Source: an uncultured Bdellovibrionales bacterium (lineage in GTDB: Bacteria; Patescibacteriota; Minisyncoccia; Moranbacterales; DUUL01). Taken from it: a stretch of DNA of 64,000 nucleotides. The translations under genes and the position numbers were made by a program. Location of the stretch: positions 20,325 to 84,324 of the forward strand of contig CAYFUG010000001.1 of NCBI GenBank assembly GCA_964346295.1, read 5' to 3'. The notes under the pieces were generated by a model. It was not told where the DNA came from, did not search any database, and saw only the letters and a list, made by a program, of their open reading frames with translations. Numbering within the stretch: position 1 is the first letter of the stretch; each line of letters begins with the position of its first letter. Positions 1 through 64,000 of this stretch are shown in pieces.

Positions 1-186
1 TAATATCGGAGTCAAGAAGAATCACCAGCTTGTCCGGAGTGAGTTATCCAATTTAGAAGAAAAACTCCGGAGGGTTTTTAGGGTACAGGCAGAATCTCAA
101 GTAAAAAAACAGAAGCGGAAATTGCTTGCCTGAATTAAATGTGATAACTTTAGAATTAATTAATCCTAAAAATTAACTCAAAAAAC

Positions 187-432
187 ATGAACGAAGGAGA
201 ATTCGGTGCCCCCCCCAGAAAGCCAAAGAGTGAAAAAGCTCCTGAAATGTCTCAAGAAGGAGGAGGTGTTATAAAAAAAGTAATGGAAGCACTGGAAATT
301 GATCCCGAATCAATAACTTTGACTCCAGATGAACATGAGGCTTTGCGACAAATAACAGACGAAACAAAAAGAGGGCCAATAGACACCGACGGAATTGCAG
401 AAATTTTAAGAAAGGCTAGGGACCGTAGCTAG
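187..432 (+). CDS. Hypothetical small acidic protein (81 aa), followed by a bidirectional intrinsic terminator
   Basis: ORF in track; hairpin aagccgc...gcggctt plus T-run at 451-496 immediately downstream. Confidence 0.4.
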   Translation: MNEGEFGAPPRKPKSEKAPEMSQEGGGVIKKVMEALEIDPESITLTPDEHEALRQITDETKRGPIDTDGIAEILRKARDRS

Positions 433-518
433 TAGCATCAAAATACTTCAAAAAGCCGCATCACCTTCGTTCAGGCAGCGCGGCTTTTTCTTTTCTCCTT
501 TCCTCAGGCCCACTCTGA

Positions 519-863
519 TCACCTCCAAAATTGAAAATAAGAGATCAAAGCTGCGGTGGTCAGAAGAACCAGAAAGGCGAAGGCGGAAACTAGGCACCAA
601 ATCCGCCTCGTCCTGCCCAGAGAATGCCTTCTGGCCTTTCCCCAAGCCCAGGCAACGGTCGCAGCAAGAAAGAAAACGAAGCCCTCCATCAAGCTGTCCT
701 TGATAAATCCGAAAACCACAAAAAGGACAGCAGCAGCAGCAAACAGCCTGTCCGTGGAGGCTTTTTCTTGATCATCTCTCACGCCAGAGACATCAGAACT
801 CATCTGACCTTCCTTCCTCCCTTTTTTGGGGATTTTAAAGTTTATTTTCTCTATTGTTGTCAT
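519..863 (-). CDS. Putative small membrane protein (114 aa, basic N-terminus, about 3 hydrophobic helices)
   Basis: Three clear hydrophobic segments; convergent with 187..432 and shares the bidirectional terminator at 451-496; no recognisable SD. Confidence 0.3.
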   Translation of the reverse strand: MTTIEKINFKIPKKGRKEGQMSSDVSGVRDDQEKASTDRLFAAAAVLFVVFGFIKDSLMEGFVFFLAATVAWAWGKARRHSLGRTRRIWCLVSAFAFLVLLTTAALISYFQFWR

Positions 864-1029
864 TTTTTGACATTTTTGTCAACCTTTTTAGCCTTGGATT
901 GTTACTTTTGTCAATATTGAAAAATTGACCTTTTTTCTGTATTCTAAGTACTGATTACTCAATCATCCTTAACACTCCAGGGGCACTTGGAAAATAGTTT
1001 TAATTTTACCTACAATCCCTTAAAATAAA

Positions 1030-3063
1030 TTGTATCCGATGCTGTTAACTATCCTTACCAAGCTCATTCTCTCGCTGCTAATTGTTCTTGTAATTCCAGG
1101 TTTTTTTTTACTACTCGCCCTTTTTGGTCATTACGCTAGAAAAATCTCCTCCCTGGAAAAACTAGTTTACTCTTTTGCCCTCAGCCTCACTGCCACCAAT
1201 CTTTTAATGCTATTACTAGGTTTTTTTGATATTCCCCTTACTCGCCTTTCTTTGTTAGGAGCTTTTTTAGCTTTCTCTTTGGGGTGTGGAGGTTATTATT
1301 ACTGGAAAAAATCCCAAGTAAGCTCCTCCCGAAAGCAAACAACAAAGCTTTCCTCCCCTCCTCCCTCTACTATTTTCTCCTCTTTAAGTAAATTCTCCTA
1401 TCGCCAAATTGTTCTTTTTGGCATCTTACTGCTCCTTTTGGTTTCTTTGCGTGGTTTTTATTTAAGTCGAGGAATTATTCCTCAAACTACCGACCTAGGC
1501 CACCATGTTTACTGGACTAAATTAATCACTCAAACCGGAGAGTTGCCTAACTACGGCATGCCGGATTTCATTATTGGAGAACACCTCCCGATGGCCGCGG
1601 TCGGAATTCTTTCTGGTATTGACTTCATAAGCGCTTTTCCAGTACTAGTACTCTTCTGGATTAATATCTTCTCTTTACTAGCAACTGCCGTTTTAGTTTT
1701 TGAAATTGTCCAAAGCCTCACCTCTCGTTACTCTCTTTGGCCTAAACGAGGCTTCTTCTTGGCTCTGCTGATCGGAGGAGTCTTTTACGCTATTTCCTCC
1801 CCTCAAGCCAAATTTGTCTCGGGAGGCGTAGTAGGAAATGTTACTGGTAATTTATTTATTCCCTTGATCTTCCTCCTACTACTGAAGATTTGGAAAACCC
1901 GAAGAGCTCCCTGGGCCAGTCTGTTAATTCTTTCCGGGGCCACTCTGGCTTACACTCATCACCTCTCTTCTTTTATTTTCCTTTATTCCCTCCTGGGAAT
2001 AATTATCACCTCTTCAGCCACTATTTTACTGGCCCACAGAGGTAGCTTAAAAAAATTCTGGGAGACCCTGAAAAAATTCTTAGCCCCTTTTTTCGCCCCT
2101 TCAAATCTCTTGCTTTTACTAGGTTTCTTTTTGATGCTCTTTTTTATCTGGACCCCTTCTTATTTAAATCCCGAGGCAGTGGACACTGCAGTGGGCACTC
2201 CTATTAAATCTACTCGGACCGGTTTTAGTCTAAGCCAAATCATGCTCAGTGTAGGAGCTTGGAACTTTTTTTACGGAGGCCTAGGAGGAATCCTGCTAAC
2301 TCTCTTGGGAGTAAAATGGCTTACTAAAAGAAAGGCAGCCTCCTTAGATTTAACTTCAGATCCTTCAGCTACTAGTAAAAATAACTCTTCTTTCTTGTTA
2401 CGAGCTCTATTTGCTCTGGCTGTAATTTTAGGCTGGGCGGGAGCAGTCTTTTTAATGAGTAACCAGCCAGATCTCACTAAAGTAGACATTCCCTCTCGGA
2501 GAATTGTTAGCTATTTCACTTATCCCTTGATTGTGCTAAGTTCCGTAATGATTTTATTGATCTTAGAAAAAACTCGAGGAACTCTTTCTCGTCCTTTGTG
2601 GTTTTTGGTTTTTTCTGTTCTTTTGATGACTGGATTACTTTCTGGTTTGGGTGATTTATCAGAATCCGCTCGGAGCAAAGAACCCAAAGAAAATCAACAA
2701 GTGATGCAGACTTACCGGGCCGCTCAGTACCTGAAAGAGCGATTGGACGACGAGGTAATCCTAAAAGACCATAACTACCTAGAAGGCGACAGCTGGATGA
2801 AAATATTCTTTATGCGGGATTACGAGTTTCCACTTTCTAGAGGCCTCTTAAAACGCTATGAGGATCCACTTAATCCTCGAGAAACCTGCACTCGAGACAT
2901 GATCAGCATTCCCGAAAGCGAGGAAGCGAAAGCCTGCTTTGCCGAAACTGGAGTGGAATATATTGTCCTAAAAAAAGGCTACGATACCGCTAACTTTGAA
3001 AATTCTCCTAATTTTTCCCCGGTTTACGTTTCCAATTCGGTGATGATTTTTAAGAGAAATTAA
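1030..3063 (+). CDS. Polytopic membrane protein (677 aa) with C-terminal soluble domain; GT-C-like glycosyltransferase (PMT/ArnT/YfhO-like architecture)
   Basis: More than 10 predicted TM helices over the first 520 aa, then a hydrophilic about 150-aa tail; neighbourhood of GT4 and flippase genes; family assignment is by architecture only. Confidence 0.5.
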   Translation: MYPMLLTILTKLILSLLIVLVIPGFFLLLALFGHYARKISSLEKLVYSFALSLTATNLLMLLLGFFDIPLTRLSLLGAFLAFSLGCGGYYYWKKSQVSSSRKQTTKLSSPPPSTIFSSLSKFSYRQIVLFGILLLLLVSLRGFYLSRGIIPQTTDLGHHVYWTKLITQTGELPNYGMPDFIIGEHLPMAAVGILSGIDFISAFPVLVLFWINIFSLLATAVLVFEIVQSLTSRYSLWPKRGFFLALLIGGVFYAISSPQAKFVSGGVVGNVTGNLFIPLIFLLLLKIWKTRRAPWASLLILSGATLAYTHHLSSFIFLYSLLGIIITSSATILLAHRGSLKKFWETLKKFLAPFFAPSNLLLLLGFFLMLFFIWTPSYLNPEAVDTAVGTPIKSTRTGFSLSQIMLSVGAWNFFYGGLGGILLTLLGVKWLTKRKAASLDLTSDPSATSKNNSSFLLRALFALAVILGWAGAVFLMSNQPDLTKVDIPSRRIVSYFTYPLIVLSSVMILLILEKTRGTLSRPLWFLVFSVLLMTGLLSGLGDLSESARSKEPKENQQVMQTYRAAQYLKERLDDEVILKDHNYLEGDSWMKIFFMRDYEFPLSRGLLKRYEDPLNPRETCTRDMISIPESEEAKACFAETGVEYIVLKKGYDTANFENSPNFSPVYVSNSVMIFKRN

Positions 3064-3091
3064 GACCTTAATCATAAGTCTCTCAAATAAT

Positions 3092-3583
3092 ATGCTGCCC
3101 AAATATCAATCGTTGCTCAGTAAAAGATATTACCCAACTTTAATAGTCCTGGCTCTTCTGGTTCTTTTTTCGGTGGGGCTATTTTGGTATGGAGAGGAAA
3201 CTATGCACGCCGCTCGTCAGGGCTACACTGTTTTGGCTTTCGAAAACCCATCCAGCAAAGACCTTCCCTGTTCAGATAAAATCAAGCCCTCCTCTTTGAA
3301 CTTGGATTTCTTTATTCACAACCAAGAAAAAGAAACTTATGACTATCAAATTGTAGTTAACTTGGACGGAGAGGAGATAGCCCGCTGGAGGGAAACTGTC
3401 CCTACGGGAGCTCGAGAAATGATTAAATTTAACAAGCTAGCTCTTCCAAAGGTTAGCCAACAGATCGCCCAGGAGATTTACGCCAACACTCCTTGCTCGA
3501 CGAAAAGAACTTTGACCTTCAAAGTCTCCTGGGATCAAGGCAAAAAACAAGAAACTCTTAGCAAAAAAATTAATTTTCAATGA
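3092..3583 (+). CDS. Hypothetical protein with N-terminal membrane anchor (163 aa)
   Basis: ORF; N-terminal hydrophobic helix; stop TGA overlaps start of next gene (ATGA). Confidence 0.5.
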   Translation: MLPKYQSLLSKRYYPTLIVLALLVLFSVGLFWYGEETMHAARQGYTVLAFENPSSKDLPCSDKIKPSSLNLDFFIHNQEKETYDYQIVVNLDGEEIARWRETVPTGAREMIKFNKLALPKVSQQIAQEIYANTPCSTKRTLTFKVSWDQGKKQETLSKKINFQ

Positions 3584-4752
3584 AAAAAATTCTTTTTTTT
3601 ACTCGCCCCTTGGCCCCACCCTGGGACGAAGCCTCTAAAAACTTAGCTCACGACATCGCCCTTCATTCTCAAAAGGAGGACTTTGATTATCAGCTTCTCA
3701 CCACTCCAAGCTATGCCAGTAAGCTCAAGCGGCGTTTTTCTCGAATTTCTCCCTTAGCGATTTATTCTTACCCGCAATTTTCTGCCACCGAGAAGATTAG
3801 GCTTTTGCGGTGGTTTTTTACCAAACCCCTGAAGGCAAACTTGATTCACTTTTTATTTACCCCCCGCAATTTAACCTCTGATTTAATTAAACGCCGCTTA
3901 AGAAAATTTGCTGGACCAACTGTTCAAACTATTGCTACCTTGAGCCCAACCTATTTTTCTAATCCTCGACTACTGAAAAAAGTCCTATTTGCTAAACTAA
4001 TCGTAACTCAGTCCCACCACACCCAAAAAAAAATACAACAGGCCGGAATTGAAAACACTGAAACTATCTATCCCGGTATCGACTTGGAAAAATTTTCTCC
4101 CGCCCCGGTCAATAAAAAATTAGCTCAAAAATTAGGGATCGACCCAGGAAAAGACTTGGTGCTGCTTTACGCCGGGGAATACACTCGCCTAGGAGGAGAC
4201 TTGGAAGATGTTATAGAAGCTTTCAAGTTAATCAAACAAGAAGAGGCGAAAGATCAATTCAGTAAGAAAACCAAATTGATCGTTGCCTGCCGCATCAAAT
4301 CGGCTGCCGATCGTACCAAAGAAAAAGAACTTCGAGAGATGATTGAAAAAAGCTCTCAAAGAAGTTACACTAAAGACATCATTCTTCCTGGTCATTGCAC
4401 CAACATGCCCGGCATTTACAATCTGAGTGGCATTCATCTCTTCCCGGCTCGCAAAATGGAAGGCAAGTTTGACATTCCTTATGTGGTTATTGAAGCGATG
4501 GCTTGCGGCAAACCCGTTATTGTTTCTGACCTGTCTATCTTGCAAGAATTTGTCACCGATAAAGAAAACGGCCTCATTACTCCCCAAGGAAAGCCCGAAA
4601 GGTTAGCTGAAAAAATCACCACTCTGGTTAAAAATGAGAGTTTGAGAGAAAAATTGGGCCAAAATGCCTATCAATACGCCCAAGAGAATTTTAATATTAA
4701 GAAAACAGCCAAAAAATATGAAGAAGTTTACCAAAAACTTCTTTCAAAATAA
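3580..4752 (+). CDS. Glycosyltransferase family 4 (GT-B, retaining)
   Basis: C-terminal EAMACGKPVIVSD motif typical of GT4/GT1 'E-x7-E' region. Confidence 0.8.
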   Translation: MKKILFFTRPLAPPWDEASKNLAHDIALHSQKEDFDYQLLTTPSYASKLKRRFSRISPLAIYSYPQFSATEKIRLLRWFFTKPLKANLIHFLFTPRNLTSDLIKRRLRKFAGPTVQTIATLSPTYFSNPRLLKKVLFAKLIVTQSHHTQKKIQQAGIENTETIYPGIDLEKFSPAPVNKKLAQKLGIDPGKDLVLLYAGEYTRLGGDLEDVIEAFKLIKQEEAKDQFSKKTKLIVACRIKSAADRTKEKELREMIEKSSQRSYTKDIILPGHCTNMPGIYNLSGIHLFPARKMEGKFDIPYVVIEAMACGKPVIVSDLSILQEFVTDKENGLITPQGKPERLAEKITTLVKNESLREKLGQNAYQYAQENFNIKKTAKKYEEVYQKLLSK

Positions 4753-4772
4753 CTCGACTCAATGCCCATTTC

Positions 4773-6287
4773 ATGCCTATCAAACCCAAAAAAGTCTCCG
4801 CTCATCAATTCGTACTGGAGCCCCCTCAAAAACCCAAAAAGGATGAACAGCAAGTCCCGGTCCAACTGAATGTTAGCGAAGATCTCCTACCCAACCAACC
4901 TACCTTGGAACAGCTAAAAAAAGTAGCCGCTGATCCTCATGCTTTCCAGCAAGTGGCCGCCTTGACAGATGTTCATCCCAAAAAGGGCCGCCGCAACCCC
5001 ACCGGCACCGCTGTTGCCACTCAAGGCGCCTTTCTACCTCAATTGGTCGATAGCGCTCCCAATTGCGGGATGCGGATGATTAAAACTCCCTTTGGCGAAG
5101 GCGATCTCACCAAAGATCAGCTTCACCGACTTTTTGAGGAGCTGGTGGAAGTCGTACCTACCAAGCGCTACATCGGCACTCCCCTGTCTCACAAGACTAT
5201 CTTAGATGTTTCTCGTCGGGGAGCCGCGGCCATCTTAGACTCTTACCGGAGAAAGGCTAATCAAGTCAATAATATTCAACAACAAGGCAATGCCTTCGAG
5301 GGGGAAAAGATCACTAACCAAGATCTTTTTGGCGCTATTCCTCGTCTCTTTTTTAGAATCGCTCAACTAAGGCTAGGAATCCTAGGGGCGGCTGGTAATC
5401 ACTTTTTAGACTTGATGAAGATTGAAGACATTCTGGACGAAAAAGTGGCCAACAAGTTTGACCTCAAAAAGGGTCAATATGTTTTTCTTTTGCACACCGG
5501 CAGCGGGATGTTCGGTCAGTACTGTAGTTATTTCTATATGCCCAAAAAGAAGGAGCACCTCAGTCAAAAGCTAATTACCGAAAGTGCTCGCTTTACTTTC
5601 TTGAATGATAAAATCGCCTGGCATCGACAACTAGAAGAGGAGCTTCCTTACTATCAAGACCAAGAAGAATTTTACGCTATCGACGAAAACAGTGAACTGG
5701 CTCGAAATTTTATGATTGCCCACCGCGCCGCCGCTAATCACGGAGTGGCTAACCGTACTTTACTGCAAATTCACATCGAAAACGCCATGGAGCGGGTCTT
5801 GAAAAAGAAATTAAAAAACCTGCCCTTGGTTTACGATATGACTCATATTTCTATTCGCAAAGAAAGACACTTCGAGAAAGATGTCTGGGTCCATCGCAAT
5901 GGCACTGTCCGAGCCTACGGACCAGAGCGAATGAAGGGCGCTAAACCCTACGAAGAGACCGGCGAGCCCATTTTTGCCCCCTCCTCCATGAGCACTCCCG
6001 CTTACTTAGGAGTAGGAACCGATGAAAATCAAGACACCTTTTTTAGCGCCTCCCACGGTACCGGCAAGTCTAAGGCTAAAACCTCGGAAGTCCCGGAAAG
6101 TAAATCTGCTCTCCATGCTAAAATGAAGGACCGCGGCATCCGGCTCTACAACGCTCAATCTCGGGGAATCTTAGAACAAGACGCCTCTCACTACAAGGAC
6201 ATTGAGGAAGGCATTGAGGGAATGCGAGAAAATAAAATTATGAAGCCGGTAGTCAAAATGAAACCGGTAGCGGTATTGATGTATTAG
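4773..6287 (+). CDS. rtcB: RtcB-family RNA 3'-phosphate/5'-OH ligase
   Basis: LTDVHPKKGRRNPTGTAVA (PDxHxG motif), NCGMRM (metal Cys), NFMIAHRAAANH, VHRNGTVRA (HRKGAT-like), SASHGTGKS (HGAGR-like nucleophile His region). Confidence 0.75.
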   Translation: MPIKPKKVSAHQFVLEPPQKPKKDEQQVPVQLNVSEDLLPNQPTLEQLKKVAADPHAFQQVAALTDVHPKKGRRNPTGTAVATQGAFLPQLVDSAPNCGMRMIKTPFGEGDLTKDQLHRLFEELVEVVPTKRYIGTPLSHKTILDVSRRGAAAILDSYRRKANQVNNIQQQGNAFEGEKITNQDLFGAIPRLFFRIAQLRLGILGAAGNHFLDLMKIEDILDEKVANKFDLKKGQYVFLLHTGSGMFGQYCSYFYMPKKKEHLSQKLITESARFTFLNDKIAWHRQLEEELPYYQDQEEFYAIDENSELARNFMIAHRAAANHGVANRTLLQIHIENAMERVLKKKLKNLPLVYDMTHISIRKERHFEKDVWVHRNGTVRAYGPERMKGAKPYEETGEPIFAPSSMSTPAYLGVGTDENQDTFFSASHGTGKSKAKTSEVPESKSALHAKMKDRGIRLYNAQSRGILEQDASHYKDIEEGIEGMRENKIMKPVVKMKPVAVLMY

Positions 6288-6337
6288 GGAAATTAACTAC
6301 AATAAGCTTCTTCCAAAAAAAATTAACCAAAAAAATA

Positions 6338-6856
6338 ATGCGCCCCGATGGACCTTTTAAATTTAACCTTACGAAACCCGAAAGTAACCGAGCCTTTAAG
6401 GATGAGGAGTTGAGAAGAAAATTTGAAGCAGCAGAAAACAAAAGAGATGCGAAAAAAAGAGCCACTCAAGAAGCAGCCGCTCCTCTTAAACCTACCGAAC
6501 AAGAAACCGTTGAGCAAGGAACGCATCCAGCAGCAGAAGGCTTTGACCCATCAAGCTTTGATTTTCTAACCGATCCTAGTGCAAATAGAAAACTCGCAAT
6601 AGAAATCAAAAAAATATTTGAACAAGCAGGAATCAGTCAAAGATTAGAAGTTGCAGCAAAAAGTATCGATTACAGAAGATGGGAGAGGGAAAAAGGCAGC
6701 ATAGACTACCCAACAGAATTAGGAAAAAGAATTGCTGTAGCAAAAAAAGATGCTTATGATGGAAGCAAAGGATTAAGTGAGGCCCTTTGGGAAGCCGAAG
6801 ATGCTATAGCAAAACTTGAAGCAATCGCAAAAGAATATCCTGCTGGTTCGAATTAA
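6338..6856 (+). CDS. Hypothetical protein (172 aa), followed by intrinsic terminator
   Basis: ORF; terminator hairpin gaggcatgccatggcgtgcctc plus T-run at 6884-6912. Confidence 0.5.
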   Translation: MRPDGPFKFNLTKPESNRAFKDEELRRKFEAAENKRDAKKRATQEAAAPLKPTEQETVEQGTHPAAEGFDPSSFDFLTDPSANRKLAIEIKKIFEQAGISQRLEVAAKSIDYRRWEREKGSIDYPTELGKRIAVAKKDAYDGSKGLSEALWEAEDAIAKLEAIAKEYPAGSN

Positions 6857-6997
6857 GCTATTCGAATCTAGCTTTTTACGAGCAGAGGCATGCCATGGCG
6901 TGCCTCTTTTTATGAACCATTTTCCAGCCCCCGCTTTGATTTTAATCTCGTTTTAGGTTAAAATAAAACTCGTAATTGCATTTAAAAATAAACTAAA

Positions 6998-7648
6998 ATG
7001 CTAACTCCAAAATCAAGATTGGCTCTTACTTCCTCACTCCTGTTTTTAGGCACTTTTTTGATACTAACTCTTCTGGCCGGAACAATCAGCTCCACCCCTG
7101 TCCAAGCCGCCCCCATTGACTACAGTTATGAAAACCCTATTCAGGTTAATAGCTTCAGTGGATGGCTGAGCAATCTCCTTGCTAATATCCAAGGAGTAGT
7201 AGGCTGGATTGCTGTTATCTTAATTGCCATCGGCGGCCTGGTTTATATCACCTCCGGCGGCTCTCAAGGTCAAGTCACCCTGGGTAAAACCATTATTACT
7301 TGGGCCTTGGTCGGCTTTGCCTTGGTAGTAGCTGCCCCCTCTCTTTTAAAAGAAGTTTATGCCATTGCTAAGGGAGACGCTGCTATTTCTGGCATTACTG
7401 ACCAAAGAAGTGTTTTGGACATGCTAACAGGTATTCTTAATTTTATTTTGCTGCTCATTGGAAGCCTCAGTCTAATCAGCTTTACCCTAGGTGGCTTTTT
7501 TTATGTTACTGCTGCTGGAGACTATTCTCGGCAAAACAAGGCCAAAGACATTATTGTCTACTCCATTATTGCCTTAGTAGTTTCTGGGTCCGGCATTATC
7601 GTCGTTAAGCAAGTCTTTAATGTTCTCTCCGCCGGAGGGGGCTCCTAA
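6998..7648 (+). CDS. Secreted/membrane protein with two TrbC/VirB2-like (T4SS-pilin-like) repeats
   Basis: Signal peptide, two repeats of hydrophobic helix - GGL(V/F)Y(I/V)T(S/A)GG - K - hydrophobic helix pattern. Confidence 0.5.
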   Translation: MLTPKSRLALTSSLLFLGTFLILTLLAGTISSTPVQAAPIDYSYENPIQVNSFSGWLSNLLANIQGVVGWIAVILIAIGGLVYITSGGSQGQVTLGKTIITWALVGFALVVAAPSLLKEVYAIAKGDAAISGITDQRSVLDMLTGILNFILLLIGSLSLISFTLGGFFYVTAAGDYSRQNKAKDIIVYSIIALVVSGSGIIVVKQVFNVLSAGGGS

Positions 7649-7665
7649 GTTAAGATAAAAATTCA

Positions 7666-7956
7666 ATGAAAAGTAAAGTTATTTTAATCCCTCATAATGG
7701 AGTAAAGCCATTAAACAATCTCGCTGGAACCAGATCGCTAATTAGATGCAAAAAGGCTCTGGAAGTCCTCAAGGAAAAAGATTTTGATTACATCATAACC
7801 TCAGGAGGCCTTGGACACAGACAATCAGTCCAAACAATTCCAGTAGCAGACTTAATGAAAAACTGGCTAGTAAAAAAAGGCATCTCTCAAAAAAATAACC
7901 TAGCTTCTTTCTCCCGACAGAATCTTCTTCGTAAACAGCTTAGGAATTTCAAATGA
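7666..7956 (+). CDS. Hypothetical short protein (96 aa), possibly a fragment
   Basis: ORF only; overlaps next gene start by 4 nt. Confidence 0.3.
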   Translation: MKSKVILIPHNGVKPLNNLAGTRSLIRCKKALEVLKEKDFDYIITSGGLGHRQSVQTIPVADLMKNWLVKKGISQKNNLASFSRQNLLRKQLRNFK

Positions 7957-8864
7957 ATCAATATTTAGCCCTAACAATAGTAACCATCACCGAGGCCACC
8001 ATTGGCGTTTTTGTCAAATTGGTGGGCGATAATGTTCCGATTTTATCTTTAAATTTTTATCGGGTATTTTTTGCCGCGCTACTTTTGGCTGCGGCCATGC
8101 CTTTCTTCAATCGTTCTTTTTGGAAGTTCCCCAAAAGGAATTTCAAGGATACGTTTATCATCGGGGCACTTATTGCCACTCAAATTTGCATTTTCAATAT
8201 CGCCATGACTTTGGCACCGATTGCTAATGTAGTAATTTTCTGGAGCATTTCTCCTTTTTTCGCCTTTATTTTTTCTCGAATCTTTCTTAAAGAACCAACC
8301 AAAAAAGAACATGTCTTTATTTTCTTGATTGCCATCTTGGGAGTCGCTATTGCTGAACCCATTAGTAACAACAGTGCCCACACCCTAGGTAATCTCATTT
8401 CCCTGGGTAGTGGAGTCGTTTATGCCGCCCTAGTAACCTACATGCGGCATGAAGGCAAAACCGAAGAAAACAGTGACATCTTTTGGTCGATCACCTTTGC
8501 TGCCCTCATCCTCTTGCCAGGATTACTAATTTCTGGACCTGGAAAACTCTTTAAACTATTAGATTACTCTGCCCTCCCTTTCGATGTCCCGGTAATTGCC
8601 TGGGTGATTGCCTTGGGAGTTTTTTCCACTGGCTTGGCCTACCTTTTTATCTCGGTAGCTATCAAAAAAATTAGCGCCAACATTTATTCCCTGGTTGATA
8701 CAGTAGTCTCCCCAATTATAGCAGCCTTCTTTGGATTTTTAGCCTTCGGAGAAGTTCCCTCTTCTAATATGGTTTACGGAGGAATTCTCCTAATAATCTC
8801 TGGTTTCTGGCTTACTCAACATATGCGTAAAAAATCCATCGAACCGGTAACTGTTAATAAGTAA
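7953..8864 (+). CDS. EamA/DMT-family transporter (two EamA repeats, 10 TM)
   Basis: Duplicated 5-TM architecture, 303 aa, typical DMT length. Confidence 0.8.
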   Translation: MNQYLALTIVTITEATIGVFVKLVGDNVPILSLNFYRVFFAALLLAAAMPFFNRSFWKFPKRNFKDTFIIGALIATQICIFNIAMTLAPIANVVIFWSISPFFAFIFSRIFLKEPTKKEHVFIFLIAILGVAIAEPISNNSAHTLGNLISLGSGVVYAALVTYMRHEGKTEENSDIFWSITFAALILLPGLLISGPGKLFKLLDYSALPFDVPVIAWVIALGVFSTGLAYLFISVAIKKISANIYSLVDTVVSPIIAAFFGFLAFGEVPSSNMVYGGILLIISGFWLTQHMRKKSIEPVTVNK

Positions 8865-9166
8865 CTGGGGCTCATACCATCGTTAGTTAAATTCTATGCT
8901 TATTATAGGCTTAAATCAAAAACTTTGAGTAAGAGCCTACTTGAAAAATCCAAGGAAGAAAGATGCGAGCGAGAGAATATGAAATTGAAGATAATTCCTC
9001 TTGTCTGAGTAGTTTAGATTTTTATCTGCAATCTTGTGAATCCTTGGAGCAATATTTAGCTAAAGAATCAAGCTGCGAGTCAGGAATTATCTTCAATTTC
9101 ATATTCTGGAGCGAGATCATCAATTCCAAAATCATTATTGACTTCAAAAAAATCCTTTTTTCAATG

Positions 9167-9766
9167 AAAATAATAACCATCTCCGGCCTAGACGGCTCCG
9201 GCAAAACCACCCAAGCAGACCTCCTAGAAAAACACTGGCAACAAACCGGCCGGCGAGTTTTATGTTTTCACTCCGCTCAATTCTCCATTGCTAACCGTCT
9301 TTTGATCAAGAAGGAAAAACGAGGCTCCGGTCAATCTCCCGCTGTCAGTAGAGCCAGTTGGCCTAAAATTTTCCTGCGCAAAATCGCCCTCTTGATTGAC
9401 ATCCTGCACTTTCGAATCCGCCTGTCTCTTTGGAGGCGCCGATTTGACTTTCTACTTGCTGACCGCTATTTTTTTGATCAACTGCTCAACATTGCCTTTT
9501 TAGAAAATAAACGCAATCTAGAAGAGTTTTCACCCCTAGAAGAAATCCTCACTCGCTTAATACCTCGCCCTAGTTATTGCTTTTTTATCGAACTGAATCC
9601 CCAAGAAATTCTTAAACGCAGCCGTGGGGTAGAGCAAGGCCTAGAGTACCTAAAAAAGAAAGCCCCTCTCTACCAATCCCTGACCCAACACCCTTTTTTC
9701 ATTAAGATTGACGGGAGCCAAGACAAACAGGCTATTTTTGAAAAGATTTTAGATAAGATTAAATAA
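9167..9766 (+). CDS. Thymidylate-kinase-like P-loop kinase (track ORF extends to 8963, but the P-loop domain starts at the Met at 9167)
   Basis: MKIITISGLDGSGKTTQ P-loop, LADRYFFDQ (DRY motif) as in Tmk/dNK family; the 68-aa N-terminal extension of the track ORF has no kinase features. Confidence 0.6.
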   Translation, partial: KIITISGLDGSGKTTQADLLEKHWQQTGRRVLCFHSAQFSIANRLLIKKEKRGSGQSPAVSRASWPKIFLRKIALLIDILHFRIRLSLWRRRFDFLLADRYFFDQLLNIAFLENKRNLEEFSPLEEILTRLIPRPSYCFFIELNPQEILKRSRGVEQGLEYLKKKAPLYQSLTQHPFFIKIDGSQDKQAIFEKILDKIK

Positions 9767-9852
9767 CTCCCTACTCCTTCTAGTTCTTAGAGCCTGTTTC
9801 AAAAATCGCTTTCGCAATGAAATTTTTAAATTTTTAGCAAAAGATTAGTCCT

Positions 9853-9957
9853 TCAGATTTTGAGTGAATCTTAGAGGGCAACCGAGTATCAAAGCGAGCC
9901 GCGCTAAAAGAAAAATACTGCAAGTAAGACGCCAGGGCTTCGACAGCGAAATTCGCC
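9853..9957 (+). repeat. Probable degenerate copy G of the dispersed repeat
   Basis: gattttgagtgaatcttagagggcaaccgag...gcgagccgcgc...gacagcgaaattcgcc resembles copy B 5' and 3' modules. Confidence 0.35.
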
Positions 9958-9979
9958 AAAACATTAAGACTCCCAACCA

Positions 9980-11461
9980 ATGTCTTTAATTCGAGCCTCA
10001 CTATTCCTAACTCTAGCAGAGTTATTTTTTAATTTCAGCGGTTATATCACCCGCTCGGCTTTAACGCGCATTTTAGGCCCAGAAGATTATGGACGATATG
10101 GAATTATCATCACCTTCTCTACTTTAGTAGTGGTTTTAATTGGCCGAGGAATACCAATTGCCATGAGTAAACAACTAAGCGAGGTGATAACTAGTCGCCC
10201 TCAATTAGTGCTTCCAATTAAAGTCACTGCCGCTAAAATCCAAGTGGTCTTGATATTGGCCGCCAGCTTAATCTACTGGCTTTTGTCTCCGGTTTTTGCT
10301 TGGGCCCTTAACGATTCCTCACTCACCCCCCTCTTTAGACTTTCTACTCTCACTATTCCCACCTTTGCAGCTGCCAGCTTTTATATTTACTACTTCAACG
10401 GCCTCCAGCAATTTGGAAGATCCTCCCTTACTAAACTTTCCCGAGGAATTTTCAAAATCGGCTTGGTAGTTAGCCTAGGGATGCTATTTTCTATTAGTGG
10501 CGCTGTATGGGGTCACGCTCTCACTCCTTTGGCAGTATTTATTTTTGCCTGGTTAATTGACACCTCCAATTCAAAATTCCGGACTGCCAGCAACAAATCT
10601 TCGACTAAAACTGAATCTTCCCCTCAAGAAGTTGACTGGAAAAGTCTTTTGGGGTTTGCTTGGCCAGTGATTCTATTTATGATTTTTTACGAATTGATGA
10701 TCTCAATTGATCTTTACATGGTTAAGGCTATCTTGGGGAGTGACTCCCAAGCCGGATTCTACGATGTCGCTCTCACCATCAGCCGAATTCCCTATCACGG
10801 GTTCTACTTCCTGACAATTATCCTGCTCCCGAAAATTTCTCAAATTTTAAGCAACAAAAAAACCCAAGAAGCTCAAAGGATTGTCCAAAAAGCCTTTCGA
10901 TTTTTACTAATGATTCTGATCCCCGGAGTTGCCCTACTTTCAATTTTCGCTTCTTCTGCCATTACTCTCTTTTCTGGAAATGATTATTTGGAAGCGACGG
11001 GAGCTCTTCAAATTATTGCCTTTGGAATGGGATTCCTGACTATTTTCTATATCCTGGCCTTCGTACTAAAAGGAGCTGGGGAAAATCACATTTCAATGAG
11101 AATTGCTTTTATGGGAGGACTGGTGAACAGTCTCTTAAATTTTTTCTTAATTCAAAAGTGGGGCTTGCCCGGCGCGGCCATTGCCACCTCGCTAACCTCC
11201 TTCTTGGTGATGATCTTAGCTATCTACTTTACTAAAAGAAAAATAGGATCCTTTCTCCCTGGTGTAGATTTAGTGAAATATTTATTGGCTACAGGAGTGA
11301 TTTCTTTACTGGCTTTAAATCTCCCTCCGGGAAAATTTATTTTTTTAATTTGGTCAATCTTGCTAATGGGATTATATCTTACTCTACTTTGGATACTGCG
11401 GGCAATTAATCTGGAAGATGGACGGTATCTGAAGAATAACTTCCTAAAAAGAAAACCTTGA
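9980..11461 (+). CDS. MOP-superfamily polysaccharide/oligosaccharide flippase (Wzx/MurJ-like), about 14 TM
   Basis: 493 aa, about 14 hydrophobic helices, typical polysaccharide-biosynthesis-protein architecture. Confidence 0.75.
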   Translation: MSLIRASLFLTLAELFFNFSGYITRSALTRILGPEDYGRYGIIITFSTLVVVLIGRGIPIAMSKQLSEVITSRPQLVLPIKVTAAKIQVVLILAASLIYWLLSPVFAWALNDSSLTPLFRLSTLTIPTFAAASFYIYYFNGLQQFGRSSLTKLSRGIFKIGLVVSLGMLFSISGAVWGHALTPLAVFIFAWLIDTSNSKFRTASNKSSTKTESSPQEVDWKSLLGFAWPVILFMIFYELMISIDLYMVKAILGSDSQAGFYDVALTISRIPYHGFYFLTIILLPKISQILSNKKTQEAQRIVQKAFRFLLMILIPGVALLSIFASSAITLFSGNDYLEATGALQIIAFGMGFLTIFYILAFVLKGAGENHISMRIAFMGGLVNSLLNFFLIQKWGLPGAAIATSLTSFLVMILAIYFTKRKIGSFLPGVDLVKYLLATGVISLLALNLPPGKFIFLIWSILLMGLYLTLLWILRAINLEDGRYLKNNFLKRKP

Positions 11462-11534
11462 CTTGGAATTTTAAAAAAAAATTGCTATAGTAAATTTAAT
11501 AAACTCTTGTCTTTAAAAAGATAAACAAACATCA

Positions 11535-11735
11535 ATGAAAATTTCCGTCGATCATGAAAAATGCGTGGGATGTGGCCGCTGTACCGAGGTTTGTCCTGCT
11601 GTTTTCCGCCTAGAAGAATCAGGAGAAAATGCCGGAAAATCTCACATTTACGGAGAAGAAACCCCAGAAAATATTGACTGCGCTAAATCTGCTGCTGACC
11701 AGTGTCCGGTGGGAGCTATTTGGGTTGATGAGTAA
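11535..11735 (+). CDS. Small 4Fe-4S ferredoxin
   Basis: CVGCGRCTEVCP ... DQCPVGAI; terminator hairpin at 11786-11822. Confidence 0.8.
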   Translation: MKISVDHEKCVGCGRCTEVCPAVFRLEESGENAGKSHIYGEETPENIDCAKSAADQCPVGAIWVDE

Positions 11736-11906
11736 AAATCAGCTCTTGGTGCGCACACTCTCCTTTCTCTGTTCTCAAGAGAAAAAATACTCCACTAAAT
11801 TTTGTTTAGTGGAGTATTTTATTGATTCTCTTCTTGAAAAAATCAACTAGAACAGCCAATTTTCTTGCAAGAGCGCCAAAATTTTCACTTCGCATTGCTT
11901 CCTATT

Positions 11907-12017
11907 CTAAAAAGCCTGGAACATTGGCGCCAGAGTAAACCCTAGCATGCCAATCACCGCCAAGACAGAAATAATAATCCAGACTATTTTCATTTTCTTT
12001 CGCGTTCTTCTAAGCAT
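11907..12017 (-). CDS. Possible 36-aa single-TM peptide downstream of tpiA (not in ORF track)
   Basis: MLRRTRKKMKIVWIIISVLAVIGMLGFTLAPMFQAF; co-oriented after tpiA, upstream of the shared bidirectional terminator; no clear SD. Confidence 0.2.
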   Translation of the reverse strand: MLRRTRKKMKIVWIIISVLAVIGMLGFTLAPMFQAF

Positions 12018-12080
12018 ATATTTGATAAGATTAATCTTGATTTAGAAACTTCTTAAAAATTCGACTGACCAAACTACTGA

Positions 12081-12875
12081 CTAACTAGCCTCTTCCATCA
12101 TCTGCGCGATTTTAACCAGCTCCAAAGGCTTCAAGCTCGCACTTCCTACCAATGCCCCATCCATACCGGATCTGAGACAAATTTCTTCTACATTTTGAGA
12201 ATCCACGCTGCCTCCGTAAATAACCGCAGCTTGTTCTGCCAGTCGAGGACCATAAGTCTTAGAGAGAAATTTTTGAATCACTAGCCGAGCGCTCATAATA
12301 TCATTTTGATCTGGCAAACGAGCTGGTCCATTAGCGCTAATCGCCCAAATCGGCTCATAGCAAAAAATGATTCTTCGCACTCGGATAGCCTCTAGTTCCC
12401 CCAGGTATCCTTTTAGCTGATTACTGACCATCTCAAAAGTTTTTCCCTCCTCTTTTTCTTGAGCGCTTTCCCCCACACAAACAATCGGGATCAGACTTTC
12501 TTTGAGAGCAGCTTGTAATTTTTGAGCAATCATTTTAGCATCTTCTCCAAAATAACGCTTCCTCTCACTGTGACCCAGAATTACGTAGCGAGCGCCCCAG
12601 CTATATAAAGCTCGAGGGCTGGTTTCCCCAGTAAAAGCTCCTTTGCTTTCCCAGAAACAATTTTGCCCCCCCGTCTCCACTCGAGAATCTTGAAGAGACT
12701 TACTAAACTCCTCCAGGTGTAGATCGGGCGCGCAAAGTACAAACTTCACTTCAGACAATTTTTTTCCGTCTAACTCTAGGGATTTATTAAAACCCTCAAT
12801 CCAACGCTTCCTCTCGTAAGGAGAATTAAAATTCATTTTGAAATTTGCCGCAACAATCTTTTCTTTTTTAAACAT
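12081..12875 (-). CDS. tpiA: Triosephosphate isomerase
   Basis: VAANFKMN, ILGHSERR, CVGES, YEPIWAI, AVIYGGSV. Confidence 0.95.
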   Translation of the reverse strand: MFKKEKIVAANFKMNFNSPYERKRWIEGFNKSLELDGKKLSEVKFVLCAPDLHLEEFSKSLQDSRVETGGQNCFWESKGAFTGETSPRALYSWGARYVILGHSERKRYFGEDAKMIAQKLQAALKESLIPIVCVGESAQEKEEGKTFEMVSNQLKGYLGELEAIRVRRIIFCYEPIWAISANGPARLPDQNDIMSARLVIQKFLSKTYGPRLAEQAAVIYGGSVDSQNVEEICLRSGMDGALVGSASLKPLELVKIAQMMEEAS

Positions 12876-12895
12876 TTATTTATTCAATTCACAGA

Positions 12896-14932
12896 TTAAT
12901 TACAGCCACAACCGTTAGCTCCTCCAATGGAAACATGCACATGATTACCCTCTCCCCAAACATAGGCCTTCGAATTACATTGAATTGCTGCATAATTAAT
13001 TATATCTCCATATTGCTCCTCAGCCATATCCACCGCATAGGATTTTCCTACGCATTTAGTTCCTCCGTAATGGCAAGACCCCTTCTTGTGAGCACAGCCG
13101 CTAGAATAGTTACTAACAATGCATTTATTCATCCCGTAATTATCAGAGATTGAGCTAATCACCTTGGCCTGCTTGGGTAGTTTGTCGCTCATACACACGA
13201 TAAAGGAAATCAGCTCTTCAGCGGCATCTCCCTTAGTGATCTGGGCTCTAATCCCAGATTGATATTCATAGCTATCGATTCCCTTGCTAGTGTCTGGAGT
13301 CGGCCAATCTGATTGATATTCGCTTGGAGGAGCCGGAAAATGACCCATGTATTTACCACCATTCCAACTTCCCGCGTTGCCATCACCAGTTGTCCCCGGA
13401 GGAATGTTATTAGTGATTCCTCCTTCGTAGCCATCAAAAACGCTATTGGCATCACAGGTGAACTGAAACCAGCCTTCTCCTTTTTTAAAAGATCCGATTT
13501 TGTCTTGATCCACCGAGATAAAAACCAAGAGAGTGTAGACTATCAGCCAACTCAACATAGAAATTCCAAAACCCGTCAAAGTTTTGGTTAAAATCCCCTT
13601 TGCCGTTGATTTAAGACCAGGGTTTACTCCGGAAAACATATACATCAAACCCGCGACCGTAACAAAAACAATAGAGACGATGATCAAGAGCGCAAAAGCT
13701 AGGTCAAAGAGGTTTTTAAGTAGGATAAGGAGATGACAGAGAGTGCAAGAAGCAGCTTCATTGTAAGGAGTTCTGCCGTCATCACACTCTCTTCCGCAAG
13801 GAACTAGCGATTTATTAAAAGTAAAGGGACTGCCGGAGATTCCTTCGCTAGGCTGAGTACCTTGGCAATACCCCCCGCTTCCACCGTATTGCTCGCTTAA
13901 TCGCTCTTGAAATTCCCGCGCAGCTTGTTCGGCTTCAGCCGCCGCCCTCTCAGCTTCTTCATCAGACGCCTCTTGTGCCCTCCAAAACTTCTCGGAGACA
14001 AGCTTCTCAACAAATTTCTCCTGACTCAAATTCTCTTTTTTGTATATTTCAGAAACCGAAAGCTCATACTCTCTACCCAACTCGTAAGTAGAGTAGAGAT
14101 CATAGTAATTTCGATCAGTAGAAAATCTGGAAAATAAATCATTTTCGTCGTAACAATGCAAGCAGTCTCTCTTTTCCCAGCTTCCATACCCCTTCTCAAT
14201 TCCACTGCCTCTGGGGTTATAAGCATGAGGGAATTTCTTAGTTAATTTAACTTTAACTTTGCCATCAGAAGCATCTTCTGTTGCTTCTCCAATAAAATAA
14301 TTGACTAGGTAGTGCTTACCTCTCTCTATTTCATACTCTTTGAAGGGGAAATAAAACTTTTCACCCCTGCTTATTTCACTAGCAACCTCCGGACCGCTTT
14401 CTAGTTCAACTTGAATACCTGTGTTTCCCTGAAGATAATGGTTGACTACTGCTTGAATTATATGCACTTCTCCTGAAACCAAAGAGCTCTTCTGAGCTCG
14501 GTGCTCCTCTCCTTCTTCATATTCACCAGAAGAAAACCAACTTCCCTCAAAATCCTCTTCTCCATAACAGTACCTTCTGACATTAATCGCACAATTCCAG
14601 GTACTATCGTCAACTCCTTGATTGTTGGCCTCTGGAGAATAAGAAAAAATATATCGCTTGGTTGGCTCAATTAAGACATAGTCAGCACCATTAGACTGCA
14701 CTATCGCTCTATGCAAATAGACTTTAGTCCTCACGCAACCTTTTTCTCCAGCAACCCCACAAATTCTTACTCCTTCTTCTTTTTTCTCAAAAAACCAAAC
14801 TTCATCTCCAACAGTCAATTTATCAGCCGCCTGAGAAAAACTAAACAAACTAGACCAGAAAGCTACTAAGAAAAATATTCCTAACGACCAACGATTTATT
14901 TTAGCTAATTTCATTTTTGTTTTCATTTTCAT
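12896..14932 (-). CDS. Large secreted Cys-rich protein: signal peptide, central TrbC/VirB2-like (T4SS-pilin-like) segment, C-terminal zinc-peptidase-M15-like (cell-wall hydrolase) module
   Basis: N-terminal signal peptide; CTLCHLLILLKNLFDLAFALLIIVSIVFVTVAGLMYMFSGVNPGLKSTAKG; C-terminus SCHYGGTKCVGKSYAVDM ... GEGNHVHVS resembles SxHxxGxAxD / ExxH motifs of the M15 family. Confidence 0.5.
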   Translation of the reverse strand: MKMKTKMKLAKINRWSLGIFFLVAFWSSLFSFSQAADKLTVGDEVWFFEKKEEGVRICGVAGEKGCVRTKVYLHRAIVQSNGADYVLIEPTKRYIFSYSPEANNQGVDDSTWNCAINVRRYCYGEEDFEGSWFSSGEYEEGEEHRAQKSSLVSGEVHIIQAVVNHYLQGNTGIQVELESGPEVASEISRGEKFYFPFKEYEIERGKHYLVNYFIGEATEDASDGKVKVKLTKKFPHAYNPRGSGIEKGYGSWEKRDCLHCYDENDLFSRFSTDRNYYDLYSTYELGREYELSVSEIYKKENLSQEKFVEKLVSEKFWRAQEASDEEAERAAAEAEQAAREFQERLSEQYGGSGGYCQGTQPSEGISGSPFTFNKSLVPCGRECDDGRTPYNEAASCTLCHLLILLKNLFDLAFALLIIVSIVFVTVAGLMYMFSGVNPGLKSTAKGILTKTLTGFGISMLSWLIVYTLLVFISVDQDKIGSFKKGEGWFQFTCDANSVFDGYEGGITNNIPPGTTGDGNAGSWNGGKYMGHFPAPPSEYQSDWPTPDTSKGIDSYEYQSGIRAQITKGDAAEELISFIVCMSDKLPKQAKVISSISDNYGMNKCIVSNYSSGCAHKKGSCHYGGTKCVGKSYAVDMAEEQYGDIINYAAIQCNSKAYVWGEGNHVHVSIGGANGCGCN

Positions 14933-14958
14933 TTTATATAAGAACGGAAATTAAAAAG

Positions 14959-15825
14959 CTAATTCTCGACTCGGCATTCCACCTCCACCTCCGGACAATG
15001 AAAAATTATCCTTCCCTGCTGATCGGTACGAAAAAGTTCTACTTCCTTTTCCTTTAGGCGTTCCAAAACCTCCTCATGAGGATGGCCGTAACGGTTATCT
15101 TTACCAGCGCTAATAATTGCTATCTTAGGAGTAACTTTAGTCAAAAAAATTTCACTAGTAGAACTCTTGGATCCATGGTGGCCTACCTTCAGAAAATCCA
15201 CATCCACACTGGATTGATCTAGAATTAAATCTTTTTCAGCGTCTTTTTCGGCGTCACCAACAAAAAGAAAGGAGTTTTGGCCGTAATCAAGCCGGAAGAC
15301 TACCGAATTCTCATTGCGATCATCTTCAGTAGTGACCAAATAATCCGGTGCAAAAAATTCCATTCTCAGATCCTCTTCAATGCTCAAAACCGACCCCTCT
15401 CCCACCACCTCTTGTGATACGGAAAACTTCTCCAACTCCGCTTGTAATTGTTGATAAATCTCAGTTTCCGATCCTTGGCCACTACTCATAAACAACTTCA
15501 CTTGATAATTACCCAAGAGTTGCACCAATCCCCCTAGATGATCCTCGTCCGGATGAGTTAAAATCACTACTTCAATCTGTTTATCACCCGGCGGCATAAC
15601 CTCCCCCAATTCGGAAAGAAGTCTTCTTCCGTTAGGGCCACCATCGACAAGAATTTGATACTCTCCTTGGTAGTTAATTAAAGTAGCGTCTCCTTGACCC
15701 ACATCCAAAAAGCTAACTCGCAAACTAGCTTCCTCCCTTTGTTCCGCTGAAACTCGCCAATCTAAAGCCAGCACTGCCACTAATACAATATCCAGAACTA
15801 ATAAAAACCTTCGGTACCTATTCAT
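14959..15825 (-). CDS. Metallo-beta-lactamase-fold hydrolase, ComEC C-terminal-domain-like, with N-terminal anchor
   Basis: DVGQGDA, ILTHPDEDHLGG, VGHHGS motifs. Confidence 0.7.
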   Translation of the reverse strand: MNRYRRFLLVLDIVLVAVLALDWRVSAEQREEASLRVSFLDVGQGDATLINYQGEYQILVDGGPNGRRLLSELGEVMPPGDKQIEVVILTHPDEDHLGGLVQLLGNYQVKLFMSSGQGSETEIYQQLQAELEKFSVSQEVVGEGSVLSIEEDLRMEFFAPDYLVTTEDDRNENSVVFRLDYGQNSFLFVGDAEKDAEKDLILDQSSVDVDFLKVGHHGSKSSTSEIFLTKVTPKIAIISAGKDNRYGHPHEEVLERLKEKEVELFRTDQQGRIIFHCPEVEVECRVEN

Positions 15826-15975
15826 TTTAATTCCTCACTAGCGCATTAACTTAACCGCTCCTTCTATTATTCGCCTACTAATTAGGCAAATAGCAAGACA
15901 AAAAAATCCTAGAACTTCCCTAACTCTAACATGAAAATCCTAGTAAATAAATCGTAGTGCCCCTCTCTTCTTGCT

Positions 15976-17094
15976 TTACTTAATTTTAATATCTCGTAAA
16001 ATTTCTTCCCCCTCTTTGCCAAGCCGAATTCCCTGAACTCGAATACTCTCTTCCTCCACTTGAAAAACAGTATAAATATTACCCTTAAGAGCTCGATCAT
16101 ACTTACGAGAGTTGCCTACATTGCCACTTAAGACAAAATCCACTCCTGAGACAATTTTGTGGTCAAAAGCGTTTTCATGTCCAGAGATCACCAAATCGAC
16201 CTGATTCACCTGAAATATCTCCACTAATTGAGAAGAAAGATTACCCAAGCAACTCAAATCATGGCACTCTTTAGCTGATTTCTTGAAAAAAGTCACTGGA
16301 GGAATATGACTAACAACAATTTTGTTAGCCTTACGAGTATCAGACAAATCCTTCTCTAGCCATTCCAGTTGTTCTTTGTCAACAGCTTCCTTGGCAGGAC
16401 CCCCGGTAAACAAAACAGTAAAGTGCGTATTGCCATAGTCAAAGGAGTAATAAAGAGGACTTTCCTTGCTTAAAAAAACCTCTCCCCAGCTTTCAAGACA
16501 ATCCTCCCCGCACTCAATATCGTGGTTGCCAACCGCTATGTAATAATCCTGGTAGTATTTTTCAATTATCTCCTTCGCCCCTTCGATTCTAGCTTGATTC
16601 TCTTCTAAAGTAGCGGCTCCCGTGGTAATAACATCTCCTGTAAATAAGGCAAACTCCGGCTTACGGTGACTAGTCGCTTGCAAGACAACTTCTAGCTCTT
16701 CATTGTAGCCGGGCGGATCATAGGCCTCAGAATCTCCGATTCCCACGAAAGTGAACCTGGATATTTTTTCTTCTGGGCGCTTGGTTTCTAGTAAGGATTT
16801 TATCGGCAAACTTCTTTCGGAGGCCAGAATCTTAACATCTTCCGCTTCTAAAAAACGATTACCTTCCTTAATATTAGCGCTCTTTTTATCAGAACTGCCC
16901 TTCTTAGAGTTAGAGTCTGCTATAACTGGACGGTTAAATTGACCGGCTAGGTCACTCCAGAGATTGCTTAAGCCCAGCGCTCGAGGAGAATTTTTCTTTT
17001 CTAGCCAAGCATAAGAAACTAGCAAGCCAAAGATTGCTAGCAAAAAAATCACAAAAAAAATCAGATTTACTTTTTTTATTATTTTTAAAGACAT
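15976..17094 (-). CDS. Calcineurin-like metallophosphoesterase, membrane-anchored
   Basis: GDSEAY / FTGDVI, VGNHDIE, VISGHEN motifs; N-terminal TM. Confidence 0.75.
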   Translation of the reverse strand: MSLKIIKKVNLIFFVIFLLAIFGLLVSYAWLEKKNSPRALGLSNLWSDLAGQFNRPVIADSNSKKGSSDKKSANIKEGNRFLEAEDVKILASERSLPIKSLLETKRPEEKISRFTFVGIGDSEAYDPPGYNEELEVVLQATSHRKPEFALFTGDVITTGAATLEENQARIEGAKEIIEKYYQDYYIAVGNHDIECGEDCLESWGEVFLSKESPLYYSFDYGNTHFTVLFTGGPAKEAVDKEQLEWLEKDLSDTRKANKIVVSHIPPVTFFKKSAKECHDLSCLGNLSSQLVEIFQVNQVDLVISGHENAFDHKIVSGVDFVLSGNVGNSRKYDRALKGNIYTVFQVEEESIRVQGIRLGKEGEEILRDIKIK

Positions 17095-17250
17095 TTTTTC
17101 CCTATCCCCTCAAAAAATGGTCGTTACTTTACTAATAAGTTCATAAAATTATTCACAAAAACCACGAATCAATTAAGTAGTCGTTTAATTACTAAAATAA
17201 CTCCGCTAAACTCCTGACTTTAATCTCCTTTTGGCATCCCCTTGGCATCC

Positions 17251-17586
17251 TTATTTAAAACCGTTTCTTCCTAATCGATCACCTAAAAATAATCCCACTA
17301 AAAAAACTACTACTATCTCTAAATTATTCAAAATAGCTTCTACAAACTTATCCTGAGCAGTTCCATCTTTAGAAATTACAACCACCAAAACCACGCAAAT
17401 AGCCGCTAATACGACCAGAGAAAAAATTAGCAGTGCATACTTAAAAACCAATTTGATTATTAGGTTATGACGGTTTTCGTTTTGCTCCAAATCGGCCTCG
17501 GAAAAAATTCTTTCTAATTGGTCTTCGGGATTGGCCAGGGGCCGAAACTGCTTACGCTTTTTTTTGTTATCAGGCGAATTCGACAT
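17251..17586 (-). CDS. Small membrane protein (111 aa, 2 TM) translationally coupled to the ImmA/IrrE peptidase gene
   Basis: 17-nt overlap with upstream gene; two hydrophobic helices. Confidence 0.5.
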   Translation of the reverse strand: MSNSPDNKKKRKQFRPLANPEDQLERIFSEADLEQNENRHNLIIKLVFKYALLIFSLVVLAAICVVLVVVISKDGTAQDKFVEAILNNLEIVVVFLVGLFLGDRLGRNGFK

Positions 17587-18118
17587 AAGGAACAGTGTAA
17601 TTGAGATTTCTTAAACGCAAAACCACCATTAAAAGAGAAACCCGAAACTCCGCGGCAATCTCTCTGAGGACCTCCTCTTCTAATACAACATCCTTTCGAT
17701 GTCCTTCTTTTCCCAAAAAATCCTCCACCACCTCTCCTGGCATCAATAACTCCGCCGCCAATTCATCTGCCTCTTTTTCTAACTTTCCCGGATTCTCTCG
17801 TTTACTTTTTCTAGCAATTCCATCTTTATTAGCCTCAATTAAATCTCGATGCAATATATAATGAGCTAATTCGTGAGCAACAGAAAAGCGCTGCCGAGTG
17901 ACAGGATGAAAGGGGTTAACATAAATTTCGTATCGCTCTTTTTCTTTGTTAAATAGTATTTTGGCGTTGAAGTCACTAGAAAAGCTTTTCAAAAGAGATA
18001 CAATACTCTTCTTGTAGTAAACATCAATCCCTAAATTTTGAGCAAATTTAATAATGTCCAGGCCTCCCCGTTCTTTAAATTCTCGCAGCACCTTTTGGAT
18101 AATCTTTTTTTTATTCAT
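17570..18118 (-). CDS. ImmA/IrrE-family (DUF955) zinc metallopeptidase
   Basis: FSVAHELAHYILH HExxH motif in ImmA-like context. Confidence 0.7.
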   Translation of the reverse strand: MNKKKIIQKVLREFKERGGLDIIKFAQNLGIDVYYKKSIVSLLKSFSSDFNAKILFNKEKERYEIYVNPFHPVTRQRFSVAHELAHYILHRDLIEANKDGIARKSKRENPGKLEKEADELAAELLMPGEVVEDFLGKEGHRKDVVLEEEVLREIAAEFRVSLLMVVLRLRNLNYTVPYVEFA

Positions 18119-18125
18119 TTCATTG

Positions 18126-18166
18126 CCTTATATTTTAGCCTTATATTTTGCCTTATATTTTGCCTT
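18126..18166. repeat. Tandem repeat of 3.3 copies of ccttatatttt(a/g) directly 5' of the ImmA-like gene start
   Basis: ccttatattttag ccttatattttg ccttatattttg cctt. Confidence 0.8.
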
Positions 18167-18445
18167 CTGCTTTTAGAAATTAGCTTTCCTTACGGTTCTA
18201 TTTTATTACACTTTCTACTTAAAATCAAATCGGTTCCGAGTATCCTTAATGACTAATCTCCACGAAAAATACCAATAAAACAAACAAGGCAAGTCAAATG
18301 AAGTGATGAAAGCTTAATGTAAGACAACCTAACTCTTGCTGTTGACCTTATTCTTAATTTTAAATCAAAAGACCCTTGAAGCTGAAGCGGTTTCCCTAAA
18401 GATAATTTTCTTTCTACTATTTCTTTTTTAAAGATACTAACAAGG

Positions 18446-18904
18446 CTACTTTTCCTTAATAATCACTTGAATTTCACTAGAGGCAATCTTGCCGAAATTA
18501 ACCTTGACTACCCACTCTCCGGTTTCCTTAAAGGGCCTCTCTATTGCCACTCCTATCTCTCCTTTCAATTCCTCTCCAAATTGATCTTTAAGTTGTTGCC
18601 TAATTTTCTGAGAAATTTGCCCTTTATCCACTGACCCGAACAATTTTCCATCCTTGGCTTTTTCTTCAAAGATAATTTTTTGATCTTTAATTTTATCAAC
18701 TAATTTTTGAACTTTCTCTTTCTGCTGCTTTTTAGCTTGCTCTTCTTCTTTCTGAGAAATTTTGGCCATTTGAATATTCTTTCTGGTAGCTGGCGCCACT
18801 AAATTCCTAGGAATTAAAAAGTTTCGAGCATGGCCATTCGCTACCCTTTTTACCTCCCCCTTCTTCCCAATTCCTTTAACATCTTGATTGAGTACTACTT
18901 GCAT
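18446..18904 (-). CDS. rplI: 50S ribosomal protein L9
   Basis: MQVVLNQDVKGIGKKGEVKRVANGHARNFLIPRNLV. Confidence 0.9.
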   Translation of the reverse strand: MQVVLNQDVKGIGKKGEVKRVANGHARNFLIPRNLVAPATRKNIQMAKISQKEEEQAKKQQKEKVQKLVDKIKDQKIIFEEKAKDGKLFGSVDKGQISQKIRQQLKDQFGEELKGEIGVAIERPFKETGEWVVKVNFGKIASSEIQVIIKEK

Positions 18905-18983
18905 AAATTTAAATTAATAATTATTAAATTCAACCATTTGCCTCCTAGCATACAAAATTTCACCTAAAACCGCAAGATAAAGA

Positions 18984-19019
18984 AATAAAAAAGCAGCTCT
19001 CTCGAAAGAAAGCTGCTTT
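18984..19019 (-). terminator. Intrinsic terminator downstream of pilin gene
   Basis: aagcagctctctcgaaagaaagctgctt hairpin followed by U-run on minus strand. Confidence 0.6.
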
Positions 19020-19054
19020 AAGTGATTGATCGATTTTCTAAGGACTTTACTGAT

Positions 19055-19519
19055 TTACTGCAAGCACGCCGCGGGATTGCTAGCTCCATTGCAAATTGCA
19101 CAAGAGCCCGCTTTATTACCGTGGTATTGGCAAGCAACTCGGGTTTGATAACCATTTAACTCTCCTCCATACAACCAAACATGTCCTTTGTAAGCGGCGC
19201 CGGAGTGATTAACGCTATAGATCCTTAGATTAGTATACCCATCTGGTATGCTAATGGTAGCTGGTAGAGTCGGGCAAATTCTTTGGCCGTTGGTAATATC
19301 CCTATAACTACTTCCAGCATAGGCATTCTCACTAAGATGACAATCCATAATAGGACCCATAGCACTTTTTACAGTTTGTAGGGCACTAGTTACTCGAGCT
19401 CTTTCTCTTTGGTTACCAATTCCTACAATTACAGCTGCGGCTAGGATTCCAATGATAGCCATTACTAAGAGTAGTTCGATCAGGGTAAAACCTTTTTGGT
19501 TTTTTTTGAGATGTTTCAT
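19055..19519 (-). CDS. Type IV pilin (prepilin with class III signal peptide)
   Basis: KGFTLIELLLVMAIIGILAA N-terminal motif. Confidence 0.85.
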   Translation of the reverse strand: MKHLKKNQKGFTLIELLLVMAIIGILAAAVIVGIGNQRERARVTSALQTVKSAMGPIMDCHLSENAYAGSSYRDITNGQRICPTLPATISIPDGYTNLRIYSVNHSGAAYKGHVWLYGGELNGYQTRVACQYHGNKAGSCAICNGASNPAACLQ

Positions 19520-19743
19520 TTTTTACTTTTTTATCTTCTTGCGCTTTGGTCTGGGTGGTTATTATTTAAGACCACTCCGGAAGAAGAGTTGTTTAGTTTT
19601 AGTTGGATAAATTAAATGGTAGGTTAATTTTAGCAAAAATTTTACTAGCAGGCAAGAGCTAAGAAAAAATCGGCCTTAAAAACAAAAACTATCCGCATAG
19701 ATTTTAAGCCCTGGACCTCCAATTTAACTAAAATAACCCTATT

Positions 19744-20366
19744 TTATCGCCTCCAAAACTTCATTAGTAACGAGTTAGTTACCACGCTCACCGAAGAAAA
19801 GGCCACTGCTAGAGCCGCTAAAGCTGGCTTGAGTAAAAATCCAAAAAAGGATACAGGAGACCGGCTGCCACCGGAATACCGATAGTATTATAAAAGAAAG
19901 CCTAAAACAGATTCTGCTTGATCTTCTTTAGAGTATACTGAGAAATTTCAATCGCCTCCCGAACATCTTCCAGGTTACTCTTCACTAAAACAATTTCTCC
20001 GGTTTCCAAAGCCACATCGGTACCGCTTCCTAAGGCAATTCCCGGGTCTGCTTGGGCTAAAGCCGGAGTATCGTTCACTCCGTCACCTACCATCGCCACC
20101 ACATAGCCCTGTTTTTGCAATTCTTTAATTTTCTCTGATTTATCCCGAGACAGTACCTCCGCTAAAACTTCTGCTACTCCCAGCTTTTCACCCAGTGCCT
20201 CCCCTACTCCTTTTTTGTCACCCGTAATTAAGAAAACTTTTTTGTTTTGCGCTTGCAATTTTTTAACCACTGCCTCCGCATTGGATTTAAGTTGGTCCAT
20301 AATTGCCAATACTCCCACTGCCTTACCTCGAGCCACCAACAAAGGCGCCTGCCCTTGCTGGGTCAT
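19744..20366 (-). pseudogene. copA: Remnant of a heavy-metal P1B-type ATPase (copA-like): C-terminal HAD/ATP-binding part and TM7-8 only, with an in-frame TAG at the conserved Trp and a frameshift
   Basis: VAMVGDGVNDTPALAQADPGIALGSGTDVALETGEIVLV...QNLF-TAG-AFFYNTIGIPVAAGLLYPF, then after a -1/+1 shift in a T5 run LLKPALAALAVAFSSVSVVTNSLLMKFWRR; about 450 N-terminal residues are absent (only about 230 bp to the next gene). Confidence 0.8.
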
Positions 20367-20596
20367 TTTTTCAATTTCTTTTTTTATTTCCGAAGGAATT
20401 TCTACCTGCTCTTTTTTAAAAAACGCTCGTTACCTAGTAGTAATTTTTAGCTTAATGGAAAAAATGTAATGCTATTTTCTTGAATTTTCTATTATTAAAA
20501 ACGGCCTTTCTCTGGCTGCTTTTAATAATAAACTCACTACATCACCAAATAGATACCCAACTAGATCGTCCGGTAGTCCTAATCTAAAACAGCTCT

Positions 20597-21967
20597 TTAC
20601 TCCTCCTTCTTTACAGCATCAAACCTGAGAATCAAATCTTTCTTAAGAATATCCTCATGAGTAAACTCACCTTCCTCTGTTTTTACTACTACTTTAATCG
20701 GCACATCTCCCACTCCCGACTGTTTCTGAATCTTGAGGCGATAATTCTCCTCCTTAAAGCGCTCCGGCAATTCGTAAGTGATTTCCGCCTCAGTTTGATC
20801 ATTAATCAAAACATGTGCGATAAAGCCAAAGTAATCCTTATTGTAATCCTCCTGAAGATTAGGATAGCTTACCATTTTGCGATCCAAAAGATTAGACCCC
20901 CGGGGAACGTACATCCGCAAATAAGTATGATAATCACTAGTGCGCCAATCCCCGTGAGTGGCCGTATGAGTGTAAGTATAATCTAATTTAGCGAGAGGTT
21001 TTTCGGCCGTTAAATCTACGGTGTAAAGAATTTCACGCTCCATATAATGGTCCGACTTCAAGGCTCCCATATTAGCATCTATCAGCATCAAATAATCACC
21101 CTCCCACTGCTCATCTACTTTGCCTCCCCAATTCACCTCCTCTACTAAGGCCTGGAGTTCGGGCTCTTTAAAGTGAATCATCACATCCTTGTTTCGCAAT
21201 TCTTCTAGGGTAAAATCGGCAATTTTTTTAATATTCCCTAACTTAAAAAGCTCCTCTACGATTATCGGGGCCAGTTTCTTGATTATCCACTTGCGGTTTT
21301 GAGTATCCAAATTTTCATTAAAAAGGTAGGGTTTTTCTACTTGCTCTTCTAACTTAGACACCGCATTTTCGCTGTTATACTCTCCTATTCCCGAGACAGT
21401 GATCGGACCGGTCAAACCCAGTACTCCATTCAGTACTTTGGCATTCACCGCGATCACCCCATCAAAATTGCTATTACCCCCCGAAAGACGATAAAAATAT
21501 TTAGCCTTCTCCACATTCCGAGGAAAATCCGCTGAGAAGTTAGAGTCTCGAAATTTCCATTTTTTGATCTGCATCATTCGCTCAAAGGGATAGGGCGGGG
21601 TTATTTTAGCCTCAATTCGTTGGTCCAATAGATTAGCATCTTCTACAAACAAGGAGGTCACTTCTCCGTTTTTTACCTTCACCACAGCGTATTGTCCTAA
21701 AAATCCTCCCCCCGGCCGCAATTCCATATTATTTTGCAACATCAATAAATAGCGCCGCTCCACATCATCTTTTTTCATAAAAACCTGGGCCAATTGATCA
21801 ATCACTTCCACTTCTTTTTTGGTATTTTCTTCCATCGGCAAAAATTTCACTACCTCGGTCATGGCAGAAAATACTTTTACTGCCACTACTTTCTTATCAA
21901 TCATCCCCTGCTTGTTCATCCAAAATAACACTCCTCCCCCCAAGATAGATAGCACTATCAACACCAA
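20597..21967 (-). CDS. Hypothetical membrane-anchored extracytoplasmic protein (456 aa); start uncertain (TTG in track, possible frameshifted N-terminal extension)
   Basis: N-terminal TM then large hydrophilic domain; overlapping 74-aa ORF 21958..22182 in another frame could be its N-terminus. Confidence 0.5.
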   Translation of the reverse strand: MVLIVLSILGGGVLFWMNKQGMIDKKVVAVKVFSAMTEVVKFLPMEENTKKEVEVIDQLAQVFMKKDDVERRYLLMLQNNMELRPGGGFLGQYAVVKVKNGEVTSLFVEDANLLDQRIEAKITPPYPFERMMQIKKWKFRDSNFSADFPRNVEKAKYFYRLSGGNSNFDGVIAVNAKVLNGVLGLTGPITVSGIGEYNSENAVSKLEEQVEKPYLFNENLDTQNRKWIIKKLAPIIVEELFKLGNIKKIADFTLEELRNKDVMIHFKEPELQALVEEVNWGGKVDEQWEGDYLMLIDANMGALKSDHYMEREILYTVDLTAEKPLAKLDYTYTHTATHGDWRTSDYHTYLRMYVPRGSNLLDRKMVSYPNLQEDYNKDYFGFIAHVLINDQTEAEITYELPERFKEENYRLKIQKQSGVGDVPIKVVVKTEEGEFTHEDILKKDLILRFDAVKKEE

Positions 21968-22452
21968 AAAGATTCGAAAGGATTTCCCTCGTCTTTTTTT
22001 TCTGTTAGCGGCAAAGCGGCCTTGGGGCTAGAAGATCTCAAATTAGAGCTAGAATTAGAAAAATTACTAGGATTACTTCGCAAGTTGCGATTGGTAAAAA
22101 TTCTTTGCTTATTCATGAAAATGAGCTTGGTTTTAGTTTTCCTCTGGGAGCACTGTTTAATAATCAATTTTGCACTCAACAATTACTAACAAACAGAAAA
22201 GAAAGGTTGCGGATAATTTTTTGGTGCGTAAAATTGGCTAATAAAAAATAATTTCCTCGTAATAAAAACCACGAGGGAAGATTGCTCCTAGAAAGATTCC
22301 GTCTATTTTTAAGCTTACTTAAGCAATATACCAAAAAATCAAACCTTTGTCCAAATAGCTATCCGAGTTATCCACATCTCTATAAAACTCTGCCTTCTAA
22401 TGAGCCTTGCCTGGCTTATACCGAACGAATTAATCCCAAATACTTAAATGCT

Positions 22453-23472
22453 TCAAAAGGTAGTTTCTCGTAGTTCTTTTTCAATTTCTTTTTCCCACTG
22501 TTTATATTGCTTCCGACTCATTAAGCCGTTAGTAGCACCCAACTGAGTAATCACCCTCCGACTAGCAAGCATGGCCCATAGCATGGCACGCCTCAAGTCT
22601 GCCTTTTCTGAAAAACTAGTCAAAAATCCACTCACAAAGGCATCTCCCGCTCCTACTGTATCCGCTACTTTATTTTTATCCTGAATACTCGGCAAGTAAA
22701 AAGTCCACTCTTCGTTACTAGCGTAAGCTCCGGACGCTCCATCGGTGATTACAATATTAGCCACCTCCCATTCGAGGAACTGCTTTAATAATTTAGGCAT
22801 CTCGTCTTCTACTTGCCCTTTGACTCTTTGAATAATTTCTAAAGCTTCATCTCGATTAACAAATAAAATATCCACTTCTGCCAAAAACTTAACCAGTGCC
22901 TCCGATCCCTTTTCGATTTGGAAGCTAGAAGGATTCCAAGCAATCCCGGCTTTTTTATCTTTAGAGAATTCAATCACCTTTTCCATGTCTTCCTCCCAGC
23001 CCTCCTTTTGAGAGCCAATGTAAATCCAATCCACCTTTTCTCGAAACTTTTCTATTGCCTTGGCAACGTCAAAGCCCTCCACCGAATCTCCGGTTCGCAA
23101 AATTACATGATCATTGTGAGCTAAATCAGCAATTACTACGGATATCTGACTGTTCTGAGATCCTCCTTGCTGCATATAATTCTTTTTAAGCTTCCTGGCT
23201 CCAATTTGCTTGAGAATCCACTTTCCGGTTCCTCTTCGACAAGTCCGGGCCCAGATAAAGGCCCGGGTTCCTCCCTTAGTTAAACCACTCGCCACATTTA
23301 CTGCGCTCCCTCCCACTTCTTCTCGATATCCCTCTGCGTAAACCTTAGCCCCGAATTCTAATCCCATCAATTTCTTAGCCGTTAAATCCTCCGAGTTATC
23401 GATAATGGTAGTACGCCCTAGAGATAAAAACACATCCTTAGTAGCCGAACCCAGACAAATAATTTTTTTCAT
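22453..23472 (-). CDS. PfkB-family carbohydrate/sugar kinase (ribokinase-like)
   Basis: DTVGAGDAF motif near C-terminus; N-terminal GSAT.D glycine-rich. Confidence 0.8.
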   Translation of the reverse strand: MKKIICLGSATKDVFLSLGRTTIIDNSEDLTAKKLMGLEFGAKVYAEGYREEVGGSAVNVASGLTKGGTRAFIWARTCRRGTGKWILKQIGARKLKKNYMQQGGSQNSQISVVIADLAHNDHVILRTGDSVEGFDVAKAIEKFREKVDWIYIGSQKEGWEEDMEKVIEFSKDKKAGIAWNPSSFQIEKGSEALVKFLAEVDILFVNRDEALEIIQRVKGQVEDEMPKLLKQFLEWEVANIVITDGASGAYASNEEWTFYLPSIQDKNKVADTVGAGDAFVSGFLTSFSEKADLRRAMLWAMLASRRVITQLGATNGLMSRKQYKQWEKEIEKELRETTF

Positions 23473-23498
23473 GATTGGTTATTTTAATTTTGTAACTA

Positions 23499-25625
23499 TC
23501 ACAACTTAAATTCTAACGAACCCAACATCTTCTCGAAGCTTTCCCAGTCAACCTTATCAGCCGGAGCCTTAGCGAAAAATGTTAGCTGGTAATTACCTAT
23601 AATTGTCCAGTACATAATGGTCTCCGGAGGATTTCTTTTAATAAACTCATTACTGCCCAAAACGATCTTTTCAAAGCCAGAATTCTCGCTCTGATTCTCA
23701 GTGAAAATCTCATAGAGCTTGTCAACCGATTTTTTTTCTTCTAATAATTTAACTCTAAACTCTACTATTTCAAAGCCATTAACAACAGAAAGATCGTCAG
23801 AAAGATCGTCGATTAAATAACGAGCGAAAGTTTTGCCTGGCTCCTGGGGGTAATTATTGATCCTTTTTATCAAATATCTTTTTTGCCCATCCATAAAGAC
23901 AAACTCATCATCCACTCCAAATTCTAGATCTCTTCTCCTTGAGTTGTAAGAGATGTCACCTCCCTGATTAACACTCTCATTAACCTCAGATAGCCCGATA
24001 CTCTCATCTTCGCCGCACTGTTCAATACTCATTTCCCTGGAATCAGGAGAGTCTTCTAAATAAACCTTTGGTATTTTTTTAGAATCTACTTCGGTAGGAT
24101 ATCTCTCAAGTATAAGCTCCTCATCAACAGACAATTTTTCCATGGTTTCTCCTCCTCCCATATTCCGAGATAAGCCTGTCTCGAGCTCTAAGAGCTTAGA
24201 AGGTCCACTACTGTAAGTCATAAATAGATACTTTTCGTCAATATTAAAAAGCGAATCCACTTCTGAAATGGGTCCCTTACTAGCCAATTGATAACTTTCC
24301 TTGGTTACCTGATCTAAGCTCTGCTTGATAATAAAATGATCTTTTCCTCTCATTACCAAATCATCTTCATTATCAATTTCAATTCCGTACTCCTCGGCCT
24401 TTACCGGACAATAAATCTCTTTTCCTATTAAAGCAAAACTCTTGCAAGGCGCCAAATTATCCAACTTAACTATCCTAGGACTACAAGAGTGAATATTTTC
24501 AGCCTTAAAAAATTTACTCCCTTTTTCTAGAATCGTAAAAATCAAAGTATCCTCATCTAGCAAGGCAAAGTTTTGATCTACTAGAATTGTATACTCACTA
24601 TTTTCCACTCCATCTATTTTATCCACAACCACTCTGCGACCTCCATTTTTAGGATCAAAAACCACTAAAACATCATGCTTAGAAGCCTCTGCCTCTTTTT
24701 GTTTATCAATAAAGCCATTAAACCTATAGCCACAAACGAAACTCGTCCCAGAAATATCCCATTTGCATAAGTCCGGACAAACCTTAATTCCGTCGAAAGT
24801 CTCCATAAAACAAAGCTCTGTCTTCTGAGATGGATTATCCACTGACAATAATTCTTCGCAATCACCATATCGACCATAATCCTCACAACTTACAAAGTAT
24901 TTTCCATTGGGAGAAATGTAACCAATGTTTTCTTTTCCAGAAGAAAACAATTTCTGCTTCTTGTTTCCATAAAGCCCACTTATCAAAATTTCCCCGCTCT
25001 CTTCATCCTCGCCCGGGTAAATAAAGCGGGCAACTGACTCCAAGGGCTTTTTAGTCTCATAAGCTTGCTGGAATTGAAGTCCTTGTTTAACTGCCGTTGT
25101 TCCAAGAAAAACAATCGCGATTATTATCAAAGCGACTAACGAAGCGGCAACCACAGAAGAAGACACTAGTACTCTTTTAAATTTTTTCTTATTCCTAGTA
25201 ATTAAGCCCCGCTTCTCCAAGATACTAACAACAACAAAAATAACCATGAGAGAACTCAAAAGAGGGAAAAAAGGAAAAAATAAAAATTCACCAGCAAAAG
25301 AAAACTTTAATCCGGTAACCAACATTACAAAGACAATCAGAGAATAAGGAATGCTTAAAACAAGAGCTTCCCACGGATCTTGGCCAAACATCAAAAAGTC
25401 AATAAATTTATAAATTAAAAAAACAGAAAAAGAGAGTGTCAGCAGCAAAACATAAATCAAAACAGTAAGCAAAATTCGCCCCTTTAAAGAGCTCTTCTCT
25501 GGGCTTTGTTGGGAACCTTCAGTTCTTGAACTGCTTTGACTAAGATTTTCTTTTTCTTCTTGCTCACTAAAATTTACTTGGTTTTCCATTTTTTTATTTT
25601 TTCCTGAATTTATAATAGCATTCAC
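23499..25625 (-). CDS. Membrane protein with large Cys-containing extracytoplasmic domain; paralog 1 of a tandem pair
   Basis: About 45% identity to neighbour across whole length; shared blocks FIYPG.EESG.IL.SG, ENIGYISPNGKYFVSC, VDWESFEKMLGSLE. Confidence 0.6.
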   Translation of the reverse strand: MNAIINSGKNKKMENQVNFSEQEEKENLSQSSSRTEGSQQSPEKSSLKGRILLTVLIYVLLLTLSFSVFLIYKFIDFLMFGQDPWEALVLSIPYSLIVFVMLVTGLKFSFAGEFLFFPFFPLLSSLMVIFVVVSILEKRGLITRNKKKFKRVLVSSSVVAASLVALIIIAIVFLGTTAVKQGLQFQQAYETKKPLESVARFIYPGEDEESGEILISGLYGNKKQKLFSSGKENIGYISPNGKYFVSCEDYGRYGDCEELLSVDNPSQKTELCFMETFDGIKVCPDLCKWDISGTSFVCGYRFNGFIDKQKEAEASKHDVLVVFDPKNGGRRVVVDKIDGVENSEYTILVDQNFALLDEDTLIFTILEKGSKFFKAENIHSCSPRIVKLDNLAPCKSFALIGKEIYCPVKAEEYGIEIDNEDDLVMRGKDHFIIKQSLDQVTKESYQLASKGPISEVDSLFNIDEKYLFMTYSSGPSKLLELETGLSRNMGGGETMEKLSVDEELILERYPTEVDSKKIPKVYLEDSPDSREMSIEQCGEDESIGLSEVNESVNQGGDISYNSRRRDLEFGVDDEFVFMDGQKRYLIKRINNYPQEPGKTFARYLIDDLSDDLSVVNGFEIVEFRVKLLEEKKSVDKLYEIFTENQSENSGFEKIVLGSNEFIKRNPPETIMYWTIIGNYQLTFFAKAPADKVDWESFEKMLGSLEFKL

Positions 25626-25627
25626 AA

Positions 25628-27658
25628 TTAACGCTTTATCTCCAGCGAACCCAGCATTTTCTCGAAACTCTCCCAGTCCACCTTGTTGGATGGGTGCTTA
25701 ATCAAAAAACTAACTTGATATTTACCTGTTCTAATCAAATAAAAGGAAGTGTCTCTCTTAACATACTCATTGCCACCCAAAGTCAACTTACTATAATCAA
25801 AGTCAGTCCCATCTTCTTGTTGCTTGTTCAGCAAGTATCGGTAAAACTCCTCCGTGGAAGATTCCTCTTCTAAAAGATTAACTCTAACCTCTGCCATCTC
25901 AAAACCATTCACCACTGCCAGATCTTCAATTTGATAGAAGGCCAAAAACTCTTGATTCGCTCCTTGTTTTTTAAAAAGCCTTTTTATCGAATACCTCTCT
26001 TGACCATCCAAAAAAATCAACCCGTCATCCACTCCAAACTTCAGATCTTCCGGGCCAGAAGCCTGGGGATCGCTCGCCTCTCTTTCCGAGTTATAAGGGA
26101 TGTTCTCTCCTTGGTTAATGCCCTCATCAAGTTCGGACGAACCGGCATTCCTACCTTCCCTGCACTGTTCAATTTTTAGCCCCCTGGAATCAGAAGAGCT
26201 CTTTAAATAAGGTCGAGGAGTTTTCTTTTTATCCTCACTATTCTTAAATATAATCCCCTCATCCTCTTCCATGTAATCCTCCTCCCATTCAAATCCTCCT
26301 CCCAGATCCCTTACTAAACCACTCTCCGTTTCTATTATCTTGTAAGATCCTCCGTAGCGAGAAAGAGCGAAAATATACTTACCATCAACGCCAACAAGAA
26401 CCTCTGTCTCTGGGATTGGTGCCTTATTGATAACTTCAAAATCTTCTCTAGAGGCCTGATTCAAGCTTTGCCTAATAATAAAATGCTCGTAGCCCTTCAC
26501 TTCAAAATTATCCTCGTCGTTAATCTCAATTCCCTGCTCTTCGGCTCTCACAACACAATAAATGCCCTCTCTTTCCAACACAAAACTCTCGCAGTCAGCC
26601 AAATTTTCCAATTCCGTTACCTTGGGCCTACAAGAGTAAATGTCATCTAATTTCAAAAAACCTCCCATTGCCTTATTAATAATCAGAGAATCTTCGTCCA
26701 AAAAATCAAACCCCTTCACCTCGCCTGCAATACCAGCTCTCCCAAGGATTTCTATTTGCCTTCCCGTTTTAGGGTTGAATAAAAGTAACCCGTTTTTAAT
26801 ACTGCAAACTAAACTATTACTACCAGAGTCCCAGTCACAAAACTGGGGACATTTTTCAGTTTCACCGGAAGCTCCTTTTTGGCATAAATCAATTTTCTTA
26901 GAAGGATCCTCAGCTACATGCAATCCTTGACAATCCCCATACCTTCCATGGCCCTCATCACAACTTACAAAATATTTTCCGTTAGGAGAAATATAGCCGA
27001 TATTTTCTTCTCCGGAAGAAAATAACTTCTCTTTACTCTCTTCATAGATTCCACTTACCAAAATATCCCCACTCTCCTCGTTTACTCCAGGATAGATAAA
27101 GCGACTTTCAGATTCCACCGGCTCTCTGGTTTCGTAAGTTTCCTGGTAATAATCCTTCTCTTGCGATATGCCGAAAGACTGATTAAACTGAATAATCTTA
27201 TCAAAAATAAACACTACCGCACATAAAAAAAGCGGCACTGCCAAAATCCTATTAAATCTTTCCCGATTTTTAGTTATAATATGCGACTGCTCTAAAACGC
27301 TAACAATAAAAAAGATCATTGCCAGAGCTCCCAGTAGAAAAGCAAAAGGAAACAAATCAAAAATCGCCGCCCCTCCCCCAAATATCGGAACCACTCCTAG
27401 AACACCAATTAAAAAGACAGTTTGGACTATCTCACCAAAATCAGTCCGGAGCAAACCCCTATCCGGATCAAAATTAGCGAAAGCAAAAAGATATAAAACA
27501 ACTACAGCCAAGCAAAACAACGATACATATATTGCTATCGTCATCAATAACTTCCCTACAAAATCAAACTTCTTCTCTCTTGGTTGATTCCCCAATTGAA
27601 AAGAAGCAGGTTCTTTTTGCCCTTCTTCTTGATCACTAAAATTTACTTGGTTTTTCAT
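25628..27658 (-). CDS. Membrane protein with large Cys-containing extracytoplasmic domain; paralog 2 of the tandem pair
   Basis: See paralog 1; identical N-terminal MxNQVNFS(E/D)QEE. Confidence 0.6.
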   Translation of the reverse strand: MKNQVNFSDQEEGQKEPASFQLGNQPREKKFDFVGKLLMTIAIYVSLFCLAVVVLYLFAFANFDPDRGLLRTDFGEIVQTVFLIGVLGVVPIFGGGAAIFDLFPFAFLLGALAMIFFIVSVLEQSHIITKNRERFNRILAVPLFLCAVVFIFDKIIQFNQSFGISQEKDYYQETYETREPVESESRFIYPGVNEESGDILVSGIYEESKEKLFSSGEENIGYISPNGKYFVSCDEGHGRYGDCQGLHVAEDPSKKIDLCQKGASGETEKCPQFCDWDSGSNSLVCSIKNGLLLFNPKTGRQIEILGRAGIAGEVKGFDFLDEDSLIINKAMGGFLKLDDIYSCRPKVTELENLADCESFVLEREGIYCVVRAEEQGIEINDEDNFEVKGYEHFIIRQSLNQASREDFEVINKAPIPETEVLVGVDGKYIFALSRYGGSYKIIETESGLVRDLGGGFEWEEDYMEEDEGIIFKNSEDKKKTPRPYLKSSSDSRGLKIEQCREGRNAGSSELDEGINQGENIPYNSEREASDPQASGPEDLKFGVDDGLIFLDGQERYSIKRLFKKQGANQEFLAFYQIEDLAVVNGFEMAEVRVNLLEEESSTEEFYRYLLNKQQEDGTDFDYSKLTLGGNEYVKRDTSFYLIRTGKYQVSFLIKHPSNKVDWESFEKMLGSLEIKR

Positions 27659-27738
27659 TTTTTTCTACTTTTTATTTTCTAATCACAATCTTAAAGGCTT
27701 CTTCATTCCACTCAAAAAGCCTTGCTTTGTTATTGAAT

Positions 27739-27782
27739 TGTTTAAATTTGACACCAAAATTTTCAAAATTTGAAAGCCTCAC
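27739..27782 (+). repeat. Partial copy (3' module) of the dispersed intergenic repeat, just downstream of the hydA stop
   Basis: gacaccaaaattttcaaaatttgaaagcctc versus copy F taacaccaaaattttcaaaataggaaagtcc. Confidence 0.5.
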
Positions 27783-27787
27783 CCAAA

Positions 27788-29572
27788 CTAGCTTCGGTCA
27801 GTATAACTCGTATGCAAAAACTCCTCGGAAAGTTCCCCACCCGGCTCGCCCAGAAAATCCTTGTACAATTTTTTGATGGCCGGATTATCATGAGATTTAC
27901 GAAGCGGCATGTTTTTGTCCTTTTTGTAAATCGCCTCTAAGCGCTTCTGCCTCACCGCTGAAGTAGTGGGAATCGGCTGGCCGCCACCACCTAAACATCC
28001 ACCCGGGCAAGCCATTACCTCTACAAAGTGATAGTCGCACTCCCCTTTTTTAATCAACTCCAAAATCTTCTTGGCATTATGAATCTGATGGGCCACCGCC
28101 ACTTTAATCTCCAACGGCTCAGGTCGTCCCTTTCCTTTAGGAATAGTTACGGTGGCCTCCTTGATACCTTCTAAGCCACGCACCTTGTCAAAATCTAACT
28201 TCGGCAAATCTTGAGAGGTGATCTTTTCGTAAGCCGTTCTTAAGGCCGCTTCCATCACTCCTCCGGTGGCTCCAAAGATAATCCCCGCTCCTGAATACAA
28301 CCCCAGGGATTGATCAAATTCACTCTTTTTGAGTTTGGGTAGCTTGATGAAGCGCTTCTTGAGAGCTCGAGCTAATTCTCGAGTAGTCACTACCAAATCC
28401 ACATCCTGCAAACCATCTCGGCTCATCTCTTCTCGCTGGGCCTCAAATTTTTTACTAGTGCAAGGCATTACCGAAATACTGGCCAAATTTTCTCGATTAA
28501 CCTTTTTTTGATCAGCAAAAAAAGTTTTCAACAGTGCTCCCAACATTTGCTGGGGCGACTTAGCGCTCGAAAGATGCGGAATCATTTCCGGCCAGTATTT
28601 CTCCAGATATAAAACCCAAGAAGGGCAACAACTGGTAAACATTGGCAATTTCGTATCTTTACCCGCCAATAAATCCTCCACCCGGTGAATAAGCTCCGCT
28701 GATTCCTCTAGAATGGTCAAATCGGCCGAAAAAGTGGTGTCGAAAACATAATCCGCCCCCAGTTTTCTCAAGGCAGTCGGAAGCTGATCCTGGGCAAAAT
28801 GCCCCGGCTCTAAACCAAATTCCTCTCCAATCGTAAATCGCACCGAAGGCGCTACTTGAAAAATTTTAAGCCTGGATTCATCCTCTAAAATTTCGTCTAG
28901 GCGAGATAGATCATCCTTTTCAGTAATGGCTGCCGTCGGACATTGAATACTACACTGACCACAAAAAATACAATCCAGGGGCTCTTGATCCGGAGTGCCC
29001 ACCCGAGTTTGAATGGCCCGATGATGCATTCCGTAAGCTCCGACTGCTTGCACTTCTCGACAAACTTTGATGCAACGCCGACACTCAATGCAATATTGAC
29101 TATCGCGAGCAATGGAAGGATTAGCTTCATCCACTACTCGATTTTTTAAGCTTTCTTTGAGGGTTCTTAACTGATCCTCTTTCTCAAATACGCCGTAATT
29201 CGGGACCAACTCTTTAGTGTCTAGTTTCATCTCCTTAGCCATTTTCTGCAGCTCACAATTTCCGCTTCTCCTACACTGAGAGCACTTCCCCGCATGATCC
29301 GCCCACAAGAGCTCTAAGTTAATCTCCCGGGCTTTTTTGATCTCCTCATCTTCCGTGACTACTTCCATTAAATGTTCAGCGGGAGTATTACAAGAAGTCA
29401 CCAAGCCTCCCGTTTTATCGGTTTTCACTAAGCACATCCGACAAGCTCCCTCTGGCGCTAAATCGCCATGGTAACATAAAGTAGGGATAAAAACACCTTC
29501 CTTTTGGCAAACCTCTAGCACTGTTTGCCCTTGTTCGAAATCGTAGATTTTTTTGTTGATTTTTATTTGCAT
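27788..29572 (-). CDS. hydA: [FeFe]-hydrogenase catalytic subunit, monomeric CpI-like (M3 architecture)
   Basis: H-cluster motifs FTSCCPSW (L1), MPCTSKKFE (L2), EVMACPGGCLGGGGQP (L3); N-terminal 2Fe-2S (CYHGD...CRMC), His-ligated 4Fe-4S (HAGKCSQCRRSGNC), two 4Fe-4S ferredoxin motifs. Confidence 0.95.
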   Translation of the reverse strand: MQIKINKKIYDFEQGQTVLEVCQKEGVFIPTLCYHGDLAPEGACRMCLVKTDKTGGLVTSCNTPAEHLMEVVTEDEEIKKAREINLELLWADHAGKCSQCRRSGNCELQKMAKEMKLDTKELVPNYGVFEKEDQLRTLKESLKNRVVDEANPSIARDSQYCIECRRCIKVCREVQAVGAYGMHHRAIQTRVGTPDQEPLDCIFCGQCSIQCPTAAITEKDDLSRLDEILEDESRLKIFQVAPSVRFTIGEEFGLEPGHFAQDQLPTALRKLGADYVFDTTFSADLTILEESAELIHRVEDLLAGKDTKLPMFTSCCPSWVLYLEKYWPEMIPHLSSAKSPQQMLGALLKTFFADQKKVNRENLASISVMPCTSKKFEAQREEMSRDGLQDVDLVVTTRELARALKKRFIKLPKLKKSEFDQSLGLYSGAGIIFGATGGVMEAALRTAYEKITSQDLPKLDFDKVRGLEGIKEATVTIPKGKGRPEPLEIKVAVAHQIHNAKKILELIKKGECDYHFVEVMACPGGCLGGGGQPIPTTSAVRQKRLEAIYKKDKNMPLRKSHDNPAIKKLYKDFLGEPGGELSEEFLHTSYTDRS

Positions 29573-29616
29573 ATTTGAAAGTTACTTTTGAAAAATCTAA
29601 AAATAAGCAGACTCCT

Positions 29617-31164
29617 TCACAATTCCCTTTCAACTTCTTCACCCTTCTCTCTATCCCAATAAATCACCTTGGAAACTTTCCTCCTCAAATTCACCTTCAA
29701 GCGGCAATAATATTCTCCCTTGCTCCAAAACAAGCGCAACTTCTTCTCGCTACTTTTTTCTAGCTTGAATTTACCATCAAAGGCCGGATAGCTATTTCTA
29801 AATCTTGCCAACCAAAATAGGCGCTTCACCACTCTCCTTTGAGACTCTCTTTTAACATCTTGCTTGCTATAAAAATGCCGATTGATATCCCGCCCAATGC
29901 CAGTTTCTTCCAAAAGCTCTGTATCGTTTTCTCCTGCTAACAATCCCACATAATATACCTGAGGGATCCCTGGGACAAAAAATTGAATTGCTCGAGCCGC
30001 AATATAAGCATTATCATTCTCTCCCAAAGCCGAGTAATAAGTGCAATTAAGCTGATAAATGTCCACATTACTAGAATTGTAACCCGAAGCCCGCAAGGCC
30101 TCATTACCTCCAAAGGACTTAATCAAATTAACCAAATAATCTCGCTCCTTCTCGTTAATCAGGTCTTCTACATCCGGCACCGGCAGCCCGTCATGAGTGT
30201 CCAAAGTAGTGATCTGATTTTCCGGCCGAATTTTAATCCAGCGCTTCAGTGACTGGGTATTCTTAGAGTGGATAGCATCCAACACCAACATCGGCAAGGC
30301 AAAATCATAAATATAATCCACCCCTTTAATTTTGGCCAACTTAAACTGATCAGTATAATGAGAATGGACCTCCGGCAAACTTTTCATTCCAGCCTGATGA
30401 GACACCGCCGAAATCCAGCGAATAAAACTCAGAGTCTGAGGGATCATAAAACTTCGAGTGTCCCGTTCTTTAGCCACATAACCTACTGCATCTAAGCGCA
30501 AAAGGTTCGCTCCTTGCTCCGCCAAAAATTTAATTATTTCTCGAAAATATTTGATTACTTCTTTATTTTTAATATCCAAGTCAACTTGATCAGAAGAAAA
30601 AGTGCACCACAAACTCTTACCTCTTCCGTCTTTCAGTTCAAATTTAATAAACGGAGAACCGGGCCGTGGTCGATAAATCTTGCCCAAAGTAAGACGATTC
30701 ACCCCGCCTTTATGAAAAACAATATCCCAAGCCCGCAAATTATCAGCTGCCCTTTCTAAAAGCCGCACTAAACGAGGATACAGCTTCTTATTAAGCTTAA
30801 TGCGCCGAGAAAACTTTTCCGCACTGATAAACCAGTTCTTATATTTAGAATCCCGGCCTTTTTTAAGGTAATCCTGAAAAATATCCGACTGCGAAGAAAT
30901 ATGATTAACCATAAAATCAACCATTAAATCAAATTCCTGGCCAATTTTTTTGACATCCTCCCAGTCACCAAACTTGGGATCCACCTCAAAATGAGTCAGG
31001 GGTGAAAACCCTCGATCGGAAGAAGAAGGATAAAAAGGTAAAATATGAACTCCTCCTATTACTCCCGAAAAGTCATCCTTTAAAATTTCATAGAGACTTT
31101 TGAGGTCTCCTCCTAAGCTATCCGGATAAGTAATCAGTTGAATTTTATTTTGCAACTGTTTCAT
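29617..31164 (-). CDS. GH13_18 sucrose-phosphorylase-like glucoside phosphorylase
   Basis: N-terminal IQLITYPDSLGG, LRLDAVGYV (nucleophile region), TLDTHDG; about 500 aa without starch-binding extensions. Confidence 0.8.
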   Translation of the reverse strand: MKQLQNKIQLITYPDSLGGDLKSLYEILKDDFSGVIGGVHILPFYPSSSDRGFSPLTHFEVDPKFGDWEDVKKIGQEFDLMVDFMVNHISSQSDIFQDYLKKGRDSKYKNWFISAEKFSRRIKLNKKLYPRLVRLLERAADNLRAWDIVFHKGGVNRLTLGKIYRPRPGSPFIKFELKDGRGKSLWCTFSSDQVDLDIKNKEVIKYFREIIKFLAEQGANLLRLDAVGYVAKERDTRSFMIPQTLSFIRWISAVSHQAGMKSLPEVHSHYTDQFKLAKIKGVDYIYDFALPMLVLDAIHSKNTQSLKRWIKIRPENQITTLDTHDGLPVPDVEDLINEKERDYLVNLIKSFGGNEALRASGYNSSNVDIYQLNCTYYSALGENDNAYIAARAIQFFVPGIPQVYYVGLLAGENDTELLEETGIGRDINRHFYSKQDVKRESQRRVVKRLFWLARFRNSYPAFDGKFKLEKSSEKKLRLFWSKGEYYCRLKVNLRRKVSKVIYWDREKGEEVEREL

Positions 31165-31293
31165 CTTTCACTCTGATTATCAATTTTGATTTTGATTTGT
31201 TTTTTTTATAAGCATTTTATTATATCACAAATCTTTTGAAAATTTTTAGCTAAAATTACCCCAGAGCAACTATCTACTGCTGAGAGTAACTAT

Positions 31294-32049
31294 CTACTGC
31301 TGCAAGTAATCCTCCAAGTCTGGACCAATCTCCACTCCTCTTTGCTTAGCCTCTCGCAAGTAAAGTTGAGCATTCTCTTGATATCCCTGATTTAAATAAG
31401 CAAGTCCTAGCCAAAGAGCTGAAGAAGGATCATTGTCAAAATCTCGATCCTTAAGTAATTCAACTGATTGACCAAAATCGTCATTAAAGTAGTGCGCTAT
31501 GGCTAAATTCTTCCCCGCCGTGCTCTTCCTGTCCGGCTCACTTTCTTGATAAGCTTTTTGGGCGTGCTCCAAAGCCTTAGGATAATTAACTACCCCCGGA
31601 GACTCATCTTCTAAGTCTATATAAAAAAGAGCGAGGGTGTTATTGACCTGAAAATCATCCGAATTAAGTTGATGCGCCTTTCTAAAATGATCTCCCGCTT
31701 GCTGAAAATCATCATCCAAATAAGCAATCTCTCCCTTAATCAAGTGATAATCTAAAGAATCCTTCTTGGCTTCTTCCAGAGCCTTTTCAAAGGTTTCTCG
31801 GGCAAGACCCTCCTCCTCCCTGGAATCATATAAATAAGCCAGGTTTTTCAAGGTGGTAATTCTGGTCTCCTTAGTAGTCGCCTTATCTGCCGCCTCTTTT
31901 AATTGACTTACCACTTCGTCGGAAGTGTCTCCTGCATCAAAACTGGAAACCGCCTGATTGTTTTTATCAACCGACTCTTCGTCCGAAAAAGCATAAATAC
32001 CTCCTATTATTACTATCACTACCAGTACTAAGCGAATAATTTTACCCAT
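31294..32049 (-). CDS. TPR-repeat protein with N-terminal membrane anchor
   Basis: Anchor helix then repeated A..Y...G.Y..A TPR-like units. Confidence 0.6.
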   Translation of the reverse strand: MGKIIRLVLVVIVIIGGIYAFSDEESVDKNNQAVSSFDAGDTSDEVVSQLKEAADKATTKETRITTLKNLAYLYDSREEEGLARETFEKALEEAKKDSLDYHLIKGEIAYLDDDFQQAGDHFRKAHQLNSDDFQVNNTLALFYIDLEDESPGVVNYPKALEHAQKAYQESEPDRKSTAGKNLAIAHYFNDDFGQSVELLKDRDFDNDPSSALWLGLAYLNQGYQENAQLYLREAKQRGVEIGPDLEDYLQQ

Positions 32050-32264
32050 CTTCTTAAGTTACCTTTTTAAATTCCCTCCTTGTAAAAACATAAAATTAAA
32101 AGGCTTCGGCAGCCTTGCCCAAAAGCCTTCTTCTTTACTACTCCTCTTTCGTTATCTCCCGCGACATTAATTTTATTCTCGCTTTAAATTCCTCTTCAAG
32201 GCTCCCTTGCCAACTTAAAATAAAAAACAAAAAATCCGCCGCTTAAGAAGTAATAAAAATAACA

Positions 32265-33740
32265 TTACTCTCCTAGTTTTTTCCGAATGAAAGCTGGAAT
32301 ATCCAAATCCTCGTCACTGTAATCAGCTCCTCCTCTATCACTAGAAGGAGGCGTAGGACGCTTTCCGCCAGAAGCTCTTCGAGGACCAGGGCTAGAACTA
32401 AGTCCAGACCCTGAAGGATTATTATTATCTGATTCAGAATGATCTTCGACATCAATCTTAGTTTTCCGAAAAGAAAACCTCTCTCCTCCAAAAGAAATCG
32501 GCTCTTTGCGAGAAATTTTTTCTTTAATTACCTCGTCGTCCTGGCTTCGATGACTAAAACCGCCTGCCGAAACAATATTCGGACCATCAGAAGGAGCCTT
32601 TCTTGCTTGTTGGCTAGCCTTTCCAAAATTAAAAAAGCGCTGAGAAGGAGTGTCCTCCTCTCCCGCCTCTTTTTTCTCTTCCGGGTCCTCATAACCATAA
32701 TCCACTTCGGGGGTTAAACGAATTTTCTTTTGCTGACCAGAACCAGATCCAAAATAAGAGCGAGAAGGGGCGGAAGGATTAAATTCAAACCCAGTCGCTA
32801 CCACCGTTATTCGCAACTCTCCTTGCTTAATGCCTTCGTCCTTGGAGGCTCCAAAAATAATTCGAGCATTAGGATCCACACTATCAGCAATAATACCCGC
32901 CGCTTCATTTACTTCCATCATGGTAACATCGTCTCCTCCGGTAATATTGAATAATACTCCTTTGGCTCCGTCAATAGAGACATCCAAAAGCGGAGAATTA
33001 ATAGCTGATTTAGCCGCCTGGATAGCCCGCTTGTCCCCCGAGGAAACCCCAATTCCCATTAGAGCTGTTCCGCTCTCTTGCATAATGGCGTTAATATCAG
33101 CAAAGTCTACGTTAACGATTCCGGGCTTGGTAATTAAATCTGAAATACCTTGAACCCCCTGTCGCAAAACGTCATCTACAATCCGAAAAGAACTTACCAA
33201 AGAAGTATTTCTATCAATAATCTGGAGCAGCTTATCATTTTGGATAGTAATCAAAGCATCCACCCGATCTCGAAAATTATCCAAGGATTCCTCTGCGATT
33301 GCCATTCTTTGGCGACCCTCAAAGGTAAAAGGTTTTGTGGCTACTCCCACTGTCAAAGCCCCGGCCTCTTTAGCCGTTTCTGCTACCACCGGAGCCGCTC
33401 CTGAACCAGTGCCTCCACCTGCGCCATAAACCACAAACACCATGTCAGCTCCCTTCAAAATCTCTTGAATTTCATCTCGATTCTCCTCGGCCGCCTGCCT
33501 TCCCACATCAGGGTTCATCCCTGCTCCCAAGCCCCGAGTTAAATTTTTACCAATATGAATCTTCTCGCTAGCCTGGTTTTGATGAAGATCCTGAGCATCA
33601 GTGTTAATTGCCACAAAATCGATTCCTGCCAGCCCACACTCAATCATCCGCTCGATAGCGTTTCCTCCTGCGCCCCCTACCCCGATCACTTTAATCCTAG
33701 CGAAAGTTTCCACATCTGGTTTCACCTCGGCCATAAACAA
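32265..33740 (-). CDS. ftsZ: Cell division GTPase FtsZ with long disordered C-terminal extension
   Basis: GGGTGSGAAPVVAE tubulin signature; NTDAQ; C-terminal DIPAFIRK. Confidence 0.95.
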   Translation of the reverse strand: MFMAEVKPDVETFARIKVIGVGGAGGNAIERMIECGLAGIDFVAINTDAQDLHQNQASEKIHIGKNLTRGLGAGMNPDVGRQAAEENRDEIQEILKGADMVFVVYGAGGGTGSGAAPVVAETAKEAGALTVGVATKPFTFEGRQRMAIAEESLDNFRDRVDALITIQNDKLLQIIDRNTSLVSSFRIVDDVLRQGVQGISDLITKPGIVNVDFADINAIMQESGTALMGIGVSSGDKRAIQAAKSAINSPLLDVSIDGAKGVLFNITGGDDVTMMEVNEAAGIIADSVDPNARIIFGASKDEGIKQGELRITVVATGFEFNPSAPSRSYFGSGSGQQKKIRLTPEVDYGYEDPEEKKEAGEEDTPSQRFFNFGKASQQARKAPSDGPNIVSAGGFSHRSQDDEVIKEKISRKEPISFGGERFSFRKTKIDVEDHSESDNNNPSGSGLSSSPGPRRASGGKRPTPPSSDRGGADYSDEDLDIPAFIRKKLGE

Positions 33741-34144
33741 TTTGCTAAAATAACTAGCTGGGAAACAAAACCCTACTGAACCACGATACCTGGTTTAAAG
33801 TTCTTTCTCCTTTCCCGGCTATTTTTATTTCAGTTTAATTTTTACTTAAAAAATTTTATACTCCCATCTTATTGAATCTCCTGTTCATCTTTATTTAACA
33901 TCAGCTATAATTGAGCCTACCAAAACTACCCACAAAATCAAGCTACCCCTCACCTCCTACTTCCGCCCTCCTTTTTATACTTTCCAAGAAGTAAGATGAA
34001 GTAAGGCTTTAGAAACAATTTCCCTCTCAATAAGAGACTTCCCACTCTCATCACTAGCTGAAAATTACCACGACAAATTCCCTCTCTCCGTAATTAAAAA
34101 AATACAAAACAAGAAAATGCCCATCACCTCCAGAATTAACTTAC

Positions 34145-35452
34145 TCAAGGAAGAATCTTCTTTAGCATTCCTCCAATCCAACTAATTACTCCCTTGGCCT
34201 TTCCTAACTTATCCAAAAAAGAACCCCCTCCAGAGCTAACTCCTCCCTGACCTAGGCCATAACTCTCTTCTCCTTCCTCCAAAAGCCAAAGAATCATTCC
34301 CACCGGTACGGCGAAGGATGGAGTCTCTACTTTATCCACTAAACCACTCAACTCCTTGGGAAAGCCAGTTTGAGCCGGTAGAGCCAAAATGTCCTTAGCC
34401 AAATCTACCATTCCGGGAGTGCAAGCACCTCCTCCTGCCAATACCACTCCCGCCGGGAGTAAAGCAGAACGATTAATTCTCTTCAGTTCCTTCTCTACCA
34501 GATAAAAAATTTCCTCCACTCGAGCTTCGATAATTTCTGCCACATGTTGCCGAGGAACTACTCCTTCCTCATTAGAATCAATCTTGGAAAGATCAATTTG
34601 CTCATCTCGTTTAATTTCACTTACCAAGGCAGACCCATAGTGTAATTTGACCTTTTCTGCGACTTCAATAGAGGTTCGCAATCCAATAGCAATGTCGTTA
34701 GTAATGTGGTCCGCACCCACCGGAACTACCCCCAAATGAATAAGTTGCCGCTCTTCATAGACCGCTAAAGAAGTTGTTCCTCCTCCGATATCCATTACCG
34801 CCACTCCCAATTCTTTTTGCCGCTTATTTAAAACCGCCTTAGATGCTGCGAGAGGAGCCACAATTACCCCATCCACTTGCACTCCCAGCGCCTCTACACA
34901 CTTAAACAAATTCTTGATCTGGGGAGAAATTCCCGTAACCATTAAACCCTGCATTTCCAACCGCACTCCACTCATTCCCACCGGGTCTTTTATATCTTCA
35001 TGCTCATCTAATTTAAACTTCTGGGGAATAACATGCAAGATTTCTTCGTTGGGAGGTAAGTTCATAGTCTGAGAAGCCTCTATCACCCGCTCTACATCAT
35101 CTTCATTTACTTCTCCATCAGCCCTTCCTACCGCAATTACTCCTCGGGTCTCCGAGGATTTAATGTGAGCTCCTCCCACTGAAAGGTAGGCTGCCTGAAT
35201 CTTCACCCCTGAATTCAGCTCAGCCTGAGACAAAGAATTCTTGATAGAATTAGTAACTTCCTCAATGTCTACCACCGAACCGCGTCGCATCCCATTAGAT
35301 CGAGCAATCCCCACCCCGATCACTCGCGGTGTTCCCTCTGAAATCGCCTGTACTACCAGCGTTCTAATAGTGGAAGAGCCAACGTCTAAAGCTACTATGT
35401 ATTCTTCTTTTATCATTTTTATTTTGGAGTAATAAAAAGCCCCTTGCTTCAA
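34145..35452 (-). CDS. ftsA: Cell division protein FtsA (actin-like ATPase)
   Basis: IVALDVGSS, DIGGGTT motifs; immediately upstream of ftsZ. Confidence 0.9.
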   Translation of the reverse strand: MKQGAFYYSKIKMIKEEYIVALDVGSSTIRTLVVQAISEGTPRVIGVGIARSNGMRRGSVVDIEEVTNSIKNSLSQAELNSGVKIQAAYLSVGGAHIKSSETRGVIAVGRADGEVNEDDVERVIEASQTMNLPPNEEILHVIPQKFKLDEHEDIKDPVGMSGVRLEMQGLMVTGISPQIKNLFKCVEALGVQVDGVIVAPLAASKAVLNKRQKELGVAVMDIGGGTTSLAVYEERQLIHLGVVPVGADHITNDIAIGLRTSIEVAEKVKLHYGSALVSEIKRDEQIDLSKIDSNEEGVVPRQHVAEIIEARVEEIFYLVEKELKRINRSALLPAGVVLAGGGACTPGMVDLAKDILALPAQTGFPKELSGLVDKVETPSFAVPVGMILWLLEEGEESYGLGQGGVSSGGGSFLDKLGKAKGVISWIGGMLKKILP

Positions 35453-35865
35453 TTAAACATCTTTTTAACTGAAATTGCTTACACTCTAAAACTAAAGCCT
35501 TTGATCCCTGTCCTCGATGCCATAAAAATGCTCTAATTAAGCCATCCATCCCGAAGGCAACCGAGATTATAAATAATACGCTAAATTATCACAAATTTTC
35601 CTCACAACAAGTTCGCTTTCCTTAAGAAAATTGTCAGCTAAAATTTAGACAAAAAACCTCCCAAGTATTCCCGGGCTGATGATTAACTTTACCTAAGCGA
35701 CTAAAGACTTTTTAATTTTTATCTTTATCATAACTTACCTGATCATTATAGCCGCTTTTGAAAAAAATGCCAAATTTTTCCATTCCAGGAACTTAGACGC
35801 TTCAATTTTAAAATTTCAGCAGTTTAGCCTAGTAATTACGGGTGGGAAAAATTTCTTAAAAATCC

Positions 35866-38475
35866 CTAGCGTCTTAAAGCCAATCGACTACTAAAAGAAG
35901 GCGAAAGAATAAACCAATGAGAATGCTTCAGCTGCCAGTTCTCTCTTAAGACTCCCTCTAAATTCAAGCACTCCCCGAGATCCTCTCGATAGTATATCAT
36001 TCTCCTCAAATCCCAGGCTCTTTCCGGACTCAATCTTCCTAAATCAGCTACCGTTACTCCTCCCCATACCTCTGGGATTGACTCGAGTTCTTTTTGACTA
36101 GAATTCCCTTGTTCTCCTTGCCAAGTCCAATCACCCTCTCGCAACCAGTACCACTCTCCTTCTTCAATGGCACCCTCCTCTTCTTTCCGATAAATCACCC
36201 TATCCGCCGTCTTGTCATCCGGATAGCGCAACTCCACCATCCCGGCTTTATTGAGCAAGGAAAATTTGCACAACTCCCCCCGTGGCAACTCTCGCTCCTC
36301 TCCTGTCTCAATTTTAAAATCATCGTAAATTAGGTGATTGCTTAAACTGTCTTCGTCTTTACCCGTAGCCACTTTATAATCCTTGAGGTTCAAGTCTTCC
36401 TTAGAGTTATTCTTGATAATCAACATCTCACCCTCACTATCCTGCCCTTTCGGATTAGCTAATAAACCAACTATTTTGAGCTCGTGCCGAGGAAATTCCC
36501 TCACTTTAAGCTGAAAGCTTTTAAAGACTTGAGTGCTTCCGTCATCTAAGCGCAAAGTAACTTGATAAGTGCCTTTTTTTTGATATTTATGTCGAGTGGT
36601 CGCCAAATAACTGTAGTGCCCATCTCCAAAGTCCCAACGAAACTTCAATTTATCCTTATCCGGATCAAAAGAGTCTCTTGCGTCAAACTGAGTGTAAATC
36701 CCTCTATAAGACTTCTGGAATCGCTGAATCTTGAATTTAGGCAAATTATTGAGTTGATTAGCTTCTCCAGGAGTTTGAATTCGACCCCATCCCTCCCTTT
36801 TGACCAATTCCCGAGAAGCCAATCCTTCAAAGATAACCTCTTTCTTAGACTGAGACTCTCCCGTGTCTTCGCTTCCGCTCTCATCTCCGCTTTCTTCCAA
36901 TTCTACTAAACTTTCTTTTGAATTTTCTACTGACTCTTCTTCTAAATCTTTCAGAGAAATAAGACTAAATTCCCTACTAAAAGAAGCTCCAGCGCTAGCA
37001 GATCCCGATAGATAAATCTCATCCACTACTGCCTCATTAGGATCCAACAAGCGCAAAACCTCATTGACGTTACGAATACTCAAACTGGTTTCAACGATTT
37101 TAATAATCAGGTATTCCCTGGGAACAATTTCTAACTCTGGTAACTGAAAGTGCTTGCCACTGCCATTCTCTAACTGCCATCCTGCCAAAGAAACTGTCTC
37201 CTGGCTACCAGCATTAAATAGCTCCACCCACTCCCGACTCTGATCTTTACCTTCCGGATTAGATAAAACTTCACTAAAGTAGATTACTCGAGGATATTTC
37301 TGGGGCTCCGGGGGAGGCGGAAATTGGTTCCTCCTTCCCGGAGTAGGCTTAATTGTAAGACTAAAATCATTAATTGCCAGGGACGAATTTTCCTTTTCTT
37401 GTCGAGCCACAGATTGATCATCACCTGGATTGACAGCAAAAAAAGCCTCCTTGGTAGTTAGTCGCTCCTGGGCTTGTGAAGAGAATTGCCCTTCTTCTCC
37501 CCAACAAATTCCGTCCACCAGATCTTCAGGGTGTTTTTTAGAATTAGAATCGGAGCCTTCGCAAAGCAAAATAACACAATTATTTTTGGCTAAAGTTGCC
37601 CTAGTGCTAGCTTGCGCCTCTAAACTTTCCGCGAATCCATCTTTGCTATTAGCCCACACAAAATAGCCTCCCGCCTCAATCCGATCCGTTTTTCCAAAAG
37701 ATTTTAAACTATAGTCTTTCCCACTAGAAGAAAGTTTTCTTAATTTACAACTATCCAAAGAGAGTTCTTTTTGGGATAAATTGTGGATTTCTACCCAATC
37801 ATGAGAAGAGCTCTTCTCATCACCAATCTTGAGTTCATTGATGACTAAAGGATAATCACCCTTTCTTAGCTCGCCTTCGTTAATTACTTCCGAATCACCC
37901 TCTTCACTCGCTTCGCCTTCTTTCTCCTCTTTCTTCTCTTCTTTTAAATCCTGCGATCTCCCCGCCTGCTTTACTCCCTTTAAGTCTTTCGTGTCTACTT
38001 CAACTTCTTCTGACGACAAGTCTTTTTTTGAATTCTTCTCTTCAACTTCCTCGGATTCTTGAATTACCCTTTCTTTCTCTTCTTCAATTCCTAGCCAATT
38101 TAAATTTTCTAATTGACCGCTGTCTTCCTCTGCGCTATTTGACTTCCTTTCTCCTAAAGATTCTGCCTCCCACTGGTTCCCTTCTCTTTCGCCTTCTTCT
38201 CCTATCCCTTGAATCGAATTAGTCTCTAAACTCTCCTTTCTCTCGTCAAAACCTACTTTTTCTAAGTTTTTTAATCCCGAATCCTCCTCTCCTTTCTCTG
38301 GATCTAACAAATTCAAACTTTCAGAAGAAGTGTTCCTAACTTGATCAGCCGCCAAAAAACCTTCTTCTTGAGCCTCTAATAAACCCGGGAAACTGAACAG
38401 CTCTAAAAAAATCAACAAAAAACAAGCCACCCCCGTCTTTCGGAAAATAGCTTGCCAAGTTACTTGCTGGATCAT
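35866..38475 (-). CDS. Large secreted acidic protein with lamin-tail (LTD) domains and a PKD domain
   Basis: Signal peptide; DWVEIHNLS... and GEMLIIKNNSKEDLNLKDYKV LTD-like blocks; FDARDSFDPDKDKLKFRWDFGDG PKD motif; long E/S-rich low-complexity stretches. Confidence 0.6.
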   Translation of the reverse strand: MIQQVTWQAIFRKTGVACFLLIFLELFSFPGLLEAQEEGFLAADQVRNTSSESLNLLDPEKGEEDSGLKNLEKVGFDERKESLETNSIQGIGEEGEREGNQWEAESLGERKSNSAEEDSGQLENLNWLGIEEEKERVIQESEEVEEKNSKKDLSSEEVEVDTKDLKGVKQAGRSQDLKEEKKEEKEGEASEEGDSEVINEGELRKGDYPLVINELKIGDEKSSSHDWVEIHNLSQKELSLDSCKLRKLSSSGKDYSLKSFGKTDRIEAGGYFVWANSKDGFAESLEAQASTRATLAKNNCVILLCEGSDSNSKKHPEDLVDGICWGEEGQFSSQAQERLTTKEAFFAVNPGDDQSVARQEKENSSLAINDFSLTIKPTPGRRNQFPPPPEPQKYPRVIYFSEVLSNPEGKDQSREWVELFNAGSQETVSLAGWQLENGSGKHFQLPELEIVPREYLIIKIVETSLSIRNVNEVLRLLDPNEAVVDEIYLSGSASAGASFSREFSLISLKDLEEESVENSKESLVELEESGDESGSEDTGESQSKKEVIFEGLASRELVKREGWGRIQTPGEANQLNNLPKFKIQRFQKSYRGIYTQFDARDSFDPDKDKLKFRWDFGDGHYSYLATTRHKYQKKGTYQVTLRLDDGSTQVFKSFQLKVREFPRHELKIVGLLANPKGQDSEGEMLIIKNNSKEDLNLKDYKVATGKDEDSLSNHLIYDDFKIETGEERELPRGELCKFSLLNKAGMVELRYPDDKTADRVIYRKEEEGAIEEGEWYWLREGDWTWQGEQGNSSQKELESIPEVWGGVTVADLGRLSPERAWDLRRMIYYREDLGECLNLEGVLRENWQLKHSHWFILSPSFSSRLALRR

Positions 38476-38710
38476 TTTTTTTGATTAACTGCTTAGAGGC
38501 TATTTAAAAAGCTTCTGAATGTTAACCAACTCACCTCACTAAATCTTTTGCCTTTAATATAAACCACCTCTCAACAAAAAGCAATTTACTCTCTAAAAAC
38601 AAAAACAGGCCCTAAAGCCTGCTAATCTATCTCTTATTTAGAACCTCCTAATTCTGATATCCCTAAATACAAACAAACTAGAATCAGCAACCAACTTCCT
38701 GAAAACTTAT

Positions 38711-39124
38711 TTAAAGTAGGTAAGGCCAGAAAATAATCAATCCTACCACCGCTGCTCCCGCTGCCGAAAGAAATACTGCTGCTGCCATTAGATCCTTTAA
38801 AGTTCCCACGTAAGGATGAATCCGTGGTTTTAACAAATTAACCAATCGCTCCAAAAGAGTATTTAAGACCTCTAGCACTAACACCCAAGTAATCATAATT
38901 ACCAACACCACTCCTTCCCACTTTTGAATCGGCAAAATTAACATGGTAATCACCACTAAAATCCCCGCTAGTAACTCAATTTGTAAATTAAGCTCCCTCC
39001 GAAGAGCATACCAAAGTCCTCCCAGCGCATGCCAGAAACTCCTCTTTAGTCTCCCCAACTTCTCCTTCAATGATTCTAATATAGACATAGCTAATTCTAA
39101 TATAAAAACCTTTAATTTAACCAA
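38711..39124 (-). CDS. dgkA: Prokaryotic diacylglycerol/undecaprenol kinase
   Basis: LEVLNTLLERLVNLL ... KDLMAAAVFLSAAGAAVVGLIIF matches DgkA core. Confidence 0.8.
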   Translation of the reverse strand: MVKLKVFILELAMSILESLKEKLGRLKRSFWHALGGLWYALRRELNLQIELLAGILVVITMLILPIQKWEGVVLVIMITWVLVLEVLNTLLERLVNLLKPRIHPYVGTLKDLMAAAVFLSAAGAAVVGLIIFWPYLL

Positions 39125-39244
39125 AAGCTATCTCATAGTAGCAAATTATCTTAAAAAATAAAAGCTTAACTATCAATTTACTTCTCCTAAGTCAAGAAAC
39201 CTCTCCCCTTAAGACCAAGCCTCCGATAGTCACAACAGTCAAGG

Positions 39245-39805
39245 TTAATCCCGGGCATAAACCACATCCAAAATAGCGTACTCGGAACCTACCGGTGTCA
39301 ATCTAGATTCTATCAACACCAGCGTCTTAACCTCTTCCCACCAGTCAATTGTCTCTCGGTAACTCCTTGAATAAGGAACCCTCACTTTGCCCAAAGTCAT
39401 GTGCGGCTTCGGTGGTCGCGCCTCTCGGAAATTAAAAATTTCTTCAATTTGTTGTCTCAGTTTCCTCAGGTCTTCATTAAAAGCCGCTCTAGACCAAATC
39501 ACCTGAGGAGGCCGCCTCCGAACTGTTTCAATTTTCCTAAAATTTATCCAAAAACTTCTAAGATTAATTCTTCTCAGGCCTTTTTTCGCCTCCTCTTCTT
39601 CTGCAACTTGCCCCGGAGGAAGCAAGGTGACATGCAAATTTTGACTAGGGGTCCAACGCACATCACTAAAGTCATCCTGGTGCTGCTTACGCCAGTTGCC
39701 AATCGTCTTTCGTAAAGACCAAGAGGCGGGAATAGCAATAAATAAGCGCTTTTTCATTTTTTGAATAATCTTCCCCTCTTTTAAATACCTTATTAATGCC
39801 AGCAA
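39245..39805 (-). CDS. thpR: 2H-phosphoesterase RNA 2',3'-cyclic phosphodiesterase / 2'-5' RNA ligase
   Basis: Two HxT motifs: LHVTLLPPG and PHMTLGKV. Confidence 0.8.
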   Translation of the reverse strand: MLALIRYLKEGKIIQKMKKRLFIAIPASWSLRKTIGNWRKQHQDDFSDVRWTPSQNLHVTLLPPGQVAEEEEAKKGLRRINLRSFWINFRKIETVRRRPPQVIWSRAAFNEDLRKLRQQIEEIFNFREARPPKPHMTLGKVRVPYSRSYRETIDWWEEVKTLVLIESRLTPVGSEYAILDVVYARD

Positions 39806-39915
39806 AATGAATCAGTTTTTCAGTTTTCGATAAAAACATAGCCAAAGAAAAACTTATCACAAAAGGATAATAGCCTATCCAAAAAAATAACCGCCAAGAT
39901 AGGGATCACTTCAAG

Positions 39916-41475
39916 TTAAACTAAAATTCCCAGCAAACTAGCCCCGCTCATCCCCGCCGGTTGCTCCAATTCCATAAGGTTTAATACCGTAGGAGGGATA
40001 TCAACAATCATCCCCTGAATCTGAGCCATCGGCATTTCTAAAGGCTCTGATCGGTGATTGTCAGGAGACACCAACCAACAAGGCACCGGATTAGTAGAAT
40101 GTTCTGTGTCCCTCTCTCCAGTTTTCAAATTAACCATCTCTTCCACGTTTCCGTGATCAGCGGTAATTAGTAAGCTTCCTTCCTGGGCTAACACCGCCTT
40201 AATTAGAATCCCTAAACAGCGATCAGTTTCCTCCACCGCCTTCACTCCTGCCTCATAATCCCCAGTATGACCCACCATGTCAGGATTTGCGTAATTAACC
40301 AAAATGAAATCATACTGCTGAGTCTCTAAGGCCGCCGAAAGCTTATCGGTAATCTCCTGAGCACTCATCTCTGGAGCCTGGTCATAGGTCGCTACTTTTT
40401 GAGAAGGAATAATTTCCCGCTCTTCTCCCTCTAAAGGCTTCTCTAGCCCCCCGTTAAAAAAATAGGTGACATGCGCATACTTTTCGGTTTCTGCGATCCG
40501 ATACTGCTTTTTCCCGGCCTTAGACACCTCTTCTCCTAGACGCACTGTAATCTCCTGAGGAGGAAACACTACTGTCGCCGGAAGCTCGCTTTCGTATTCC
40601 GTAAAAGTAAAGAGTTGGACTTCTGGAACTTGCTGAGCTTTTTCAAATTTATCAAAATTAGGCATTGCTAAAGCTTGAGAAATCTGCCTTGCTCGATCTT
40701 CTCGGTAATTAAAGAAAATCACGACATCTCCTGATTGAATAGTAGCCACTGGCTGACCCTCTTCTGTCACCACAATCGGCTCGATAAATTCATCAAAAAT
40801 TTCCTTCTGATACTGCTCCTGAATAGCCGCCAAAGGGTCTTCCGCCTGAATACCTTCTCCTACAGTCATTGCCAAATAACCCCGCTCTACTCGGTCATAA
40901 TTCTGATTACGATCCATGGTGTGATAGCGACCAGTAACAGTAGCGATTTTACCCACCCCCGTCCGCTGAATTTGTTCCTGAACCTTACCTAAAAACTTCT
41001 CAGCGCTTTTAGGAGAAGTATCTCGTCCGTCAGTTACTGCGTGCAAATAAACCTCAGGAAATTTAACTCGAGCCGCCATCTCTAATAGACTAATCAAATG
41101 CCGAATATGCGAGTGCACTCCACCGTCACTGGTCAAGCCCAATAAGTGCACCCGGGAATTATTGGCCTTAGCTTGTTCAAAAGCCTTCAGTAAAATTTCG
41201 TTTTCAAAAAAAGAACCGTTTTGAATAGCAGTGTCAATCAACGGCAAATACTGGTAGATAATTTGGCCGGTACCAATGGTCTGATGACCTACCTCGCTAT
41301 TACCGGGAGCCCCCCACGGCAACCCCACTGACAAACTAGAGGCCTGTAATAAAGTTTTGGGGTAATACTGATCTAGTTTTTGAATAGTCGGTAAATTAGC
41401 ATGCGCTAAAGGATTGCCTTTGGGCTCCCCTTGCTCTCCCCAGCCGTCTAAAATTACGAGTACTACTGGTTTCAT
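39916..41475 (-). CDS. gpmI: 2,3-bisphosphoglycerate-independent phosphoglycerate mutase
   Basis: MKPVVLVILDGWG N-terminus, ADHGN, 519 aa. Confidence 0.95.
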   Translation of the reverse strand: MKPVVLVILDGWGEQGEPKGNPLAHANLPTIQKLDQYYPKTLLQASSLSVGLPWGAPGNSEVGHQTIGTGQIIYQYLPLIDTAIQNGSFFENEILLKAFEQAKANNSRVHLLGLTSDGGVHSHIRHLISLLEMAARVKFPEVYLHAVTDGRDTSPKSAEKFLGKVQEQIQRTGVGKIATVTGRYHTMDRNQNYDRVERGYLAMTVGEGIQAEDPLAAIQEQYQKEIFDEFIEPIVVTEEGQPVATIQSGDVVIFFNYREDRARQISQALAMPNFDKFEKAQQVPEVQLFTFTEYESELPATVVFPPQEITVRLGEEVSKAGKKQYRIAETEKYAHVTYFFNGGLEKPLEGEEREIIPSQKVATYDQAPEMSAQEITDKLSAALETQQYDFILVNYANPDMVGHTGDYEAGVKAVEETDRCLGILIKAVLAQEGSLLITADHGNVEEMVNLKTGERDTEHSTNPVPCWLVSPDNHRSEPLEMPMAQIQGMIVDIPPTVLNLMELEQPAGMSGASLLGILV

Positions 41476-41513
41476 GGTTATTTTTTAATCTTTATTTTGT
41501 CTTATATCAGTCT

Positions 41514-42002
41514 TTAAGATTCTGTTTTAAAACGAGCTTCAATAAGGTCAAAAATTTCTTCTGCTCCAAATTGCATTTCTTCTCTTTTTAAACTTTCTAG
41601 CTTAACCCAGCGAGGTTTTTCGCATTCATCTTCTTGATCCACCTGATCATCCGGTAAAAGCTCTGCTGTTTTAGGTTTGCAATTATAATAAAAGGCTAAG
41701 TTATGATAAGCCGCATCCAAGGGTTCATAATAAAAAAACGCCTCTTTAAAGGTAAGTAACTCCTCAACCTCAATTTCGATTCCCGCTTCCTCTCTGACCT
41801 CTCTTTTCATCCCTTCTTCAACTCTCTCGCCCAATTCCACTCCCCCGCCTGGAAACCAATATCTTCCAGTAGTTTTAGTTTTTAACAACAAAATTTCGTT
41901 CTTTTTGTTGACAACCACTGCATGAGCCGCCGGCCTAAAAACTAGCTTTTCTCGAGGAATCAATTTCTTTCCTCCGGTCAAAGTATCACATTTTATCAGC
42001 AT
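41514..42002 (-). CDS. Nudix hydrolase
   Basis: GGGVELGERVEEGMKREVREEAGIE Nudix box. Confidence 0.8.
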   Translation of the reverse strand: MLIKCDTLTGGKKLIPREKLVFRPAAHAVVVNKKNEILLLKTKTTGRYWFPGGGVELGERVEEGMKREVREEAGIEIEVEELLTFKEAFFYYEPLDAAYHNLAFYYNCKPKTAELLPDDQVDQEDECEKPRWVKLESLKREEMQFGAEEIFDLIEARFKTES

Positions 42003-42169
42003 GAAATCTTCTTTAGTAAGGGAGACCTGGACTTAAATATTTCGACCACTTGACATTATTTCTTTTTGGGTATATATTCATTATAGATAAACGACCCGAA
42101 TCAAAATCTCAAACCTTTCATTTTTAAGATTTGAGGTCATTAAAAATCTAGAAAGGAGGTGTATGCAAC

Positions 42170-42415
42170 ATGCCTAATAGAAATGGAACCGGCCCTCAAG
42201 GCGCCGGACCCCTCACCGGAAGAGGCTTAGGCCCTTGCGGTAGAGGAGACAACCAAACTCGCCCTGGTAACAGAGCCAACCGATGCTCCAGCGGCTTTAG
42301 AAGTAGTTGGAACAACTGGAGAAATAGGAGTAACAACCAAAGACTCAGAAGAGGATTTCGCAACAATCCTCAACCGAACAACAACGAAACTACTCCTGCT
42401 GATACCTCTAACTAA
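42170..42415 (+). CDS. DUF5320-family small protein
   Basis: MPNRNGTGPQGAGPLTGRGLGPCGRG N-terminus characteristic of the family; SD aaaggagg upstream. Confidence 0.6.
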   Translation: MPNRNGTGPQGAGPLTGRGLGPCGRGDNQTRPGNRANRCSSGFRSSWNNWRNRSNNQRLRRGFRNNPQPNNNETTPADTSN

Positions 42416-42588
42416 GCAGCTTCGCTAGCCAAGGCGAGCAATCTAGCTAAAAATTTCCCTGGTCTCTAAATGACTGTTGCAATCCTAATTGTAACTTTCT
42501 CAACAATCAAAGTCCAGCGGAAATTTTTGGTTTTTTAAAAAATAGCTTCCGACGCCTCAAGCTATAAAATTTTAGCAACCAAAACTAA

Positions 42589-42706
42589 GAATTGCGAATT
42601 TGAGGAAATTTCTAGGCAAAGTCGAGGCTTTGCGTGAGCCGTACTGAAAGGTACGGTGAATGCGAAACACAGACTTTAACAACGAAATTTCCCAAAAGCG
42701 CAATTC
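42589..42706 (+). repeat. Dispersed intergenic repeat, copy A (between DUF5320 and DUF134 genes)
   Basis: TIR gaattgcg/cgcaattc; core tctaggc...gaggcttt...ccgtactgaaaggtacggtgaa...aacaacgaaatttccc. Confidence 0.7.
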
Positions 42707-42718
42707 TCTCGCAAAACC

Positions 42719-43000
42719 ATGCCCCGACCCCGCAAACATCATCGCCTCTGTTTCCAACCCAAATCCTATTATTTTAAACCTCAAGGCCTCCCCTTGCGCA
42801 ATTTGCAAGAAATCACTCTCAAGTCAGAAGAAATTGAAGCGTTTAAGCTCAAGCACTACGATCAACTAGACCAGCACCAAGCCGCCCATCAAATGAACAC
42901 TTCTCAAAGCACCTTCCAAAGAATCCTTTCTCGCGCTCAAAGTAAAATTGCCTCGGCCTTAGTGGAAGGCTCCGCTTTAAGAATCGAAGAAAAAAGTTAA
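42719..43000 (+). CDS. DUF134 (UPF0251) predicted DNA-binding protein
   Basis: MPRPRKHHRLCFQP N-terminus and sigma-70 region-4-like HTH (TSQSTFQRILSRA). Confidence 0.7.
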   Translation: MPRPRKHHRLCFQPKSYYFKPQGLPLRNLQEITLKSEEIEAFKLKHYDQLDQHQAAHQMNTSQSTFQRILSRAQSKIASALVEGSALRIEEKS

Positions 43001-43431
43001 AATTGAAGCGGATCAAATCCCTGCTTAAACAAATTTTCTTGAGGCACGAATAAGGGACTAGGGAATTTCTCTCGAGCCCACTCAAACCACTCCCACTTCT
43101 CACACTTATCTGGTTCACATACTGCTACTTTTCCGGAGGCATAGCCCGCTACCATGATAATAGTGATGTAATGTTTGTCTTCTTTTTCAAAAATATCGTT
43201 GGTAGCAGTTCCAAAGCGCAAGTTTTCAATCTCGATTCCCGCTTCTTCGCGTGTCTCCCGCCGGGCACATTCTTCCCAGCTTTCGCCAAATTCCAAATGC
43301 CCACCTGGAAAGCACCAACTCCCGTCTCCGTGAGAGTTTTTGCGCTTTCCCAAAAGCACCTTCCTATCTTTGAGGACGCAAACTCCCAGGCCTACTCTTA
43401 CTTGTTTTTGTTGATTTTGGGTTTCTGACAT
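42997..43431 (-). CDS. Nudix hydrolase (MutT-like)
   Basis: GGHLEFGESWEECARRETREEAGIE. Confidence 0.8.
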   Translation of the reverse strand: MSETQNQQKQVRVGLGVCVLKDRKVLLGKRKNSHGDGSWCFPGGHLEFGESWEECARRETREEAGIEIENLRFGTATNDIFEKEDKHYITIIMVAGYASGKVAVCEPDKCEKWEWFEWAREKFPSPLFVPQENLFKQGFDPLQF

Positions 43432-43649
43432 GCAAATAAAAATCTGGTACTGCTAACTAAAAATACCCAACCGTTGTCATTCCGACTGAAGCAAAGCGAA
43501 ATGAAGAAATCTTAGCTGAAAAATGACACAAAATCCCTTGAATTCGCTCAGGATGACAGATCGAGTACCTTAGAGCTATACTTTGTTAGCAATGCCAAAA
43601 ATCTTAAAGCTTCTACAAAAAACTATAAAAAAATCCGGGAAGACCATTG

Positions 43650-43801
43650 AAAACTTCCAAATTTGAGTGAAGCTCTAGGCGACGCCGAGGCTTTGGCTGA
43701 CCTGTCCCATTTAGCTTTAGCGGTGCGGGAGCCGTACTGTTTGGTACGGTGAAGACAAAACGCAGGCGGCAACAACGAAATTTACCGGATTTGGAAGTTT
43801 T
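43650..43801 (+). repeat. Dispersed intergenic repeat, copy B
   Basis: TIR aaaacttccaaat/atttggaagtttt; core aatttgagtgaagctctaggc...gccgtactgtttggtacggtgaa...aacaacgaaatttacc. Confidence 0.7.
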
Positions 43802-43804
43802 AAG

Positions 43805-44839
43805 CTAAAACTGGCGAAGAAACCGCAAATCCCCACTCTTAAACAATCGAATATCATCAATTTTATGTTTCATCATCGCTAGCCGCTCAATTCCAAATCC
43901 CCAAGCGAAGCCTTGATATTTACCCTTAGGATAACCGGCCGCCTCAAACACTTTTTGATTGACCATTCCGGCTCCGCCCACTTCTAACCAACCAGAATTT
44001 TTGCAGCCCCGACAACCCTTACCACCACACATCGTACAAGAAATATCAAATTCAAAACTGGGCTCGGTGAAAGGAAAGTAACTAGGGCGCAATCGGATTT
44101 CCAAATCTTGTCCAAAAAACACCGAAAAGAACTGCTGGGCGATATTTTTAAAATGGGCCACTGAAACATCTTCGCCTACTACTAAGGCCTCAAATTGATA
44201 CAGCGTATGCTCGTGAGTAGCGTCGGTGGCTTCATTACGAAAAGCCCGCCCGGGAATAATAATCCGAAAAGGCGGCTGATTTTGCTGCATGTAACGCACC
44301 TGGGTGTTAGAGGTGTGGGTCCGCAGCAATAAACGATCTCGCTCATTCTTCTTGTCAATAGTTTGCTTGACCCAAAAAGTATCCTGCATATCTCGCGCCG
44401 GGTGATCGGCCGGCACATTGAGAGCCGAGAAGTTATACCACTCATTTTCAACTTCCGGGCCATCCGCCACCTCAAAACCTAAGGTGGTGAAAATTTCCTC
44501 AATCCGCCGCTGCGTTTGAGTGAGAATATTCAAGCGTCCTTGTTCCTGCTTTTGACCAGGAGCAGTCACATCAATCCAGTCTTGCTCCTTAACTAAACTT
44601 TCTAATTGCCGCTTTTGTTCCTCAATTAAATCACTCAATTCTTGCTTGACCTGATTGGCCAAGGATCCGATTTTCTTCTTCTCCTCTCCGGAAAGATCTT
44701 TTAGTTGACGCAAGACAAGTGTCAGCTGCCCCTTCCGGCCTAAGTAAAAAACCCGGGATTTTTCCAAAGCTTCCTCAGTCAAGGCTTCTTTGATGTTTTT
44801 TTGAGCCGCTTGTTTAATTTTCTCAATTTTTTTCTGCAT
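43805..44839 (-). CDS. pheS: Phenylalanyl-tRNA synthetase alpha subunit
   Basis: FPFTEPSFE, GFGIERLAMM motifs. Confidence 0.95.
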   Translation of the reverse strand: MQKKIEKIKQAAQKNIKEALTEEALEKSRVFYLGRKGQLTLVLRQLKDLSGEEKKKIGSLANQVKQELSDLIEEQKRQLESLVKEQDWIDVTAPGQKQEQGRLNILTQTQRRIEEIFTTLGFEVADGPEVENEWYNFSALNVPADHPARDMQDTFWVKQTIDKKNERDRLLLRTHTSNTQVRYMQQNQPPFRIIIPGRAFRNEATDATHEHTLYQFEALVVGEDVSVAHFKNIAQQFFSVFFGQDLEIRLRPSYFPFTEPSFEFDISCTMCGGKGCRGCKNSGWLEVGGAGMVNQKVFEAAGYPKGKYQGFAWGFGIERLAMMKHKIDDIRLFKSGDLRFLRQF

Positions 44840-44986
44840 AGAGAGATTTTTAGATTGAATTTTCTACAGCTCCCATTCTAATAGAAATGGTAACAAAAAG
44901 CAAAAGTAGGGGTGAAATATATTCCACCCCTACTTATAATGTAATCAATAAAAAGGAAGGCCGTGACCAGTCTCCTCCATAATAGT

Positions 44987-45580
44987 TTAATTCTGGTCCT
45001 CTTTTTTTGAGGCCTGCTCAGAATTAATCTCCCTCTCCGAAGATTGCTCTAATCCCCAACCTCCTTCGTAAACAATCTCTTCCACTTTCCAAGGATCAGG
45101 ACCTCTAGAAACCTCAATTTCAGCGCTTTCTTCTGTCGTCGCTTCTACCCCCCCTTCTCTTAAAGCTTCTCTTTGAGTATTATTAAAAGTTCTCCCGGCA
45201 GCTCCTGCTGTAATCTGATCTTTACTTCCTGTCTCCCCTCTCCTCGCCTCATCTTCATTCAATTCTTCTGATACTTCTTTCTTTTGTTGAGATTGATCCT
45301 TTTCTTCAAAAAGAGGCTTCGCTTCTACCGCCTCCTCCAAGGATTTCACCCGAGAAAAACCTTCAATCATCTTTCCTCCCATGTAAGCAAATCCCGAGAG
45401 GGCAATTACCAGAAAGATGGCTCCCGCGATTGGAGCTAAGATACTCCCAAATAAAAATTCCACTTCTTGAGTGGTATTAATTTTTTTGAAATACATAAAA
45501 GCTCCCGCGGAGATTCCTAGGGTTATCGCTAAAAAAACTAGCACAGTCCAATTTTCGACTAAAACTTCTGCAATAATCAT
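44987..45580 (-). CDS. Hypothetical protein with N-terminal TM helices and acidic C-terminal tail
   Basis: ORF; terminator hairpin at 44890-44935. Confidence 0.5.
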   Translation of the reverse strand: MIIAEVLVENWTVLVFLAITLGISAGAFMYFKKINTTQEVEFLFGSILAPIAGAIFLVIALSGFAYMGGKMIEGFSRVKSLEEAVEAKPLFEEKDQSQQKKEVSEELNEDEARRGETGSKDQITAGAAGRTFNNTQREALREGGVEATTEESAEIEVSRGPDPWKVEEIVYEGGWGLEQSSEREINSEQASKKEDQN

Positions 45581-45715
45581 GGCTTTGGTTGTTATCCAAA
45601 AGATTATTCTGCACTAAATGTCAAGGCAATTTCAACACTTTCTACTCTTCCTAAATTATAACATTTTTAATGAAAAAAGTCAAGGAAAAACAGTCTCTAG
45701 CAACCGAAATCAAGG

Positions 45716-45830
45716 CTTTCTCGCTTTAGAAAAGTTCTAGGCGCGACTGAGCACCGAAGCGAGGCGTACTGAGAGATACGGCGAACGAGGCGTGGAAGTC
45801 GCAACAACAAAATTTTCAAAGCGAGGAAGT
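45716..45830 (+). repeat. Dispersed intergenic repeat, copy C (abuts tyrS stop)
   Basis: ttctaggcgcg...gcgtactgagagatacggcgaa...gcaacaacaaaattttcaaagcgaggaagtcc. Confidence 0.65.
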
Positions 45831-45831
45831 C

Positions 45832-47040
45832 CTAAAACTCCAGTTTCCGATAATTCCGCTTGCCCACCTTCAAAATCCTACCTTGCCAATCAGCGCTAAC
45901 TTCCACGCTTGGATCCTTCAAATCTTTACCCGCTAATTTCACTCCGCCTTGCTTAATCAGCCGCTTGGCTTCACTTTTACTAGGCGCTAATTGGCTAGAG
46001 GCTAACAGTTCCACTAGGCTGGTTCCAGCCTTAACTTTGAGCTCCTCAATTTCTTCCGGGGCCTCTTTTTTCTGGACCGTCCGTTCAAAATGAGCCTGGG
46101 CCTGTTCTGCCGCCTGTTGACTTTGGTTAATTTTGACGACTTCAAAAGCCAAGCGTTTTTTAGCTTCCATTGGCTCCAACTGAATAATCTGCTCAATTTC
46201 TGACTGAGGAATTTGCGTGCACAGCTCCAAAGCCCGCTCGATTACGCCGTCATCCCAGCTCATCACCCGGCCAAACATGTCTTCTGGCGCCTGATCCAAA
46301 AATACTGCGTTGCCCTCGCTCTTACCCATTTTTTTACCCTGATCATCCGCCAAAAGCTTGAGAGTCATTACAAACTTTTCTTTGTTCTTCAGGCTCCTTA
46401 ATAAATCTCGCCCGCACATCATATTGAACATCTGGTCGTTGCCGCCCACTTCCAAGTCCACATCCATCGCCACGCTGTCGTAGCCCTGCACTAAGGGGTA
46501 GAGAAATTCGTGCAAATAAATCGGCTTATCACTCTGGAGACGCTGTTGAAACATCTCTCGCGCCAACATCTGCTGCACCGTAAAATTAGAAGCGAGTTCG
46601 ATCACTTCTTTAAAGCTCAGTTTGTCATTCCACTCGCTATTGTGCTTAACTTGAGCCGGATTGTCGCCGGCAAAATCTAAATAACCGCTCGCTTGAGCCT
46701 GGTAACTCTTGCTGTTAGCCAAAACTTCTTCTCTGGTGAGCTTTTTGCGGACTGATTCTTTGTCGGTGGGATCGCCGATCATGCCGGTAAAATCGCCTAT
46801 CAAAAAAATCACTTCGTGGCCTAATTTTTGAAACTGGGCCAATTTGTTAATCTGAATGGCGTTTCCGATATGCAAAGAAGCGGCCGTGGGATCAAAGCCG
46901 CAGTAAAGTCGCAGCCGCTCACCCTTCAGTAGCTTCTTTTTTAAAGTCTCTTTATCAGGATAGATCTGCTCTACCCCGCGAGTTAATAATTCTTCAATCT
47001 GAGCTTCCTCAGTGATAGTTTTCGCCATAGTAAACAACAT
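45832..47040 (-). CDS. tyrS: Tyrosyl-tRNA synthetase with C-terminal S4 domain
   Basis: HIGN (SLHIGNAIQ), KMSKS (KKMGKSEGN). Confidence 0.95.
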   Translation of the reverse strand: MLFTMAKTITEEAQIEELLTRGVEQIYPDKETLKKKLLKGERLRLYCGFDPTAASLHIGNAIQINKLAQFQKLGHEVIFLIGDFTGMIGDPTDKESVRKKLTREEVLANSKSYQAQASGYLDFAGDNPAQVKHNSEWNDKLSFKEVIELASNFTVQQMLAREMFQQRLQSDKPIYLHEFLYPLVQGYDSVAMDVDLEVGGNDQMFNMMCGRDLLRSLKNKEKFVMTLKLLADDQGKKMGKSEGNAVFLDQAPEDMFGRVMSWDDGVIERALELCTQIPQSEIEQIIQLEPMEAKKRLAFEVVKINQSQQAAEQAQAHFERTVQKKEAPEEIEELKVKAGTSLVELLASSQLAPSKSEAKRLIKQGGVKLAGKDLKDPSVEVSADWQGRILKVGKRNYRKLEF

Positions 47041-47233
47041 TAAACATTATCTTTCCCTCAAGGATAACATTCCGATTTTAAAAAGTAAAAACCAAATCAA
47101 ATCAATCTATAAGAACATAAAATCTCCCGCACCATCGAAATTTTCTCTCTTGAATTTCTCTCCCTCTATGCTAACCTCCCAAGTAGTAGTGACAGCATCT
47201 CAATACCCAAATCAAACTAAAACCAACAACTAA

Positions 47234-47965
47234 ATGGACATCGACTCAATCCTCCTTGTCTTATTAGGCCTCTCTGTTCTGGGCCTCTCCCTCACCCTGG
47301 TTGCCCCGGGAATGTTTAAATTTTTAGTAGACACTCCCGAGCAGCAAAAAGAACTTCACTGGGCCTGGTCCTCGCTGCTGATTTTTGCCATCATCGCTCT
47401 CACCTTAACTCAGGTGGAAGCCCGCCATCGCCAAGACAACTTTGAGCGCCTCGCTCAAGTTAAGCAACAGGTTTTGGTCGCTAAGGCTTCCGGAAATTCC
47501 CACCAGAGCTCTTCTGCCAAACCAGAAGAGCAAACAGCTACTACTACCACTATAGCCTCCGTTACTCAAATCATTGATGGCGACACCTTTAAGGCTAAAG
47601 TTAAAGACGAAGTTTACACCATTCGCCTCTTGGGAATTGACACTCCGGAGCTAGCCTATGGTTCTCAAACTGCCCAGTGCGGATCCCAGGCCGCTACTAA
47701 TCGGATCCGGGAATTACTAGAAAATCAGCCAGTATACTTAGTTCCCGACCTCCACAAAGGCGAAGACTGCGACACTCAAGGTCGTCTTTTGCGTTATGTC
47801 TTTCTGACTGACAAAACCTTCGTCAATCATCTTTTAATCAAAGAAGGACTGGCCCGAGAATTGACCTACAACACTCCTTACCAGTATCAGCGCGATTTTC
47901 GCTCTGCCCAAGCCGCCGCCCAAAACCACCAACGCGGCATTTGGAACTCCCAAGCCTGCCCCTAA
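47234..47965 (+). CDS. Membrane-anchored thermonuclease (SNase-like)
   Basis: IIDGDTFKA ... RLLGIDTPE ... LLIKEGLARE motifs. Confidence 0.7.
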   Translation: MDIDSILLVLLGLSVLGLSLTLVAPGMFKFLVDTPEQQKELHWAWSSLLIFAIIALTLTQVEARHRQDNFERLAQVKQQVLVAKASGNSHQSSSAKPEEQTATTTTIASVTQIIDGDTFKAKVKDEVYTIRLLGIDTPELAYGSQTAQCGSQAATNRIRELLENQPVYLVPDLHKGEDCDTQGRLLRYVFLTDKTFVNHLLIKEGLARELTYNTPYQYQRDFRSAQAAAQNHQRGIWNSQACP

Positions 47966-47987
47966 AAAATCAGCTCCCATTTTATGA

Positions 47988-48156
47988 AAGCCTGCCTGCC
48001 GGCAAGGCAGGGGGGTCAGAGGAGGTTGAGAAGGCAACCTACGGGGAGAAGTGGCCACATTACCAAGGCATTCCCAGTTTTTGATTTTTTAAAGTTTCAA
48101 TTTTAAGCCTCTATTCTTATTCAAGGCTTTCAAATTTTCAAAATTTGGAAGTCTCT
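47988..48156 (+). repeat. Dispersed intergenic repeat, copy D (variant with 20-bp GC palindrome and different central hairpin)
   Basis: cctgcctgccggcaaggcagggg; 3' module ggctttcaaattttcaaaatttggaagtctc. Confidence 0.55.
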
Positions 48157-48160
48157 ACAA

Positions 48161-49033
48161 TTACTCGAAGATCACTGTCTTATTGCCCTTGGTAAAAACC
48201 CGGTCCTCACTCGCCAAGCGTACCGCCTTGATAAGTACTGATTTTTCTACTTCCTGACCGGCCTGGCGCAATTTAGCCACATCAAAAGCATGACTAACTC
48301 TGGCAATATCCTGAGCGATAATCGGACCTTGGTCCAGCTTCTCCGTTACCCAGTGAGCAGTGGCACCAATAATCTTCACTCCTCGCTGATAAGCCTGCCG
48401 ATAGGGATTAGCCCCCACAAAAGCCGGCAAAAAAGAGTGGTGAATGTTGATGATCCGACCCGGAAATTCCCTCACGAAAGCCGCCGAGAGAATCCGCATG
48501 TACTTGGCCAAAACCAAAAAATCCGGTTGATATTTTTTCACCGCCGCTAAGGCCGCCGCCTCTTGCTCCTGCTGGCTCCGACTCTCATGAGAGGCTAATT
48601 CAAATGGTAGTTGAAATTTCTCCACTAGCTCCCGCAACTGTTCGTGATTACTAACCACCGCTACCACTTCAATATTAAGCTGATTGTAAGCATTTTGCAC
48701 TAGTAGTTCCGCCAAGCAATGATGCTCGGTAGTAGCCAAAACTACCACCCGTTTTTTACCACTCGCCGGCATTCTCACCTGAGCCTTTTTCAGCAAAACC
48801 TCTCGCACTTTTTTCAAAAGCTCCTTGCCCTTCCCTCGAGCCAGATCTGCCTCAAATTCGGTGCGCATAAAAAAATGAGCCGTTTTTGCTTCAGCCTCAT
48901 TAGCCTCAGAAACTTCCACAAACTCTCGGTTGGAGATGATATTGCCGCCAAACTCCAAAAGCGCTCCCGTCACCGAGTGAATAATCCCCTTTTGATCGGG
49001 ACAATCGATTAGCAAAATATGTGATTGGATCAT
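48161..49033 (-). CDS. purU: Formyltetrahydrofolate deformylase
   Basis: N-terminal ACT domain; HHSFLPAFVGANPY formyltransferase motif. Confidence 0.9.
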   Translation of the reverse strand: MIQSHILLIDCPDQKGIIHSVTGALLEFGGNIISNREFVEVSEANEAEAKTAHFFMRTEFEADLARGKGKELLKKVREVLLKKAQVRMPASGKKRVVVLATTEHHCLAELLVQNAYNQLNIEVVAVVSNHEQLRELVEKFQLPFELASHESRSQQEQEAAALAAVKKYQPDFLVLAKYMRILSAAFVREFPGRIINIHHSFLPAFVGANPYRQAYQRGVKIIGATAHWVTEKLDQGPIIAQDIARVSHAFDVAKLRQAGQEVEKSVLIKAVRLASEDRVFTKGNKTVIFE

Positions 49034-49062
49034 GAGCTACACTCTTTAGAATTAACTAGAAA

Positions 49063-50124
49063 CTAGAAATTACCCGATATTTCAAAGTTAATCAAGTTGG
49101 GATATTCTTTTTTAGCTTTCTTTAGCTCCAAAATCAACCTCTTCCAAGCTGGCATTCTATGAGGATTTTCGGGGTCAAAATTCTCACAGTATGCCTCAAT
49201 GAAAACCTCCTCGGGAATCCCAGCACCATTTTCATTTATTAGCTTAAGAAGATTGAACCGCTCCTCAACATAGCTACCTCCAGACCCAGAAAGTTTTATC
49301 GCTATCTCTTCAGTAACCGCCTCATTTAAAGCATTAAACTTCCTCTTTGAAAGACCACCAGTTCTTTCGAATTTGGTTTTAATGCTAAGGCCTGATTTAG
49401 TCTCGATTAAATTTCCAGATTCAAATCCCTCAAATTTAGTTTCTTTGAGGATTCTCCCTCCAACCACAGCATGCACTAACTCATGGAAAACTGCATGCCT
49501 TTGATCTTGCTCTTTGACAGTAGTAGAAATTCTTACAACCCAGTCTCTGTAACTAGCATATTTATCGTTAACCCCGTCTGTTAAAATTATAGGGGTATCT
49601 TCAATCCTTCTAGCTAAATCATCTTGGCTTAGGGTTAAATAGCCATCATCTATTAATTTAACTGCTTCCCTAGTAAAATCTTTCTTGAAATCATCAGCTC
49701 TCTCCTTGAATTCAGCCTCTTTTATTTTAAAGATTTTGATATGATTTTCAAAGATGCCTAGCAATAGTTCATCATCTATCGCCCCCCCCTCTAAAAGATC
49801 GCTTATAATCTCCGGAGTAAAATCGCCCTCGGCCACCCCTCTCAAGGAAATTAGCCTTTCTTTTAAAGCTGGTTCTCTTAAAGCCTCTTCGAATAATTGA
49901 AAATAATTCTCTGAATGATATTTATCTTTTAAGTAACTAACAAGGTATTTGCGCTCAAAATCGAAGGGGTTTTCTAGTTCTAATCCCTCTCTATGCCGCT
50001 TGTAAGAATCGACTTCCCACTCTCCAAAAGCCCTACCAGAAAGATTGGTAGTATTTTTTTCTTTCTTTTCTTGGTAAAATGGGTCGCCCTCTGAAACATA
50101 ACGAACAAACTTTTCTTTTACCAT
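49063..50124 (-). CDS. Hypothetical cytoplasmic protein with HExxH motif (possible metallopeptidase)
   Basis: AVFHELVHAVVGG. Confidence 0.4.
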   Translation of the reverse strand: MVKEKFVRYVSEGDPFYQEKKEKNTTNLSGRAFGEWEVDSYKRHREGLELENPFDFERKYLVSYLKDKYHSENYFQLFEEALREPALKERLISLRGVAEGDFTPEIISDLLEGGAIDDELLLGIFENHIKIFKIKEAEFKERADDFKKDFTREAVKLIDDGYLTLSQDDLARRIEDTPIILTDGVNDKYASYRDWVVRISTTVKEQDQRHAVFHELVHAVVGGRILKETKFEGFESGNLIETKSGLSIKTKFERTGGLSKRKFNALNEAVTEEIAIKLSGSGGSYVEERFNLLKLINENGAGIPEEVFIEAYCENFDPENPHRMPAWKRLILELKKAKKEYPNLINFEISGNF

Positions 50125-50158
50125 TCCTTTAAAAAATTAGAAAATTATCTCCCAAAAA

Positions 50159-50554
50159 TTATCTCCTCTCCGCCTGAAACTTCTCCCAATATCTATCCAA
50201 CCGCCCCTCCTCATCGCCACACTTAGGATCCATCTGCATATTCACTCCCACTTCATCCAACCAAGTTTCGTAATAGGCGTCCAAAAACTGAGTCCCTTGC
50301 TTAGTAACATCATTTCTTACTAAACTCACCTCCAAATTAAGCTCCCGCTCGCCCAACCACTGCTGACCGGATTTCTTCAAAAGCCCCTTTTCGGCCAACC
50401 ACCGCAACACAAAATAAATGTGCCGCGAAGCATCCTCCAAGCTCAAAGAATCCCCGTCATAATACCAACGAGCCTTGTCCCACACCTGGGCCTTAACCGG
50501 CTTAGTGCTGGGCATTCTCTTGAAACGAGAAGTTATTTTTTTCCAAAGCTTCAT
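50159..50554 (-). CDS. Hypothetical protein (131 aa)
   Basis: ORF co-oriented upstream of 49063..50124. Confidence 0.4.
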   Translation of the reverse strand: MKLWKKITSRFKRMPSTKPVKAQVWDKARWYYDGDSLSLEDASRHIYFVLRWLAEKGLLKKSGQQWLGERELNLEVSLVRNDVTKQGTQFLDAYYETWLDEVGVNMQMDPKCGDEEGRLDRYWEKFQAERR

Positions 50555-50628
50555 GGGATCTTTTGGTTGATTTTTCGCCTCTGAAGTTATAAACTGATTA
50601 TAACTTTCTTTTTATTTTTTTCAAAATA

Positions 50629-50940
50629 ATGACAATTACCGACTTCAACGATCCTCTCCTCTTAACTCTCCTAACTTTCTACCTACTCATCAATCTTCTC
50701 TCTTTCTCGTTGATGGTTTTTGACAAAGGCCGCTCTCAAAGAGAAGGTCAGCGCCGCATCAGTGAAAAGGATCTTTTTTTCTGGGCCATTAGCCTGGGTG
50801 CTTTAGGCGTACTAGCCGGCATGCGCTTTTCTCGGCACAAAACCCGCAAATGGCAATTCTCCCTGGGAATTCCCTTGGCCTTGGTGCAAAATTGGGCTTT
50901 GCTGTGGTTGGCGATTGGCTGGCTCAAATTATTCAATTAA
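50629..50940 (+). CDS. DUF1294-family small membrane protein
   Basis: MVFDKGRSQREGQRRISEKDLFFWAISLGALGVLAGMRFSRHKTRKW. Confidence 0.6.
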   Translation: MTITDFNDPLLLTLLTFYLLINLLSFSLMVFDKGRSQREGQRRISEKDLFFWAISLGALGVLAGMRFSRHKTRKWQFSLGIPLALVQNWALLWLAIGWLKLFN

Positions 50941-51076
50941 CTCTCAGAACAAAACAAACCTGGCAAGTCTTCGAGGCCTGCCAGGTTTGTTATGAAAAGT
51001 AATCTATTTTTAAGAAAAAGCCAGGGGAGACTTTTTCTGAATTTATCTTAGGCTAGTAGCCAGTAGAGAAGCCTAA

Positions 51077-51330
51077 CTAGCCGTTAGGTCCCTCCTTACA
51101 TTTTTCGTATGCGTCGGAACCTGGATCATCCGTAAGCTCCTTCCCATAATCGAAGCAACTCTCCACATCTGGATGATCTTCCTGGCAACCTTCCACACAA
51201 GCCTGATAGTAACCTGATAGTAAGTGGTATTGCCATCAGCCTCAGTGGCGCAATCGTCATAACAAACACAGATTGGAGGAGTATTTTCCTCCGCCATCGC
51301 AGGATTTGTCGTTGCCAGACCCAAAGCCAT
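51077..51330 (-). pseudogene. Small Cys-rich acidic ORF whose frame is broken by an 11-bp tandem duplication (cctgatagtaa x2 at 51202-51223)
   Basis: Removing one repeat unit restores an 80-aa, 7-Cys protein MALGLATTNPAMAEENTPPICVCYDDCATEADGNTTYYQACVEGCQEDHPDVESCFDYGKELTDDPGSDAYEKCKEGPNG; weak SD aaggac upstream. Confidence 0.35.
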
Positions 51331-51479
51331 TGTTGTCCTTGATAAATAAATAACGGACCACTTTAATGAATATTTCTGTTTGAGTTACTTGACAAATATT
51401 CCCCTCCATGCTAGCTTGTGATGCCAACGCTTAAGGGGAGCGTTGCAAACATGCACTTTTATCAAAAAAGGAGGAAAGA

Positions 51480-51608
51480 ATGGCAAGAAAGATCGGGCTT
51501 ATCTTAGCCCTACTGGCACTGGCGGTGGCACTAGCGGGATGCGGTGGGTACGTACCAACTGGTCAGGCCCTACGGTCCCCACGAAAGAGGTATCAGCCGA
51601 CCGGATAG
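51480..51608 (+). CDS. 42-aa lipoprotein precursor in a GC-rich islet (not in ORF track)
   Basis: Strong SD aaaggagg 5 nt upstream; MARKIGLILALLALAVALAGCGG lipobox. Confidence 0.4.
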   Translation: MARKIGLILALLALAVALAGCGGYVPTGQALRSPRKRYQPTG

Positions 51609-51710
51609 CCACAAGTTCTTTGACACCAGCCAATGCGGCCAACCCTTTCAGACTCACAACGCCTAAATCAATTTAAAATTGACAAGCTTTTAAGGTCTTA
51701 AGAGGTCTTA

Positions 51711-51764
51711 ATTAAAAGTAGGAGCGCGATTAATTTTAACGACCGCAGGTGGTCGCGCCCCTAC
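51711..51764 (-). terminator. Intrinsic terminator downstream of dnaK
   Basis: gtaggagcgcg...cgcgcccctac long hairpin with U-run on minus strand. Confidence 0.55.
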
Positions 51765-51797
51765 TGACAAAAAATCTATCTCGATTAAGCTCAGCCA

Positions 51798-53753
51798 CTA
51801 CTTCTTCTCATCATCCTTTTTGTCATCCTTGCTGTCCTTCTCATCTTTCTCATTCTTCTCTTCTTCTACTTCCGCATCTTTTACCTTGGAATCGCCCTCC
51901 TGTTCTCCACCTTCTGCCTGACCTTCTGCTGACTTGTTCTCTGCTTCTGCTGCCGCTTGATACAACTCTTGGCCAATCTTTTGAGCCTCAGTAGAAAGCT
52001 CTTCGGTAGCCTTTTTGATCGCCTCCAAATCATCGCCGTCTTTAACTTTCTTGAGGGCTTCTACTTTCTCTTCTACCGGCTTTTTCTTTTCCGCATCGAT
52101 TTTCTCCCCCGCATCTTTGAGAGATTTCTCAGTAGAATAGACCAGGCTATCCGCCATATTTTTGGCTTCCACTAATTCCGCTTTTTTCTTATCTTCTTCG
52201 GCGTGGGCCTCGGCCTCCTTTTTCATCTTCTCCACTTCCTCCTCGCTCATATCGCTAGAAGCCTCGATTCGAATCGATTGTTCCTTGTTAGTAGCCTTAT
52301 CTTTAGCTTTTACCTGCAAAATTCCGTTGGCGTCGATGTCAAAAGACACTTCCACTTGGGGCACTCCTCGAGGCGCCGGTGGAATTCCGTCCAACATAAA
52401 GCGTCCCAAGGTTTTGTTGTCAGCCGCCATCTTACGCTCGCCCTGGAGAACATGAATCTCCACGCTAGGCTGGTTATCAGCCGCGGTAGAGAAAATCTGG
52501 CTCTTAGAAGCTGGAATAGTGGTATTACGCTCAATTAAAGGGGTGGAAACACCGCCCATAGTTTCAATTCCTAAGGTCAAAGGAGTAACATCCAGCAGTA
52601 GCACATCCTTAACATCCCCTTGCAAGACACCCCCTTGAATGGCCGCTCCCATCGCTACTACTTCGTCAGGATTAACACCAGTAGAAGGCTTTTTGCCAAA
52701 GAACTCTTCCACCTTCTTTTGCACTAGCGGCATCCGAGTCATTCCTCCCACCATTACCACTTCATTAATATCACCAAATTTCACTCCTGCGTCTTCTAGA
52801 GCTTTTTTGCAAGGCTCCAAGGAACGATCCACTAGATCGCCCACCAGCTCTTCTAGCTTGGCACGGGTAATTTTCATTACTAAGTGTTTAGGGCCTTCCG
52901 CTCCGGAGGTAATAAAAGGCTGATTGATCTCAGTTTCTTGAGAGGTAGACAGCTCGATCTTGGCCTTCTCGGCCGCTTCTTTAATGCGCTGCAACGCCAA
53001 AGGATCTTTAGAAAGATCCACTCCTTCTTGTTTTTTAAACTCCTCTAAAATCCAATCGATGATCACCTGATCAAAATCATCTCCTCCTAAGTAAGTGTCT
53101 CCGTTGGTAGATTTTACTTCTACGGTGTCTTCCGCTACTTCTAAAATGGAAATATCAAAAGTTCCTCCCCCTAAATCGTATACTGCGATTTTCTCGTCTT
53201 TCTTTTTGTCAAAACCGTAAGCTAAGGCCGCTGCCGTCGGCTCGTTAATGATCCGCTTGACTTCTAGACCGGCAATTTTTCCGGCATCTTTAGTGGCTTT
53301 GCGTTGAGCATCATCAAAATAGGCCGGGACGGTAATTACTGCCTCGGTGATAGTTTCGCCCAATTTAGCCTCGGCATCTGCTTTGAGTTTTTGCAGAACC
53401 ATGGCACTAATTTCTGCCGGGCGATAGTCCTTACCATTCATTTCGATATTAACCGCTCCCTTTTTTCCTTCTTTCAGTTTGAAAGGCATCTTTTCCGCCG
53501 CCGACTTTACTTCTTTATCCGAAAAATTCCGCCCGATTAAGCGCTTAGCAGAAAAAATGGTCTTTTCCGGGTTAGTTACCGCCTGCCGTTTGGCCAAGAG
53601 GCCCACCAGGCGTTCTCCGGATTTATTGATGGCCACCATAGAGGGCGTGGTCCGATTCCCTTCTTTGTTTTCGACAATTTCGGGCTTGCCGCCAGTCACC
53701 ACTGCCATGGCACTGTTGGTTGTCCCTAGGTCAATACCTAAAATTTTTGACAT
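51798..53753 (-). CDS. dnaK: Chaperone DnaK (Hsp70)
   Basis: [16 protein letters not shown], acidic C-terminal tail. Confidence 0.95.
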
Positions 53754-53880
53754 AAGTTTGTAAATTAATTAAGTTATTTAGAAAAGAATTCGACTACATA
53801 AAAAACTGCGGAAACTGCCTGAGTAAGGGTCAAAGACAAAATAATCCACCCCAACCTACTATTCACCCTCTCCAGGCTAT

Positions 53881-54075
53881 TCATTTCTTGATTTGCTCCT
53901 TAACAACTTTCTCAAAATCATCAACAGATTCATTTAATTTTTCGAAAGAACACTTCAATCTATAGCTTACACTTGATGATATTGCCAGAGAAATATTCCC
54001 GGGACCTCTTGTAACGATATCTCTAATTATCTTCTTATCCTCTTCTTTCAGATCTTTCATGAATTCTTCTTTCAA
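53881..54075 (-). CDS. Hypothetical 64-aa protein between CIRCE/repeat E and dnaK
   Basis: ORF only. Confidence 0.35.
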   Translation of the reverse strand: MKEEFMKDLKEEDKKIIRDIVTRGPGNISLAISSSVSYRLKCSFEKLNESVDDFEKVVKEQIKK

Positions 54076-54103
54076 GCTCCTAAACTTTACTTTTAGTATT
54101 TTT

Positions 54104-54247
54104 TAGGGCTTTCAAACTTCAGGAAATTTTTACCTGCCTGCCGGCAGGCAGGGGCGCAAGCGAGGCTTGGTGCGAGTCGTACTGAAAGGTACGATGAGCG
54201 AGTAGCGGAGAGTTTAACAACAAAATTTTCAAAATTTGGGAGTCCCT
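54104..54247 (+). repeat. Dispersed intergenic repeat, copy E (lies between CIRCE operator and the 64-aa gene/dnaK)
   Basis: cctgcctgccggcaggcagg palindrome; tcgtactgaaaggtacga hairpin; gagcgagtagcggagagtttaacaacaaaattttcaaaatttgggagtccc. Confidence 0.75.
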
Positions 54248-54259
54248 CTTAATAAAAAA

Positions 54260-54286
54260 TTAGCAGTCTAGGTAGTAGACTGCTAA
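54260..54286. promoter_or_regulatory. CIRCE-like HrcA operator upstream of the 64-aa gene/dnaK
   Basis: TTAGCAGTC-N9-GACTGCTAA perfect inverted repeat (consensus TTAGCACTC-N9-GAGTGCTAA). Confidence 0.7.
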
Positions 54287-54439
54287 AATTATAGCGCATT
54301 CTTGAATTGTGTCAAATCTACAACCTTAGACCAAAAAGAGGCAGGGAAAACCACCTCTTTAAGGTCTGATTGAAATCAACTAAGGCTACTTATCTAGCAC
54401 CAGAAAATCGGATCACTGAAAAACCGGACGACCCGATAG

Positions 54440-54871
54440 CTATTTCTTCTCCACTCCCACCTTAATCTTCTTAGGCTTCATTTCTTCTGCCTTAGGCAAG
54501 GTGATTTTCAAGACACCGTCTTTATAATCGGCTTTGGCCTGATCACCTTTTACCGTCATCGGCAAAATCATGCTCCGGGTAAAACTTCCCAGCCGCACTT
54601 CCCGTCGATAAAAATCCTCTTGCTTGGTTTCCTTTTCTTCTTCGCGAGAACCGCTCACGGTAAGGACATCGCTTTCCACTGTAATATCAGCTTTGTCCGG
54701 ATCAATACCCGGCAAATCCAGTTCGGCAATCACATTGTCCTTATCTTGATAGATATTGGCAGCCGGAACAAAATCTCCGGCGAAGGTATCCTCATCCCAA
54801 CCTCTCATCAGGTCGCGGAAAGGTTCCCATTGCATTAAATGTCTTCGCATAAATTTGGATCCTCCTGTCAT
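54440..54871 (-). CDS. Small heat-shock protein (Hsp20/alpha-crystallin family)
   Basis: Alpha-crystallin-domain pattern, 143 aa. Confidence 0.9.
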   Translation of the reverse strand: MTGGSKFMRRHLMQWEPFRDLMRGWDEDTFAGDFVPAANIYQDKDNVIAELDLPGIDPDKADITVESDVLTVSGSREEEKETKQEDFYRREVRLGSFTRSMILPMTVKGDQAKADYKDGVLKITLPKAEEMKPKKIKVGVEKK

Positions 54872-55002
54872 CGGAGCCCACTAATTTTAGACTTCGGTGA
54901 CACTTGGATGATTAAAGATTAATTTCAAATTCTAAATTCTAAATTTTAAAACAATTTTGAATAATCTAATGTCTGAAGATCCGAATAATTTGCTTTCTGG
55001 GG

Positions 55003-55344
55003 CTATTTTAGAGAATGGAAGATTTTGCTAAAAATCATAGTTAATTCTCGAGATTCTTTCCATAGTGTCCTTAATTCAGATCTCTTGTCCTTCTCAACTT
55101 CTGCTAACATTTCTAGCCAGTATTCAGTTTCACTAATTTCTTTTCTGCAGATGCTAATTTTATTACGGAAATCTTTTTTAGAACAACCAGCATTAGCTTC
55201 TTTATAGTTAGCTCCAACACTTAGGGCTGATCTAATAAGTTGGTCAACAATGTTTCTGTTTAGGTGGCTTAGCTGAACAGCTCTCACAAGGCTTAAAATG
55301 CTTCTTCCAAATTTCTTAGTTCTTTCTTCTAAGTCATATTTCAT
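55003..55344 (-). CDS. Four-helix-bundle protein (23S rRNA intervening-sequence protein family)
   Basis: RSALSVGANYKEANAGCSKKDFRNKISICRKEISETEYWLEM matches family core. Confidence 0.6.
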   Translation of the reverse strand: MKYDLEERTKKFGRSILSLVRAVQLSHLNRNIVDQLIRSALSVGANYKEANAGCSKKDFRNKISICRKEISETEYWLEMLAEVEKDKRSELRTLWKESRELTMIFSKIFHSLK

Positions 55345-55441
55345 AGCAATAGAGATATGATAATAGCGCAGCTATTTAAAATTAATTTATTTGGTATTGA
55401 GGTATTGTTTTGAAATTTGAAATTTATAATTCGAAATTAGC

Positions 55442-56794
55442 TCAGCCGGCTTCCACGCTCACCGCCCTTATCACCTTTCCATTCAAGCGATAGCCCTTCT
55501 TTAAAATCTTGCCTACTTGATCGCCTTTCCCGGCCACTACTTCGTGAATATTAGAATCAATAGCGTCTCCTGGTTGAGTAGCAATCTCTTCTACTCCTCG
55601 TTCTTCTAGTGTTTTTAGGAGTTGATTTTTAATGTGCATAATTCCTGTTACCCAAGGATTGTCTTGCTGATCCTCCGGCACAAAAGCCACTGAGGCCTCA
55701 AAGTTATCCACCACCGGCAGCAGTCCCAAAATCAAATCTTCCGTGGCGTACTTGCGAAATTCTTCTTTTTCCTTTTCTGCTCGTTTACGAAAATTATCCA
55801 GTTCCGCCGCCGCTCTTTTCCAGCTATTCTCTGAATCCAAAAGCTCCAGCGTTCGAGCAGCCTCCTTGAGAGCCTTAAACAAATGAATCTCCATAAAATT
55901 ATCAGCAGCCGGTTTGCCAATTTTTTCTAAAGCCTCTTTAAAGCTGAGCCACTCTAGGCTTTGGTGCTCATTTTCATCAACTCGAGCCAATTCAGGATTG
56001 CCCGTAAAAACCAGATAGTAAGGAGTTTTATAGCCATAAAATCCGTTCCACTGATCAGCGGTGATATCAGGAACATAAATGACTGGGCCTATCTCGATAC
56101 CACTCAAACCCGCTTCCTCCTCGACCTCCCTCTTGACCGCATCCTCTAAAAACTCTCCAGCGCCCAAAGATCCGCCCGGAATATCGTAACTACCCGGATA
56201 AAACAAGTCGCTATCGGAGCGCTTTAACAACAAGACTCGATTTTGATTATCCACCACCACTGCTCGCACTCCTACTCGAAAAAACTTTTGGTCCTTCATT
56301 CGCCGAGCTGCACCAATCAAAGTCTCCCTCTTCTCATTCTCAAAGCCATTTTTTTTATTTAAAAGGTTAATGGCTTCTTCTAAGTTCAACCACTGAAATT
56401 CACTATGCTCTCGCTTGTTCAACTTGACTTTCTGAGGATTCTGACCTTCTTTTAAAAATGTCAAATAGCGCAAACCTCTTTTTTCGTCTTGAAATTGCCG
56501 GCTCTCTTTGGGAAACTCGCTAACTTTAATCACCGTGTCTAATTTTACTTCCAGGCCGGTTTCTTCTCGCACTTCTCTTTTCACTGCCTCCTCCACCGAT
56601 TCTCCTTCATCTACATGGCCACCCGGCAAATCCCATTTTTCGGCGTTCCAAGGAACTTTTTTAGAGCGCTTCAATAGCAGCACTTGCTCATTCTCTCGAT
56701 CTACTATCACTGCCTTGACTGTTAAAGACATCGGACGAGAAAATCGATCTGCTTGCATTTGTTGTTGAGTTTTATCGGAATCTTTTTTCAGCAT
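55442..56794 (-). CDS. grpE: Fusion protein: two tandem Nudix hydrolase domains followed by a GrpE nucleotide-exchange-factor domain
   Basis: Nudix boxes GGHVDEGESVEEAVKREVREETGLEV and GGSLGAGEFLEDAVKREVEEEAGL; C-terminus AAELDNFRKRAEKE...AIDSNIHEVVA...GYRLNGKVIRAVSVEAG (GrpE); single uninterrupted 450-codon frame. Confidence 0.85.
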   Translation of the reverse strand: MLKKDSDKTQQQMQADRFSRPMSLTVKAVIVDRENEQVLLLKRSKKVPWNAEKWDLPGGHVDEGESVEEAVKREVREETGLEVKLDTVIKVSEFPKESRQFQDEKRGLRYLTFLKEGQNPQKVKLNKREHSEFQWLNLEEAINLLNKKNGFENEKRETLIGAARRMKDQKFFRVGVRAVVVDNQNRVLLLKRSDSDLFYPGSYDIPGGSLGAGEFLEDAVKREVEEEAGLSGIEIGPVIYVPDITADQWNGFYGYKTPYYLVFTGNPELARVDENEHQSLEWLSFKEALEKIGKPAADNFMEIHLFKALKEAARTLELLDSENSWKRAAAELDNFRKRAEKEKEEFRKYATEDLILGLLPVVDNFEASVAFVPEDQQDNPWVTGIMHIKNQLLKTLEERGVEEIATQPGDAIDSNIHEVVAGKGDQVGKILKKGYRLNGKVIRAVSVEAG

Positions 56795-56975
56795 AGATAA
56801 ATAAATAGTTTAGAGGTTAAATTTGAGACTTTCTTTTTCACTAGAAGTCATCCTATTGGTCATCCCCGCCTTCGAGAGAATGACGGCTTGTTAGGCTCTG
56901 AAAAAAATCCTAAGTTATCATCATCCAAACTCTTCTTCTGCAGGATTCAGCAACGAAGCGCACCAAAAATGGAAG

Positions 56976-57689
56976 TCACCCCAAGAAAAGTTTGCGCACA
57001 AAATCAATCAGGCTCTTATTTCGCCCGTACTGCATCCGCTTGGGTCCAATAATCGCAATAATGCCCGAGTCTCCGTCTTCGGAGTGATAAGAAGAGGCGA
57101 TCATGGAACAACTCCGAATCTCCTCAATCGGGTTTTCTCCACCGATATAGATTTTAGGACCTTCTTCGCTTTCTAAGTCGGCTACTATTCGCTCTACATT
57201 CTCATCAATTAAATCCAAGGTGGCCGAGATTCTGGAAAATTCCCCTAATTGCTGAAATTCCGGATCTTCTAACAAAGTGTGCATCCCAAAGTCATAAAAC
57301 TCGCCGGTTTTAGGCAATCCACTCAACGCCAAGCAGCGCGAGGAGGCCGAAAGCGTTTTGGCTAGCGTCCTAGACAGCCGAACATTCTGAGCCTTGAGTT
57401 TCAGCATCTCTACCTGTAAGCGTTTTTGATCTCCAGGAGAGAGCCTGCCCGGATCTAAAAAGTTATCTACAAAATAGCGGTAACCTCGATCAGAGGGGAT
57501 TCTCCCTGCACTAGTATGAGGCTTGATCAAAAACCCTTCCTTTTCCAGATTAGCCAATTCATTCCGTAAGGTCGCTGAGGAATATTCCGGAAGATACTTT
57601 TCTTTTAATAAAGAGCTGCTCACTGGGGTTGCCGTCAAAGTATACTCTTGCACTACCGAAACCAATACTTCCCCTTGTCTTTCTGTTAA
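56976..57689 (-). CDS. hrcA: Heat-inducible transcription repressor HrcA (start probably at the internal MLTERQ; track ORF extends to 57731)
   Basis: MLTERQGEVL N-terminus typical of HrcA, winged-helix N-domain. Confidence 0.85.
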   Translation of the reverse strand, partial: LTERQGEVLVSVVQEYTLTATPVSSSLLKEKYLPEYSSATLRNELANLEKEGFLIKPHTSAGRIPSDRGYRYFVDNFLDPGRLSPGDQKRLQVEMLKLKAQNVRLSRTLAKTLSASSRCLALSGLPKTGEFYDFGMHTLLEDPEFQQLGEFSRISATLDLIDENVERIVADLESEEGPKIYIGGENPIEEIRSCSMIASSYHSEDGDSGIIAIIGPKRMQYGRNKSLIDFVRKLFLG

Positions 57690-57950
57690 CATAAAAACTA
57701 AAATAATCAATTTAATGCAGTCATTAAGCAACTTCTTAGAGCCTGTTTAAAATAACAGCATCCATCCAATGCCAGGCTTTCAAAAGCCTGGGGCGATAAC
57801 CGAAGGGGGATAAGAGGCGCCGATTCTTTCTTAAAGCGGAGAGATTGCATCTCGCCCAGAGAGAAACCGTTAAAGCTTAAATGGTTCTGATTTTCAGTCT
57901 TTTCAGAAGCCGGTTCCGAAAAGAATTTGAGGGAATTCAGAAAAATCACT

Positions 57951-57977
57951 TTAGCACTCTCACCCCCCGACTGCTAA
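57951..57977. promoter_or_regulatory. CIRCE-like HrcA operator upstream of hrcA
   Basis: TTAGCACTC-N9-GACTGCTAA (one mismatch to consensus right arm). Confidence 0.65.
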
Positions 57978-58131
57978 CTATATTGTAACGCAAAATCACC
58001 GGCTGTCAAGAGGCGAAAAGCTCTTAGTCAAAAGTCCCCAAGGTAGACTAAAAACTACAAACTGGCCAATATCCACTGGCAAATCACAGTCCTCATAAAA
58101 TCAGTAAAACATAGTTCAGACAATGCCCAGA

Positions 58132-58172
58132 CAAAAAAAGAGGCCGGGCCGGAGAATTCCGGCTCGGCCTCT
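58132..58172 (-). terminator. Strong GC-rich intrinsic terminator (bidirectional hairpin)
   Basis: gaggccgggccggagaattccggctcggcctc with A7 on plus / U7 on minus. Confidence 0.7.
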
Positions 58173-58191
58173 TTAGTGGGGGCAGTTTCTT

Positions 58192-58317
58192 CTAAGGAAG
58201 GCATGTGCTTAGCCCTCCTACAGCTTCGGAAAAGCACTTCCCGATAAAAACGCTTGAGAAGTGCAAAAAAATTAAAGCCAAAAGAGAAATCACCACTCCC
58301 GCCAAAACATACTTCAT
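58192..58317 (-). CDS. 41-aa hydrophobic peptide gene with strong SD and its own terminator (not in ORF track)
   Basis: SD gagaaaggagaagg-ATG; MKYVLAGVVISLLALIFLHFSSVFIGKCFSEAVGGLSTCLP; terminator at 58132-58172. Confidence 0.4.
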   Translation of the reverse strand: MKYVLAGVVISLLALIFLHFSSVFIGKCFSEAVGGLSTCLP

Positions 58318-58677
58318 ACCTTCTCCTTTCTCGGCCCGCCGTTGCGAGCCGTTTATTGTTGGCGTTAGGTGACATTGTCCCTTGCTTTTCCTAATTTGTC
58401 AACCCCAGTTATCCCCCAGCTGACAAGCTGACTCTCAAAATTGCTCGCTGTCTTTTCAGAAAGCCTCTGCTCAGCTTTCTTACCAGCCTTCTTCTCAGTC
58501 TTCCTCTCAACCTTCCTCTTAGTCTTCCCTGTTGATAAATATTCTTGACAATCACTAGCTTGTCTGCTACCTTGACCACCGTTGGAATGGCCCAAGCTTG
58601 GGTCAATTGAACCGTCCAGGCGCCTAATGTCATCGGGCGCTGGACTAAACAAATCCTCACACGAAAGGAGGAAAAAG

Positions 58678-59058
58678 ATGGCAAAACGGAAATTGGAGGC
58701 TTGGTGCCCCTGGACGGCCCTGGCGCTAGTGGCGCTGCTGCTGGTGGCACTGACTTGCGGCATAGCCTGCGAGAAGAAGGTCCAGGCTGCCCCAGTGCCC
58801 GCTGGGCACATCAACGCCCCGGCAGCCACCGGCGCCCAAAACTGCGCTGCCTGCCACACCGCGCCTCTACTCTCAGGAATAGACTGGGGCGAACGGGACG
58901 GAAGAGACGGAAGCGGAGACTGCCCTCCGCCGCCTCCATCTGACATCACCGGAAACGAGCCCCCCGTCATGTTAGGGGACAGTGGCGGTGGCGACGGTGA
59001 TCGCTGGAGCCCGCCGAATTCGCCCTTTCCAACAAGTCCGCCGAGAGCAAAAAGTTAA
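58678..59058 (+). CDS. 126-aa GC-rich lipoprotein with a CxxCH motif and Pro/Gly/Asp-rich tail; the minus-strand ORFs here (58365..58970, 58409..58750) are likely GC-driven artefacts
   Basis: SD aaaggagg; MAKRKLEAW...LVALLLVALTCGIAC lipobox-like signal; NCAACHTAP; followed by terminator 59068-59114. Confidence 0.5.
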   Translation: MAKRKLEAWCPWTALALVALLLVALTCGIACEKKVQAAPVPAGHINAPAATGAQNCAACHTAPLLSGIDWGERDGRDGSGDCPPPPPSDITGNEPPVMLGDSGGGDGDRWSPPNSPFPTSPPRAKS

Positions 59059-59067
59059 ATAGGCGGC

Positions 59068-59114
59068 AACACCCCGTTCGGAGAACCACTTTCCGAGCGG
59101 GGTGGTTTTTTTAT
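59068..59114 (+). terminator. Intrinsic terminator after the GC-rich lipoprotein gene
   Basis: caccccgttcgg...ccgagcggggtg hairpin plus T8. Confidence 0.7.
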
Positions 59115-59384
59115 TTTAAGCCCCACCTTCTCTCTGTATCTCTCCTATTACTTGCCTCCTCCTCTCCCCTTGACAATTTCCACCATTGAGCTATTTTTAA
59201 AGGCTTTCTGGGGAGTTTTTCCCTCCTTTTATCCTCGGAAAGCAAGCGCCTTGATCACCTCAACGAGGGAGGTCGAGGCGCTTTTTCTTTGCCTATCATT
59301 CGCCTACAAAAAACAAGTTCTTGCCAAAAAGCCAAAAAGTTACTCTCTCAAATCCTTCAAATCCCCTTCCGGCTAAAGCTGCCC

Positions 59385-59412
59385 TTGTCATTTTTTCCTC
59401 TTTCGCTATAAT
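59385..59412 (+). promoter_or_regulatory. Near-consensus sigma-70-type promoter (TTGTCA-16-TATAAT)
   Basis: ttgtca ttttttcctctttcgc tataat. Confidence 0.5.
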
Positions 59413-59418
59413 TACTCT

Positions 59419-59521
59419 TAGCGATTCACAAGCAGCTCTGCAAATCAGATCTGCGAACTGAAGCAAACAGAACATTAAAATATCTACCATACTAGACAAC
59501 GGGAGGGGGTTGTTGTTTTTT
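59419..59521 (+). ncRNA. Candidate about 100-nt small RNA or terminated leader transcript between promoter and a short terminator
   Basis: Promoter at 59385-59412; terminator-like acaacgggagggggttgttgtttttt at 59496-59521; no ORF with SD on plus strand. Confidence 0.25.
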
Positions 59522-59906
59522 GCTTTTTGTAGATTAAACACCACGAATTGTTTATAAGTTGTTTATAAGTTGAAAATTCATGACTCTAGTGTAAATTAAT
59601 CCGAGCTAAGACTATCCCAGTATTAGGCAAATTGTCCTAACTGTCATTCCCGCGACTGTGTGCCTACCGAAGCATTGCGAAGGGGCAAGGCGGGAATCTA
59701 GGATTAATCCACTGGAATCCACTGGATCCCCGCTTTTGCGAGGATGATGACACAAACGCATAAGTCCTAAGCTTGCTAGATTGAGCAGTTAAAAATATAA
59801 CCAAAGGTCGAGGGCACTTTACCAGGTTTAGCCTTTAAAAAACTTGGATTTATTTAGAAAAATTAGGAGGGAAAAATTTAACTAACACAATAATAAAATA
59901 ATCAAA

Positions 59907-60027
59907 GGGACTTGCATATTTTAGGAAATTTTTAGGCAAACTCGAGCAGCGAGCGAAGTGTACTGAAAGGTACGGTGAGCGAGTAGCGGAGAGTTTAACA
60001 CCAAAATTTTCAAAATAGGAAAGTCCC
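59907..60027 (+). repeat. Dispersed intergenic repeat, copy F (ends 9 nt before the TasA-like gene ATG)
   Basis: TIR gggactt/aagtccc; gtgtactgaaaggtacggtgagcgagtagcggagagtttaacaccaaaattttcaaaataggaaagtcccc; about 90% identical to copy E over the 3' 60 nt. Confidence 0.75.
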
Positions 60028-60036
60028 CACACCTTA

Positions 60037-60783
60037 ATGAAAAAAATTCTAGCTAGTTTTGTAGCCCTTTTAGCTGCTTTGGCAGTTACTGGCTACGGAA
60101 CTTACGCCCTTTGGAGCGACACCGAGACATCCACCGGAAACACCATTACCGCCGGAAGTTTAGACTTATCAGTGCCCGAAACTTTCATTGCCGTAGCTGC
60201 TGTTTCTGCTGACTTTGACGGCGACGGAACCGACGACTACACCACTGCCGTTTACCCAGGAGTAGGTTACTTTGGAACCGCTGACGGACCTCAAGCTGAT
60301 TCCATGATTTCCTTAACAAGCGACACTGCCACTTATGGAACTTACAATGGTGACGGAATGGGCGCCAAAAACTATGACTATGTTCCTGTTATTAACAACG
60401 GAACTATTGATGGACAGTTAACAGTAGAAGTTGGTGCTGTCTCAGATGAAGAGAACGGCCAAACCAGCGCTGAACTAGTACCTGGAGTAGACGGAACTCC
60501 TAATGTTGGGGAGCTTAGCCCATATGTAGAAATTCGCTTTCACATTGATGTAGACGGCGATGAAACCTACGAAGACACTACCGGATGGCAAGCAATCTCC
60601 AGTGCTCCTAATACCTCAACCAATCCACTTTGGAATTTTGCCAATACCGCAATTATTCCGGCTCAAAACTCTGCTAATCCTGCTCGTCTTATGATGGAAT
60701 ACCGAGTAGACAGTGCTGCTGGCAATGACACCATGACCGACACTGTAGATTTTGAACTTATCTACGATTTCCAACAAATCTAG
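60037..60783 (+). CDS. TasA/camelysin-like secreted protein with SipW-cognate-class signal peptide
   Basis: MKKILASFVALLAALAVTGYGTYALWSDTETSTGNTITAGSLDLSV. Confidence 0.8.
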   Translation: MKKILASFVALLAALAVTGYGTYALWSDTETSTGNTITAGSLDLSVPETFIAVAAVSADFDGDGTDDYTTAVYPGVGYFGTADGPQADSMISLTSDTATYGTYNGDGMGAKNYDYVPVINNGTIDGQLTVEVGAVSDEENGQTSAELVPGVDGTPNVGELSPYVEIRFHIDVDGDETYEDTTGWQAISSAPNTSTNPLWNFANTAIIPAQNSANPARLMMEYRVDSAAGNDTMTDTVDFELIYDFQQI

Positions 60784-60925
60784 TTTGGTCTAAGAATTTG
60801 ACCTAAAAACTAGATCTATTTCCCATCCCGCGGAAGCCTGGGCCAAACCAGTCTCAGGCTTCCCTCTTGGGGAAAATATCAGTCAATAATCTAATTTTAA
60901 AAATAAAAATAAAATTTTAAAAATT

Positions 60926-61228
60926 ATGGAATTAGTAATCAGCTTGTTTGCTACCTACATATCCTCTTTGATCGGACTTTGGATTATCGTAATGCTCTTT
61001 AGCCCTAATATGCCCGGAAAAATTACCAAAGTAGCCGTTCTGGCAGCTATAGTCTCCTTGGCAGGTCTCCTGTCAGTGCTACTTGGATCTTTGGGAGCTC
61101 TTTTATCCTTGGTAATCAATCTAATAGCCATCACCAGCATTCTCAAATATGACTTCCTCTCGGCCTTTTTAACTTTAATCGGCCTATCAATCATCCAGTA
61201 CTTAATAATGTTTGGGATGGTTGGCTAA
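60926..61228 (+). CDS. Small polytopic membrane protein (100 aa) between tasA-like and sipW
   Basis: Three hydrophobic helices. Confidence 0.5.
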   Translation: MELVISLFATYISSLIGLWIIVMLFSPNMPGKITKVAVLAAIVSLAGLLSVLLGSLGALLSLVINLIAITSILKYDFLSAFLTLIGLSIIQYLIMFGMVG

Positions 61229-61276
61229 TCAATTCCGAAACCTTCTCCCTTTGACCTCTTTAATCTTCCCCTTTTC

Positions 61277-61885
61277 ATGAAAAAACTCTCTAATTGGATC
61301 ATCAACCTCATCTTTGTCCTCTCTTTGGCAATTGCCTTGTTTTTTATCCTGGCTCGTTTCGTGCCCCAGTTCGGCTATAACATTTTTGCCGTCCGTAGTG
61401 GATCCATGGAACCAGCCATTAAAAAATGGGATCTCATTATCACTCAAAAACAAGACCATTACCAAACAGAAGACATTATTACCTTTCGCCGAGATCATAA
61501 AACCGTAATCACTCACCGCATTATTGAAGTCCAAAAAGAAGGCGGCCAGTGCGATTTTATAACTAAAGGAGACGCCAACCAAGATCCGGATCGTAAAGAT
61601 GTTCCGGAAAGAAGAGTGCTTGGCAAGATGGTAACTCGGATTCCTTGGATTGGCATCAGTTTTAATTATCGCCGCCAACTCCTAGCCGGAGCCGCTCTCT
61701 TAGCAGTTATCGCCGCCGGCTTTTACCTCTCTAACATTAAGAAAAATTTCGATAATAGCAAGCCAAAATCCCGAGTTGATAAGTCTAACCAAACTAAGCC
61801 GAAAGACTCTCCGGCACCAAACCCAGAACAGTCAAAGAGTCAGGTCAACCAAAATCCTGAAAATAGACCGGGACCCTTCGCCTAG
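61277..61885 (+). CDS. sipW: Signal peptidase I, SipW (archaeal/ER S26B) type, with C-terminal TM and basic/Pro-rich tail
   Basis: AVRSGSMEP (Ser box), ITHRIIE (His box), KGDANQDPD. Confidence 0.85.
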   Translation: MKKLSNWIINLIFVLSLAIALFFILARFVPQFGYNIFAVRSGSMEPAIKKWDLIITQKQDHYQTEDIITFRRDHKTVITHRIIEVQKEGGQCDFITKGDANQDPDRKDVPERRVLGKMVTRIPWIGISFNYRRQLLAGAALLAVIAAGFYLSNIKKNFDNSKPKSRVDKSNQTKPKDSPAPNPEQSKSQVNQNPENRPGPFA

Positions 61886-61932
61886 AAACAGCAATCTTCA
61901 TTTAACATAAACAATTTCTAATTATACCCTCC

Positions 61933-64000
61933 ATGATTCCCTTTAAAAAATTCTGGAAGCACTCTCTTCGTGTCACTTCAGTTTGGCTCTCTATTGGAGC
62001 CTTGCTACTACTGAGCTTCCCTGGATCCTCTCAAGCCGCCTACAGCAACCGCGTCACCTCTTCTGGCGGCGGAGAGAAAATGAGCGCCGGCAGCATCGAC
62101 GCCGAGTTAAACTTGGTTACCGACTTCAAAGCTCTCCCCATCGAAGCAGGCTCAACCAACTACGCTGAACTAGAAATCATCAATTCTGGGATCTTGGGGC
62201 TAACCTACCAATCAACTAGCCAAAAAACTTCCGGGTCTGACAACCTCTACCAAAATTTAGAAGCAGAATTGATTCAAGACGGAGTCACCCAGTGGACCGG
62301 TTTCTTACAAGACCTAGATTTCACCTCCCCGGAACTTGCCTCCACCGATCTCCATCAACTCAGAATCGAAGTTTCTCTTCCGGCAGATTCCACCTCCAGC
62401 CTGGAGGAGCTTGATTGTGAATTTGAAATCAACTTCCTCGCCTCCCAGCCCGACGCCTTAGGCGGCTGGACCGACCAAGAGACCCTCCCTGGTCAAAGCC
62501 TCTCCTCGGGCGATTGGACCGCTCCCGAAGTTCCAGAAAATTTAGGTTTTAATGTTGCCAGTGAATCTGAAACCCCTAACGAAGGCAATCCAGTGGCCTC
62601 TGATTTAGATTTAAATTGCACCACTACCGGCAAAGTTTACACCAACGAAAACAGTGTGGCTCATAATTGGAGCGACGAATCCGATTCTGATTTGGGACCT
62701 GTTAAATACGAACGCCTGGTGACTTATCCCGACGGAAGAACCGGAGTTTTTGGTCCCTTGGAAAATAATTACACCGATTTCTCTTCTTTTGGGGGAGGAG
62801 GTGGTACCGAAGGCACTTGGGGCGTCCAAGTTCGTTCCTATGATGACACTGCTAACTATTCCGCCTGGTCTGATAAATGCGAGATTGTTTATGACAAAAC
62901 CTCTCCCACTGTAGCAATTACCAATCCCGCTGACGGCGATCCCCTGGAGGGTCTTGTTAATATCCGAGGAACCGTAGAAGATGCCAATCCTCACCACTAT
63001 TATCTAGTGATAACAGATAGCAATGGTAATAAAATTGGCCCCGGCACCGTTAACGAAACTGCTTCCTTTGCTGATAAAGTGCTCTACAACTGGAACACCG
63101 CGGAATACCCCGATGGAGACTATGTGATTGAACTAGCCGCCCGAGACAGCGCCGGCAACCGCTACCCCACCTCCGGTAATATCGAAGTCAATGTCACCGT
63201 TGACAATCCCCTAAAAATCACCAATGTAACCTCTGAAACTCCTACTACCGGAACCACCAAGGGGACGGAAGGCGGTGAAAATTCCGTAGAGGTAGAAATC
63301 ACCTGGGACACCGATATTGCTGCCACTTCTCAAGTAGTTATTGACGACAAAAGCCACGCTCATATCGACGACTACTTTGACTCTACCGTTGAGGATTCTT
63401 CTTTAGTTACTTCCCACTCTCAAATCGCTTCAGGCCTCGCCAAGGACACCACCTACTATTACCGCGTCATTAGTAAAGATTCTGCCACTGGAACCAAAAT
63501 CGCCTCAAAAGAATACACTTTTATTTCAACCATTGGAGGAGAAGATGACCCAGCAGCTGATCCAGGCGAAATAGTAATGAATGAATTTTTGCCTAATCCC
63601 TCAAAGGGATCTTACCCTAGTGAAAATGCTTTGCCCCTAAAAGAAGGCGAATGGGTGGAGCTTTACAACACCACCGATAGTGAGATTGATTTGAAAAATT
63701 ACTACTTAGAAGACGACCCCGATAAAGGCGATCACACCATAATTATTGATAACACTCGCACCAAAAGCGGCGATACTCTGATTCCAGCTAATGGCTATCT
63801 AGTGGTCTATTTAAAAAATACTGCTGGTGCAGGATCAGTTGGGGCTATCCTCAACAACGAAGGTGACACTCTTAGTTTTTACAACAAAGACGACCAGTTA
63901 CTAGATGATTTCACCTACGACGGCGGAGGCTCGGATGTCCCGGAAGACAAAACTTTTGCTCGCTTGCCAGATGGCCACGGCCCCTGGATTGACCCAGAGC
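61933..64000 (+). CDS. Very large SipW-cognate secreted protein with Ig-like and lamin-tail (LTD) domains; partial, runs off the window end
   Basis: Open frame from ATG 61933 to window end (checked codon by codon); N-terminus AAYSNRVTSSGGGEKMSAGSIDAELNL parallels the TasA-like signal region; EWVELYNTTDSEIDLKNYYLEDD LTD motif. Confidence 0.7.
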   Translation, partial: MIPFKKFWKHSLRVTSVWLSIGALLLLSFPGSSQAAYSNRVTSSGGGEKMSAGSIDAELNLVTDFKALPIEAGSTNYAELEIINSGILGLTYQSTSQKTSGSDNLYQNLEAELIQDGVTQWTGFLQDLDFTSPELASTDLHQLRIEVSLPADSTSSLEELDCEFEINFLASQPDALGGWTDQETLPGQSLSSGDWTAPEVPENLGFNVASESETPNEGNPVASDLDLNCTTTGKVYTNENSVAHNWSDESDSDLGPVKYERLVTYPDGRTGVFGPLENNYTDFSSFGGGGGTEGTWGVQVRSYDDTANYSAWSDKCEIVYDKTSPTVAITNPADGDPLEGLVNIRGTVEDANPHHYYLVITDSNGNKIGPGTVNETASFADKVLYNWNTAEYPDGDYVIELAARDSAGNRYPTSGNIEVNVTVDNPLKITNVTSETPTTGTTKGTEGGENSVEVEITWDTDIAATSQVVIDDKSHAHIDDYFDSTVEDSSLVTSHSQIASGLAKDTTYYYRVISKDSATGTKIASKEYTFISTIGGEDDPAADPGEIVMNEFLPNPSKGSYPSENALPLKEGEWVELYNTTDSEIDLKNYYLEDDPDKGDHTIIIDNTRTKSGDTLIPANGYLVVYLKNTAGAGSVGAILNNEGDTLSFYNKDDQLLDDFTYDGGGSDVPEDKTFARLPDGHGPWIDPE

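Follow-up and report, generated by a model that had tools for sequence, protein, structure and literature searches.

A 381-nt, unusually GC-rich stretch of the window (the whole 64,000-nt piece of DNA analysed here, from a very small, fermentative, Moranbacteria-like organism) most likely encodes a small membrane-anchored protein without relatives. The candidate gene is a 126-aa open reading frame (ORF) on the forward strand, lying between a promoter-like site and an intrinsic terminator and preceded by a very strong Shine-Dalgarno (SD) sequence. Translation of this ORF is judged probable. The full account preferred here, of a real and independently transcribed small gene that may be a relic of the transfer of a cytochrome-derived sequence, is offered tentatively, at a little under even confidence. 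Overall the gene is taken to be real, an ordinary orphan of its lineage and possibly a relic of transfer. The split between long genes that lack SD sequences and short genes that are strongly led by them is the broader and more useful result.

Genomic setting and base composition

The window corresponds to positions 23277-87276 of the JGI metagenome contig Ga0153774_1000055. Its gene content is a typical fermentative CPR set, including FeFe hydrogenase, triosephosphate isomerase and iPGM, together with FtsZ/FtsA, T4SS-type and type IV pilins, RtcB and an hrcA-grpE-hsp20-dnaK operon. No respiratory genes were seen in the window, and a tRNA/tmRNA scan of it found none. HrcA shares no more than 55% identity with its counterparts in Candidatus Moraniibacteriota MAGs, and there is therefore no close relative of this genome for comparison. 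The GC-rich locus sits in a 2.3-kb stretch devoid of long ORFs, flanked by the hrcA promoter/CIRCE operator and by a camelysin-like/SipW-like cluster. Related Moranbacteria loci conserve hrcA-grpE-(hsp20)-dnaK, and at 26 Moranbacteria hrcA loci neither a counterpart of the 126-aa ORF or of a 42-aa ORF discussed below, nor the GC peak, is present. Similarity of positions 59821-60033 to one related hrcA locus (nhmmer E 1.5e-5) was dropped as diffuse, with 75% column identity and no clear element.

The locus is 100% identical in four assemblies (JGI 3300012002, Logan ERR1878606, Logan ERR2437277, and ENA ERZ922771), which stem from at least two sequencing runs and one JGI sample, and no sequence variants occur among the four. 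An assembly chimera is ruled out by this identity, the locus having been assembled independently from separate runs. Plasmid and phage collections contain nothing similar to it at the DNA level.

In 200-nt windows over the 64 kb, GC content has a mean of 42.2% and a standard deviation of 5.4%. Every such window starting at 58588-58929 reaches 58% GC or more, the highest being 68.5%, and positions 58588-59110 form the sole strong GC peak (z about 4.9). A marginal second peak lies at 62322. The sequence-only reading had described two GC-rich islets; calculation bears out the deviation at the main one, while the segment 51440-51700 has only 49.4% GC. The overlapping ORFs that it listed on both strands of the main islet are present (+158/126 aa, +80 aa, -201 aa, and -113 aa).

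The 126-aa ORF has 64% GC (z 4.9), and 50 of its 126 residues are Ala, Pro or Gly. The same protein recoded with native codon preferences would have 57% GC, so that amino-acid content accounts for roughly two thirds of the excess over 42%. The remainder is synonymous and reflects a choice of codons unlike that of native genes: native codons would give a GC3 of 0.448, whereas the observed value is 0.656 (z 4.9), which tops all 45 native genes (maximum 0.588). GC at the three codon positions is flat (0.646/0.622/0.654 for GC1/2/3), and this lack of codon-position periodicity counts against a coding gene. The native codon-usage score is near zero both in this frame and in the antisense frame. The 42-aa ORF (129 nt) has 58.9% GC (z 2.6) with a GC3 z of only 1.3, and amino-acid content suffices to explain its GC, the product being an Ala/Leu/Gly-rich signal peptide. 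Codon usage is thus anomalous in the larger ORF and not significantly so in the smaller, for which composition gives no evidence of horizontal transfer.

Expression signals and predicted product

The coordinates of the locus and of the other small SD-led genes in the window are collected in Table 1.

Table 1. Features of the GC-rich locus and of other small SD-led genes (positions in the window)
Feature	Position	Strand	Remark
126-aa ORF	58678-59058	+	ATG to TAA, from translation
SD AAAGGAGG of 126-aa ORF	58664-58671	+	6 nt before ATG at 58678
Promoter-like site, reading 1	TTGATA 58532-58537, 18-nt spacer, TAGCTT 58556-58561	+	putative, read from sequence
Promoter-like site, reading 2	TTGACA 58545-58550, 17-nt spacer, TACCTT 58568-58573	+	putative, read from sequence
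Structured 5' leader	58581-58672	+	three hairpins, fold prediction
Leader hairpins	58581-58612, 58614-58645, 58654-58672 (short)	+	predicted fold
Intrinsic terminator	stem-loop 59070-59104, then T7 run; whole 59070-59113	+	terminator scan
Antisense 201-aa ORF	58365-58970	-	called as gene by JGI, NCBI, and Logan pipelines
42-aa ORF	51480-51608	+	canonical lipoprotein signal (...ALAG/C), passes both lipobox patterns
SD AAAGGAGG of 42-aa ORF	51467-51474	+	duplex -12.2 kcal/mol
DUF5320 member	42170-42415		Pfam E 5e-11, SD -15.4 kcal/mol
41-aa hydrophobic peptide	58192-58317	-	strong-SD short ORF, unannotated
94-aa membrane protein	519-803	-	strong-SD short ORF, unannotated

The two promoter readings overlap within 58532-58573, and a consensus promoter scan did not list them because the -10 element is weak. 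The 9-mer CTAGCTTGT at 58555-58563 is also found upstream of the 42-aa ORF, at 51411; that ORF is preceded by TTGACA-17-TAGCTT. Exact copies of the 9-mer number three in the window against about 0.5 expected, and copies with one mismatch are not enriched (19 against 13.6 expected). These counts give a weak hint that it may be a common -10 region of both small ORFs.

For the leader (58572-58677), the folding z is -4.15 in the + direction and -2.4 in the antisense direction. In the predicted fold, two stable hairpins are followed by the short third one, which pairs UCCUC with GAGGA of the SD sequence, for which the anti-SD duplex is predicted at -14.7 kcal/mol. The strong SD that had been read ahead of the gene is thus in place, with the start codon at 58678 rather than 58679. 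So is the strong terminator, which begins 12 nt past the stop codon and has a 15-bp stem with nine GC pairs and a 5-nt loop, followed by the T-run; the region 59059-59115 folds with a z of -5.7 on the + strand.

The predicted protein has a KRK N-terminus, a hydrophobic helix at residues 11-35, CAACH at residues 56-60 (nt 58843-58857) and a Pro/Gly/Asp-rich C-terminal tail that includes DRWSPPNSPFPTSPPR. The CxxCH motif and the PPPPP and GGGDGD runs are present as first read. The Kyte-Doolittle 19-residue maximum is 2.52, at residues 13-31. Lipobox leaders had been claimed for both small ORFs. Two patterns were applied, PROSITE PS51257-like and G+LPP, in which a charged n-region and an h-region must precede [LVI][ASTVI][GAS]C. 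The 42-aa ORF satisfies both (LAG/C) and the 126-aa ORF neither (ALT/C27, GIA/C31). Despite this non-canonical lipobox, the leader of the 126-aa ORF is a good hydrophobic signal or anchor. An AF2 single-sequence model contains helices at residues 11-35 and 52-65, and the rest is low-confidence coil. The short helix 52-65 spans the CAACH motif; the model was built without an alignment, and its mean pLDDT of 54 is too poor for a fold search. The product is probably lineage-specific and mostly disordered.

Searches with the 126-aa protein returned nothing but itself, both in a word-seeded search of 5.8 billion proteins (clusters) and in a full HMMER/phmmer search of 1.84 billion (representatives). 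A PDB sequence search gave only chance RING-finger-like Cys spacing, at E 0.16 or worse.

Several features favour the + frame. An optimal SD sequence precedes it and none is found at the antisense start (+1.0 kcal/mol), the KRK n-region and a 20-residue hydrophobic segment directly follow the ATG, the stop codon lies just ahead of a strong terminator of the same strand, and the leader structure is strand-specific. From these signals, expression could proceed as follows. A weak-to-moderate promoter at 58532-58573 would drive a transcript of about 530 nt, the first 100 nt or so forming a hairpin-rich leader whose last hairpin partly masks the very strong SD and could modulate initiation. The SD would recruit ribosomes to the ATG, and transcription would end at the terminator. 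The product would be exported or anchored by its N-terminal hydrophobic helix, leaving the short CAACH-bearing segment and the disordered Pro/Gly/Asp-rich tail outside the cell. As to origin, the gene may have been acquired as a PF13442-type lipoprotein monohaem cytochrome c whose C-terminal half was since lost.

Cytochrome resemblance, origin and alternative readings

The cytochrome origin is proposed because of the non-native codon choice and of the layout of the protein, in which a signal peptide, a Cys and a linker of about 30 residues are followed by AQNCAACH, a W at +10 and a PPxDxTG-like stretch. The family with which it is compared was found by back-translating 8-mers of the 126-aa ORF and scanning metagenome and viral contigs, and was picked, out of more than 600 pattern-matched stretches, for the common 8-mer AQNCAACH. 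It consists of small lipoprotein monohaem cytochromes c (a subfamily of about 150 aa, PF13442 (Cytochrome_CBB3)/PF00034), whose genes neighbour multicopper oxidase, SCO1/SenC or CopD genes on GC-rich contigs. It is a very large family: over 8,000 members score below E 1e-5, and every one belongs to PF13442/PF00034. BLASTP of the 126-aa ORF against the family gives 39.7 bits, with 38% identity over 85 aa (residues 11-93), and hhalign against a 36-sequence family profile gives a probability of 95.4% and an E of 1.8e-8, an E that applies to the single comparison only. The W stands exactly 10 residues after the His of CAACH, as in the family, and PPSDITG of the protein corresponds to PPHDETG of the family (PPxDxTG, five of seven identical).

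The family HMM scores 21.8 bits on the 126-aa ORF. Among 5,498 six-frame segments from 467 kb of Moranbacteria DNA it matches this ORF only (E 7e-5; next best 0.42). In a shuffle control, the 8-mer was held fixed and the flanking residues were permuted in 2000 trials per flank set, with 21.8 bits as the score to reach. Shuffles of both flanks never reached it (0/2000), and shuffles of the upstream residues alone did so 16 times (16/2000). Corrected for the choice of family, the flank similarity is only suggestive.

The leading alternative is that the gene is real and its resemblance to cytochromes c is due to chance. The product would then be a small exported protein peculiar to this lineage, fast-evolving or de novo, and CxxCH and the flank matches would follow simply from a GC-rich sequence that abounds in Ala, Cys and Pro. 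Searches of 5.8 billion and 1.84 billion proteins that yielded nothing significant are in line with it, as is the behaviour of the Pfam cytochrome models, which do not match the 126-aa ORF even at E 10. CxxCH by itself is not rare, occurring 18 times by chance in the six-frame translation of the 467 kb. When the signal peptide is left intact and only the downstream residues are shuffled, 6/2000 trials reach the real score, and the corresponding p of about 0.003 fails correction for picking the best of many cytochrome families. Against chance, the match is patterned rather than just compositional, the identical 8-mer, the W and the five-of-seven PPxDxTG stretch occurring in the right order; the architecture is of lipoprotein type, with spacing similar to that in the family; and the foreign GC3 is not expected of a native de novo gene. 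Chance is on balance doubtful, while still the strongest competitor. For cytochrome ancestry itself, the sequence comparisons leave the chances about even, and the 126-aa ORF may be a degenerate remnant of the N-terminal half of a cytochrome c gene acquired from elsewhere.

Horizontal acquisition had been suggested for both GC-rich ORFs. It is plausible for the 126-aa ORF only, which combines a GC3 outside the native range (0.656) with absence from 26 related genomes. Searches found no donor lineage or close homologue. With respect to mobility signatures, the window contains no tRNA. A look for insertion scars around the block turned up just one weak inverted repeat, 22 nt long with 73% complementarity, and the idea was rejected. 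A recent transfer should leave a close relative and GC3 > GC1 > GC2, neither of which is seen; an old transfer should have erased the GC excess, yet the excess at GC3 persists. The composition thus fits neither recent nor ancient transfer comfortably. Should the cytochrome-relic reading be true, it would be a small example of a gene passing from GC-rich, respiring bacteria to an ultra-small symbiont that lives by fermentation, and of the decay of such a gene into an orphan secreted peptide.

An improbable alternative is that the ORF is untranslated, the islet being a structured non-coding RNA made between the promoter and terminator described above, or else a piece of foreign DNA with no function. 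Structured RNAs of AT-rich genomes classically show up as GC-rich patches within long intergenic regions, here of 2.3 kb, and the 546-nt unit folds with a z of -4.7 on the + strand. The flat GC1/2/3, the disagreement of gene callers on the strand and the lack of a protein homologue for either strand may be read in the same way. The folding signal, however, comes from the leader and the terminator, and not from the ORF body, which has a z of about -2 on both strands. A scan of the entire window with Rfam 15 at gathering thresholds was negative, and permissive scans yielded only noise in 58000-59700 (E up to 10) and nothing usable in 59500-60100. Moreover, an optimal SD, an ATG, KRK and a hydrophobic helix in that order would be an unlikely coincidence. 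The small protein gene remains the preferred reading.

A c-type haem motif had been noted in the 126-aa ORF, and CAACH with its sub-threshold similarity to cytochromes c points weakly to such a reading; no database-wide search was significant, and the C-terminal half is missing. That the protein works as it stands, as a minimal c-type cytochrome or as a CxxCH protein of the cell surface that binds haem or metal, is very unlikely. In favour of this, its CxxCH falls within a short predicted helix that follows an export signal, residues 11-93 are similar to genuine monohaem lipoprotein cytochromes, and a lone Met (residue 98) is found 38 residues past the His, unaligned to the family. Several c-type cytochromes were reported to be carried by one Parcubacterium (PMC5220378). 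Against this, tblastn finds no equivalent of the family columns after G80 (HTWHH…DMP.F…W) in the window, whatever the reading frame; the conserved GHTWHH…DMPAF…W half is missing, and no frameshifted copy of it was found. The tail is predicted to be disordered, and the rest of the window is fermentative (FeFe hydrogenase, glycolysis). The haem-maturation genes that the sequence-only reading proposed to look for (ccm/ResB) were not found within about 80 kb of the genome, where the roughly 60 ORFs include no Ccm, Ccs, ResB or CcdA gene. An equally slim chance attaches to a functional, miniaturised CxxCH protein, derived from a respiring neighbour or host, that would bind haem c or metal at the surface and scavenge these or exchange electrons with a partner, while having neither the C-terminal half nor a visible maturation system. 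A working haem protein of any kind is accordingly held to be highly improbable.

The antisense 201-aa ORF is barely credible as the real gene. No ORF at the locus is longer, and three pipelines annotate it, but its start lacks an SD and an upstream promoter-like site, its sequence is of low complexity, and it overruns the SD, leader and promoter region of the + strand as well as a minus-strand promoter-like site (58402-58374). It also shares third codon positions with the 126-aa ORF, the geometry in which shadow ORFs of GC-rich genes usually arise. Real homology of this ORF, together with a lack of matches for the peptides, would have spoken for the minus strand. That outcome did not arise: the 126-aa peptide does match nothing, but the antisense ORF likewise had no homologue other than itself in the word-seeded search of 5.8 billion proteins, and no Pfam match. 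It is most likely a shadow ORF. Gene callers are split, the 126-aa ORF being annotated in ENA contig k127_302354 and the antisense ORF by the other three pipelines. The public annotation of the contig, with its 201-aa antisense 'protein', thus appears to have the wrong strand. It also misses several SD-led small genes entirely, for example the 41-aa and 42-aa ORFs, the latter of which is called in no public assembly.

Small SD-led genes and comparison with known systems

SD sequences are otherwise weak in the window, as had been noted. The 45 long ORFs average -1.5 kcal/mol in the anti-SD duplex (best -8.8), and when the best of 40 candidate starts is taken for each ORF, only two of the 45 reach -11 kcal/mol. 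Five short ORFs, in contrast, reach -11.2 to -15.4 kcal/mol. SD-led translation of small genes seems to be real in this organism because the class includes a genuine DUF5320 member. Compositionally native small genes in the window have SDs as strong as that of the 126-aa ORF, and a strong SD is thus not evidence of transfer, contrary to what was first supposed. The split matters for gene calling and for translation initiation in Parcubacteria, in which only 48% of 16S rRNAs carry the anti-SD motif (PMC9297842). A candidate small RNA with an exposed anti-SD loop neighbours the locus.

Three known systems or classes offer comparison. Lipoprotein monohaem cytochromes c are similar to the 126-aa protein in having an N-terminal signal with a Cys and a linker of about 30 residues, with similar Cys-to-CxxCH spacing. 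They also have the identical AQNCAACH, the W at +10, a PPxDxTG-like stretch and a GC-rich coding sequence. They differ in that only residues 11-93 align, the 126-aa protein being without the invariant GHTWHH, DMPAF (distal Met) and C-terminal helix of the family. The lipobox is non-canonical in the 126-aa protein, whereas the cytochrome family passes both patterns. The match lies below Pfam and database-wide thresholds, and the host is a CPR bacterium of fermentative type in which haem-maturation genes are not seen.

GC-rich intergenic structured RNAs of AT-rich bacteria are a class usually found through high-GC intergenic screens. Like the locus, they form a GC island in a long intergenic region between a promoter-like site and a terminator, and have a folding energy below random. 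The locus differs from them in having no Rfam match, in the restriction of its structure signal to leader and terminator, and in the exact coincidence of its island with an SD-led ORF.

Further parallels lie within the window itself. Its other short SD-led genes share with the 126-aa ORF very strong AAAGGAGG-type SDs and a promoter-like site of their own, and most of them also have a hydrophobic N-terminus. They are native or near-native in composition, whereas the 126-aa ORF alone combines a strongly non-native GC3 with an extreme GC peak.

Two classes of translation signal

The translation signals of the window fall into two classes. The long ORFs (n=45) are essentially without a Shine-Dalgarno (SD) site, having a mean predicted duplex energy with the anti-SD of -1.5 kcal/mol, whereas five short ORFs are led by very strong SDs of the AAAGGAGG type (-11.2 to -15.4 kcal/mol); one of the five, at 42170-42415 (+), is a genuine DUF5320 member. 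The anti-SD motif is reported to be present in only 48% of Parcubacteria 16S rRNAs (PMC9297842). The 64-kb window lacks a 16S gene. Opposite the 126-aa SD-led gene of the GC-rich islet, a 201-aa "protein" (P0122) from 58365-58970 (-) is present in the NCBI, JGI, Logan and ENA protein collections; it is most likely an antisense shadow of the SD-led plus-strand ORF.

Features in and around the islet, the heat-shock operon and the surface protein cluster
Feature	Position	Strand	Details
94-aa membrane protein ORF	519-803	-	SD-led
DUF5320 ORF	42170-42415	+	SD-led
42-aa lipoprotein-leader ORF	51480-51608	+	SD-led
23S rRNA intervening sequence protein family gene	about 55003-55344 (= L086 13627-13965)	-	113 aa; PF05635, E 2e-15
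NUDIX-NUDIX-GrpE fusion	55442-56794	-	450 aa; Pfam NUDIX E 4e-44, GrpE E 6e-32
CIRCE operator and near-consensus promoter	57951-57977 and 57982-58009	-	TTAGCAGTC-N9-GAGTGCTAA; TTGACA-16-TACAAT; ahead of hrcA
41-aa hydrophobic peptide gene (MKYVLAGVVISLLALIFLHF…), uncalled	58192-58317	-	strong SD GAAAGGAGAAGG, -11.7 kcal/mol
CT-rich repeat	58466-58525	+	some 5 units resembling TCTTCTCAGYCT, repeating every 12 nt; between two divergent promoter-like sites
126-aa ORF of the islet	58678-59058	+	SD-led
Candidate small RNA	59170-59292	+	just 3' of islet; own promoter-like site, two hairpins
Short unit with promoter and terminator at its ends	59385-59525	+	TTGTCA-16-TATAAT, 11/12 match
Camelysin/TasA-like secreted protein	60037-60783	+	Peptidase_M73 N-terminal match; leader …TGYGTYALWSDTE
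SipW-like S26 signal peptidase	61277-61885	+	after camelysin/TasA-like gene

Surroundings of the islet

The 126-aa gene and the 41-aa peptide gene are divergent, the latter having a promoter-like site at 58402-58374 (-). A 17-bp GC-rich hairpin (58137-58174) ends the 41-aa gene and sets the hrcA promoter apart from it; public gene calls place here a 49-aa or 106-aa ORF instead, reading through this hairpin. The CT-rich repeat may represent either an array of protein-binding sites or simple sequence.

On the other side of the islet, the promoter-like site of the candidate small RNA consists of TTGACA (59170) and TATTTT at a spacing of 16, and the predicted fold has an MFE of -44.2 kcal/mol (z -5.8), with the second hairpin doubling as terminator. 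A 17-nt loop, GUUUUUCCCUCCUUUUA, displays an anti-SD complementary at 12 of 13 positions to the SD region of the 126-aa gene (58664-58676), and the second hairpin contains GAUCACCUC, a perfect match to 9 nt at the canonical 3' end of 16S rRNA. The candidate has no match in Rfam. A role in regulating the small genes led by SDs is conceivable. The next short unit is closed by a terminator-like hairpin near 59495-59525; the unit as a whole folds no more stably than shuffled controls (z -1.0). Large LTD-domain surface proteins are encoded further downstream of the SipW-like gene.

Heat-shock operon

The CIRCE operator is placed just downstream of the hrcA promoter, and this element is the sole intergenic part with DNA similarity to the related Moranbacteria loci (26 hrcA loci compared). 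Within the hrcA-grpE-hsp20-dnaK operon, the PF05635 gene intervenes between grpE and hsp20. Both NUDIX domains of the GrpE fusion are N-terminal. Several of the related loci align with the fusion protein across about 270 residues, which suggests that the NUDIX-GrpE fusion is common to some Moranbacteria.
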